Program-made: the position numbers and the translations under genes
Shown here: piece by piece, positions 1 to 41,013 of the stretch
Layout: each line of letters opens with the position of its first letter
Numbering within the stretch: position 1 is the first letter of the stretch
Notes under the pieces: model-generated
Database searches by the model: none
Told to the model about the DNA's origin: nothing
The model's input: only the letters and a program-made list of their open reading frames with translations
Virus record (IMG/VR): IMGVR_UViG_3300020045_007779
Location: 1-41,013 of that record
Reading direction: 5' to 3' (one strand)
Length of the DNA: 41,013 bases
Source: a virus
Lineage: Duplodnaviria; Caudoviricetes

Positions 1-147
1 CATTTCATAGATTTTAAGCCTCTTCTTGTGGTAATCACTTAAAAGAGGCTTTGCATCTTCAATAGAAAGTTCATTATTGATTACGTGCTTATAAGCTTGT
101 TTGCTTGTAAGGTTAGCGTAATAGAATGAGTTTGTATCGACTACCAT
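1..147 (-). CDS. partial hypothetical protein running off the window start
   Basis: ATG at 147 overlaps the end of the 141..809 ORF; frame is open to base 1 (MVVDTNSFYYANLTSKQAY...). Confidence 0.6.
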   Translation of the reverse strand, partial: MVVDTNSFYYANLTSKQAYKHVINNELSIEDAKPLLSDYHKKRLKIYEM

Positions 148-809
148 TGTAATAATGTATAAATAATTCTTTTGTTGTGTGCGAAACGTTTAATTAAATC
201 AAATAGAGGTACCCAAAACCAGTATTGAGTTACTTGGCATCCTTGAGATAAGTTCCCGACTTGTTCACCATTGAAGTTAATCCAAGAATGCACATTGATT
301 CCAAAGTAACCTGTTTGAGGTTGCAAGTAATCCTGTTGAGAGTCCCCATCGTTATCTCTATAAATGCGAACTTCTTTGTCTTGATATAAAAATCCAATAC
401 CTCCAGTCCATTGTGGATTCCAGAACGTTGTATCATTAGGCTGGACTAAAAGGTAGTCAATTTGTTGATTAGGTGCAAGTATAGCGACTCCAGTAATACC
501 TTCAACATTAAGAGTAGCGTTTTTAATTGCTTCGCTTAAACCGGCCGCAGTACTAGCAGGGACAGCCAAAAGAGTTCCATAAGCAAAGACTACAAACCAG
601 TCATCAAAAGTGTTATCAAAGTCGTGATCTGTTCTAATTCCAATAAAATTAAAATCACTATTCCAGATTAATTTTTCCTTTGCAAATTTTCTTTGAAGCT
701 TGGTTATTGCGTCCCGAATAGCTAAGTTTGTTTTTTCGCCTTGTATACCATCTACCTCTAAATTAGTCTCTAGAAAGTAGTTAAGGAATGTTTGAAGTTG
801 TTTTGTCAT
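141..809 (-). CDS. putative endolysin, L,D-transpeptidase (YkuD)-like cysteine peptidase
   Basis: FGINVH...SQGCQV resembles the His...Ser-x-Gly-Cys catalytic motif; also IGIR, FDD and YRDND motifs. Confidence 0.65.
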   Translation of the reverse strand: MTKQLQTFLNYFLETNLEVDGIQGEKTNLAIRDAITKLQRKFAKEKLIWNSDFNFIGIRTDHDFDNTFDDWFVVFAYGTLLAVPASTAAGLSEAIKNATLNVEGITGVAILAPNQQIDYLLVQPNDTTFWNPQWTGGIGFLYQDKEVRIYRDNDGDSQQDYLQPQTGYFGINVHSWINFNGEQVGNLSQGCQVTQYWFWVPLFDLIKRFAHNKRIIYTLLQW

Positions 810-958
810 AATTTGTAACCGCTTGGAATATTATAGTCTACAATTAAATTTACATATTGATTTGTTAATCCTAGTTTTGAAGAAATCAATAAATCTTCTT
901 TTTGTGGAATAACTTTTTTTTTCTTTTTGAGCTTTTTAATTAGCTTTTTTAGTTTCAT
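806..958 (-). CDS. small basic hypothetical protein
   Basis: Start moved to ATG 958 (MKLKKLIKK), after the leader hairpin; ATGA overlap with the next gene. Confidence 0.5.
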   Translation of the reverse strand: MKLKKLIKKLKKKKKVIPQKEDLLISSKLGLTNQYVNLIVDYNIPSGYKL

Positions 959-964
959 AACAAT

Positions 965-994
965 TAAATTAAAACCCTCACATGTGCAAGGGTT
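965..994 (-). terminator. hairpin with T-rich tail upstream of the lysin operon
   Basis: AACCCT-10 nt-AGGGTT followed by TTAATTT on the minus strand. Confidence 0.55.
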
Positions 995-1026
995 CAAGTA
1001 TCAATAAAAATATACGAATAGAATTA

Positions 1027-1033
1027 CAAAGTA
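1027..1033 (-). promoter_or_regulatory. Bacteroidota-type -7 promoter box (TACTTTG)
   Basis: Intergenic, with T-rich upstream sequence. Confidence 0.5.
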
Positions 1034-1046
1034 AAGAAGAAAAAAT

Positions 1047-1853
1047 TTAATAAAAAATAATTCCATGATTTTTTTGCACCTTATTACAATTTTTCGCTTC
1101 TAAAGGTACGTAAAGAGGGTATTTTGTTTGATTATTTTCTAAGAATGCAACTAAAGAACTTTCTCTTAATTGAGCAGTATTTTCAATATTGGCAATTAAC
1201 CATTCAACGTCAGTTTTAGTAATAGCATTAATTTTATCACTTGTTGCAGTGTTAATACCTTGATTGTTAACCTTAGCCCATAGAAAAGGAATGCAAACAT
1301 AAAGAGTTCTAAGAACTGTAATTTGCTTTACATATTGCAATAGTCGCATATTGTCATTAATAAGCTGCAATTCTTGAGATGCAAAAGTTTGCAAATAAGA
1401 TTCATTCCCTTCAATCTCAATCGTGTAAGGTCCAGAACCTGAAACAATAAAGCTATTGTTTTTTACATAAGTCAAAATTTCAGCCTCTAAAACTGCAATT
1501 CTATCCAAGTCCTTTTGATTAGGGGTTTGAATCTCTAAAAGCTTTTCAAGTTCTTTTTCAGCCTTAATTTTAGCTATTGATATAATCTCATCACCAACTT
1601 GAATAGAGCCCCCTACATTAGCTGTAACTGTTAGAACGTTATTTGAACAACTTGCAGTGATTAAAGGTTGAATTTTTTGAATGTAAATCAAACGCTTCAA
1701 TTCGTTTGCTAAAGGCTGCGAAAGAATTCTATCTACGTAATCAGTTTGTGCATTGGTAATGTTTGAACTTAGCCACTCCCAATCAATGTTATTAGAGATT
1801 TGGCTAAATTCTGCAAAGTCTGATTTATTTATGTATTTTATGTTATTAATCAT
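1047..1853 (-). CDS. head-tail adaptor-like protein
   Basis: Directly after portal; N-terminal ISNNID...AQ..YV..IL and C-terminal FL..N...YPLY pattern typical of Bacteroidota phage adaptors. Confidence 0.6.
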   Translation of the reverse strand: MINNIKYINKSDFAEFSQISNNIDWEWLSSNITNAQTDYVDRILSQPLANELKRLIYIQKIQPLITASCSNNVLTVTANVGGSIQVGDEIISIAKIKAEKELEKLLEIQTPNQKDLDRIAVLEAEILTYVKNNSFIVSGSGPYTIEIEGNESYLQTFASQELQLINDNMRLLQYVKQITVLRTLYVCIPFLWAKVNNQGINTATSDKINAITKTDVEWLIANIENTAQLRESSLVAFLENNQTKYPLYVPLEAKNCNKVQKNHGIIFY

Positions 1854-3187
1854 GATATTTTCTTGAAAACTGAACCGTTAATACTTGTATAATTTTCAAT
1901 AGGTTGATAGATTGCGTTTGTCTCATTTTGAGAAATTGGAACTGTAGTTGCTTTAATTCCAGAACTTTCTGCAATGTATTGGCCTTCTCCATTCTCTAAA
2001 GGATTAAAACCTATGATCTTTCTTAATTCATCTATCTTAGTGATTTTCAAAAGAATATCAGAACCAAAGATAAACTGAGTAGGTACACATTGAGCAAAAA
2101 CAACTTTATCACTAAAACCGTTATATCTAAGAATATTTTTATAACACTTTAGAATTTTGTTTTGTAGTTGTGGTTTAATGATCGTATCAAGTGCTAAAGA
2201 TATTGCATTGCTCATTTCACCCGCATTTCCTGACATCGTACCCGTTCCACTAAAACCTGCTAAAATAGGATTCCACGCGTGCGAAGTCATAATTTTTTGA
2301 GTCATTCTGTCTTCTTGTTGACTCAATAAATCAACGTTATTAGTTGCTTCTACTTTATCTATAATAATTCCTTTTTCTCCTTTCTTATCAATAATAACAG
2401 CCTTAGCAGCGTTTTCCGTCCCCATCCACAAAGATTTGATGTTATCCATTAGGCTTTTATATTCAGGGTTTGAAACACCAGCCTCTTGAGGGTAATCGCT
2501 ATTGAATTGATCTGGCATGTTTTCAATCTGAATAATAACAGAAGGGAAAAAACCGTTTTCAACAATCTTTAAGTTATATTGAGAATGATGAATTGCAGTT
2601 TTAAGGGCATTTTCAGCACTAATGTAAGTTGGAGATGGATAAATTAATGATTGTCCAGGACTATAGTCAAAATGATAATAAATAGATTCTTTAGGCAAGG
2701 ATTCTAAAATTATATTCGTGCGAGGCATCGGATTTGCAATCTTATACGTTTTTTCAAAAGTAGGTTTAATTTTACCTCTTACCCATGTATCTTTTATAAT
2801 AACTTCTTCTGGATAATCAACATAGTTTTTGATTCGCATTTGTGCGATTGGCTGGTGATAAGTTTCTGCAATGCTTTTTTTATCCTTTGAGCCAATTAGA
2901 ATAGATTGAAATCCTCCAAAAACTGCTAAGTCCCATGCAATAGATTCTGTCATAGGCTCTAAGAAGTTTTCAAAAAAGATTCTTTCTTCTTCCGTATTGT
3001 ATTCATAAATAAATCCGTTGCCCTTTGTTAAAGTAACTTTTGCACGTAGTATTGAATCATGATCGGAAGCAGCACGAAGCTGCTCCCAAAGTATTGGATT
3101 CCAAGGTAAGCATCCACCATCTTCGAATTTTATTTTTTCGCTGGATAGTTTAACGCTTTCACTTATTGTTATTGATTCGCTTTTCAT
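1850..3187 (-). CDS. portal protein
   Basis: 445 aa; H.SIL..K....GNG, YP.P.Y, ENGFFPS, G.ENA.K and I...H...P.L.G motifs. Confidence 0.85.
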   Translation of the reverse strand: MKSESITISESVKLSSEKIKFEDGGCLPWNPILWEQLRAASDHDSILRAKVTLTKGNGFIYEYNTEEERIFFENFLEPMTESIAWDLAVFGGFQSILIGSKDKKSIAETYHQPIAQMRIKNYVDYPEEVIIKDTWVRGKIKPTFEKTYKIANPMPRTNIILESLPKESIYYHFDYSPGQSLIYPSPTYISAENALKTAIHHSQYNLKIVENGFFPSVIIQIENMPDQFNSDYPQEAGVSNPEYKSLMDNIKSLWMGTENAAKAVIIDKKGEKGIIIDKVEATNNVDLLSQQEDRMTQKIMTSHAWNPILAGFSGTGTMSGNAGEMSNAISLALDTIIKPQLQNKILKCYKNILRYNGFSDKVVFAQCVPTQFIFGSDILLKITKIDELRKIIGFNPLENGEGQYIAESSGIKATTVPISQNETNAIYQPIENYTSINGSVFKKIS

Positions 3188-3190
3188 TTA

Positions 3191-4192
3191 TTAAGCTCCA
3201 AAAGTTCTAGTTTTGTATTTAATAATTACTCTTAATGTTCCATCTCCTAGTGTTGGATCTGAACTGTCAGCAGTTGAAAGATTTAATGCAGTATTCAATA
3301 AATTTGCAAGAAATTGAGTATCTGTTCCTTTTTTGAAACTATTTGATGAAACGGTAATCATTCCATCAATATAAAATAAAGGATTAGTTCCAAGTAAAAA
3401 AGCTAAACTAGCAAATGTACTGTAAGGTGATGAAACATGTGTGTATTCAAGAATAATGTTTTCAATTTCGTAATACTTGCCAACTCCAGGAGTTGGGAGT
3501 AATTCAATTGGAGTAGTTCCCATGGCTAAAATTTCAGCAGAACTAATATCAACTACTTTAGTTTTGTATTCTGTATTGTAAAGTACTTGCCAAACTGGAC
3601 CAACTGTATCATTGAAAAGTATACAAAAATCAGAAACTAATAATTCATTTCCTCCAATATCAAAACCTTGAGTACTTTGCAAGATCAAATTTGACACTCC
3701 TGCAACTTTGATGAACTTAAATATATTAGGATAGGTAGTTTCTGCACTTGTCAAATCCTCTGTAACGTCACCCGAGCTTGTATCAACTATACACATGTAT
3801 TCTGCAAATTCTGTAGTAGTAGCGTAATTTTCAACACCTAATCCTAAAGAATCATTCAAGTAAGTAACAGAAGCGTCTAAAGTCCATCCAGTATCACCAC
3901 CTCCACCACCAGGTACACCAGAAACAAGCGAAATAATATTTACATTATCAGTTGTGTTTTGATAAACCAAATCAATAATTACATTTGAATCTGTAATTGT
4001 TTTTGAAGTACTTGCATCGATTAGGGTTTTATCACCGCAATTAATTACAAGCGAACCTGCACCAATTTTAATAACCTTAAAGTTTCTTTCTGCAAAAGTC
4101 GCTCTTGGCATTTGCAACGTAATATTAACGTTAGTTGTGTCAACTACTGTAATTTCATTGACTAAGTTTGAGTTTTGTGTAACTACTTTCAT
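3191..4192 (-). CDS. virion structural or fibre-like protein
   Basis: Beta-rich; GGGGG linker; C-terminal ISSAEIL...PIELLP.PG.G domain; inside a structural operon. Confidence 0.5.
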   Translation of the reverse strand: MKVVTQNSNLVNEITVVDTTNVNITLQMPRATFAERNFKVIKIGAGSLVINCGDKTLIDASTSKTITDSNVIIDLVYQNTTDNVNIISLVSGVPGGGGGDTGWTLDASVTYLNDSLGLGVENYATTTEFAEYMCIVDTSSGDVTEDLTSAETTYPNIFKFIKVAGVSNLILQSTQGFDIGGNELLVSDFCILFNDTVGPVWQVLYNTEYKTKVVDISSAEILAMGTTPIELLPTPGVGKYYEIENIILEYTHVSSPYSTFASLAFLLGTNPLFYIDGMITVSSNSFKKGTDTQFLANLLNTALNLSTADSSDPTLGDGTLRVIIKYKTRTFGA

Positions 4193-4193
4193 T

Positions 4194-4469
4194 TTATAAT
4201 AATGCTATTAAATCGTTAAATAAATCTAAGTTTGAACTTGATGCAACACCATTTATTAATAGTTGAGGGTATTGAGTACCATCATAAGAAAAGTTATAAC
4301 TTGTCCCTTGCATGTCTGTATAAGCAATACGATCATTATATAAATCTACTATTGCAATTGAACCATCTTTAGAACGAAACCTAAAAAGAGGTACTAATGT
4401 TCCTGCACCTGGCTGCCCTGTTACATCAAATAAATATCCATTTGCAGGTACTGTAAAATTAATTGCCAT
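4194..4469 (-). CDS. small putative structural protein
   Basis: Tightly coupled ORF in a structural operon. Confidence 0.5.
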   Translation of the reverse strand: MAINFTVPANGYLFDVTGQPGAGTLVPLFRFRSKDGSIAIVDLYNDRIAYTDMQGTSYNFSYDGTQYPQLLINGVASSSNLDLFNDLIALL

Positions 4470-4471
4470 GA

Positions 4472-5734
4472 TTAAAATTCTTTAATATTTATAACTCCGT
4501 AAACATTTTGATTTGTTGAAGTTGGCATGTATGCAAGTGTGTATACATCCAAAGTATTATCTATTTGCGAGCTTAAGAAACTCAAAAAGTTTTCCTTCAT
4601 TGTGTTGGTAACCCCTGCAAAGTTAGAAGTTGGAACGGCTGCAATTAAGCGACCCGAACTGGCTGTAATCGTATTCGCTGCAACATGCGCACCCTGTTCA
4701 ATTTTACCAATAGTAGTCCATGTAGTTGCTGCACCCGCAATAGTAGGATTAACAAAAAGCATTATTAATCCTGAATCAGTTGTTGAGTTTATTCCGACTG
4801 CAATGTCTAGAATTTGAATTGCAACATCTCTAAATGCGGTTTGCTTACGAATGCTTTTCAATGCGTAAATAGTTCCTATATTATTTGTTGTCATTGCAGT
4901 TGAATTTACAACTGAAAGAGTTTTACCGCCTTCATTTATACTTCCCTCCGTTGCAACTTGACAACAAATATATCTAAATGAACCCGTTCCAGTAGTTGAT
5001 CTAATTTCATAACGAACGGGTTGATTTGGAGAAAGTATAAAAGTATCTGTTGTGGTCCCTGCATATTTGTATGTATGAATCAATTCAAAACCGTTTGCAG
5101 TCATAACAAAGAAACGCAAATGAGTACCACCAAGCCAAAGGAAATCAAATGCAATTACATTAAAGTTACTCCAATTTTGCGAAGCTATTGCAGCATAATT
5201 ATCCATCGAAGTAAATGGAACATCTATTGTTAAAGTTCCGTTTCTGTACGCTTTAAGACTTTTAATTGTTCCATTGTCTTCTATAAAGAATCCATCAAAA
5301 TTTGAATCATAAGGAGCGACAGCATTTGAAGAAAAATAACCCACTCTTTTTGTTGTGTTTGATTCAGTTTGGAAATTATCAAAAGTAAATTCCATCAATT
5401 GAGATTTGCCATCAAAATATGGATTGAATCTTTTGCTTTGTCTAATTTCGTACTGTCCACTAGTAACAGCTAAATTTACTTTATTACTTCCATAAGTCGC
5501 TGTACCAGTTCCAACATTTTGAAACAATTGTAAATCGTCTTCCCCTAATAATTTACCAGTTAAAAGAGTTGTCATTTGTGAAACTCTTTGCCTTCCCGAA
5601 GCGTCAATTTGAAAAGGATTAAATGATGTGTTTGCAGTAACTGTTCCAGCTACTTGAGTAATTTGCGACCCATTAGTTAAAATCTCTTCTATATTATCAA
5701 AGTTATTAACAGGATCATTATAACTTAATTTCAT
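4472..5734 (-). CDS. virion protein with predicted beta-sandwich/lectin-like fold
   Basis: DASGRQRVS (DAFGRLRVS-like), R.GYF, DFLWLG and P.RYEI motifs. Confidence 0.6.
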   Translation of the reverse strand: MKLSYNDPVNNFDNIEEILTNGSQITQVAGTVTANTSFNPFQIDASGRQRVSQMTTLLTGKLLGEDDLQLFQNVGTGTATYGSNKVNLAVTSGQYEIRQSKRFNPYFDGKSQLMEFTFDNFQTESNTTKRVGYFSSNAVAPYDSNFDGFFIEDNGTIKSLKAYRNGTLTIDVPFTSMDNYAAIASQNWSNFNVIAFDFLWLGGTHLRFFVMTANGFELIHTYKYAGTTTDTFILSPNQPVRYEIRSTTGTGSFRYICCQVATEGSINEGGKTLSVVNSTAMTTNNIGTIYALKSIRKQTAFRDVAIQILDIAVGINSTTDSGLIMLFVNPTIAGAATTWTTIGKIEQGAHVAANTITASSGRLIAAVPTSNFAGVTNTMKENFLSFLSSQIDNTLDVYTLAYMPTSTNQNVYGVINIKEF

Positions 5735-6195
5735 AATGTTTTTCCATATGAGTTTAGAACTTCTTTTGCAGTAACGTCTCCAATAGTACGAAGTGTAAAA
5801 TTATAAACGTTCTCTCCTATCTTAATTTCTTTTGCAATCATTTTTATTTTATTTTCTCCTATGAATTTATATTTCCCATTTGAGTCTAAAAAGATGCAGA
5901 TTATTTCAGTCGCTTTCAATTGCTTAAGAGCGTTGTTAATTTCATTTGATGTTCCCTGAATGGTTAACGTTAGAGTTTGCAAATAGTTTCCATTGACTTC
6001 GGTTTCTGTAAACTCGCAATTTGGCAAGTCCAATAACTTCCAATATAACCAGTCCTGAGAACCTCTTAGAGCTGTGATAATTCCATCACCATCTAAATTA
6101 TACCCCTCATAAAATGAATAGTCACAAAACAAAATCTTTTGTAATCCTTTAGAATTACCCCCGCAATTTTTCAAAGGTGTTTGTGTTAATATCAT
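5731..6195 (-). CDS. tail tube-like protein (second paralogue)
   Basis: N-terminal C-x4/5-G-x3-I/L, Y.QTL.L and D.NG.Y..IG parallel the 36594..37451 protein. Confidence 0.55.
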   Translation of the reverse strand: MILTQTPLKNCGGNSKGLQKILFCDYSFYEGYNLDGDGIITALRGSQDWLYWKLLDLPNCEFTETEVNGNYLQTLTLTIQGTSNEINNALKQLKATEIICIFLDSNGKYKFIGENKIKMIAKEIKIGENVYNFTLRTIGDVTAKEVLNSYGKTL

Positions 6196-9100
6196 CCTAT
6201 ACTATTCATTAAATTAATTTTATTTACTCTATCAATACCTTCAACTACATCTACCACTCCAATCTGCAAATTTACAGATTTAAAGGCTTCTACCAAATTA
6301 TTTTTATTAATTTCACTTTGCACCCCTTCATTAAACATCTGAGTTGCGGGTTTGCCTAATGTTCCACCGGCTTCAAAAGTTTGATTTATCTTTTGTAAGA
6401 AGGGTAAATTTTGCATGGTCGCACGTTTGTTGACTATAAACTCACCACCTTCAACTTCAATATTATTAAATGCTCCAGTTCCTTTTATACCACCTTGAGC
6501 ATGTGAATTGCCTTTAAGAAGTCCACCACGTTCAAACTTAACAAATGATTTAACAGCAGCAAAACCAGCAGCCAAAGCAGCAACAACTAAAGGAATAATT
6601 ACAGGGGCACCTGCACCACTTTGAGCTGCAGCACTTGCAATTGCTCCAACTGATTGAGCAAGGGTTAAAACACTTTGCACTTGTGTTGCAAGTCTTTGCG
6701 CTTTAATTTGTTGCTGTCTAATCTTTTCCTCATCTAATGCTAATTGCTTTTTGGCAGCAGCTTCTTTTTGAATAGCTTGCTCAATTTTTGCACGTGATTC
6801 TAATTCCTGACTAAGTGAATTTTGTAAAAAGTCGCGTTCACTTCCTTTTGCAGTTTCTAATTGAGTGTTAATCGTATCAATCTCATTTTGAGTAGATTCT
6901 AATTTAGATTGAAGTAAACTAATTTGTTCATCTATTTTCTGTTTAGCTTCATTAATTACATCTAATCTTTGCTGTAAGTTTTCAAGTTGTTGATTAATAA
7001 TAATTTGCGAAACATCTGCTAAGCCTTGAGCGACTGCCAAACCAGCTTCAATTTCAGCCTGCACCGCTTCTTTTTTCTTAGCATCAACTGCAGCTTTTCT
7101 TTCAGATTCGTTAGCTTCTTTGCCTGTTTTGAATTCTAAATTAATAACAACATCTTCACCATTTAACGATTCTAATTCTTTTTTAAGTTTCTCTAAATCC
7201 TGCAACTGTTGAGAATTTTTATTCTTAGTTTGTTCAAGTTGCTTGATTTGAATCTCTAATCTTTTCTTTTCAATTTCAAGTTGTTCAAGTTGTAAATCTT
7301 TATTGGCTTGCAATTGATTAAAATTGTCATCATAGATTTTGTTAGTATCTGCAATTATATCTTTATAGATTTTACCAATGTTAAAAATGTTTCGTACTTG
7401 GTTTAATCGTTTTTCATTTTGCTGAATCGATAAATTAAGCAATCTTTGTTCTTCTTTACTATTTGCTTCCTGCAAATCAAATACTTTTTGAAGTTGCTTT
7501 TCTCTTAAATTCAATTGATTGTTTTCAGCTTCAGCTAATAATGCGAGATTTTCCAAAGATACTTCTAAAACTTTTTGATCTGCATCTATTTTTAATTGAG
7601 TCAATTCATTAAGCAAACTAATTTTTCTAATTTCCTCTTCATCTGTAAGTTTACCAATTTTATTAAGAGCATCAATTGAAATTTGAATTTCTTTCTCCTT
7701 TGCAGTTTGATTAAATCTAATTAACTTTTCAGCTTCTTCAATTCCTTTTTGCGTACGAATGTCAATGAACTCTAATTCTTTTTCATTTAATTGCAATTGA
7801 ATTTGTTGAGTAGCTTGCAAAAGTTGTCTATCTAATTCAGCAGCATTTATTTTAATAGCTCGAATACGATTTAATCCTGCTAATTCCTTTGATGCAACTT
7901 CTTCTTTTAATGCTGCAATTTCATTAGTTAAAGATTCATCTAAAAAGCTTAATGCTTCCAAATTAGCTATTTTGAACTTTGCAGCCTTAGTATCAGCCTC
8001 AACGCTTTTATTTACTAATTCCTCTTGTTTCTTTGCATTCGCTGTATTGAATAAAAGTTCTTGTTCAAGTAATCTTATTTTAGTAGCGTTTTGGATAGTT
8101 TGAGCATCAGTAATACTGTTAATTGAATCTAAAGTAATTTGTCTATTGTCTAAAATAAACTGAGTTTCTAATTGAATTAATTCGTTTTTCTTTGCGATTC
8201 TTTGCAATAATAGTTCGTCTCTTTTAGTTTGATCTGTTTCAAGTTTTTCAAGTTCATAAAGTAATCCAATTTCCTTTTCAATTATTGCATTACTTTGTTC
8301 ATAAATATCATTTGTTAGTTTTCTTTTTTCTCCAAAACTCGTAGCAATTGCAAGTTCTTTATTTAAGTTTGCTAAAACTTTAGAAGTGTCTGCAATTTCA
8401 ATTTGTAAATCCTGAAATTGTTTTTCTAAGTCTCTTTGCTTTCCTAGTCTTTCAAACTCATTATTAAAAGCAGTTAAAGGATTTTCAAAAGAAATAAGAG
8501 CCTTAAATCCAGAAATCAAACCAGCAACCGAATCACTAACAAAATTAATTACATTTGCTAAATTACCGAATGCAGATGTTAAAGCAGTTACAACTCCAAT
8601 AATTGCAGTTAGAATCACTAAAGGACTTTTTAATCCTTTACCCAGTAAATCAACTCCTTTACCCAATAGCGTTGCAGATTTACCACCTTTTGCAAGTGAA
8701 TCACTCCAACTATCTAAACCAGTTTTGAACTTCTTAAAACTCAAAACTGCAACCTCTGCACTGTCTTTAATTGCATTAACTGTAATTAAAGCTTTTTGAA
8801 TTCTTTCAATTGATTTTTCAGCAGCCCCACCAGTCCCTCCAAAAGCTTCACTTAATCCAATAAAAGCAGCCGAAGCCTTAGCAGAAAATTCAATAATAGC
8901 TTCAGGACTGAAAGCCTCTTCAAATGCTTTTGCAGTTTCTTCACTTTGTTTAATAGATTCTTCCTGCAATTTCAATGTTTTTTGAATTGCAGTGTTAGTA
9001 ATTGCAGAACTTTCCGAAACTTGTTTTTCAAATTCCTTAATAGAGTTGTTAGTCTTTTCAATTTGCTTATTGAGATTGTCCCATTCAGCTGATCCAAATT

Positions 9101-9236
9101 CAGCATTTGCAAACTCTTTCTCCAAATCTGCTAATTCTTGTTTCATGTCAGCCAGCCCCCCGACTAGCTCGTTTATATTTTTGAAAGTTTTTTCGTAACC
9201 ATCAAACTTTATTGAGAATGTTGTTTCATTAGCCAT
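6192..9236 (-). CDS. tape measure protein
   Basis: 1014 aa coiled coil with hydrophobic segments; C-terminal FERGG..G.SHAQGG...EVEGGEFIVN. Confidence 0.85.
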   Translation of the reverse strand: MANETTFSIKFDGYEKTFKNINELVGGLADMKQELADLEKEFANAEFGSAEWDNLNKQIEKTNNSIKEFEKQVSESSAITNTAIQKTLKLQEESIKQSEETAKAFEEAFSPEAIIEFSAKASAAFIGLSEAFGGTGGAAEKSIERIQKALITVNAIKDSAEVAVLSFKKFKTGLDSWSDSLAKGGKSATLLGKGVDLLGKGLKSPLVILTAIIGVVTALTSAFGNLANVINFVSDSVAGLISGFKALISFENPLTAFNNEFERLGKQRDLEKQFQDLQIEIADTSKVLANLNKELAIATSFGEKRKLTNDIYEQSNAIIEKEIGLLYELEKLETDQTKRDELLLQRIAKKNELIQLETQFILDNRQITLDSINSITDAQTIQNATKIRLLEQELLFNTANAKKQEELVNKSVEADTKAAKFKIANLEALSFLDESLTNEIAALKEEVASKELAGLNRIRAIKINAAELDRQLLQATQQIQLQLNEKELEFIDIRTQKGIEEAEKLIRFNQTAKEKEIQISIDALNKIGKLTDEEEIRKISLLNELTQLKIDADQKVLEVSLENLALLAEAENNQLNLREKQLQKVFDLQEANSKEEQRLLNLSIQQNEKRLNQVRNIFNIGKIYKDIIADTNKIYDDNFNQLQANKDLQLEQLEIEKKRLEIQIKQLEQTKNKNSQQLQDLEKLKKELESLNGEDVVINLEFKTGKEANESERKAAVDAKKKEAVQAEIEAGLAVAQGLADVSQIIINQQLENLQQRLDVINEAKQKIDEQISLLQSKLESTQNEIDTINTQLETAKGSERDFLQNSLSQELESRAKIEQAIQKEAAAKKQLALDEEKIRQQQIKAQRLATQVQSVLTLAQSVGAIASAAAQSGAGAPVIIPLVVAALAAGFAAVKSFVKFERGGLLKGNSHAQGGIKGTGAFNNIEVEGGEFIVNKRATMQNLPFLQKINQTFEAGGTLGKPATQMFNEGVQSEINKNNLVEAFKSVNLQIGVVDVVEGIDRVNKINLMNSIG

Positions 9237-9240
9237 ATCG

Positions 9241-9248
9241 CAAAATTA
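9241..9248 (-). promoter_or_regulatory. -7 box TAATTTTG 4 nt before the tape measure ATG
   Basis: Exact TAnnTTTG match. Confidence 0.65.
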
Positions 9249-9282
9249 AATAATAAAATAATACAAAAATAATTGTGTTGAT

Positions 9283-9295
9283 TATCAATGAGTTA
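9283..9295 (+). promoter_or_regulatory. IHF-consensus site
   Basis: TATCAATGAGTTA matches WATCAANNNNTTR, with an upstream A-tract. Confidence 0.55.
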
Positions 9296-9326
9296 TAAGT
9301 AATTGAAAAAAAATATTTAATAATTA

Positions 9327-9358
9327 TTTGCAATTGTAAATTAAACCCTCTATATTTG
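9327..9358 (+). promoter_or_regulatory. Bacteroidota housekeeping-sigma promoter
   Basis: TTTG-N20-TATATTTG. Confidence 0.8.
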
Positions 9359-9407
9359 TATCATAAATAAAACGAATAGAAAAAAATGGAAAAGAAGATT
9401 AACCCAA

Positions 9408-9635
9408 ATGCAAGCATCAAATAATATTCAATACGTTCTAAATTCGTTTAGGTTCTTAGCTAAAGAAATATCTATGTTTAATTTTGATAGAAAGTTATAT
9501 GTAACAAATTATCTAGAATTAGCTAATAAAATAAAAACTACTTATTGTATAGAAAATCCACAAATTCAATATGCAATTGATTTATTAATGAAATATAAAG
9601 ATAACGAAATAACATTTAGACATTTAGGCAGATAA
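9408..9635 (+). CDS. hypothetical protein
   Basis: First sizeable ORF after the promoter. Confidence 0.55.
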   Translation: MQASNNIQYVLNSFRFLAKEISMFNFDRKLYVTNYLELANKIKTTYCIENPQIQYAIDLLMKYKDNEITFRHLGR

Positions 9636-9742
9636 AACATGTTAGATAACGAAACTTGGATTCAAATTAGATTAGTAAATACTTACAGTAAATAACCCAA
9701 ATGCAAATATACGCCCTTAGGGGCTATTTGCCCGCTTAAAAT

Positions 9743-9985
9743 ATGACAGAAGAAACTAAAGATCAAATAATTCAAAACCTCCTTAATCAAGTTGAGGATT
9801 TGAAAAAACAAAATGAATTACTTAAGTTATCATTTCAAGTAATTAAAATATCATTAGAGGTTTATACAGACTTGAAAAATGTAAATAACTTTGAAAAGGG
9901 TGGAATTGTAAATGATAAACAAACCGAGTTTGTTGTTTCAGACGAACTAAAAGAACAAATGAAAAGAATAAGTTTATTAAAATAG
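9743..9985 (+). CDS. hypothetical coiled-coil protein
   Basis: A-rich start context; N-terminal heptads. Confidence 0.6.
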   Translation: MTEETKDQIIQNLLNQVEDLKKQNELLKLSFQVIKISLEVYTDLKNVNNFEKGGIVNDKQTEFVVSDELKEQMKRISLLK

Positions 9986-10203
9986 ATAGGATTTTTTGTA
10001 AAAAAAATACGTAAAAAAAAAACGTTATTAAATTACGTTTACTCATTTTGATGCTTAAAAAAAGAGTATAAATAGAATTCAATAGGTCCTAAAAAGTTTT
10101 TTGCAATTAATATAAAAGAATTTTATAAAGAAATATTGAAAAAAAATAAACCAATGCAAGATTTTATTTTAGCAAGGAAAGAAAAAATAAATTCAGATTT
10201 AAT

Positions 10204-10626
10204 ATGACAAAACAAGAGCGTAACACAATCAAGCTGCAAAATGATAAAATTGCAGCTTGGTTACAGATAACCCCTATGACAGTTAGGACAGCCTTAAAAG
10301 CTAAACCCGAGAGCGTAACAGCTTTACTAGTCCATCAATGTAAAGAGCGAATTGAAAATGGATTAGAGCTTTATCATGACATTGATATTATTGAAGAGTT
10401 TGCAAAAACGTTTCAAGAATTTGAATCATTCCGTTTTATTGTTGATCAAAGACATAGATTAACATTTATTACTTTAGCATATGGTGGAAAGATTATAAAT
10501 GAAAACTGCAATTTGGGAGCTATTTATGCAATTAATCAGTTTTTAGAGTGTACAAAGTTGCTAGATGTAAGATTAGAACAACCTAAAAATATTTTTGAGT
10601 TATTGGTATGGAATTTGAAAGATTAG
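10204..10626 (+). CDS. putative HTH DNA-binding protein
   Basis: KIAAWLQITPMTVRTAL helix-turn-helix pattern. Confidence 0.6.
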   Translation: MTKQERNTIKLQNDKIAAWLQITPMTVRTALKAKPESVTALLVHQCKERIENGLELYHDIDIIEEFAKTFQEFESFRFIVDQRHRLTFITLAYGGKIINENCNLGAIYAINQFLECTKLLDVRLEQPKNIFELLVWNLKD

Positions 10627-10832
10627 TAAGGGGAACGAGTGGATTAACTTATTTAGTTGAAAGAAAAAAATTAATCCAAAAAGAAATTATAGATAGAATA
10701 TTAACTCAAGAACTATCTGAAATAAACAAAATTGAAATCCAAATGTTGGATAACGAATATAGATTAATTTGTTTAGAATTAAAATTAATCGATTTAGAGT
10801 TAAAAAGAGAAAGTATATTAGCAAACAATTAA
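10608..10832 (+). CDS. hypothetical protein
   Basis: ORF overlapping the upstream gene end. Confidence 0.5.
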   Translation: MEFERLVRGTSGLTYLVERKKLIQKEIIDRILTQELSEINKIEIQMLDNEYRLICLELKLIDLELKRESILANN

Positions 10833-10844
10833 AAGTAAATTAGA

Positions 10845-11057
10845 ATGAGAGTAATTGATTATAAAGAAGAAAAACAATATCAAGAAATGACAACTCAAAA
10901 AACATATTTTTGGTTTATAAAATTCAATAAAACCTATAGAAGAGTAGGAACTAAAATTTATGCATTTATCTATCCAGATACTTATCAAAGATTATCTTTT
11001 AGTGAATATTTTGAAATTCAAAACATGTTTCATTTATACGATAATTTAAACAAATAA
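10845..11057 (+). CDS. hypothetical protein
   Basis: ORF in a plus-strand small-gene block. Confidence 0.5.
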   Translation: MRVIDYKEEKQYQEMTTQKTYFWFIKFNKTYRRVGTKIYAFIYPDTYQRLSFSEYFEIQNMFHLYDNLNK

Positions 11058-11095
11058 AAAATGAGATTTGATATTTTAGACGAAATTGATAAAAA

Positions 11096-11284
11096 ATGAC
11101 AACAGAACAGAAAACAATTGAGTATCTCCTTTATAGGATTGAGACTTTAGAAAAAGAAAATAAAATGTGGGAAAATAAATTTCATGAACAAAATTCAAAA
11201 ACTTGGATTTGTTTAGATGAAAGTACAAAATTAACAGATAAGCAAATAGAAGACTTTCAAAAAGCATTTAGTTTCAAAAAGTAA
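11096..11284 (+). CDS. hypothetical protein
   Basis: Last ORF before the terminator. Confidence 0.55.
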   Translation: MTTEQKTIEYLLYRIETLEKENKMWENKFHEQNSKTWICLDESTKLTDKQIEDFQKAFSFKK

Positions 11285-11286
11285 CC

Positions 11287-11318
11287 AAAAAACCCTCTTA
11301 ATTTCTTAGGAGGGTTTT
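11287..11318. terminator. bidirectional intrinsic terminator
   Basis: AAAACCCTC-12 nt-GAGGGTTTT at a convergent gene junction. Confidence 0.75.
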
Positions 11319-11747
11319 ATATGTTACAAATCCAATTAAAGAAGTTGCTGCAATTCCAACTATCCATTTAGCTGCCTTGTATCGCTTTATCTTTACGTTA
11401 CCCTTATGATTTATTGAATAGGTATTCAAAAAGCCTAATTTATGCACTTCCGTTTGAATCAATCCATTTGGTGCAATTCGATCGACTTCAATACGTTTTT
11501 TTTTATTCCTGATTGATAAAATGAGTGTATCACGTTCGACTATCTCCCGAATTACCGTATCATGTTTATAAATGATAACTTTTTCAGGTGGTGACTTCAC
11601 TCGCAATGTATCAATTTTATAAGGCTGCTTTGCGTAGATCGTATCAGTTTTAGGAACTTCAACAATCTTCACTTTAACAGTACTCATTCCAAGTATAAAG
11701 GCAACTACCCCAGCAATGATGCATAGTATAAATTCTTTTTTAGTCAT
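11298..11747 (-). CDS. spanin-like membrane protein
   Basis: Hydrophobic segments at both termini; repeated DT(I/L/V) motifs; in the holin operon. Confidence 0.5.
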   Translation of the reverse strand: MTKKEFILCIIAGVVAFILGMSTVKVKIVEVPKTDTIYAKQPYKIDTLRVKSPPEKVIIYKHDTVIREIVERDTLILSIRNKKKRIEVDRIAPNGLIQTEVHKLGFLNTYSINHKGNVKIKRYKAAKWIVGIAATSLIGFVTYKTLLRN

Positions 11748-12112
11748 ATCTTTGTTAGTGTTTTTAATTTACCAATATATTCTGGTAATTCAGTTTCTAG
11801 ATTCATTAAATAGGGATTTAATTTACTTGGATAACTAGAATAACCAACTTTATAAGTATTTACTCCATCTGTTAAAATATCGCCTTCCCATAACTCAACT
11901 CCATTTTTATCTACATACGGAAAAGTATTGACCATTGCATCACAATAAACAAACTTCCTTTGCATTGTTACATTTTGCAAAACTATTCCAGTAACATTGT
12001 CAACAATTCTAAATTCATTAAACTTCTTAGCTTTGTTATTTGTAATTTCAGCAGCCTCATAATACATTCTTTCTCCTAAGTGCTTGTATTTTATTTCTTC
12101 TTTATTTTTCAT
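11744..12112 (-). CDS. YopX family protein
   Basis: EFR...DKNGVELWEGDIL signature. Confidence 0.7.
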   Translation of the reverse strand: MKNKEEIKYKHLGERMYYEAAEITNNKAKKFNEFRIVDNVTGIVLQNVTMQRKFVYCDAMVNTFPYVDKNGVELWEGDILTDGVNTYKVGYSSYPSKLNPYLMNLETELPEYIGKLKTLTKI

Positions 12113-12354
12113 ATCATTTTCAAAGTAATATAAGTTCCTATTGCATATCCTAAAGCTTTACTAAGTGTTAACTTCCAACGTTGATTTTTATCCTCTTCAA
12201 TGAATTCTTTATAAAAATAATCATTCAAAAAAGGAACTATAAAATCAGAAACAACAGCGAGCATAATTAATTTATTTGCAACTGAATTAATATAAACAGT
12301 TGAAAGAAATGTAATTAATAGGCAACTAAAAAATACAGTAAAATATTTTTTCAT
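12109..12354 (-). CDS. small membrane protein
   Basis: Hydrophobic segments; coupled to holin. Confidence 0.55.
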   Translation of the reverse strand: MKKYFTVFFSCLLITFLSTVYINSVANKLIMLAVVSDFIVPFLNDYFYKEFIEEDKNQRWKLTLSKALGYAIGTYITLKMI

Positions 12355-12821
12355 TAAACTTTTGGAGTTTCTTGAGTTTCATTCTTTTTAGCTAATCCGT
12401 TTTCGTCAAAATCTGCAAATCTTTTCAAAATAAACTTAGGTAACATTGGATAACCTAATTTTCCCATATTCTCATTTATGCTTAATACTTCCCTAAATAC
12501 TAAAAAAGAATACATAATTGAGTCCATAAATGGCAAAATATCTGCTAACATCGTATTCGGTTGATTCTTTACTGTAAAAGCTGAAATAATGTGAACAGTG
12601 ACCAAAGTCAAGCCATAAACCACTATTTTAATCAATAGCGATTGCATTTTTTTAGAACTAAAATTATGTTCTTTCCATGCAAATAACATTCCTGAAGCTG
12701 TATCTATAGACACTAAAAGGCACATGAATAATAAAAAGCTCCAATCGTCCCAAATGTATTTCTCAATAAATTGAAGCATAGGAGCAAAGCCAAAAGCGAA
12801 TAATAAAATTTTCGTGTTCAT
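12354..12821 (-). CDS. holin (TcdE/phage holin 4 family)
   Basis: IDTASG...FSSKKM...KI..Y...E..SI.EN..KLG; start moved to MNTKILL. Confidence 0.8.
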   Translation of the reverse strand: MNTKILLFAFGFAPMLQFIEKYIWDDWSFLLFMCLLVSIDTASGMLFAWKEHNFSSKKMQSLLIKIVVYGLTLVTVHIISAFTVKNQPNTMLADILPFMDSIMYSFLVFREVLSINENMGKLGYPMLPKFILKRFADFDENGLAKKNETQETPKV

Positions 12822-12826
12822 GTTTG

Positions 12827-12834
12827 CAAAAGTA
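12827..12834 (-). promoter_or_regulatory. -7 box TACTTTTG 5 nt before the holin ATG
   Basis: Exact TAnnTTTG match. Confidence 0.6.
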
Positions 12835-12854
12835 AAAATTAAATTTGAATAAAC

Positions 12855-12879
12855 AAAAAGAGGATTAAAAAATCCCCTC
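12855..12879 (-). terminator. terminator after the tail-tip operon
   Basis: GAGGGGATT-TTTT-AATCCTC followed by TTTTT. Confidence 0.55.
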
Positions 12880-12901
12880 AATAAAGTATGAAAAATAAAA
12901 C

Positions 12902-15295
12902 CTAAACCTTCTTTATTAGAATGAAATTTGTTAAACCGTCCTTTGCAGGATTGTAATTTTCTAGTTTTTTCAAGTAATATAAAACTCCTGAAATTTTAAT
13001 TAACATGTTGTTTTTTATCTTTGAATAAACATAATCATTGATGTAAATTAAAACCTCGTTTTGATCTCCTAATTGTAAATTTAATATCCAATTGTAATAT
13101 TGATTCATGTATAGAGTCTCCCAATCCAAACTTTCATTGTTTAATGTTAAAAATTCTTGCCTAAAAAATAAAGCGTCGGGAGTAATTCTAACAGGAATCT
13201 TAAATTGATCTAAATCCAAAACATCGGCTATTCTCATAATTCGAGGCACGTACGAATAAACCCAGCTTTCATAACCCTCTCCAAATTGAGGACAGTTAAA
13301 GTGCGTTGCATCTGCTATTATTGGCAATTCTAAAGTTCTTACACTTGTAAATGCAGGCCTTGAAAGTTCATTAAATACAAAATCTGCACCGGCTTTATTC
13401 AAATTTCTAACTAATTGAAACTGTTGTATTTGAGTAGCTGAATAATTGCAAGTTATTTCCTGTTCATCTATTGTACTTAAATGAATAGGAGTTTCAACAT
13501 AAGAATTAAAATCTAAGTTCTGGTTAATTAAAAAATCTGTTGAATCATTGTTATATCTAAAAGTGTATTTCTTTGCAACCTCATTAGGATAAGTTGAAAT
13601 GTTTTTTGTATCTGTTAATTCTGTTAAATCTAGATTGACAATTGAAGGCAAAAAGAAGTCCTCATGTTCATCAAAATAAATTATTTTATTATCATTATCA
13701 GAAGTATATTTTAAGTTAAACATACTAATTGCAGATTTAACAAAGTCGATTTGTTGCATATCTGGCAAGTTTTTTGCAATCTTAAAATCAATGTCACCAG
13801 TTAAATTTTCAATTGATAAGTTAAATGTTGAAATTTCTTGATTAACATTTGGATTAATTGAATCTTTATAAATAAACAAGAATCTTAAAATTTGACCCTT
13901 TTTTAACCTAGTTCTAAAACTTTGAGATTCTGAATAATTGAAAACTGTTTGAGCGTTTGGTGTCCAATATATTGTGTTCCAACTATCAGTAACAGCATTA
14001 CTTTTAACTAAAACCTTACTTGCATAAGGATTAAGAATATACGTTGAATCTGGCGTAATTTGTGTTTGTGTAGCACTTTCAATTAAATCTAATTGATCGA
14101 GCGTTTCAATAGGAAATAAACCCACAATCGGAAATACTGTATAAGGGCCAGTTGCTGGTGGAATTGCATAATCTACTAAAGTGCTTAATTCGCCCTGTAT
14201 ACTCCAGTCGATTTGATACTCTCCATCTTCAGGAATGAAAATGTCACCGTAAACTTGTGGATTTGTCCCCATCCATCCGCGATCATCAACAGTTACACCT
14301 GCAATTCTCGCAATTGGAGAAGTTACCCCTAAATAACCAATAGTATACTCATTCATTGGAAAAGGCAAAAGAGGGTCATTTACAGGCGTAAAATTTTGAA
14401 CATCAAAAGCATCAACAATTACTGTAGTCATTGAAATATTTTGCGTTATCTCATAGTAACCTAAAGTGCCCCAATTATAAATTATATCTTTTAAGCCAGT
14501 TGCAGGTAAAACAAGTTTTTTAGTTTCTTCTTTCTCCAAAAAGCGACCCCCTACCGACCAGCCAATGTCTTCAAATATCTTTCTAAATATGTTTACAAAG
14601 CTAAAAGCCGGTGGAATGTCTTCAAATGATAAGTGTGGAACTTGTCCATTAGTACCTTGTATTTGTGGGCCGTTTACATCTACTCCATTTATATTGCTTC
14701 TCCAACTTGGAAAGCCTGTAGGGTCTGCCAATAGTGCAGAATAGTCAGTTGTATCAATGTATTTATTTAATGTAGTGTTTTTCCAATAAGGTAAAAAATA
14801 ATTACCATATGCGACAAGTGGGAAAATCACATCGTAAAAATCAAAGTGAGTTGAAGGATTAGCAATATAAGAATCAATATTATTCAAAATCTCATTCATT
14901 CCATCAAATGGATAATCTGCAAAAGATTGTATATCTCTAAGTTTCTTTTTGCCTATTAAATTAATCCAGTTTACACTATTTCCAATGTAGACAATTTCTA
15001 TAAAATCGCGCGTTATTTTCTGAATAGTTGCAAAACCTCTTGAAATATCAGTACCATTTTTTGTTACAATATATTCGAATTTTTCAGTACTATAAAAGTT
15101 AAAAGTTGAACTATGGTATTGATTAATCTTGAAAATACTTCGATTATTTGGAGTATTTGGATGTTGAACAGTGTATGTACTTTCACCCCCTCTTTTATTG
15201 ATTTGATCAAAAACCTCCTCAATTGATAACAAAAAAGGAAAGTTAGTTGAACTGATATAATCAACTTTTCTATTATTAATTTTAATCTCAAACAT
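12902..15295 (-). CDS. tail tip / baseplate hub-like protein
   Basis: 797 aa; P.TPNN..IF, FPLVAYG and LPDM.Q.DF...I..MFNL motifs. Confidence 0.7.
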   Translation of the reverse strand: MFEIKINNRKVDYISSTNFPFLLSIEEVFDQINKRGGESTYTVQHPNTPNNRSIFKINQYHSSTFNFYSTEKFEYIVTKNGTDISRGFATIQKITRDFIEIVYIGNSVNWINLIGKKKLRDIQSFADYPFDGMNEILNNIDSYIANPSTHFDFYDVIFPLVAYGNYFLPYWKNTTLNKYIDTTDYSALLADPTGFPSWRSNINGVDVNGPQIQGTNGQVPHLSFEDIPPAFSFVNIFRKIFEDIGWSVGGRFLEKEETKKLVLPATGLKDIIYNWGTLGYYEITQNISMTTVIVDAFDVQNFTPVNDPLLPFPMNEYTIGYLGVTSPIARIAGVTVDDRGWMGTNPQVYGDIFIPEDGEYQIDWSIQGELSTLVDYAIPPATGPYTVFPIVGLFPIETLDQLDLIESATQTQITPDSTYILNPYASKVLVKSNAVTDSWNTIYWTPNAQTVFNYSESQSFRTRLKKGQILRFLFIYKDSINPNVNQEISTFNLSIENLTGDIDFKIAKNLPDMQQIDFVKSAISMFNLKYTSDNDNKIIYFDEHEDFFLPSIVNLDLTELTDTKNISTYPNEVAKKYTFRYNNDSTDFLINQNLDFNSYVETPIHLSTIDEQEITCNYSATQIQQFQLVRNLNKAGADFVFNELSRPAFTSVRTLELPIIADATHFNCPQFGEGYESWVYSYVPRIMRIADVLDLDQFKIPVRITPDALFFRQEFLTLNNESLDWETLYMNQYYNWILNLQLGDQNEVLIYINDYVYSKIKNNMLIKISGVLYYLKKLENYNPAKDGLTNFILIKKV

Positions 15296-17099
15296 CTAAA
15301 AGGGGCTTTAATTGTAAGGTTAAACGTTGCATGTCTTCTGAATATACATCTGTATAATCAGTACTAGTTATTTGAATTCTAATCCATTCAGATTTTGAAT
15401 AATAATAAATCTTTTCACTTTCCAACAACTCCAACAACCATGCATGTTTTTCTTTATTTAGGTAATCAGTTTGAAAAGTGATAGTTTTATCATTATTTAC
15501 TTCTAATATTTCCCTATCAACAACATCATTATTAGAGTCTAAAGTTGTTTCAATTGAATATTGATTTGGGTACAATTTATTTTTTTCATATACTATTGTT
15601 TCAACTGTTGTACTTTCTGAAATATCTCCTAAGCTAACTAAAGAATCCCATCCACCCAATTGATTCAAAAACAATATTTGTGGCCTTGAATTAGATTTAA
15701 AATCCCTGTGTTCGTTGTCAATTACAAAAGTAATATCATTTGTTACACTTCTTGCAGTACTTTGTAATTCAGTTGCTTTGTATTCTTTAACTCTATAAAC
15801 TATTTTTTCAACTTGTGAAACTTGAGTCGCTTCGTAAAAATCGATTAAAGTCATGTCTAAAGTAGCTTCAACACAATTTTGAGTGAAATACGAAACTGTT
15901 GTAAGTGATCTATTTAAGTCAGTAGCTAAAATTGAAGTACCATCTACAAAATACAGATCAAATTCTAAAAATACTTTAGTGTTTTGCTTTACTCCTTCTG
16001 TTTCTCCATTGTCAAACTTTACATAATCATAAATAAAGCTTAAAAATAGAACTTGATCTATTTGAATTTTAACGTTTTCAGGCTGATTTGTAAGGAAATC
16101 AACTAAATTATAAGGACTTGCAACAATACCCGCTCCACGTCTCCAATATCTTAAAAAAGCAGTGTCTAAATCATTCGTTAAATAAACAGAATCAGAAATT
16201 GGAAGTCTTGAATAAGGGTTAATTTTATGACTTAATTCGCTATAATGCGCATATCTTTTGAAAGTATTGCCAGCAATTTCGTAATAAATACCGTTTAATT
16301 TTTCACCGTAAATATAGTAATATCTAACTATTGCATTTTTGCATAATTGGAACTTAAAAGACTGATTAAAAGGAGAATCAACACTAACAAAATTTCTCAA
16401 AAATACTGAAAAATCAAAATTGATTATTTTTTCTTCTGAATTATCAACATTATTATCAATTAATCCTTCCCATTGTTTTTCAAGTATAATATTTTCATAA
16501 ATAAATGTTGGAGAAAATGAATTTGTGTCCATTAAATCACGTTTATCATTATCAGTAACCGCAAATAATTGAACAAACATTGACCAATTAGGAGTATCAC
16601 CACCATAATAATTAGAAGAACCTGCATTTAATGCAGAATCTAAATACATGTTCGAAATACCAGCCGAAAGTGTTACAACTATTTCAAGTAATTCAGTCTT
16701 TAACTTTGCAACTAGAATAATGTGGTCATAACCTGGAGAATCATTGACTAAAGAAGTTTGATACTTATTTTTCAAAGTTGGATGCAAAATTAAAATTCTA
16801 TAAAGCTCTAAAGTTGCCTGTTGTCTTGAGCTAAATGCAGAACTTGTAAGCTCTCCAAATTTTGGATTGTCTCTAAAATATATCTTTTCCCCTGCAATAG
16901 TAATACTGTCCCCATCTAAAGCGGTAAAGTCAGTTCCACTACCATATGCAGAACTAAAATTAATTCCATAAAGGGCAGGATATTGAATACCTCCTAAGAA
17001 TTCAGTATTATAACCAAAGATTATTTCATTGAATCCAGGACGTATATTTTTAAGTGAAATTAAAGTATCTGGAACTGTTGTTTGATTTACGTTTGCCAT
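15288..17099 (-). CDS. distal tail-like structural protein
   Basis: FLTNQP, FLNQLGGWD and WL.ELL.S motifs; precedes the hub gene. Confidence 0.65.
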   Translation of the reverse strand: MANVNQTTVPDTLISLKNIRPGFNEIIFGYNTEFLGGIQYPALYGINFSSAYGSGTDFTALDGDSITIAGEKIYFRDNPKFGELTSSAFSSRQQATLELYRILILHPTLKNKYQTSLVNDSPGYDHIILVAKLKTELLEIVVTLSAGISNMYLDSALNAGSSNYYGGDTPNWSMFVQLFAVTDNDKRDLMDTNSFSPTFIYENIILEKQWEGLIDNNVDNSEEKIINFDFSVFLRNFVSVDSPFNQSFKFQLCKNAIVRYYYIYGEKLNGIYYEIAGNTFKRYAHYSELSHKINPYSRLPISDSVYLTNDLDTAFLRYWRRGAGIVASPYNLVDFLTNQPENVKIQIDQVLFLSFIYDYVKFDNGETEGVKQNTKVFLEFDLYFVDGTSILATDLNRSLTTVSYFTQNCVEATLDMTLIDFYEATQVSQVEKIVYRVKEYKATELQSTARSVTNDITFVIDNEHRDFKSNSRPQILFLNQLGGWDSLVSLGDISESTTVETIVYEKNKLYPNQYSIETTLDSNNDVVDREILEVNNDKTITFQTDYLNKEKHAWLLELLESEKIYYYSKSEWIRIQITSTDYTDVYSEDMQRLTLQLKPLLDV

Positions 17100-17101
17100 G
17101 G

Positions 17102-17290
17102 TTACAAGTGATTAATTTCTAATTGCATATCTTTGTTTAAGTCTTTTTCCATTATGCTTTTTCGCAAATGTCTAAAATAATCTATATCATTGTTTCTTCT
17201 CCACCAATGGAGCCTTAATTTCATAGAAACTTCTTCTTGAAATCCATTTCTCCAACGTCCTTTTTCCTTATGAATTTTAGTTCTTGCCAT
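17102..17290 (-). CDS. small basic hypothetical protein
   Basis: Coupled ORF inside a 12-bp direct repeat pair. Confidence 0.55.
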   Translation of the reverse strand: MARTKIHKEKGRWRNGFQEEVSMKLRLHWWRRNNDIDYFRHLRKSIMEKDLNKDMQLEINHL

Positions 17291-17292
17291 TA

Positions 17293-17514
17293 TTAAAAAA
17301 TACTATTTCTTTTTTCTTCAATTAATAATCTGTAATGTTCCCATTTTTCTTTATAATACTCATAACTTTCAATTTCATTATTTGCATATGCTTTTATACA
17401 TTCAAAAAAATAATGTCTTCTACTATCAATAAGAATATCTATTACTTTTAATATTTGTTTTCTTTTGAATAGTGTGTTATTAATTTTGTAATATAATTTA
17501 ATCAGTTTTTTCAT
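17293..17514 (-). CDS. hypothetical protein, very AT-rich
   Basis: ORF inside a 12-bp direct repeat pair. Confidence 0.5.
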   Translation of the reverse strand: MKKLIKLYYKINNTLFKRKQILKVIDILIDSRRHYFFECIKAYANNEIESYEYYKEKWEHYRLLIEEKRNSIF

Positions 17515-17619
17515 TTTTACAAGTGATTTTGTGTTTTAAGTGCGTTGATGGGTTGTGTTGTCCATATGCTTAATTCAGGCTTTTTTGGGTCTGATTTGCT
17601 TTTATTTTCTACAAAAGCG

Positions 17620-17627
17620 CAAAAATA
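17620..17627 (-). promoter_or_regulatory. -7 box TATTTTTG for the tail-tip operon
   Basis: Intergenic; TATTTTTGCGC also occurs at the capsid operon promoter. Confidence 0.55.
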
Positions 17628-17689
17628 AATATTATCTGCTAAATGGTTTAATATAAATTTCTGTTTCCATTTTTGAAATTCTATTTCGT

Positions 17690-18097
17690 TCATACTTCCT
17701 TAATTTTTTCAGTTAACAATTCACTTAAATCAATGCTCAATATTTCATTTACTATCTCATTTGCAGATTCTTTTGATTTTTCTAAATATCTTTTCGCTCG
17801 AATTCCATTTTTGAAAATAGCTTGTTGAATTGCAAATACTTTGTTATTTTCAGTCGTTATGCCTGACTTTTTCATCCACTTAATTAATACGTTAGTTGGA
17901 ACTTTTCGAGCCCCTGAGCGACGTCCTGAGTCTTGTACGATTTCTTTTTCAGGAATAATAAACTTTATTTCTCCAGTTTTTTCATTTACTTGAAAGTCCA
18001 TCTCAGAAGGGGGTAAATTTACAGATTTGCGCTCTAAATTAACCACTTCAATATAACTTTTTGCAATTGGAGTTAATAAATCTGGTCTACTTCGCAT
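17690..18097 (-). CDS. tail completion / neck protein
   Basis: DSGRR.G...P...L.KW..K.GI...AI...I...GI.A..Y motif. Confidence 0.6.
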   Translation of the reverse strand: MRSRPDLLTPIAKSYIEVVNLERKSVNLPPSEMDFQVNEKTGEIKFIIPEKEIVQDSGRRSGARKVPTNVLIKWMKKSGITTENNKVFAIQQAIFKNGIRAKRYLEKSKESANEIVNEILSIDLSELLTEKIKEV

Positions 18098-18525
18098 AAT
18101 TCATTTTGTGTTAAAAATTCAAATTGCACCCTTACGCCAGCTAATTTATTATAGTTTTGATTCTCAATCGAAATCCAATTAATTATTCTTAAATTATCGT
18201 CTCCAATTTCTTGAAGTCTAAACCTTAATTCTAAATAAACCTGAATTGCAATCTGTTGCATTTTGCTAATTGCCTTTAATCTATTCCAATTTGATACTTC
18301 AAAAGTACTTTCTAAGGTCACAAATTCCATATAAAAAACCCTGTTTTCAGCAGTGTAAAGATCATCAGTTGGAGTTCCTGACATTTCAGACTCTAAAAAA
18401 ACATGTGGATATGCTACATTTGCATCCGTATCAAGTTCAAACAAAGTACCATAATCAAATGATAATTTATTTACATTGTCTTGAATTACTTCTTTGATTA
18501 ATTCTCCTAATTCTTCAATTGACAT
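18073..18525 (-). CDS. tail terminator-like protein
   Basis: 150 aa, acidic; YP...LE and LAGV motifs; position. Confidence 0.55.
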   Translation of the reverse strand: MSIEELGELIKEVIQDNVNKLSFDYGTLFELDTDANVAYPHVFLESEMSGTPTDDLYTAENRVFYMEFVTLESTFEVSNWNRLKAISKMQQIAIQVYLELRFRLQEIGDDNLRIINWISIENQNYNKLAGVRVQFEFLTQNELCEVDQIY

Positions 18526-18780
18526 GGTTTATATTCATTAATTGTTTCATTCTTTTATCGTGCAAATTTAGTAGAATTTTGAATACTACAATGACATTTT
18601 CATTATAGTTAGCCGAAACAACCGAAGCATCACCACCGGCAATGTCAATAAGTAAGTCAAGCCACGTTGTTTGCTGTGATTCGCTCGAATTATTTGTTTC
18701 TTGGTCTGTATTAGGTTTATTAAAAAGTCTTCCGAAATAATCGTTTCCTTGCAGCCTTTTTGCAAAGTCAAAAAAAAACC
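18515..18780 (-). other. -1 programmed frameshift site and extended chaperone frame
   Basis: GG-T9 at 18780..18770; -1 frame open (FDFAKRLQ...WLDLLIDIAGGD...) to TGA at 18515. Confidence 0.7.
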
Positions 18781-19227
18781 GACTATGTTATTAGCCTCAA
18801 CTATTGAAATACTTTTGCAGTTTTCAGATTCTTCAATCCAGTTATATTTAGTATAATCTAACTCGAAAGGTTTTAATAAAATAGCCATTGACTTATGTAA
18901 ATCAGTTTGTTTCATTTCCAATAAATCTACATACTGACCAAATGACAAATTCATTACATCAATTGCGGTTTTTTTGCCTTTGTAGGTAATTGAATAATCG
19001 TTACTTTCAGGAATTGAATGATTAATCCAATCTAGATTTTTAACAATTTGATCTAAAATAAATTTATTTGCATTTTGAATTTCTTCAATGTCTATTCCAG
19101 TGAAAATTGAAATAGTTTTGTAAATATTATTATTTGAATCAATTAATTGAATATAATCACCAATCGTTACATCATGCCAATTTTCTTTTAACTGATAACT
19201 TTTTGAATTAAATTTTATTTCTCTCAT
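18586..19227 (-). CDS. tail assembly chaperone (zero-frame product)
   Basis: W.DVTIG.Y and LSFGQYVDL motifs; GFFL slippery site. Confidence 0.6.
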   Translation of the reverse strand: MREIKFNSKSYQLKENWHDVTIGDYIQLIDSNNNIYKTISIFTGIDIEEIQNANKFILDQIVKNLDWINHSIPESNDYSITYKGKKTAIDVMNLSFGQYVDLLEMKQTDLHKSMAILLKPFELDYTKYNWIEESENCKSISIVEANNIVGFFLTLQKGCKETIISEDFLINLIQTKKQIIRANHSKQRGLTYLLTLPVVMLRLFRLTIMKMSL

Positions 19228-19586
19228 AATTCTTTTTGATTAACTGTAAAGTATAAGTTTTGAAGTTGATGGACAAATTCAATGTTTTCAACATAAAGCG
19301 AACCTCCAAATCTATCATAAATCTTAACTTGTTTATTACTTGGATAATAAGTAAAATTATTAAATACATAGTTTTCAATTCCATGTTTATGATTCTTTTC
19401 AAATCCAAATTTTAACATCCATTCTTCAGTAATTGGAACGCCTTCAAAAGATTCTGTTTCAATCCAAGTTAATTCTTTATCGTTTTTAACCTCTAATCCA
19501 TTGGATTCGATTTGAATAACTTTGAAAATAGTATCATTCTCAAAGTAATTTACATAATTTCCTATTCTTAATTCTTCTATTTTCAT
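19224..19586 (-). CDS. conserved Bacteroidota-phage hypothetical protein
   Basis: ELRIGNYV...PITEEW.LKFGF...VHQLQNLYF. Confidence 0.7.
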   Translation of the reverse strand: MKIEELRIGNYVNYFENDTIFKVIQIESNGLEVKNDKELTWIETESFEGVPITEEWMLKFGFEKNHKHGIENYVFNNFTYYPSNKQVKIYDRFGGSLYVENIEFVHQLQNLYFTVNQKEL

Positions 19587-20803
19587 ATAACATAGGATTT
19601 AAAAGTTCCCTTCTTTAATGTTTCATTTAATTTGTGATTTGCAAGTGCTAAAGCCATGACTTCGTCATCATGTGAACCTTTTGGAGCTGAATAAGTGATT
19701 CCACCGCGTTCATTTAATCGATATTCATAAATATTTAATTCATGTTTGACTTTCTCCATCCCTCCACCTTTAACCAATTTTAATAATTTTATTTCTTCAT
19801 GTTCTAAAGTGTAAATCAACTCTTGAATAAGTTTCTGTTTATTCGATTCTGTTGTTATCCACCTTTCAATATTGCTTCTAAAACGCTTTTCTAGTCGTTC
19901 GCAAACCGGATCACCAACATTATTAGCCTCAATAAGCATCTTTGTATTGTACTTTTTGAAAATAGTTTCAAATGATGTATCAATTCGATCATAATCAACA
20001 CCAGAAAAACTATTATGAAATACTAATTCTTTCTTTTCGCTGAATACATATTGAACTGTACTATCTGTTTTTCTCGCAATGTCTGCACCTCCATAAGTAT
20101 TTTTGTAACTTGCATACGAATCAAGTGCAAAAAGTTCATTAACTTTACTGAAAACTTCACCACCTGAATCAATAAACTGTGCAAGTGTTTCTTGTAAATA
20201 AAGATTTGTTCCTTGATAGCTTCTAATAATTTCTTTTTCAGTTTCAGGAATAAAAGGATTGTCAAATGTAGTACCTGACAAGTAAACGAACTGATTAGGG
20301 AAGTTAAAAGTATTCAAATACTGCTCATAAAACCAGTTTTTACCTCTTGGAGTGCTTAACATTATCACTTTAGAAGGTGTATAACAGATTTGTTGAACAA
20401 CTTGATTCCACGCATCGTTAGGTAATTTTGCAGCCTCATCTAAAAATATAAAATCAGCATGATTATGACCTCTTAAACCGTCCCATTTGTCATAAGAAAA
20501 GAAAATTATTCTACTTCCATTTATCAAAGTGATTTCTTCACCTGAAATTGAGCCAAAAACAGCAATCCCAAATTTATCTTTTATAGAGTTAAAAATTTCC
20601 TTTGATAGCTTGTAATTTTGTGAAATATAATAAACTTTGCAATTGTTATAATTTAACATTAACATGCAAGCTGCTTCAATAGTTAAATCTGTTTTACCAA
20701 AATTTCTACCACAACAACACACATAATATTTCCATGTGCCAGTCAGGATTGAAAGGCACATTTCTAATTGTTTAGGGTGGAGTGGCTTGGTATGGAATGT
20801 CAC
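19583..20803 (-). CDS. terL: terminase large subunit
   Basis: Walker A GRNFGKT, Walker B FIFLDEAA, STPRG, nuclease GADIA and HDDEVMALALA. Confidence 0.92.
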   Translation of the reverse strand: MTFHTKPLHPKQLEMCLSILTGTWKYYVCCCGRNFGKTDLTIEAACMLMLNYNNCKVYYISQNYKLSKEIFNSIKDKFGIAVFGSISGEEITLINGSRIIFFSYDKWDGLRGHNHADFIFLDEAAKLPNDAWNQVVQQICYTPSKVIMLSTPRGKNWFYEQYLNTFNFPNQFVYLSGTTFDNPFIPETEKEIIRSYQGTNLYLQETLAQFIDSGGEVFSKVNELFALDSYASYKNTYGGADIARKTDSTVQYVFSEKKELVFHNSFSGVDYDRIDTSFETIFKKYNTKMLIEANNVGDPVCERLEKRFRSNIERWITTESNKQKLIQELIYTLEHEEIKLLKLVKGGGMEKVKHELNIYEYRLNERGGITYSAPKGSHDDEVMALALANHKLNETLKKGTFKSYVI

Positions 20804-21240
20804 TATTTAGCTTTGTTAAAATCAATTTCTACTATTTTTCCATCGGTACCCACTAAAGCGAAGTTTGAATTAGCTAGTTTTTGAAATTTCTCCTTAACTT
20901 CTTCTGGCGCAAACATTTCTTTCATTAAAACGGATGCTTTAACTAAAACACTTGCTGCATTTGCATTATTATCCTCTTCAATCATTCGCATGCAGTTCTT
21001 ACATACAAAATCAAGATACTCGTAAGTATCTTGAATGATTTGCTTTGCATGTGGTTTCATATAAGCAGCTGAATAAGCATAAGATTCGTTAATGATGTCT
21101 TGAGCTTCGTCGACTGTTAATCCAAAATCAGTCCTTAACTTTTTTATTGCGTTTGGCTTCGTTAATTGGAGTTTCATTGTCTCCAGATACTTCTCCATTA
21201 TCTGATCCTTCGATAGGTTGAATTTGTTCGATTCTTTCAT
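20803..21240 (-). CDS. putative terminase small subunit
   Basis: Helical 145-aa ORF immediately upstream of terL; called by position only. Confidence 0.45.
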   Translation of the reverse strand: MKESNKFNLSKDQIMEKYLETMKLQLTKPNAIKKLRTDFGLTVDEAQDIINESYAYSAAYMKPHAKQIIQDTYEYLDFVCKNCMRMIEEDNNANAASVLVKASVLMKEMFAPEEVKEKFQKLANSNFALVGTDGKIVEIDFNKAK

Positions 21241-21463
21241 TTTCTAATTTAGTTAAATCGTTCTTGATTCTGTTAATGTTTTGAAATGCAATTCTTTGCA
21301 TGCAAGTTCTTGAGCATCTAGTATCTTCTGACTTGTTGTAAGTAGCATTTAACCACTTAATTACTTCTTCTTGAGTGTACTCTTTGCCATCACTTAATAC
21401 TTTAGGAATTACTCTGCTGCAATGAATTGCGTTAAAGTATTCTAATGCGAGATTATGATTCAT
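21128..21463 (-). CDS. hypothetical protein
   Basis: First ORF after the promoter; CxxxC motif; overlaps the next ORF by 113 nt. Confidence 0.55.
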   Translation of the reverse strand: MNHNLALEYFNAIHCSRVIPKVLSDGKEYTQEEVIKWLNATYNKSEDTRCSRTCMQRIAFQNINRIKNDLTKLENERIEQIQPIEGSDNGEVSGDNETPINEAKRNKKVKD

Positions 21464-21479
21464 AATTTATAATTTTTGG

Positions 21480-21487
21480 CAAATATA
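21480..21487 (-). promoter_or_regulatory. -7 box TATATTTG for the terminase operon
   Basis: Exact match in an intergenic gap. Confidence 0.6.
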
Positions 21488-21509
21488 AATGAAAAATTAA
21501 CACCCATCC

Positions 21510-21863
21510 TCAGGAATTGTATTTTTTTGAATAATCATCATCTAATTCTTGTAAATATTTATAAGCATCTAATAATTCTGTAAAAAATCTAACTTGTTTA
21601 TCTCCCTTTTTTACAGAATATCCAAATTCTTTAGTATAGATATTTTTTTCTGCAAATACATTATAGCCTTTTTGATTTGCTAGATATCTAACATTTTCAA
21701 TGGATATTGCCTTGCTCACAAAGCATTCTTTTTCACCTTCGAAGTGTAAGCCGCCTTCAATAAGTTTTACCCTTGTATTCGGGTCCAAAGTGCTCAAATC
21801 AATGTTTAACTCCTTTGCTTTTTGCAGGATTAAAGGAGCTTTTAATAGGTTTTTAATTTTCAT
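21510..21863 (-). CDS. hypothetical protein
   Basis: C-terminal domain similar to the repeats in 25571..26104. Confidence 0.6.
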   Translation of the reverse strand: MKIKNLLKAPLILQKAKELNIDLSTLDPNTRVKLIEGGLHFEGEKECFVSKAISIENVRYLANQKGYNVFAEKNIYTKEFGYSVKKGDKQVRFFTELLDAYKYLQELDDDYSKKYNS

Positions 21864-22018
21864 GATAACTTTTTTATAGTTAAATAAACGTGTAATAAAA
21901 TTAATAATATTGAAGCATAAAACAAAAATGGATATGTTTTTACTCCAGTTTTTTTAGCAAAATACATATTAGTTGTTGTAAATAATAGTATTAATATTGC
22001 AATAATATTATTTTTCAT
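21860..22018 (-). CDS. 52-aa membrane peptide (not in ORF track)
   Basis: MKNNIIAILILLF...; ATGA overlaps at both ends. Confidence 0.5.
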   Translation of the reverse strand: MKNNIIAILILLFTTTNMYFAKKTGVKTYPFLFYASILLILLHVYLTIKKLS

Positions 22019-22536
22019 TTTCTACCAGTTAATAAATAAAATTCTTTACTTGTAATTTCAATTAAATCATTGTGTTCAATCTTAAAATTTTTATCTAAAT
22101 ATAAACATAATATTTCATTCTCTTTTGAAAAATCAATAAAAGGATAAGAAAAAGGCACACCTTCAGGAATAGTATATTCAAAAAAATCTAATAAGTCAAA
22201 ATATCTAAAATTTGGTAACTCATATAAAAATTTACGTAGAATTGCACCGTTTTTACTTCTTTGATTCGGGATTACATATTCTTTAAGGTCTTCTCTTTTT
22301 TCATTTACCCACATTTTATTTTGATTGAGTTTTTCAGGCTCTAAAAATAAAAAACCAGTATAAAGGGTACATCTATGGTATTTTTGAGGTGGATAACATA
22401 ATGCATTTTCAAATTTAGAACCTGCAAACTCCATTATTTTAATTTTGTTTGATTCTTCAATTTCGATTTCTTTTTTTCGTTGTTCTGATAGCTTTTTATA
22501 AAGTTCAGAATCTTTATTTTCTATTTTATAGTACAT
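22015..22536 (-). CDS. hypothetical protein
   Basis: Coupled 173-aa ORF. Confidence 0.65.
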   Translation of the reverse strand: MYYKIENKDSELYKKLSEQRKKEIEIEESNKIKIMEFAGSKFENALCYPPQKYHRCTLYTGFLFLEPEKLNQNKMWVNEKREDLKEYVIPNQRSKNGAILRKFLYELPNFRYFDLLDFFEYTIPEGVPFSYPFIDFSKENEILCLYLDKNFKIEHNDLIEITSKEFYLLTGRK

Positions 22537-22537
22537 T

Positions 22538-23146
22538 TTACAAATTATTAATAATCTTATTATACATTTTATGCAAACTAATTACATCTTTTTCGCAATA
22601 GGTTTTTATCCTATCAATTTCACCATTCCAAAAAGCAGAATGTACTTGCGACCCGTCAATGTCGTCCTTAGGGCTTTCGATACCTAGAAAAACACATGCA
22701 GAATTGAATTTGCAACTATTAAAGCCGTTTTGTTTCCAGATTTCCTGCAAATCTAACACTTTAACCAACCAAGGTTTTTTTATTTCCTCTGCTTTCGGGT
22801 CCCATAAGCTCAAAATAGGTGGAATTTTTAAATCATTTTTAAGAAAGTGTTTATTCAAAAAAGGAATATCAAAACCTTTTATATTCCATCCACAAGGTGT
22901 ATAACCTACAAATCCTCTGAAAATTCTATGGATTTCATGTAATGAAGTTTCAGTTTTAAGAACCAATTCATTTTGGAATTCATAAGCAAAAGTACAACAA
23001 ACAATTTGACCAAATTCAGGAATTAAAGCACATTCGCTTTCGTAGTCTTTTCCAGTTAATTTCCATGCGTCCTGCATTTCTGCAGTTAAATTTTCAAAAA
23101 CGGCCGCTATTCCAGCCGTTTCGATGTCAAAAAATAGTGGCTTCAT
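22538..23146 (-). CDS. PolB-like 3'-5' exonuclease (DEDDy)
   Basis: FDIET, GWNIKGFDIPFL and YCEKDV. Confidence 0.85.
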   Translation of the reverse strand: MKPLFFDIETAGIAAVFENLTAEMQDAWKLTGKDYESECALIPEFGQIVCCTFAYEFQNELVLKTETSLHEIHRIFRGFVGYTPCGWNIKGFDIPFLNKHFLKNDLKIPPILSLWDPKAEEIKKPWLVKVLDLQEIWKQNGFNSCKFNSACVFLGIESPKDDIDGSQVHSAFWNGEIDRIKTYCEKDVISLHKMYNKIINNL

Positions 23147-23307
23147 GATAATTCTAAATATTGCATGTTAAAATGTCTTTCTTTACCATAACCTTTTGCA
23201 GCGCAATAATGATCGTTATAAATCTTTGTAATAGTTAAAATAAATCCACCTAAATCACCTTTAGTTTTTACTTTATCTCCAACTTTAAACTTTTCTGTAT
23301 TTTTCAT
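23143..23307 (-). CDS. 54-aa SH3/KOW-like protein (not in ORF track)
   Basis: KFKVGDKVK...LTITKI; ATGA overlaps at both ends. Confidence 0.6.
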   Translation of the reverse strand: MKNTEKFKVGDKVKTKGDLGGFILTITKIYNDHYCAAKGYGKERHFNMQYLELS

Positions 23308-23969
23308 ATCTCAAAAGGTGCGTTTTCTCCTAAATGTGCGTTTTTATTACTTTCTCCATAAACTTTTAATTTCCCTAAAACGTTTTTTAACTCGTTTTGA
23401 TGCGATGTAATGAATTTTCTTGATTCTATTACTAATTGAATAAGTTCGTCTATAATATGTTGGTTAAAATCGATTTGGTAAGCAAACCAGCGTTGTTCAT
23501 CTGGCAAACTTTCATAATTTGTTTCGTTAAATCCAATTTCAATTGGAGTATCCATTAAACCATAAAACAAAATAGATTTAGATTTCTTAAACAAGTGCAT
23601 GTAAATTTGAAGTTGCAAATAATACATCATTGGAACAGGATCTAAAACATGATCATGTAAAGTTTTAATGTTCCAAGGGCTTTTTACATCAATTATACAG
23701 TCATTCAAAACAATGTCAGGACATCCAGTAAAGTAATCGTCCTCTTTTTGCTCTTGATTTTTACTTAAAAAACCCAAATCTAAAACTTTTGCAGCAAATT
23801 CAATACATTCTTCTTCAACTGTACTCCCTTTTGCAAAGTATTTTGATCTGATTTGTTCATTGTCACCTGCAACATATTCTTTCAAGTAAGTTTTTGCAGT
23901 TTCTGTTAAAATCCATCTTTTTGAATAGATTTTATAAGCTTGTGATGCTCGAATTTTGAATAAACTCAT
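23304..23969 (-). CDS. YqaJ/lambda-type recombination exonuclease
   Basis: RAS, G...E, GCPD...DVKSPW and QLQ.YM motifs. Confidence 0.85.
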   Translation of the reverse strand: MSLFKIRASQAYKIYSKRWILTETAKTYLKEYVAGDNEQIRSKYFAKGSTVEEECIEFAAKVLDLGFLSKNQEQKEDDYFTGCPDIVLNDCIIDVKSPWNIKTLHDHVLDPVPMMYYLQLQIYMHLFKKSKSILFYGLMDTPIEIGFNETNYESLPDEQRWFAYQIDFNQHIIDELIQLVIESRKFITSHQNELKNVLGKLKVYGESNKNAHLGENAPFEI

Positions 23970-24487
23970 GGTTTTAATAAAGCCTCCTCAACTTCTTTGC
24001 TTACAATGTATTTTAGTTTTATTTGATCCATAGTGTAACCGTTTGCAATTCCTTTTTTGCAGTTTTTGAAGTTTTCGGAATCAATTTCTAATTTTGGAAG
24101 TGTAAAAGATTCATTTATTCGAATTCCTCCAACAACTTGACCCATCATTTTAATAGTTGGATCAAAAAACAATTCAATCTTTAACCCTACCCAGTTTTTT
24201 AAATTCCTAGACTCTGCTGTAGTCAAGTTTTTAGCAATCTTTACTAAATTACTAATTACTTTTCGATTAGTTGAATTTACAACCATATCTTTAATTTCAG
24301 GCTCTTCAAATGAAATAAAGTAAGCATCTGTTTTATTTCCTGAAACATTTACTTTGTCTTGATAATAAGCCTCCTTAATTGTCAATATGCATTTTTTCTT
24401 TTCTAATTGAATTGTTTCAACGTCAATCCCTGCTAAGTGAGTAGATTTACGATGTTTCATGCAATCGATATCATTTTCTTTTGCCAT
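23966..24487 (-). CDS. putative single-strand annealing / ssDNA-binding protein
   Basis: Coupled to the exonuclease; N.TN...I...W.G.KI.L; C-terminal TMDQIK.KY tail. Confidence 0.5.
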   Translation of the reverse strand: MAKENDIDCMKHRKSTHLAGIDVETIQLEKKKCILTIKEAYYQDKVNVSGNKTDAYFISFEEPEIKDMVVNSTNRKVISNLVKIAKNLTTAESRNLKNWVGLKIELFFDPTIKMMGQVVGGIRINESFTLPKLEIDSENFKNCKKGIANGYTMDQIKLKYIVSKEVEEALLKP

Positions 24488-24511
24488 CTTTTGTTTTAAT
24501 TAAATTACTTG

Positions 24512-24599
24512 AGCGTTTAATGAGATTCGAACCCATGAAACCGACTAAGGTACTAGATTTTTATCTAGTTCAACTGCCCTACTGTTGACCCCTAAACGC
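24512..24599 (-). ncRNA. atypical tRNA-like RNA (6-nt anticodon loop, long variable arm)
   Basis: GCGTTTA/TAAACGC acceptor; ATGGG-TTCGAAT-CTCAT T-arm; CTAGA-TAAAAA-TCTAG. Confidence 0.65.
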
Positions 24600-24683
24600 T
24601 ACCTATTTTTTGATCGCAAGAAATATAACTTTAAGTTTCTGACGGTACACTTATAAACCCTTAACTTGTCTTTCCAAGTGTCG

Positions 24684-24766
24684 TGGTCGGAGTAGGATTC
24701 GAACCTACAAAAGAGATCAACCTTTTCAGTCTTCCGACTTAGTGCCTGCCAATACACCACCCGACC
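24684..24766 (-). ncRNA. atypical tRNA-like RNA (GGAA tetraloop at the anticodon position)
   Basis: GGTCGGG/TCCGACC acceptor; GTGT/GCAC D-arm; GTAGG-TTCGAAT-CCTAC T-arm. Confidence 0.7.
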
Positions 24767-24778
24767 ATTTCAATGACA

Positions 24779-24785
24779 CAAAGTA
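24779..24785 (-). promoter_or_regulatory. -7 box TACTTTG driving the tRNA-like/recombination operon
   Basis: 12 nt upstream of the first tRNA-like element. Confidence 0.55.
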
Positions 24786-24909
24786 ACGTCGCTTTTTTTA
24801 TTTATCCTAATTTCTTGTAAGATTTTTTTATTGAATAATTTTATTAACCTCATTTTCAATGACTTAAATTTTTATTTTTCTAAGAATTTTTTATTTCTTA
24901 AAATAGCCG

Positions 24910-24917
24910 TATATTTG
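24910..24917 (+). promoter_or_regulatory. -7 box TATATTTG 5 nt before ATG 24923
   Basis: Exact match; near-IHF site TTTCAATGACTTA at 24854..24866. Confidence 0.65.
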
Positions 24918-24922
24918 CAGCC

Positions 24923-25195
24923 ATGAAAACAAGACAAGAAATTCAAAAAGAGGCAAATGAAATATATTTTGCTATAAAAGAAATTATAATGTTAAATGAC
25001 GGGAGAAATAGTTGTCAAAGTTGGTGGTTAAATACTAGAAATTTTGATCTGAAATCTAAATTAAAAACGCCTCAAATAGTTCAAAGATGTAAATTATTAG
25101 TAAAACAAGGTTATTTAACGATTGATAAAAATAATACTGCATCGCATAAAGGGACTTGTTTTAAGCTTACAGATAAAATATTAGAAAATGAATAA
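24923..25195 (+). CDS. putative winged-helix DNA-binding protein
   Basis: QIVQRCKLLVKQGYL...FKLT pattern. Confidence 0.5.
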   Translation: MKTRQEIQKEANEIYFAIKEIIMLNDGRNSCQSWWLNTRNFDLKSKLKTPQIVQRCKLLVKQGYLTIDKNNTASHKGTCFKLTDKILENE

Positions 25196-25574
25196 AACCC
25201 AATTACTCACCCACCACGATTGCAAGCTTTACGATTTAAGCGATCCAAAAGACATGCATCGAATGAATATGAATCTACAGTACCACAACAAGAAAGGCAC
25301 TGAACCCACATTTAAGCTTATTGCACCGTTTGGACATCCTATGGAGTACAAAGCAGATTATTACTATTTTGAGAATGAAAATACTCAAATCTCAGAACAG
25401 ATTTTTAGGGAGATGGGGTTTGAATATCACAAAGTAATTAATATAATGTCATTAAATGTTAAAATTAATTGCTTTACTATTGAATGGGACTTTGTTCATT
25501 TTTATTTGAATTTACAACCATTAAAACAACTCAACGCAAATCAACTATTCACACTAATTCAACTGTTAAAATGA
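25188..25574 (+). CDS. hypothetical protein
   Basis: ISEQIFREMGFE...NQLFTL resembles 19224..19586. Confidence 0.6.
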   Translation: MNKTQLLTHHDCKLYDLSDPKDMHRMNMNLQYHNKKGTEPTFKLIAPFGHPMEYKADYYYFENENTQISEQIFREMGFEYHKVINIMSLNVKINCFTIEWDFVHFYLNLQPLKQLNANQLFTLIQLLK

Positions 25575-26104
25575 TAAAAGTAGAAGAAAACAAACATTAT
25601 CACTTTGAGCTTTACGAAGGCAAGGGATTCAATGCAAAAGTATTGGAAATTAAAGATGTGAAAATCAAATTATCTAATAAAGAAACTATTGAGTTTAAGG
25701 ATATTCAAAGCGTTTTGGAATACTGGCCTTATGAGGAACCTACTTTTTATGAAGTTGAATTTATTGCTAAAAAAGCAGGATATAAACTAGTAGAAAGAAC
25801 TATTCTAGAAAGACACTACGATTGTTTAGATCAATATGCAATTATATCAGAATATGAAACAGTAAGTTTTGATTATTTAATTGAAATAGTTGAATATTTG
25901 AAAGATGTTAACTTTACAGTAATTACTAAAGAACTTACATTTGAGGACGTTAAAAAGCTTGCAAATGAGAATGGTTATGAGTTAAAAAAACACAAAAAAA
26001 AAGGATATAAAGAATATTATATGCTCTATTCAAAAGAAATTGAAGAAACAAAAACACCATTTCATACCTTACAAGAAGTTGCAGCATATTTTTATCCGTT
26101 TTAA
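25571..26104 (+). CDS. hypothetical protein with a duplicated C-terminal domain
   Basis: Start moved to MIKVEE (ATGA overlap). Confidence 0.65.
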   Translation: MIKVEENKHYHFELYEGKGFNAKVLEIKDVKIKLSNKETIEFKDIQSVLEYWPYEEPTFYEVEFIAKKAGYKLVERTILERHYDCLDQYAIISEYETVSFDYLIEIVEYLKDVNFTVITKELTFEDVKKLANENGYELKKHKKKGYKEYYMLYSKEIEETKTPFHTLQEVAAYFYPF

Positions 26105-26106
26105 TT

Positions 26107-26646
26107 ATGAGTATATTAACAGGTTCGCAAATCCTAAAAAATGCAAAGGAAGGTAATATTATAATCGTTCCTTTTGATCCAAATGCACTTGGTACAAACT
26201 CCTATGATGTACACTTAAGCAAATATTTTGCAGTTTACAAAGATGTTGTTTTAGATGCTAAAATAGATAATGAAATTCAACATTTTTGCATTCCTGAAAA
26301 AGGCTATGAGTTAATACCAGGCGTTTTATATTTAGCAACAACTGTTGAATATACAGAAACGCATAAACACGTCCCTTATTTGGAAGGCAAAAGTTCAACA
26401 GGTAGATTAGGAATTCAAATTCATGTAACAGCAGGCAAAGGAGATGCAGGATTCTGCAATTGGTGGACTCTTGAATTAGTAGTGACTCAACCCGTAATAG
26501 TTTATCCAGGTATGCCAATTGGACAGATTAGTTATTTTACAATCGAGGGAGAAAATTCAAACCCTTACGATAAAAAGCAAAACGCAAAATATAATCAAAA
26601 AGATTTTAGGCCGCAAAGTTCAAAAATGTTTAAAAATAAATGGTAA
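26107..26646 (+). CDS. dcd: dCTP deaminase
   Basis: NSYDVHL, EGKSSTGRLG, GDAGF...TLE and PGMPIGQ. Confidence 0.92.
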   Translation: MSILTGSQILKNAKEGNIIIVPFDPNALGTNSYDVHLSKYFAVYKDVVLDAKIDNEIQHFCIPEKGYELIPGVLYLATTVEYTETHKHVPYLEGKSSTGRLGIQIHVTAGKGDAGFCNWWTLELVVTQPVIVYPGMPIGQISYFTIEGENSNPYDKKQNAKYNQKDFRPQSSKMFKNKW

Positions 26647-26647
26647 A

Positions 26648-27529
26648 ATGAAACAATATCACAAACTACTTACAGAAATCCTAGCTTCAGGAACGAAAAA
26701 AGAAGCCGCAAGAGAAGGGCAAATTCCAACTTATTCACTTTTTGGAGAAATGATCAAATTCGATTTAAGCAAAGGTTTTCCAATGGTGACAACTAAAGAA
26801 GTTAATTTCAAAAATATTGTAGTTGAGTTGCTTTGGTTTCTCAAAGGTCGAACCGACTTGAATTATTTAGTTGAAAATGGCTGCAATATTTGGAATAAAG
26901 ATTTTTATAGAGCTTGGGAACATAACGACAAGTTTTCATTAAATGAATTTATTGAATCAGTTAGAAAAAACGAATTTATTTATTCAGGTGGTCCAATTTA
27001 CGGGCATCAATGGAGAAATTTGCCAAATAATGATCAAATAGTAAATCTAATTGAAGGACTTATAAACGAACCAAATTCAAGAAGGCATATTGTTGAGTGT
27101 TGGAACGTTTCAGACCTTAAAAACATGGTTTTACCGCCTTGTCATAAAGGTTTTCAAATGAATGTTAGAGGGCGCAAATTGGATTGCAAAGTTGAAATGC
27201 GTTCATGTGATTTTTTTATTGGTTTTCCGTATAATTTGGCTTCTTACGCTTTATTAACTCATATCATTGCGTTTTATTGTGATTATGAAGTTGGAAATTT
27301 AATCTTTTCATTTGGCGATGTTCATGTTTATGAAAATCATATTGAGCAAGTGCAGGAACAAATCCAAAGGGCGCCAAAAGAATTGCCAAGACTTCAGATT
27401 GCATTAACTTGGACTCAAACTGATTTACTTGCATTTGATTTTCTTGATTCTCTTTCAATTGAAGATTTTACCCTAGAAAACTACAACCCACACCCACAAA
27501 TTAAAGCACCGTTAAACGTTGGAAAATGA
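26648..27529 (+). CDS. thyA: thymidylate synthase
   Basis: ELLWFLKG, GPIYG.QWR, LPPCH, RSCD...G.PYN and GDVHVYENH; start at MKQYH. Confidence 0.95.
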   Translation: MKQYHKLLTEILASGTKKEAAREGQIPTYSLFGEMIKFDLSKGFPMVTTKEVNFKNIVVELLWFLKGRTDLNYLVENGCNIWNKDFYRAWEHNDKFSLNEFIESVRKNEFIYSGGPIYGHQWRNLPNNDQIVNLIEGLINEPNSRRHIVECWNVSDLKNMVLPPCHKGFQMNVRGRKLDCKVEMRSCDFFIGFPYNLASYALLTHIIAFYCDYEVGNLIFSFGDVHVYENHIEQVQEQIQRAPKELPRLQIALTWTQTDLLAFDFLDSLSIEDFTLENYNPHPQIKAPLNVGK

Positions 27530-27735
27530 AAATCAAAAAAGAAAAGACTAAATTAGAGTATTTTGTTTTGAAAGTTGCATATCATAATTTTTTCAAAAGA
27601 AAAAACATTAGAATGAAAGGAGTAAAAACGAATTATAAAGTAGGCAAAAAGACAATCCGAAAAATTAAAAGATATCAGCAATTAGTAATGTTACATCAAA
27701 AATATTTAAGATCAATTAATTATCTAAAAGAATGA
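27526..27735 (+). CDS. small basic hypothetical protein
   Basis: ATGA overlaps at both ends. Confidence 0.5.
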   Translation: MKIKKEKTKLEYFVLKVAYHNFFKRKNIRMKGVKTNYKVGKKTIRKIKRYQQLVMLHQKYLRSINYLKE

Positions 27736-28106
27736 AAGAACAAGTAAACCAACCTACTCACTACAATACTCAATCAATACCATGTCATAAAATCAATTCT
27801 TTGTACTTAGGAAACGTTTCTAACGTGATTAAATATATTTGGAGGTGTGAACATAAAGGAAACAAATTACAGGACCTGCAAAAGGCTGCATTTTATTGCA
27901 AACTTGAATTAGATAAAATGTTTGATTTAGAAATTTCTGAATTTTGGTGTGATCATTGGAGTTATGGAGTATTTTTTAGTGATAATGATTTGGATTTTGG
28001 AGGTAATCTCAATATTGCAATGAGTAATATTTGGGGAGGTTACACTAAAAAACGATTAGAAGCTTGTTTAGAGTGTATTAATAAGGAAATTGAAGGATGC
28101 AATTAA
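27732..28106 (+). CDS. DUF3310 (SaV-like) protein
   Basis: VNQPTHY...NVIKYIWR...KG...QDL.KA. Confidence 0.8.
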   Translation: MKEQVNQPTHYNTQSIPCHKINSLYLGNVSNVIKYIWRCEHKGNKLQDLQKAAFYCKLELDKMFDLEISEFWCDHWSYGVFFSDNDLDFGGNLNIAMSNIWGGYTKKRLEACLECINKEIEGCN

Positions 28107-29563
28107 GACCCTATCAAGAAGAATCTATTCAGTTGTTAAACGAAAATTTTAGAAGGCATAAAAGACAGATTTTGTGCCTTCCAACTGGAGCAGGAAAAAC
28201 AGTAACATTTGCAGAAATGACTAAAAGAGCATCGGAAAAAGGTAAAACGGTTTTAATTTTAACTGATAGAACGGAACTTTGCACGCAGGCACTTAAAACC
28301 ATTTCTAAACATGATCTACCTATTGAACGAATAGACCCGACTAACAAAAAAATATACGAAGGCGCTAAAATATTTGTCGCAATGGTCGAAACACTCAATA
28401 ATAGAATCAAAAAAGGGTTAAATATAAATCCTGACTTAATTATTATTGACGAAGCGCACAAAGGGAACTTTACAAAGATACTTGATTTGTTTCCTAATTG
28501 CTTTGTTGTCGGAGCGACTGCAACACCCATCGGAAAGCACATAATTAAGTATTATACAAATATAATTCAAAACATTGACATTCCTGAACTCATTGAATCT
28601 GGTTATTTGAGCACTCCAAAAGCGTTTCAAATGGTGGATGACTTTTCAGATCTAAAAAAAGAGGCTGGTGAATTCACTGAAGAATCTCAATTGCAGCATT
28701 TCAAGAAGTCAAAAGTGTTTGATGGATTTGTAGATGTATTTGATGGCAAAAAAACACTTGTATTTTGTTGTAATATTCAGCATTCAATTGATACTTGTGA
28801 AGCGTTTAGGGCTCGTAATATTAAGAGCGAAGTTGTGACAAGTTTAACCCAAAAAGAAGAACGAGAAAGAATTCTAAAGTCATTTAACAGGGGTTACTTT
28901 GATGTTTTGGTTAATTGTGGAATCTTAACAACTGGTTATGATGAACCCACAATTGAAAATATTATAATTGTTAGAGCTACAACATCGTTGGCTTTGTGGC
29001 TTCAAATGTGCGGACGTGGAAGTCGGGTAATTCCTGAAAAAAAGGAGCGTTTTACGATTTATGATTTTGGTGGAAATCATGACAGGCATGGACTTTGGAA
29101 TGCTGAAAGAGTTTGGAGCCTTGAAGAAAAGAAAAAAAAGAAAAGCGAAGGTATTTCACCCGTAAAAAGTTGCCCAAAATGTGAAGCGATGCTGGCTGTA
29201 TCTGCAAAGTTTTGTGAGTATTGCGAATATGAGTTTCCGATATTGGAAAAGGAAATTTCAAAAGGCGTTTTAGTTGAAGTTGTAAATGATATTGCAAAAG
29301 TACCTGAACATTTGAAAGGATTAAGGGTTAAAGATTTAAGTATTGTTCAATTATCTGATTTGCAAAAAAGCAAAAAGTACAAACCAACTTTTATATGGAG
29401 AATATTAAGAGGAATTGCATATAGTGATGGGAGTTGTAGTTATGAATTACAGAAAGGCTATATTCAAAAATATGCAAATATTTTTAATTATAAAAAAGGT
29501 TGGGTAAAATCACAACTTGAAAAAATAAATGATTGTGATTTTCCAAATTTTATTTTGAAATAA
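28097..29563 (+). CDS. SF2 (ResIII/DExH) helicase with C-terminal zinc ribbon
   Basis: LRPYQ, PTGAGKT, DEAH, TATP, QMCGRGSR and CxxC...CxxC. Confidence 0.92.
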   Translation: MQLRPYQEESIQLLNENFRRHKRQILCLPTGAGKTVTFAEMTKRASEKGKTVLILTDRTELCTQALKTISKHDLPIERIDPTNKKIYEGAKIFVAMVETLNNRIKKGLNINPDLIIIDEAHKGNFTKILDLFPNCFVVGATATPIGKHIIKYYTNIIQNIDIPELIESGYLSTPKAFQMVDDFSDLKKEAGEFTEESQLQHFKKSKVFDGFVDVFDGKKTLVFCCNIQHSIDTCEAFRARNIKSEVVTSLTQKEERERILKSFNRGYFDVLVNCGILTTGYDEPTIENIIIVRATTSLALWLQMCGRGSRVIPEKKERFTIYDFGGNHDRHGLWNAERVWSLEEKKKKKSEGISPVKSCPKCEAMLAVSAKFCEYCEYEFPILEKEISKGVLVEVVNDIAKVPEHLKGLRVKDLSIVQLSDLQKSKKYKPTFIWRILRGIAYSDGSCSYELQKGYIQKYANIFNYKKGWVKSQLEKINDCDFPNFILK

Positions 29564-29584
29564 TAAAACTATCTATTATCTTTG
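29554..29584 (+). promoter_or_regulatory. promoter of the primase operon
   Basis: TTTG-N19-TATCTTTG. Confidence 0.7.
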
Positions 29585-29591
29585 TGAACTC

Positions 29592-29685
29592 GAAAATTAA
29601 AAGGGTCGAATATTTTAATTTTCTAACATTAAACAATTAATTGTTTAACTTAACCCCTTTGTATTCGGCCATTGGGGTTTTTTTT
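29592..29685 (+). ncRNA. structured leader / attenuator with loop-loop complementarity
   Basis: Three hairpins, the last a terminator; loop 1 GGTCGAATA complements loop 3 TATTCGGCC. Confidence 0.65.
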
Positions 29686-29695
29686 ATCTAAAAAA

Positions 29696-29911
29696 ATGAA
29701 AGATTTAACACTCAAAGAGTTACAAAATGGAGAGGGTAAACTAGTTTTTAAGTTATACCAAAATGTAGAAGGTGGAAAAGCAATAATGGTTACACAAGTT
29801 CAAAAATGGAATAAAGATAATGAATTTTGTGGAAATGCTGATTTAATTAAATTAGTTCCTTACTTGCATACTATTAAAAACATTGAATTTCAGGATAATA
29901 AATATTTATGA
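29696..29911 (+). CDS. hypothetical protein
   Basis: Start moved to MKDLTL, after the leader. Confidence 0.55.
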   Translation: MKDLTLKELQNGEGKLVFKLYQNVEGGKAIMVTQVQKWNKDNEFCGNADLIKLVPYLHTIKNIEFQDNKYL

Positions 29912-32043
29912 ACATAAGTATATTTCAAAACGCAAAAAACACTACTCCAATTGATGTAATTACTATAAATGACTTTATTAATAAAGTTAAATATGGTCAC
30001 TGGAAAACAGTAGTTGAAAAAATCAGAAATGCAAAGAATGATGACGAGCGAAAAGCCTTCAAAATTCTTTTACCAGCTGTAACAGTTTCAGGAACTTTCA
30101 ACGAACGTAAAGAAACTGGATTAATTCAACATTCTGGATTTGTTCAAATTGATATTGATCATAGAATTGATTGTTTTGAAGACCTTTGCAATGATCAGTA
30201 TAGTTATGCTGTATTTAAGTCAGCAGGTGGAAATGGATTAGTTGTAATTGTTAAAATCAATAAGGAAAAACACAAAGAATCCATTAGGTTTTTAAGAGAT
30301 TATTATTTTAATACATATAAAATTTATATTGATGACGCTCCTGTTAATGTTGCTTCGCTTCGTTTTGTTTCTTATGATGCAAATTGTTATATTAATGAAA
30401 AATCGAAAGTTTCAAAACAAAATGCAGAAAAGAAAACAAAACCAAAGTCGCTAAATTTAGTTTTTGGCAATTCTGAAATAGATGGATTTGTTCAAGAAAT
30501 TCAAAGAAGTGGAATTTCAATTGCTCCAACTTATGAAGAGTATAGAAACTTAGCTTTTGCACTTGCAGATGGATTTGGAGAAACCGGAAGGGGTTATTTT
30601 CATGCACTTTGTTTTAATGATGCAACTTACACTCAAAGAGCAGCAGATAAGCAATTTGATGAGGCTCTTAAAAATCGTAAGTCTGGAATAAGTGTCGGAA
30701 CTTTCTATTTTATGGCTCAAAATGCTGGTTTTCAACTACCAAAAGTGAATCAAGCTGCATTAAATACGGCTGTAATTGGCAAAAGTAACAATTTAAGTGT
30801 TGATTTGATAGCTCAAAACCTTGTAAATCAGTATAATTTTGAGCTAAAAAACGCTGAAGAGTTTGCAAAAAAAGTAATTGAAGATCAAAATATTACACTT
30901 GCAAGCGTTTCTGGAGATGCTGATAAACTAATTGAAACGTTGATTTCTTGGTTAAATAAGCATTATGACATCAAATTAAACGTAATTACTCGAATTTTAG
31001 AGAATAAAGGGGAAATTTTAAGCCAAAGAAAGCTAAATTCTATCTTTTTGAAGGCTAAAAAGGCGTTTAATATACCTGCTTTAACCTACGATATACTTGA
31101 AAGAATCATTTTTTCAGAAGAAATTACCGAATTTAACCCATTTGAAGAGTATTTTAAGGCAAATAATCATAGAGAATCTAACGGAAATTTAGATAAATTA
31201 TGCAAAACAATAGATTCTTATGATGAAATCATTGAATTTACAAGCATATTTATTAAAAAATGGTTTGTTTCTTTGATTGCAGCCACTGATGGCTATCCAA
31301 TTAGATCTGTTTTAGCCTTAGTTGGTGGTCAAAATACAGGAAAGACTGAATGGTTTAGGCGTTTATTACCTAAAGACCTTCAAAAGTATTATGCAGAATC
31401 TAAAATGGATGCTGGAAAAGATGACGATTTACTTATGACTCAAAAATTAATTGTAATGAATGATGAAATGGGGGGTAAATCTAAACAGGACGAAAAAAGA
31501 TTCAAAGAATTAACATCAAAAGCAATCTTTTCTTTGCGTGCTCCTTATGGACGTAATAATGAGGATTTCAAAAGATTAGCAGTTTTATGTGGAACTTCAA
31601 ATGATAAAGAAGTAATTAATGATCCAACTGGTAACACTAGAATTTTGCCGGTGGAAGTTTTTAGAATACATCATGATCTTTATAACTCAATTGATAAAGA
31701 TGAATTATTTATGGAAGCTAAAAGATTGTATGATAAAGGGTTTGATTATAAGTTAAGCAAAAAAGAACTTGAATTTTTAGATAAGTTTGGAGAGTTATTT
31801 CAAACTATCAATTATGAATATGAGTTAATTAACAAATATTTCAAAAGTCCTTTTTTAGGAGATACTGGACACAAAGAATTTTTAACTTCAACTGATATCA
31901 AAATCATTATTGAAACAGAATCAAAACAGATACTTAAAAGCTCAAAGTTATTAGGAATTCAATTAAAAAAAATCTTTGGAGATCAAAAATCAACAAGAAT
32001 AAATGGAAAACCTGCAAAAGCTTATGAGGTTATAAGGCTTTAA
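29908..32043 (+). CDS. primase-helicase (BT4734-like/VirE-N, PriCT-2, VapE-like ATPase)
   Basis: LPAVT.SG.F, HSGFVQIDID, S.GG.G; GGQNTGKT, DE and CGTSN...DPTGN.R. Confidence 0.9.
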   Translation: MNISIFQNAKNTTPIDVITINDFINKVKYGHWKTVVEKIRNAKNDDERKAFKILLPAVTVSGTFNERKETGLIQHSGFVQIDIDHRIDCFEDLCNDQYSYAVFKSAGGNGLVVIVKINKEKHKESIRFLRDYYFNTYKIYIDDAPVNVASLRFVSYDANCYINEKSKVSKQNAEKKTKPKSLNLVFGNSEIDGFVQEIQRSGISIAPTYEEYRNLAFALADGFGETGRGYFHALCFNDATYTQRAADKQFDEALKNRKSGISVGTFYFMAQNAGFQLPKVNQAALNTAVIGKSNNLSVDLIAQNLVNQYNFELKNAEEFAKKVIEDQNITLASVSGDADKLIETLISWLNKHYDIKLNVITRILENKGEILSQRKLNSIFLKAKKAFNIPALTYDILERIIFSEEITEFNPFEEYFKANNHRESNGNLDKLCKTIDSYDEIIEFTSIFIKKWFVSLIAATDGYPIRSVLALVGGQNTGKTEWFRRLLPKDLQKYYAESKMDAGKDDDLLMTQKLIVMNDEMGGKSKQDEKRFKELTSKAIFSLRAPYGRNNEDFKRLAVLCGTSNDKEVINDPTGNTRILPVEVFRIHHDLYNSIDKDELFMEAKRLYDKGFDYKLSKKELEFLDKFGELFQTINYEYELINKYFKSPFLGDTGHKEFLTSTDIKIIIETESKQILKSSKLLGIQLKKIFGDQKSTRINGKPAKAYEVIRL

Positions 32044-32277
32044 CCTACTACAAGCTACTACAACCTACTACAATATTTTAGCGTTTTACTCTACTAACTT
32101 ATTAATAATAAATTCTTTAGAAAATAATATATTAACTTACTACAATTTGTAGTAGTGTAGTAGGGTAAAATTAAAAACTTACAACCAAAAACATTTTTTT
32201 ATTTTTTTAAATTTATTTTTTTTATTCAATTCAGTAATCTAAATCAAATTACGATACTACCCTACTACACTACTACA
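32043..32277. repeat. putative replication origin with CTACTACA iterons
   Basis: Three tandem CTACTACAA; perfect 20-bp inverted repeat 32148..32167/32258..32277 around an AT-rich core. Confidence 0.75.
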
Positions 32278-32279
32278 TT

Positions 32280-32621
32280 ATGACAGAAATACAGATACAA
32301 AAAGCGTGTTACATTTGGTTTCACAACACATTTCCAGCCGATAGAGGGCTTTTATGCTACAATTTAGGCAACTCAAAGAATGCAATTGATGGAAATAAAA
32401 ACAAAGCATTAGGATTGCAAGCAGGTCGAAGTGATTTAGTTTATTATTTTGCAGGAAAAGCAAATATGATTGAAATAAAAGATTTAGCTGGAAGGCAAAG
32501 CGAAAAACAAAAAGAATGGCAAAAGCTTATTGAGCTAAATGGATTTAGCTATGATATTGTTAGAAGCTTAGAAGAATTCCAACTATTAATTGCACGCATT
32601 CAAAAAGAAACAACGATTTAA
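32280..32621 (+). CDS. VRR-NUC nuclease
   Basis: TE..IQ, G..AG.SDL and IEIK...GRQS..QK.W. Confidence 0.88.
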   Translation: MTEIQIQKACYIWFHNTFPADRGLLCYNLGNSKNAIDGNKNKALGLQAGRSDLVYYFAGKANMIEIKDLAGRQSEKQKEWQKLIELNGFSYDIVRSLEEFQLLIARIQKETTI

Positions 32622-32641
32622 GAGCACTAAATTAAAAATAT

Positions 32642-32839
32642 ATGTTAGTAATAGTCTACGCAAATTTAACCGTTAAAAACGCATCTAAATTAATAAACTT
32701 AAAAGGCTGCGTTTTATTGAGTGATGCAAAATTTTACAAAGGAATGGAAATAATTAAAAAAGAAATAATCAAAGATTTAGGAGAACCGAATAAACAGTTA
32801 ACGAAAGAGGAATATGAATCAATATATCGTAAACATTGA
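32642..32839 (+). CDS. hypothetical protein
   Basis: 3' end recurs at 33626. Confidence 0.55.
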   Translation: MLVIVYANLTVKNASKLINLKGCVLLSDAKFYKGMEIIKKEIIKDLGEPNKQLTKEEYESIYRKH

Positions 32840-33140
32840 AAAGAAATTTATCTATGATGAATTTGTAGTTCAAACAAAAAATACATTCAAAAAAGTATTT
32901 GCAAAAAATGAAAACTCTTGCTTATTAGATATGCAAAAATTATGCTGGGGAAACGTTGCAAGGGAAGCAGATTTAATTTTATTAAGACATTTCAAAGAAG
33001 GTAAAATAAAAGAAGTAGATGTTGAAAAAATTAGAGTTGATATAGATATTGATTTCCAGAAATGGCATCGATACACTTTTGAAAATCAAAGAATTGGAAA
33101 GAAACAAATTAAAAATATAATTAGAATTAGAAAGAAATGA
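32814..33140 (+). CDS. hypothetical protein
   Basis: Coupled ORF. Confidence 0.55.
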   Translation: MNQYIVNIEKKFIYDEFVVQTKNTFKKVFAKNENSCLLDMQKLCWGNVAREADLILLRHFKEGKIKEVDVEKIRVDIDIDFQKWHRYTFENQRIGKKQIKNIIRIRKK

Positions 33141-33544
33141 AAGTACTAACATTTAGCAAGGTGTTCCCACAAAAGCATATTAATGCTGGTGAACCTACGA
33201 ATTTCAAAGAAAAAATATTTAGTGGTGAAAAAATCCACACAATCAGACCTGAAACAAACAAGTGGAAAATTGGAGATCAAATTTCTATGAGATATTGGAC
33301 AGGCAAACCCTATCACTCCAAACAAGAAATATTTTGCGAGGAGTTTGAGGTGGTGGAGTTATTAGAAATTGCAATTGAGATAACAAATAATACTATTTCA
33401 TGGATTTTCAATGTTTCATGTGAAGAAAAAAGAGTTGCAAAAAATGATGGCTTAACATGGGAACAATTACAATCATGGTTTGCAAATAAAAAAGATGGAG
33501 TTTATAGTTTTACTCTAATCGCATGGCAACCAACTAATTATTAA
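33137..33544 (+). CDS. ASCH/PUA-like protein
   Basis: I.SGEK.HTIR...GD...WTGKPY.S...A..DG. Confidence 0.7.
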   Translation: MKVLTFSKVFPQKHINAGEPTNFKEKIFSGEKIHTIRPETNKWKIGDQISMRYWTGKPYHSKQEIFCEEFEVVELLEIAIEITNNTISWIFNVSCEEKRVAKNDGLTWEQLQSWFANKKDGVYSFTLIAWQPTNY

Positions 33545-33612
33545 AAAATAATGGCAAGGTGCAATATTAAAGGACTAACTTTCAATCGTAAACTCAGAGC
33601 AAATGCCATTAA

Positions 33613-33690
33613 ATTAAATTAGTAAATTTAGGAGAACCGAATCAACAATTAACGAGGGAAGAATGGGAAAAGAATATAAATTCAAAGTAG
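33613..33690 (+). pseudogene. start-less remnant paralogous to the C-terminus of 32642..32839
   Basis: NLGEPNQQLTREEWE versus DLGEPNKQLTKEEYE; in-frame TAA upstream. Confidence 0.55.
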
Positions 33691-34016
33691 TTGAGAAACT
33701 AAAAAAGAATGCTAGAGTCTGCACTGCTCAGATTCGCAAAGAAATGAAAAAACTGGACATGTTTTGTTATGATCTAAAATCTGAAAAGGAAGCAAAAGAA
33801 GCTTTGCAGGCAAGGAAAAGTAGAACAGTTTTAGAACATATTCAACAAAGGACGCATAAAATTTATGCAGAAGACGAAGAAACGGCATCAATCAGACTTA
33901 TTAAAAGATTGCTAAAAGAAGGTTTTTCTAAGGAGTTTTTGAAGAAATGCAATGATCTTAAATTGGATAATTATAACGATTACATAACCACTACAGAGTT
34001 AATGCCATGCAACTAG
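33663..34016 (+). CDS. hypothetical protein
   Basis: 117-aa ORF. Confidence 0.6.
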   Translation: MGKEYKFKVVEKLKKNARVCTAQIRKEMKKLDMFCYDLKSEKEAKEALQARKSRTVLEHIQQRTHKIYAEDEETASIRLIKRLLKEGFSKEFLKKCNDLKLDNYNDYITTTELMPCN

Positions 34017-34174
34017 AAGAAGAAACAAATAAGGGTATTTTATACTCAACTTATAAAAGAATTGCTCCAAAAGTACTGGATTTTGAAAAGTTAAATTATG
34101 ACTATTTCAAGAATGAATTAACAGATAATGATGTATGGAAAATTATTTTTCAATTACAAAAAGAATTATGCTGA
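34007..34174 (+). CDS. 55-aa hypothetical protein (not in ORF track)
   Basis: MQLEEETNKG...; fills the gap and overlaps both neighbours. Confidence 0.5.
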   Translation: MQLEEETNKGILYSTYKRIAPKVLDFEKLNYDYFKNELTDNDVWKIIFQLQKELC

Positions 34175-34539
34175 ACAAAAAATACGAAACTGAAGAACGA
34201 ACCAACATTGAAGAGCTCTGGAATGAGCGAATAGCAGCGTTTAATGTTGCATTGAATGAAAGAATAACAGGAACTAAATTAGAGCTTGAATTTCAAAAAA
34301 GACAAAATGAAGTAATTCGAAAAGAAAAGGAGTTCAACGAGATTGAGCAACTTGATTTGAAAAAAAAGTTAACTAAAACTTATTGGAATAATTCAGAATT
34401 GAGAAAACAAAATGAATTAATGCAATTGGAAATAAAGAAATTAAATCAAGAAAATAAAGATTTATTGCAGGAAAAAGAACAAATTAGAATTGAAAGAAAT
34501 AGCTTTAGAAATCTTTATTACAAAGTTACTAAAAAATAA
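34168..34539 (+). CDS. coiled-coil hypothetical protein
   Basis: Start moved to MLNKKY; heptad-rich. Confidence 0.6.
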   Translation: MLNKKYETEERTNIEELWNERIAAFNVALNERITGTKLELEFQKRQNEVIRKEKEFNEIEQLDLKKKLTKTYWNNSELRKQNELMQLEIKKLNQENKDLLQEKEQIRIERNSFRNLYYKVTKK

Positions 34540-34549
34540 TTTACTTGAT

Positions 34550-34562
34550 AATCAATAAGTTA
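34550..34562 (+). promoter_or_regulatory. IHF-consensus site
   Basis: AATCAATAAGTTA, at the same distance from the promoter as the 9283 site. Confidence 0.55.
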
Positions 34563-34593
34563 ACAAAGTAAGTAAAAAATAATTTACAAATAA

Positions 34594-34625
34594 TTTGCAA
34601 GTTATGTAAATAATACCGTAATTTG
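34594..34625 (+). promoter_or_regulatory. Bacteroidota-type promoter
   Basis: TTTG-N21-TAATTTG. Confidence 0.7.
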
Positions 34626-34645
34626 TAGCATAAATGAATAAAAAA

Positions 34646-34820
34646 ATGGAACTTACTGCAAAACAAACAAATATTAAAAGCTCAAAAGTTAATAAACGAG
34701 GCTTCAAAATTAATGGAGTGTTTAACCTCTAAGCACTTAAATGATGTTATAATAGCTCAATCAGTCGCACCAATTAATAGAGCAAAAGAAAACATTGATT
34801 ATTTAATTGAACAATTTTAA
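34646..34820 (+). pseudogene. frameshifted small gene
   Basis: MELTAKQ continues in the +1 frame as ILKAQKLINEASKLMECL... across AAACAAACAAA. Confidence 0.45.
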
Positions 34821-34855
34821 CCCCAAAGGGGCGAAAGCCCCCCACTCTTTAAAAT

Positions 34856-35077
34856 ATGACAAACAAAGAACTTATAAACAAAATACAAGCTATTACAGGC
34901 TTGGATGTGCGAACTATTCGCAATGGATTGAAAGAGTATGAATCGGATTTAAATCCTGATGCAAAACTCAAAATGTTAGCTATTAAATTATTAGCAGCGG
35001 AAGTATTAAATGGGGATTTACTCCCTATTGATGAGCATATAGGATTTTATGATACAATTTTAGAGGAGCATTTATGA
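34856..35077 (+). CDS. putative HTH protein
   Basis: KIQAITGLDVRTIRNGL. Confidence 0.55.
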   Translation: MTNKELINKIQAITGLDVRTIRNGLKEYESDLNPDAKLKMLAIKLLAAEVLNGDLLPIDEHIGFYDTILEEHL

Positions 35078-35592
35078 AAACAGCGATCTTATTTCTTAGC
35101 TTATTTCTCCTTAGCTGTTCAACTAAACAGCAGCAACCCGAGCCAATTCCCGACGCTTACACTTGCATCCAGTACAATGATTATTACGAAGATGCAACAT
35201 GTAAAGTATTTGGTTACCCTGATACACTCAGCCAGGATGCACTCAGATACGAATGGAGGCTCAAGAAACGCTTAACTCCTGAATGGCTTATGCTCACTAA
35301 GGCTAAACTAGAATCGAATAACCAACCTTGGATTTATAGGTTAGAAAAACGAATAGGGAAGATTTCGAGTGGCTTATTTCAACAACTTGGAGCCGACGCA
35401 ATAGAGTTAAGTATACAGGACCAAATGTCAAACTATGATAGTTTAATGAATTGGTGTATTACTAGAGCTGAAGGAGATTTAGCAAAAAGTATTTTTTATT
35501 ATAATACTCCTTATGGGGTGTATAGAGGGAACGAATGGTGGGTGATTAAAACGATGAGATATTATTATGGGACTTCCTTATCAGGGCAATAA
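35074..35592 (+). CDS. lipoprotein with an SLT lytic transglycosylase-like domain
   Basis: Lipobox LLSC; LES, SGLFQ and YYN motifs. Confidence 0.6.
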   Translation: MKTAILFLSLFLLSCSTKQQQPEPIPDAYTCIQYNDYYEDATCKVFGYPDTLSQDALRYEWRLKKRLTPEWLMLTKAKLESNNQPWIYRLEKRIGKISSGLFQQLGADAIELSIQDQMSNYDSLMNWCITRAEGDLAKSIFYYNTPYGVYRGNEWWVIKTMRYYYGTSLSGQ

Positions 35593-36544
35593 ATCAGAAA
35601 TTGCAGAAGAATTAGTTTTGTTTTTACGTCGATCATTTCCAGAGTATAAAAATTTTTATGATTTATTTGGAGGTGGTGGAACCATAAGTGAAACTGCATA
35701 TAAATATTACGATCGGGTAATATACAATGAATTGAACACATCTATATATTTAGCTTTTAATTCATTGATTGAAAGTAACTTTGAATGGCATTTACCTAAA
35801 AGCGAATTTATAACCTCAGAACAATTCAAAGAAATTAAAGATGGTCCAGATTCGGCTCGCAAAGGATTAGTTTTAAGTTGCTGGAGTTTTGGGAATAATC
35901 AAAAAGATTATCTTTACTCTATTGATTTAATGCCATTCAAACAAGCTTTGCATAACATTTGCTTTACAGATTCAGAAGAAACAATTATTGAATCCTTTGA
36001 AATCATGAGTAATAGAGTTTTTGAAAAACCAGAAAATTACACTATTCAATTTGATGCATCAAAGGCAAAGATATTATTAAAAACTCCTAAACATCAAAGG
36101 CGATTTAAGATTAGAAAATGCGTTTTAAGCAGATCGCTGCAAAGTCTGCAAAGTCTGCAAAGGCTGGAAAGTCTGGAAAGGCTGGAAAGGCTGGAAAGTC
36201 TGGAAAGGCTGGAAAGTCTGGAAAGGCTGGAAACTTATAATTTTGATTATAAAGATGTTTTTATAAAAGAAAATTCTATTGTTTATTGCGACATTCCTTA
36301 CAACTCAAACAAAACTAAAGGGAGTTATGGCTTACAATTTGATCATAATTCTTTTTATGAATGGGCTGCTAATCATGAATCGACTGTTGTTTTTTCTGAT
36401 TACTTTGAAAACGTTCCAGATAACTTTGAAGTCATTTGGCAAAAATCAAAAAGAAACAAACTTGCTGGAGGTTCTGATAAAAGAAGTATTGAAATTTTAG
36501 CATGGAATAAAAAAGGTAATCTAATTCAAACAACACTCTTCTAA
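35567..36544 (+). CDS. D12-class N6-adenine DNA methyltransferase
   Basis: PYQGNKS, DLFGGGG and YCDIPY. Confidence 0.85.
   Translation: MGLPYQGNKSEIAEELVLFLRRSFPEYKNFYDLFGGGGTISETAYKYYDRVIYNELNTSIYLAFNSLIESNFEWHLPKSEFITSEQFKEIKDGPDSARKGLVLSCWSFGNNQKDYLYSIDLMPFKQALHNICFTDSEETIIESFEIMSNRVFEKPENYTIQFDASKAKILLKTPKHQRRFKIRKCVLSRSLQSLQSLQRLESLERLERLESLERLESLERLETYNFDYKDVFIKENSIVYCDIPYNSNKTKGSYGLQFDHNSFYEWAANHESTVVFSDYFENVPDNFEVIWQKSKRNKLAGGSDKRSIEILAWNKKGNLIQTTLF
36137..36235 (+). repeat. 11 x 9-bp in-frame tandem repeat CTG(C/G)AAAG(T/G)
   Basis: Counted directly; encodes L-(Q/E)-(S/R); last unit degenerate. Confidence 0.95.
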
Positions 36545-36547
36545 AAC

Positions 36548-36575
36548 AAAAAACCCCTCAATCACGAGGGGTTTT
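36548..36575. terminator. bidirectional intrinsic terminator
   Basis: AAAACCCCTC-AATCAC-GAGGGGTTTT between convergent genes. Confidence 0.85.
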
Positions 36576-36593
36576 CTTATTCTAATTCAGAAC

Positions 36594-37451
36594 CTATGCA
36601 CTTGTTGAACTTAACAAGTTATCAATAAACTCTTGTTGCTTGGTATACGTTCCAGCAGTTGAAGGAGCGGCTTTAGTTACCTTTGCGCCTGTAATTGTAG
36701 TGCTTGCAACAGTTTGTGAAACACTTACTGTATACGTTCCTACGCCTCCAGTACCCGTTAATCTAGCTGTAATAGTTGTTCCAGCTGTAACACCTGAACC
36801 ACTAAGAACCGAATTAACATCAACAGCACCCGAAGTTACAGCAGTAACAGTCAAAGTTGTTCCAGCAATTGAACCCGTTACAACACCAGCAACACCATAT
36901 AAAGGTCTGATTTCATACATCTCTTCATTCTCATTACCTCCTAAGGTAACGATATTTCCTGAAACATCCGTTTTAGCTGTACCAGTTTGACCGGTAGCAG
37001 AAGCCATCTTTAAACCGTTATCAATACCAAACGCAAGTAACATCCTTTGATTTCCTCCAAATTGAACTTGTGAAGTTGGATTTCTAGTTTCCACAATTGC
37101 AAAGATTCTTTCATTACTTCCAAGTTTCTTAATTGCATTTGTAACCTCTTGAGCTAAACTTGGAGCAGTAAATCCAATTGTTTGATTCCAAGAACCTGAA
37201 GCAGGATCAAAAACAGAACTTGCAAAGATTGAATCCTCTTTAGATTCGATTTTAACCAATTGAGGATAAACACCAGCACTAACTTCAGCCTTAAAAATGT
37301 CAGTAATTGCACCGTCAGCATCTAGTAAATAACCAGCGTCTGCACCTTCCAACCAATCAACTAAACCTAGATAGAGCGTTTTCGCTCCACCTAGATTATT
37401 TCCACAATATTTCGAGATACCTTCAATGGTACCAGTAAGACAAATTCCCAT
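36594..37451 (-). CDS. major tail tube-like protein with a C-terminal accessory module
   Basis: C.NNLGG...Y, W.QTI.F and G..NGL...TGTAKTD.SG....L.G.E; follows the capsid gene. Confidence 0.7.
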
Positions 37452-37464
37452 TTTTTAATTTTAA

Positions 37465-38913
37465 TTAAAATGTGTAAATGATGTGTTGACCTCTAATGTA
37501 GCCAAATCCAAAACCAGCAGCAGACTTCATGTAAACCTTGTCAGTTAATCTAGTTTGATCTGGGAAAACTTCTAATGCTAAAAGCTCATCAGCTTGATCT
37601 AAAGTTGCAGGAACCTTGATATTTTCCATGTGTGAACTAAACGCTTTATTTGCAGGAAAGCCAATTGCATATTTAATTGGAACACCTAAGAAGTAATCTT
37701 CATTTTGTGAAAAGTCAGGGCTTGTATTTCCAGAACCATCTTTATAAGTTCCACCTTGATTTAAAACTAAACCATATTCATCAGCAGTTTTTTTGTTAAT
37801 TTGCTGTAAATACTTTTTGAACATTGGATTAAACACAAAATAAAATTCAGGCATTGGCATGTCTGCAAAGTTATGAAAAGGAATTGCAGCATATAAGTCT
37901 TGTAACACAAACAAAGCATTAGAAGCGTTATAAGTTGCGAATCTAGCCTTAGCAACAACAGAAGCAACAGTTGCAGAATTTGAAACTGTATAAGTTCCTG
38001 TACCTCCATCGCTTGAATCAGTTGAAGTCAATTGAGCTACAATAGTAGTGTTAGCTGCAAAAGTTCCACCGCTAATAACTTGACCAACTCTTAACTTTCC
38101 TTGCAATACTTTTGTAACAGTCATTACAGTAGTACTTTGAGAAGCTACAATAATTGGATTAGGATCAATTACAGTTGATGTATTAATTGGAGCACTTGCA
38201 GCAGTTTGAGAAACCGAAACTGTATAAGTTCCAATACCACCGTCAAACTCTCCTACCTTTGTCAATTGCTCAACAATGTAAGTATTTGCAGCAACGTTAA
38301 CACCCGTAATTAAATCACCTGGCTTAAGATATTGCATGTTTCCTTCTGGCAACATGTAACCCTTATCAACAGCAGTAACAGTTAAAGTAGTAGTTGAGAT
38401 TGAACCAGTCACTTCAACACCTAATTCAGAAGTTGCATCATCTGCTAATTGAGTAAGAATACCATCTGCAACATTCAATGGAACTGTTGCAGCTCCAGTA
38501 TCACCAATCCAAAAACATCTACTAATATCTAAAGCAGTGTGTCTTTTTGTGTCGTCAATCCAAATTTGAGTTACATCAGATTCAACTTGATCTGCGTTTT
38601 CAAACTTATCTTTCAAAGTTCTGAAACATTCTTCTTTATTGATTTTCCAACGTTTAATTTCAAACGTTTTTTCATAAAGTGTAATATCTCCTAAAGCATT
38701 CCAAGCGCATGAAAGGTTGTCACCTTGCAAACCTGAAACACCAGATACAAAACCTAGTCTTCTTTTCTTTCCAATGTTTGGAATTAGTGTTGCAATACCT
38801 GTTTTAATTGGATCAGTAGAAGCCAATGCCTCTGCATACCATTCAGCAGTTTCAGGAACTGTATAAGTAATATCAGTTACGATACTTTGCTTAACCTCGT
38901 TATTTTTTCCCAT
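37465..38913 (-). CDS. major capsid protein with two inserted modules
   Basis: After protease/scaffold; EEC...L, FW.GD...DG, N....L..LY.AIP and terminal GFG....I.Y. Confidence 0.8.
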   Translation of the reverse strand: MGKNNEVKQSIVTDITYTVPETAEWYAEALASTDPIKTGIATLIPNIGKKRRLGFVSGVSGLQGDNLSCAWNALGDITLYEKTFEIKRWKINKEECFRTLKDKFENADQVESDVTQIWIDDTKRHTALDISRCFWIGDTGAATVPLNVADGILTQLADDATSELGVEVTGSISTTTLTVTAVDKGYMLPEGNMQYLKPGDLITGVNVAANTYIVEQLTKVGEFDGGIGTYTVSVSQTAASAPINTSTVIDPNPIIVASQSTTVMTVTKVLQGKLRVGQVISGGTFAANTTIVAQLTSTDSSDGGTGTYTVSNSATVASVVAKARFATYNASNALFVLQDLYAAIPFHNFADMPMPEFYFVFNPMFKKYLQQINKKTADEYGLVLNQGGTYKDGSGNTSPDFSQNEDYFLGVPIKYAIGFPANKAFSSHMENIKVPATLDQADELLALEVFPDQTRLTDKVYMKSAAGFGFGYIRGQHIIYTF

Positions 38914-38915
38914 GA

Positions 38916-40007
38916 TTATTTTTTATTTTTAGCTTTGTTAATGCCTTGTTGAATTGCTTGTGATAATGTTAAAGTTTCTTGTTTAATGTTTACAGGCTCG
39001 CTATTAGTTACAAGTTCTACCTTTGCAGCTGGTTGCTTACCTAGTTCTACAATTGTCTTTTTAAGGATTTCAATTTCTTGAATTTGGTTTTGAATAATCA
39101 AATCCTTTTGAATGACTAAAGCTTTTTGAGCTACCATTTCAACGGATTCAATACTTCCTAAACCTTCAGTGACAATCAAATTACTTCCATCAGACAAAGG
39201 ATAAACTCCATCAGGGACAACATCTCCTAAACTTCCATCCTCATTTAAGTAGTTGCACATCATTGTTTCTTCATCCCAATTGATTGAAACTCCATCACTT
39301 GTTACAAATACTAATTGTTTAACTTGCACCTCTTCAGGGGTTGTTGTTTCATTTGGATTAGGTTCTGCAATGTCTTCTAATTTAGTATCTAGTGTATAAC
39401 CAGCACCAAACCAACCACGCAAGAAATCCAAAATCGTTTTACTTTTTGTGTTTTCCATAATAATTAAATTTTGTTCGATAGGCTCCAAATCAAAAAATGC
39501 TTCGATTGAAAATCCTTTATATTTTTGTAGAAATTCATCTGTTAAGTCAGCAGGATTAAAAGCTCTGAATTCAGCCATCCAAGTTCCGACCGGCAAATCA
39601 AATCCAAATCCGTTGCTTTTATCATGTTCCTTAAACTCAATACACCAGTTTTCTATAAATGACCCTTTTATTTTTTGAGTAGAATCATGTTGTAAGTTAG
39701 ATTGAGTAATTAAATTTTGAGAAACAAACTTATCTTTAGCTTGTTTGATTACCTCTTTATCATAAACAATGTAATAATATTGTTGTGTTTGTTTGTGTAA
39801 TCGCAAAATTGGCATGTCAGGAATTAAGACAGGACCAATCAAACGCGTTTTATCTGCACTTAATGTTACCAGCTTAGCCTTTTCTAAAGTCGCAAACATA
39901 GCAATAAAGTCTTCTTTAATTGCAGGCTGGTCCACTAGCGAAATAGCATAAACACCATTTTGCGGATCATCATTAATTGTAGCTTTATAAACTGGATATT
40001 TTAACAT
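38916..40007 (-). CDS. prohead protease (XkdF-like) fused to scaffold
   Basis: AISLVD.PAI..DF, GPVLIPD, H, E.W, LP.GTW and GFSIEA.F; acidic C-terminus. Confidence 0.85.
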   Translation of the reverse strand: MLKYPVYKATINDDPQNGVYAISLVDQPAIKEDFIAMFATLEKAKLVTLSADKTRLIGPVLIPDMPILRLHKQTQQYYYIVYDKEVIKQAKDKFVSQNLITQSNLQHDSTQKIKGSFIENWCIEFKEHDKSNGFGFDLPVGTWMAEFRAFNPADLTDEFLQKYKGFSIEAFFDLEPIEQNLIIMENTKSKTILDFLRGWFGAGYTLDTKLEDIAEPNPNETTTPEEVQVKQLVFVTSDGVSINWDEETMMCNYLNEDGSLGDVVPDGVYPLSDGSNLIVTEGLGSIESVEMVAQKALVIQKDLIIQNQIQEIEILKKTIVELGKQPAAKVELVTNSEPVNIKQETLTLSQAIQQGINKAKNKK

Positions 40008-40011
40008 TGCG

Positions 40012-40019
40012 CAAAAATA
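40012..40019 (-). promoter_or_regulatory. -7 box TATTTTTG 4 nt before the protease ATG
   Basis: Exact TAnnTTTG match. Confidence 0.65.
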
Positions 40020-40044
40020 AAAAGTAAAAAAAAATTAGTTATTA

Positions 40045-40076
40045 TTTGGTACCGTAAAATAAAGCTTTTATATTTG
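40045..40076 (+). promoter_or_regulatory. divergent promoter
   Basis: TTTG-N20-TATATTTG. Confidence 0.75.
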
Positions 40077-40108
40077 CAGCATCTTACGAAATAACAACAA
40101 TATTATTG

Positions 40109-40131
40109 AAGCGGGTTAAAATCCGCTTTTT
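40109..40131 (+). terminator. promoter-proximal terminator
   Basis: AAGCGG-8 nt-CCGCTT plus T-run. Confidence 0.7.
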
Positions 40132-40180
40132 ATTAAAAGTCTATTTGTCATTTATTTATAAAATTAGTTTAATTTGTTTG

Positions 40181-40203
40181 AGGGGTTGAAAAATACCCTT
40201 TTT
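40181..40203 (+). terminator. second leader terminator
   Basis: AGGGGT-7 nt-ACCCCT plus T-run, just before ATG 40211. Confidence 0.65.
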
Positions 40204-40210
40204 AAGAAGT

Positions 40211-40570
40211 ATGAATACAGAAGTATATAAATTGAAAATATTTGAAGATCGTTTTGAATCGTTAATGAATCAAATGATTGAAAACAAAACGAATAGTTTA
40301 GTAATTGGATATGAACCTTCAACAGGTGGAACTTTCAATATTCTAAAATGGTCAAATTATTTAGCTCTTAAATCTTTCAATGTTTTGATAGTAACTAGGG
40401 ATAAATTTACAATTAAGTATTTGAAATCATTTTTATCAAATAGAGTTGAAGTTGTATATCATACAAAAGTAAATGAAAAAAAAGATAATAAATATGATTT
40501 TGTTTTTTATGATAGATGCGATTTTGATCTAATTAATACTAGTTTCAAAATTAATTTATTGAGAATTTAA
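40211..40570 (+). CDS. hypothetical protein resembling a degenerate P-loop domain
   Basis: EPSTGGT, VLIVT and DFVFYDRCD. Confidence 0.55.
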   Translation: MNTEVYKLKIFEDRFESLMNQMIENKTNSLVIGYEPSTGGTFNILKWSNYLALKSFNVLIVTRDKFTIKYLKSFLSNRVEVVYHTKVNEKKDNKYDFVFYDRCDFDLINTSFKINLLRI

Positions 40571-40575
40571 GAAGT

Positions 40576-40746
40576 ATGCAAATAAAAAAAAGAGGTCGCC
40601 CCAAAAACAAACATAAATCAACTCGTCCACGCGTTCCAATATGGATGCATAAAGTAGTAAACATTCTCAAACTTTTAGGCCCTCCAAAAAATTCAGATTG
40701 GATTGAACATTTGAATCGATTGATTAAACAAGAATATAAGTTATGA
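40576..40746 (+). CDS. 56-aa putative DNA-binding protein (not in ORF track)
   Basis: KKRGRPK AT-hook-like motif. Confidence 0.55.
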   Translation: MQIKKRGRPKNKHKSTRPRVPIWMHKVVNILKLLGPPKNSDWIEHLNRLIKQEYKL

Positions 40747-40914
40747 GTATGCCACTTGCAATAAAAATAGAATTTTTAAAAAATGTATTATCTGGAAACG
40801 TTAATGGATTTTTAGATTCAAAAAGCAATCATGAAAATTTTTGAACTTGGAGTTTATTTAGGAATGATAAAACAAAAATCATTGAATCATAGAGTTCCAA
40901 TGAAAAATCAAATT

Positions 40915-41013
40915 AAAGCTTTATTTTACGGTACCAAATAATAACTAATTTTTTTTTACTTTTTATTTTTGCGCAATGTTAAAATATCCAGTTTATAAAG
41001 CTACAATTAATGA
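40915..41013. repeat. perfect 99-bp inverted copy of 39970..40068
   Basis: Base-by-base reverse-complement match ending at the contig end. Confidence 0.95.

Follow-up and report, generated by a model that had tools for sequence, protein, structure and literature searches.

An anticodon-less tRNA-Leu-type shell in a phage operon leader belongs to a widespread family and may be an RNase P/Z processing mark

Introduction

In architecture, RNA1 of phage T5 is the closest known RNA to the element described here. T5 RNA1 and RNA2 (T5s03 and T5s06 of NC_005859) are annotated as 'tRNA-like stable RNA with unknown functions'. In phage T4, the small RNAs rnaC and rnaD (species 1 and 2 RNAs) come from the tRNA region and likewise have no known role (PMC3014915, excerpt). 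In plant mitochondria, tRNA-like shapes named t-elements have been proposed to mark mRNA ends in cis for cutting by RNase P and RNase Z (PMC1920247, excerpt). For RNase P, the RCCA contact, the N-1 base, and the T-stem-loop matter (PMC12710915, excerpt). Candidate tRNA-like RNAs were also reported in IMG/VR (PMC10690425, excerpt) and may include the family described below. No account of this family was found in the literature searched here, and the passages of PMC7609411 and PMC6409571 that were consulted contain nothing on it.

This study followed up a tRNA-shaped sequence, here referred to as element 1, in a virus record of 41 kb (41,013 nt; the whole stretch is called the window). The window has 30% GC, is estimated to be ~72% complete, and carries genes for terminase, portal, tape-measure, helicase, primase, and thymidylate synthase. 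Of five relatives of a neighbouring protein in genome collections, four lie in Bacteroidota assemblies, and the host of the phage is therefore probably a member of the Bacteroidota. ARAGORN at its default setting called no canonical tRNA in the window.

Results

Element 1 is a tRNA-Leu-type shell without an anticodon arm

Element 1 occupies positions 24766-24684 on the minus strand and is supported by Rfam, by folding, and by the identity of its frame to that of an element in another phage, L007. Its acceptor pairs GGTCGGG with TCCGACC (24766-24760 with 24691-24685, minus strand, as for all parts that follow), and the D-arm reads GTGT-ATTGGCAG-GCAC (24757-24742). The anticodon arm is replaced by AGTC-GGAA-GACT (24739-24728), a 4-bp stem with a GGAA loop, which is followed by a variable arm of 18 nt (24726-24709), the T-arm GTAGG-TTCGAAT-CCTAC (24708-24692), and the discriminator A73 (24684). 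Downstream of A73 stands CGA, not CCA; U-1 and C74 are present and CCA is not encoded. Apart from one lower-scoring match of the same clan, which was left out, the only Rfam family found at E<=1 was RF00005, with 33.0 bits (gathering 29), an E value of 0.0031, and the anticodon region unaligned. The features that make this family canonical are present, namely, a 7-bp acceptor, a D-arm with GG, and a 5-bp T-stem with a TTCRANY loop, and these arms pair, so that the initial annotation was right to call the acceptor, D-arm, and T-arm canonical. What a decoding tRNA has between the D-arm and the variable region, i.e., a 5-bp stem with a 7-nt loop, U33, and a purine at position 37, is missing. As the initial annotation had expected, ARAGORN gave no determined type: there was no call at default and 'tRNA-???' at a relaxed threshold; relaxed to ps70, the program made 121 calls, mostly noise.

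The fold has a z-score of -2.13, and 5 of 200 shuffled sequences folded equally well. GGAA stood in a 4-nt loop in 1974 of 2000 sampled structures, in a 6-nt loop in two, and in a 7-nt loop in none. The arms pair with a probability of at least 0.77, save for two G-U pairs at 0.61 and 0.51, and no arm contains a broken pair; the replaced anticodon arm, the long variable arm, and the intact stems are thus as first described. The window contains two T-arms that lead into a 7-bp acceptor, one in element 1 and one in a second element discussed below, versus none in 198 of 200 dinucleotide resamples of the window and one each in the other two. Element 1 is a real feature, and it is probably under selection. 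Two other identities were tried and rejected. A tRNA-Ser(GGA) reading does not agree with the missing U33 and 7-nt loop or with A as the discriminator. Hallmarks of tmRNA are G3-U70 and a tag frame; for a tmRNA or YrlA identity, pair 3-70 is U-A here and ARAGORN made no tmRNA call.

The sole 7-nt loop that refolding produced lies in the variable arm, which, slipped by one register, forms a 5-bp stem with a UUGAUCU loop in ~7% of the ensemble. It could be read as a displaced tRNA-Ile(GAU) anticodon arm that still decodes. This is exceedingly improbable: the slipped loop is not an anticodon arm because it abuts the T-stem directly, leaving no variable loop, and has C at position '37', and an extra hairpin lies between it and the D-arm. 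The missing anticodon arm also bears on the proposal of the initial annotation that element 1 is a decoy for anticodon nucleases. Defences that cut tRNAs are common and are countered by phage tRNAs (PMC12445682 and PMC13056530, excerpts), but the proposal fits poorly because the part that those nucleases cut is missing: they act on the anticodon loop or stem, which element 1 lacks and which is hypervariable in its family, and the screens show rescue by tRNAs with a matching anticodon (PMC12445682, excerpt). A decoy of this kind is very unlikely.

The nearest relatives lack an anticodon

The T-arm and 3' acceptor of element 1, used as a pattern, matched one locus in IMG/VR, L007. Its acceptor and T frame of 31 nt is identical to that of element 1, the 3' part by construction of the pattern and the 5' strand outside it; its middle of 65 nt holds no anticodon, and its discriminator is G73. 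All 41 canonical tRNA parses differ from the frame of element 1 at no fewer than 6 of the 31 positions. The nearest frames are non-canonical, with 0, 5, and 5 mismatches, and the nearest canonical frame has 6. An exact search with GTCGGAAGAC plus the T-arm gave one match in IMG/VR, the unrelated L006. Searches by blastn with L007 and L197 returned half-matches only, mostly to tRNA genes, and the whole leader cassette found only chance T-arm matches among cultured phages.

The closest phage relative, L008, shares 88% identity in the protein encoded next to the element. In L008, the promoter region and the gene start are conserved, and of element 1 the initial 4 nt; the two sequences become similar again just after the second element. 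The RNA in its leader is a different one, which includes a T-arm element that Rfam did not score and that folds ambiguously, forming no confident cloverleaf, as well as a mini-tRNA of 59 nt (L008:1782-1840, plus strand; Rfam 44 bits). The mini-tRNA has acceptor, D, and T arms, has just 9 nt in place of the anticodon and variable arms, ends in G73 followed by CAA, and stands ~24 nt before the gene, so that a second anticodon-less shape lies at an equal distance from the gene in both phages. Thus, an anticodon-less shape persists at this position despite sequence replacement. Of 170 relative loci, 139 extend 350 nt or more upstream; among these, only L008 has a tRNA-like leader on the downstream gene, and therefore this gene does not need one. 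A search with the shared promoter pattern gave 0 matches and hence no further close relative. The initial annotation had named homologues with normal anticodons as the sign of recent decay; none was found at the locus.

Element 1 may instead be a relic, i.e., a tRNA-Leu or a former family member that was brought by a mobile cassette and is drifting, with its stems intact as the decay is recent. This reading is considered chiefly because, in L008, the first element at the corresponding place seems damaged. It also agrees with the rarity of such leaders (1 of 139 loci), with a D-loop that deviates from the family consensus, with the status of element 1 as the only strong match to the family model in a 72%-complete genome, and with the canonical phage tRNA-Leu genes that have the same GGTCGGG acceptor (L279, L304, and L376). 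On the other hand, no pair is broken in any arm, and compared with the family consensus, the 15 frame pairs hold five two-sided changes and one wobble. Further points against decay are the anticodon-less state of the nearest frame relative, the adjoining hairpin that is typical of these cassettes, and the second anticodon-less shape at the same gene distance in both phages. A relic is considered distinctly unlikely.

Element 1 is a divergent member of a widespread phage shell family

When the D-arm/T-arm pattern was searched without an acceptor constraint, many elements starting with AGTCAGG were obtained. They were grouped in this analysis as a family of AGUCAGG-type phage tRNA shells. Element 1 has the parts by which the family is recognized, namely, an NGUCRGG acceptor paired to the 3' strand, U-1, U8, U48, R73, C74, and the T-arm, together with a non-canonical middle without an anticodon arm; judged from its sequence, it is one divergent member of this widespread kind of shell. 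The same pattern also retrieved unrelated class-II-type phage shells (L196, L204, and L246) in which a GAAA tetraloop caps the first arm; in L246, the middle measures 33 nt, as in element 1, and CCA is encoded.

Two scans of IMG/VR were made. The 5'-anchored scan, in which the D-arm and the acceptor 5' strand are fixed by the pattern, covered 124 loci (~550 stretches estimated) and gave 109 parsed elements, of which 4 have canonical Leu anticodons and 105 have none. The anticodon-less members carry U48 in 102, A73 in 90, G73 in 10, a purine at 73 in 100, C74 in 98, and U-1 in 82 cases, and the middles of the set range from 20 to 196 nt. The 3'-anchored scan, with an exact 25-nt pattern, covered 135 loci (~1300 stretches estimated); its 153 matches, after 10 were dropped for a short flank, comprised 140 distinct sequences. 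A pairing 5' strand is present in 129 of them, at lengths of 54-182 nt, with U-1 in 109 and not one canonical anticodon arm. A strict Leu D-arm is found in only 14 of these 129 and GG at that place in 119; the D-arm being mostly relaxed, the constant core is the acceptor/T minihelix. As neither L007, the nearest relative in frame, nor the family at large has an anticodon, the initial view of element 1 as a non-decoding tRNA mimic is upheld.

An alignment was made of the members whose middles measure 30-52 nt, 38 of 39 in all (the near-canonical L297 was left out). It showed pairing in 99.1% of cells and two-sided changes in 7 pairs versus 0.5 in shuffles, a control that relatedness can inflate. 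The tetraloop itself is not what the family conserves. None of the 105 members has a GNRA-capped first hairpin and 5 have GNRA anywhere, so a GNRA loop was rejected as a family hallmark and is incidental in element 1. The middles are diverse: 104 of them fall into 90 clusters, 81 being singletons. They are mildly structured (mean z -0.93) and show no excess pairing at the base of the anticodon arm, and 41 of the 104 have a helix ending exactly 2 nt before the T-stem, versus 10.4 when shuffled. At two loci (L289:700-805 and L312:700-805, both plus strand), the middle starts with an anticodon-like 7-nt loop without U33, followed by a long variable region. It was considered whether the shell carries its middle, either as antisense or guide cargo or as an intron that is spliced out to give a normal tRNA. 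The mild structure, the few middles common to related phages, and the introns proposed for phage tRNAs (10.1101/356790, excerpt) speak for such carriage. Against it, the 33-nt middle of element 1 matches nothing else in the window over more than 10 nt and has no counterpart among the middles of other members, and anticodon halves are not conserved across the family. This middle is already of tRNA-Leu size, and therefore intron removal would leave too little. Carriage is highly improbable.

Leucine identity features are partly retained

The family model of the frame (R1) scored element 1 at 53.5 bits and host tRNA-Leu at 39-62 bits. It scores shells and true tRNA-Leu alike and does not separate them; the frame therefore appears to be simply a tRNA-Leu frame. 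In the eight complete host tRNA-Leu genes, A73-C74 is present in all and CCA is encoded in one. Of the LeuRS identity set (PMC2377443, excerpt), element 1 has A73, U8-A14, G18-U55, and G19-C56; U48 is present but paired in the favoured fold, and A15 is absent or replaced. Activity measurements on Aquifex aeolicus tRNA-Leu gave 1.7x after deletion of nt 35-37, 0.45x after deletion of the whole anticodon arm, and 0.8x for A15U (PMC2377443, excerpt). Element 1 is possibly a synthetase substrate, for LeuRS.

In a trans-acting reading, the released RNA is itself the product: CCA-tailed and either LeuRS-charged or uncharged, it would be a decoy for proteins that bind the acceptor end or elbow, e.g., the synthetase, EF-Tu, or defence effectors that cut or modify the tail. 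Retention of A73, U8-A14, G18, G19, U48, and the long variable arm by element 1 is in line with this, as are the dispensability of the anticodon arm to LeuRS (PMC2377443, excerpt), the prevalence of U48 and A73 in the family together with Leu-type variable-arm geometry and the lack of excess pairing at the anticodon-arm base, and the existence of tail-recognising immune nucleases such as Cas12a3 (PMC12851939, excerpt). Element 1 would also be the first RNA behind the promoter. However, A73G lowers leucine charging ~140-fold and oversized variable arms charge poorly, at 0.023x (PMC2377443, excerpt); G73 occurs in the nearest frame relative, 15 of the 105 members are without A73, and most family middles are larger than that of tRNA-Leu. 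In the favoured fold of element 1, pairing runs right up to the T-stem (-26.8 kcal/mol; the Leu geometry, at -24.5 kcal/mol, is 2.3 kcal/mol worse), the D-stem has a fourth pair and the D-loop is one base short, and the second element has U73. The trans-acting reading is deemed unlikely, though it is the main rival to the processing mark proposed below. Its broadest form is doubtful, namely, that thousands of Leu-identity anticodon-less RNAs in Bacteroidota-type phages are CCA-tailed, LeuRS-charged, and an RNA-only counter-defence against acceptor-end and tail effectors. If it were true, element 1, with an anticodon arm 3 nt under the normal size, would come closest of all examples to the size of a tRNA and lend itself best to testing.

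Element 1 opens a three-part RNA cassette

Element 1 lies in a divergent intergenic region, with ORFs running rightward from 24923 and leftward from 24487. A candidate Bacteroidota -7 promoter motif, TTACTTTG (24779-24786, minus strand), is found 12 nt before element 1. It is one mismatch from TAnnTTTG, the Bacteroidota -7 consensus, and is conserved in the alignment with L008. On the other strand, TATATTTG (24910-24917, plus strand) fits the same motif perfectly and precedes the rightward operon. The region is predicted to be a divergent promoter. A scan for sigma-70 promoters and terminators yielded none above shuffles.

The leader contains three RNA parts, namely, element 1, a hairpin, and element 2, of which the initial annotation covered element 1 only. 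The hairpin, of the GGAAAGAC kind and reading YGAC-N-CTTG-GAAAGA-CAAG (24665-24683, minus strand), begins at C74 of element 1 and has no Rfam match. Hairpins of the form YGAC-N-stem-GGAAAGAC are present in 27 distinct copies in 355 tRNA-frame loci (340 kb), 13 of them just before a family frame, versus none in 170 gene-relative loci (587 kb) and one in the window. Examples are also seen at L268, L402, L404, L435, L466, and others, and in most cases a tRNA or shell follows immediately on the 3' side. T5 RNAI likewise contains CTTGGAAAGAC. Element 2 (24599-24512, minus strand) is a second anticodon-less tRNA shape, recognized by its T-arm/acceptor match and by folding. Its acceptor is GCGTTTA/TAAACGC, its variable arm is short, and its T-arm is followed by U73 and then CAA. 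A 7-bp arm with an AAAA loop, or alternatively a 6-nt loop, takes the anticodon position; the CTAGA/TCTAG arm, whose loop is then TAAAAA, looks like the anticodon arm of a tRNA-Leu minus one base. Element 2 scores weakly in the family model (11.2 bits, E 0.47) and is not scored by Rfam at E<=1.

The first downstream gene (23966-24487, minus strand; 173 aa, phrog_21613) has its start codon 24 nt after element 2, and its protein is left unnamed by Pfam and the protein atlas. The second (23304-23969, minus strand; phrog_5715 and phrog_434) encodes a RecE-like exonuclease. The 'recombination mRNA' placed downstream by the initial annotation therefore agrees with the second gene, whereas the first is of unknown function. 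In locus L052, a long-middle shell (3193-3310, plus strand) lies downstream of a relative of the phrog_21613 gene.

Family members often adjoin open reading frames

The stop or the start of an ORF lies next to 26 of 58 family members, compared with 15 of 98 canonical tRNAs (p=1e-4), a contrast that is inflated by the clustering of canonical tRNAs with one another, which biases the control. Within 15 nt after a stop codon, 14 of 58 members and 4 of 98 tRNAs were found (p 4e-4), and within 40 nt before a start, 16 of 58 and 11 of 98 (p 0.015). Phage G005 has 13 shells in 5 kb beside a tRNA cluster (L400:1484-6511 = G005:C1:7183-12210). Their ends are near-identical and their D-arms and middles variable, with two copies having identical middles, and many of them alternate with small ORFs.

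Discussion

Taken together, the conserved parts, the punctuation of ORFs, and the cassette swap at element ends make a processing mark in a mobile cassette the best reading: element 1 would be an RNase P/Z mark in a swappable RNA cassette of a phage operon leader, a proposal given an even chance of being correct. A processing signal was among the options of the initial annotation. The parts conserved in the shells are those read by RNase P and the 3'-processing enzymes, and the free part is ignored by these enzymes. Purine 73 and C74 are kept as in the host tRNA-Leu genes, U-1 prevails in the 3'-anchored sample, which has no canonical anticodon arm, the pairs are preserved by two-sided changes around freely varying middles, and the frame is identical to that of an anticodon-less relative and distant from all canonical parses. 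Shells adjoin ORFs and are arrayed among small ORFs in G005, and L008 retains the promoter and gene start and swaps the RNA, mini-tRNA included.

Following this proposal, transcription would start from the motif at 24786, and RNase P would cut at G1, given U-1, purine 73, C74, and the intact T-arm. Host enzymes would then trim the 3' end after A73/C74. The products of these cuts would be three separate small RNAs, namely, element 1, the hairpin RNA, and element 2, and a downstream mRNA whose 5' end is made by processing. As processing can do without the anticodon region, this region would drift, capped by any stable hairpin that arises, here one with a GNRA loop. The constant ends may double as exchange points for cassettes.

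Several observations weigh against the processing mark. Element 1 stands directly behind the promoter with no ORF after it, and therefore its cutting would separate RNAs, not genes. Only L008 among the 139 loci shares a tRNA-like leader, and its first T-arm element may be decaying. The ORF contrast is inflated as stated, the family model does not distinguish shells from tRNA-Leu, and the family keeps Leu-specific traits for which RNase P has no known need (A73; the helix 2 nt before the T-stem). The processing-mark and trans-acting readings are not mutually exclusive.

The role of the tRNA-like RNAs of T4 and T5 has been unknown for decades, and element 1 leads to a family in which the tRNA-Leu frame is fixed and the middle is free. 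The family shows selection that keeps the acceptor, elbow, U-1, R73, C74, and U48 and ignores the anticodon, and it makes the old question testable, i.e., a processing mark versus a trans-acting mimic. Should the shells be processing marks, phages would be punctuating accessory cassettes with tRNA shapes much as mitochondria do; should they instead be charged decoys, they would represent a new RNA counter-defence. Scanners for tRNAs miss or mislabel such shells.

Compared from sequence only, element 1 agrees with the T5 type in having a tRNA body with a replaced anticodon domain. T5 RNA1 shares with element 1 a D-arm of the Leu type, a non-standard arm for the anticodon, and a T-arm; its variable arm ends 2 nt before the T-arm, and such RNAs are interspersed with small ORFs in T5 as in the shell family. 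In contrast, the acceptor sequence of T5 RNA1 and RNA2 is another one, their anticodon domains are enlarged, not shortened, and they sit in a large coliphage tRNA cluster, whereas the window has no canonical tRNA. RNA1 reaches 20.4 bits in the family model. T4 rnaC has a T-arm and gives a partial match of 23 bits only; neither rnaC nor rnaD has the acceptor or D-arm frame of element 1. Bacteroidota tRNA-Leu (class II) shares with element 1 the D-arm type, U48, A73, C74 without CCA, U-1, and a long variable arm, but element 1 lacks the 5-bp stem with 7-nt loop, U33, and the anticodon, and its D-loop is one base shorter. In its proposed action, element 1 resembles the plant t-elements, which are organellar, have mapped ends, and have no known conserved sequence frame, whereas the frame of the shells is strongly conserved and their ends are predicted.

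Follow-up and report, generated by a model that had tools for sequence, protein, structure and literature searches.

A tandem beta-barrel module in a predicted HK97-fold capsid protein and its occurrence on other virion proteins

Head and tail genes at the locus

The stretch of DNA analysed here (the window; 41,013 nucleotides) corresponds to a linear virus record from IMG/VR that is about 72% complete and encodes a terminase, a portal protein, a tape measure protein, and a holin. Related DNA with about 85-95% identity was found in two lake-water runs and in one "fungus metagenome" run. The main features are:

1047..1853, minus strand: DUF6712 ORF, 268 aa, beside the portal gene; its position suggests an adaptor
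1578..1664, minus strand: partial, degenerate fourth module copy (first ~30 aa) within the DUF6712 ORF; profile E 1.4e-5
36594..37451, minus strand: likely tail tube protein, 285 aa (Atlas matches, homolog in L160, paralog beside the tape measure gene)
36684..36890, minus strand: module copy of the likely tube protein (aa ~189-255), with ~30 aa after it; profile E 4.5e-28
37465..38913, minus strand: major capsid protein (MCP), 482 aa, predicted HK97 fold with a two-barrel insertion of ~155 aa (AF2, Foldseek, VIA)
37951..38154, minus strand: module copy r2, aa ~253-322; profile E 1.9e-21
38176..38421, minus strand: module copy r1, aa ~166-245, with a clade-specific extra loop of ~9 aa; profile E 2.2e-20
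38916..40007, minus strand: 363-aa ORF upstream of the MCP gene; phrog_24921 (unknown function), E 9.4e-32

According to its AF2 model (29 sequences; pLDDT 83.8, pTM 0.83), the 482-aa protein is an HK97-fold MCP, as an earlier note on this DNA had proposed. The model was searched with the insert present and matched HK97-type capsids in Foldseek (probability 1.0, E 1.4e-7), while VIA returned Z-scores of 15.8 to 7jw1 (rmsd 4.4, 281 residues aligned) and 13.2 to HK97 (1ohg). The Atlas comparison agrees with an HK97-type capsid, terminase and portal are encoded in the same record, and a core-HMM search of the record revealed no second capsid candidate. None of the MCP, the module, or the tube protein gave a significant match when searched by sequence against the PDB. 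A word-index search with the N-terminal half of the MCP retrieved only the MCP itself, and the GenBank phage collection held no match to this half, to the tandem insert, or to P0131.

In the model, the insert (residues 166-325; all beta, blocks 83-97) is located in the linker between the region of the spine helix (residues 114-136) and the first A-domain helix (residues 333-343), and is followed by 157 core residues. It consists of the copies r1 and r2, which the earlier note had described as two tandem modules of ~70 aa and which proved to be ~66 aa each. The copies r1, r2, and that of the likely tube protein show 48-55% pairwise identity; their local scores of 131-133 compare with maxima of 57-77 for shuffled sequences, and 0 of 2000 shuffles per pair reached them. 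Similarity also persists at the DNA level around the GTYTVS codons, as had been noticed (68-79% over 47 nt among module copies). Both junctions between insert and core are spanned by contigs of related phages (about 88-93% alike; two sequencing runs), and the insert is thus no chimera of this assembly.

The adjacent 285-aa ORF likely codes for the tail tube protein. It has no Pfam match and no PDB sequence match; Atlas feature matches to tail-tube clusters (0.84-0.88) are at lead level (<0.9), with all named rows being tube families, and the Atlas structural alignment to relatives of 181-187 aa extends to residue 281-283. A 154-aa paralog of the tube core, which lacks the module, is encoded next to the tape measure gene (window 5731-6195; 27% identity, same PHROG 19091). 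The earlier note had a third module copy cap the tail tube gene. The copy is indeed present in this ORF, but ~30 aa follow it, and the tube identity is likely rather than certain.

In a second, distant phage (L160), a two-copy MCP is directly followed by a one-copy homolog of the 285-aa protein (40% identical). The claim that head and tail proteins both carry the module is supported by this recurrent pairing. The pair of L160 lies among non-structural genes (L160:1979-3516, 5517-7790), and nearby ORFs resemble, by eye, the hub and spike genes of myoviruses; the tail to which this pair belongs may be of a different type.

When the record was searched with a profile of 81 module copies, four matches were obtained. 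The degenerate one is in the DUF6712 ORF (1047-1853), which shows the first half of the module, then a charged helical stretch, and faintly a possible second half.

The 363-aa ORF might, from its position, code for a protease or scaffold protein. A 102-nt inverted repeat (window 39970-40071 and 40912-41013; 99% complementary) encloses 840 nt located upstream of the head genes, and it ends where the contig ends; it may delimit an invertible promoter segment or be an assembly artefact. Tandem repeats of 9 nt coding for (L-E-S/R)n occur at window 36127-36243 within the ORF of a D12-class adenine methyltransferase (35567-36544) and possibly represent a length-variable tract.

Fold and sequence relationships of the module

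The module was also modelled alone (pLDDT 94.6 for the tube copy). Its ~66 residues, rich in Thr and Gly, model as a six-stranded barrel of the EF-Tu-domain-II/FCCH type, a class which we take to be RIFT. In a search against 48,161 chains, the best match was to residues 7-77 of gp7 from Arthrobacter phage Bridgette (PDB 8ECI; Z 7.4, rmsd 2.0, 65 residues aligned, 37% identity), effectively tied with two archaeal proteins that score within 1 Z of it. Lower in the list are domain II barrels of translation factors, the FCCH domain of UBA1 (Z 5.5), and phage tail domains. For gp7, domain II of IF2/EF-Tu/SelB, UBA1 FCCH, and the phage tail domains, 61-72 of 73 residues were aligned with rmsd 2.0-3.3 and Z 4.5-7.4. 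This barrel class dominates the 50 matches listed, with Z-scores that are middling and never reach 8. Foldseek again placed gp7 first (E 0.036, TM 0.75), and gp7 scores 7.6 bits on the module HMM compared to at most 0.1 in 1000 shuffles. Like the MCP insert, gp7 is located at the capsid surface; it differs in being a separate protein of 126 aa, not an insertion, and in lacking the conserved Gly-Gly-x-Gly-Thr-Tyr hairpin. Indivirus collagen-repeat proteins are also among the structural matches. No Ig chains were identified among the top structural matches listed, the best being barrels, and the I-domains of P22 (2M5S, coat residues 226-344) and crAss phages are not among the 50 fold matches listed.

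At the sequence level, the Pfam scan of module copies yielded no family that covers the module; Big_6 matched 3 of 81 copies at noise level (E 0.015). E1_FCCH (PF16190) shares the barrel class (Z 5.5 to UBA1, as above, and Z 5.8 to the Mystique tube) and, on phage tail tubes, faces outward according to the available part of PMC13576161. The module is nevertheless a distinct sequence family: none of the 81 copies matches E1_FCCH at E <= 1, P0001 and P0002 show no match either, and hhalign of the module against a single FCCH copy gave no signal. Most of its conserved positions are occupied by Gly or Thr; a single Tyr (92%) is also conserved.

Random module copies from unrelated, non-capsid proteins share 54% identity on average. 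The tube copy is 82% identical to copies in unrelated phages, compared to 59% and 54% to the capsid copies of its own genome, which take ranks 290 and 403 of 562. The three window copies are thus no recent duplicates, and a recent spread inside this genome, as implied earlier, is ruled out.

Charged residues make up less than 3% and Ser plus Thr 34% of 183 representative copies; in the window copies, Ser plus Thr reach 22-39% compared to 12% in the MCP core. Such a surface, hydrated or O-glycosylated, might hide the virion from proteases, mineral adsorption, and host defences, and every outer part can carry the module. Thr-rich strands are, on the other hand, common in small beta proteins, and no glycosyltransferase Pfam match was found among the 46 ORFs scanned in this record, which is about 72% complete. 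We consider a shield or glycosylation scaffold quite unlikely.

Capsid proteins with and without the insertion

A search with the N-terminal half of the MCP gave 36 proteins, to which a module search added P0003, P0006, and P0007. After removal of six fragments and one unrelated repeat protein from the 36, 32 full-length MCPs were left. The linker spans 176-182 aa in seven of these, 22-31 aa in 24, and 98 aa in one (P0154), where the insert is an E1_FCCH domain (E 9.5e-9). The earlier note had raised the prospect that close relatives all carry the insert; this does not hold, given 24 full-length relatives without it, which in itself shows only that the family manages without. Its proposal of an insertion into a capsid loop is supported by a permissive linker left empty in most relatives.

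In a tree computed with the insert columns removed (LG+G4, root chosen by hand), the seven insert-bearing MCPs form a single branch (support 98/98), and P0154 sits far from them beside the insert-less P0151 (100/100). As the seven form one clade and insert-less relatives exist, a single ancient gain of the tandem pair, followed by its retention, is most likely. Between the five insert lineages, the core is 26-34% identical compared to 49-67% for the insert, a difference which partly reflects the family baseline because random non-capsid copies already share 54%. The copies have kept their positional identity (61% and 59% within r1 and r2, 48% between them), and the r1 loop and the r1-r2 linker are kept in 7/7.

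Two insert-less members of the family, P0134 and P0135, have C-terminal extensions of roughly 110-220 aa with no Pfam match. Locus searches with P0001, P0126, P0007, and P0004 gave no matches, and a degenerate DNA pattern search returned seven loci, none with module or capsid.

The module also occurs in a T7-like capsid family. The 414-aa MCP of L188 (Gp10A-like, E 9e-31; matches to P-SCSP1u and T7 gp10A) carries one copy at aa 156-226, between the spine helix and the first A-domain helix; the top viral-structure match, the "major capsid protein" A0A6J5SIT1, likewise has 414 aa. From the best 80 of 103 relatives, 70 full-length MCPs were obtained (69 loci plus L188). The module is present in 14/70 and absent from 56/70, which is no prevalence figure because the ranking favours insert-bearing proteins. 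Eleven further loci were not parsed full length (seven with the module, one of them frameshifted; three without; one uninformative). A branch with SH-aLRT 100 (fast search) separates the 14 insert-bearing proteins from the others. Their cores are 73-82% identical to that of the closest protein without the insert, and capsids of this kind therefore also occur without the module. At L302:1501-2766, a capsid gene of the T7-like type is interrupted by several frameshifts and its module is split, through either sequencing error or decay. A downstream tail protein at L188:4418-6211 has a different Thr/Gly-rich tandem repeat.

Judged from the sequences, the T7-like clade acquired the same module independently. 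A common origin of both capsid insertions was rejected, as the window-clade copies take ranks 86-408 of 563 when ordered by similarity to the T7-like copy, and the profiles of the two capsid families do not align. The equivalence of the two sites therefore rests on element order; relative to the short strand of the linker, the insert seems to lie before it in the T7-like family and after it in the window family. Judged by element order, the linker before the HK97 A-domain would have received at least three independent insertions (the module twice, FCCH once). As a natural site with room for 70-155 additional residues in two unrelated capsid families, it is relevant to how capsids evolve and to the design of display systems. 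For the role of such surface domains, a clean natural comparison is available in the T7-like clade, whose members occur both with and without the module.

The earlier statement that accessory capsid domains are usually separate proteins or terminal fusions is overstated, since internal beta-barrel insertions in HK97 capsids are known (I-domains of P22 and crAss001, described in the accessible parts of PMC5701804 and PMC10172136). The coat protein I-domain of P22, Sf6, and CUS-3 is a six-stranded beta-barrel inside an HK97-fold protein (PMC5701804, available text); in P22, it comprises residues 226-344 and is joined at strands of the A-domain sheet (PMC10172136, PMC5701804, same parts). The window insert, in contrast, precedes the first A-domain helix and is tandem, smaller, nearly uncharged, and missing from most relatives. 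Judged by element order, it lies before both A-domain helices and not at the P22-type site (A-domain sheet after beta1). The I-domain of the crAss001 MCP, like the insert in the E-loop of T4, represents a P22-like barrel reused elsewhere on the HK97 fold. It differs from the window insert in its E-loop site, in being widespread in crassviruses, and in being part of a stabilising three-fold assembly (all from the accessible part of PMC10172136); no sequence link between this I-domain and the module was found. Extra insertion domains are mentioned for the capsids of Mic1, Pam1, and Pam3 in the available text of PMC12002296, that of Pam3 being an inner segment of 11 residues according to the part of PMC9942802 that could be consulted. 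Depending on where they lie, the insertions of Mic1 and Pam1 might make this capsid site less novel. Barrels inserted into capsid proteins are already known from P22 and crAss001, as are promiscuous virion domains of the Ig-like and FCCH kinds. No account of the module, or of any domain placed in this linker, was found in the literature covered, which excludes most subscription papers. The anatomy and evolution of the insertion as described here are well supported.

By analogy with the P22 and crAss001 I-domains, which are described as barrels of the same broad class (PMC5701804, PMC10172136, as far as accessible), or as a capsid-fused counterpart of a gp7-type decoration protein, the barrels might lock neighbouring subunits as a built-in cement. 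The dimers of Bridgette gp7 ring the pentamer, according to the available part of its description, and the preserved identity of r1 and r2, of the r1 loop, and of the r1-r2 linker fits such contacts. The module is, however, nearly uncharged, whereas the P22 I-domain docks by charge; close T7-like relatives do without it, and it is also found on fibres and bacterial proteins, where there is no capsid lattice. A complex prediction with two copies of the tandem insert scored 0.02 compared to a mark of 0.42 and speaks neither for nor against binding. We regard a cement function as unlikely.

Carriers of the module and its proposed role

The insert search matched 590 proteins. Among 159 loci selected by module motifs, 158 have a copy and 67 have at least two carrier proteins, mostly one adaptor/head-closure pair. 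The 350 carrier sequences were grouped into 42 clusters. The 48 representatives (30 with no Pfam match) include head closure, adaptor, two cement families, lambda-gpD-like, sheath, tube, terminator, baseplate J, and fibre proteins, and one fixed partner surface is unlikely since these clusters cover most outer virion parts. In the cultured phage phi3LM21, the module is found in a tail fibre. By the tool's estimate, about 4100 stored IMG/VR stretches match the module motifs. An uncatalogued and very common virion domain family is thereby defined and linked to a solved decoration protein.

Loci from genome contigs contain the module in 49/49 cases. Pfam matches were found for 12 carriers among the 38 scanned of 57 proteins: T7-like MCP, Tad (2), Laminin_G_3 (2), GH5, Calx-beta, Big_1, RHS, G8, beta-helix, and GDSL. 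Some of these carriers may stem from viral contigs in bins. The discrete, mobile all-beta module that had been postulated is corroborated by its own confidently predicted fold together with its many unrelated carrier proteins.

A patchy distribution, with 1-28 copies per carrier, a degenerate copy in the adaptor ORF, and many relatives without the module, would also be compatible with a near-neutral passenger, that is, an easily folded domain which recombines into tolerant loops and is kept at little cost. We think this quite unlikely, given an ordered pair that is intact across lineages with cores only 26-34% identical, and given that the most abundant virion protein becomes 50% heavier through the insert.

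Our main reading, to which we assign a probability slightly above one half (about 0.55), is that the module forms an optional, outward-facing coat, likely binding weakly to polysaccharides or surfaces. The barrel ends would lie together, which would allow the module to drop into loops without disturbing the host fold. The barrels would face the outside close to the centre of the capsomer, with about 830 of them on each head if T=7, and many weak contacts could hold the particle near host cells or other particles, as proposed for phage Ig-like domains. Those domains are exchanged promiscuously among unrelated structural and bacterial surface proteins and were proposed to bind carbohydrates weakly (Fraser et al. 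2006, as quoted in the available part of PMC9230969). The module is similarly fused to unrelated virion and surface proteins; it differs by matching barrels rather than sandwiches and by being internal in the capsid protein, not appended.

A coat is supported by the absence of the module from 24 relatives in the window family and from 56 of 70 T7-like MCPs, by its presence on most kinds of outer virion protein and on some bacterial surface-type proteins, by fusions to Tad pilus, GH5, Laminin_G_3, Calx-beta, and Big_1 domains (38 genome-contig proteins scanned), and by its low charge and high Ser/Thr content. Glycan-binding modules usually show more conserved aromatics than the single conserved Tyr found here, which is perhaps structural. 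The closest solved relative, gp7, is an external capsid decoration protein and fits a coat; it binds the capsid as dimers, a protein-protein setting which argues against one (bioRxiv 10.1101/2022.09.09.507160, available part). Also against a coat, conservation of the insert in this clade is about double that of the core, and this, like the charged loop of r1, fits a fixed structural contact; the fold Z-scores are middling.

A broader view extends the coat reading: the linker before the HK97 A-domain would be a recurrent landing site for small barrels, and the module would represent an extensive adhesin family, as yet without a name, in environmental phages. This family would correspond, as a barrel, to the Ig-like domains, coat heads in hundreds of copies, and be shared with bacterial pili and glycanases. 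We put this forward tentatively and with some doubt.

Among the carrier loci, four neighbouring genes each contain the module at L209:2140-6240, and giant open frames with no Pfam match contain 28 and 19 copies at L152:1-9138 and L120:1-6516, respectively.
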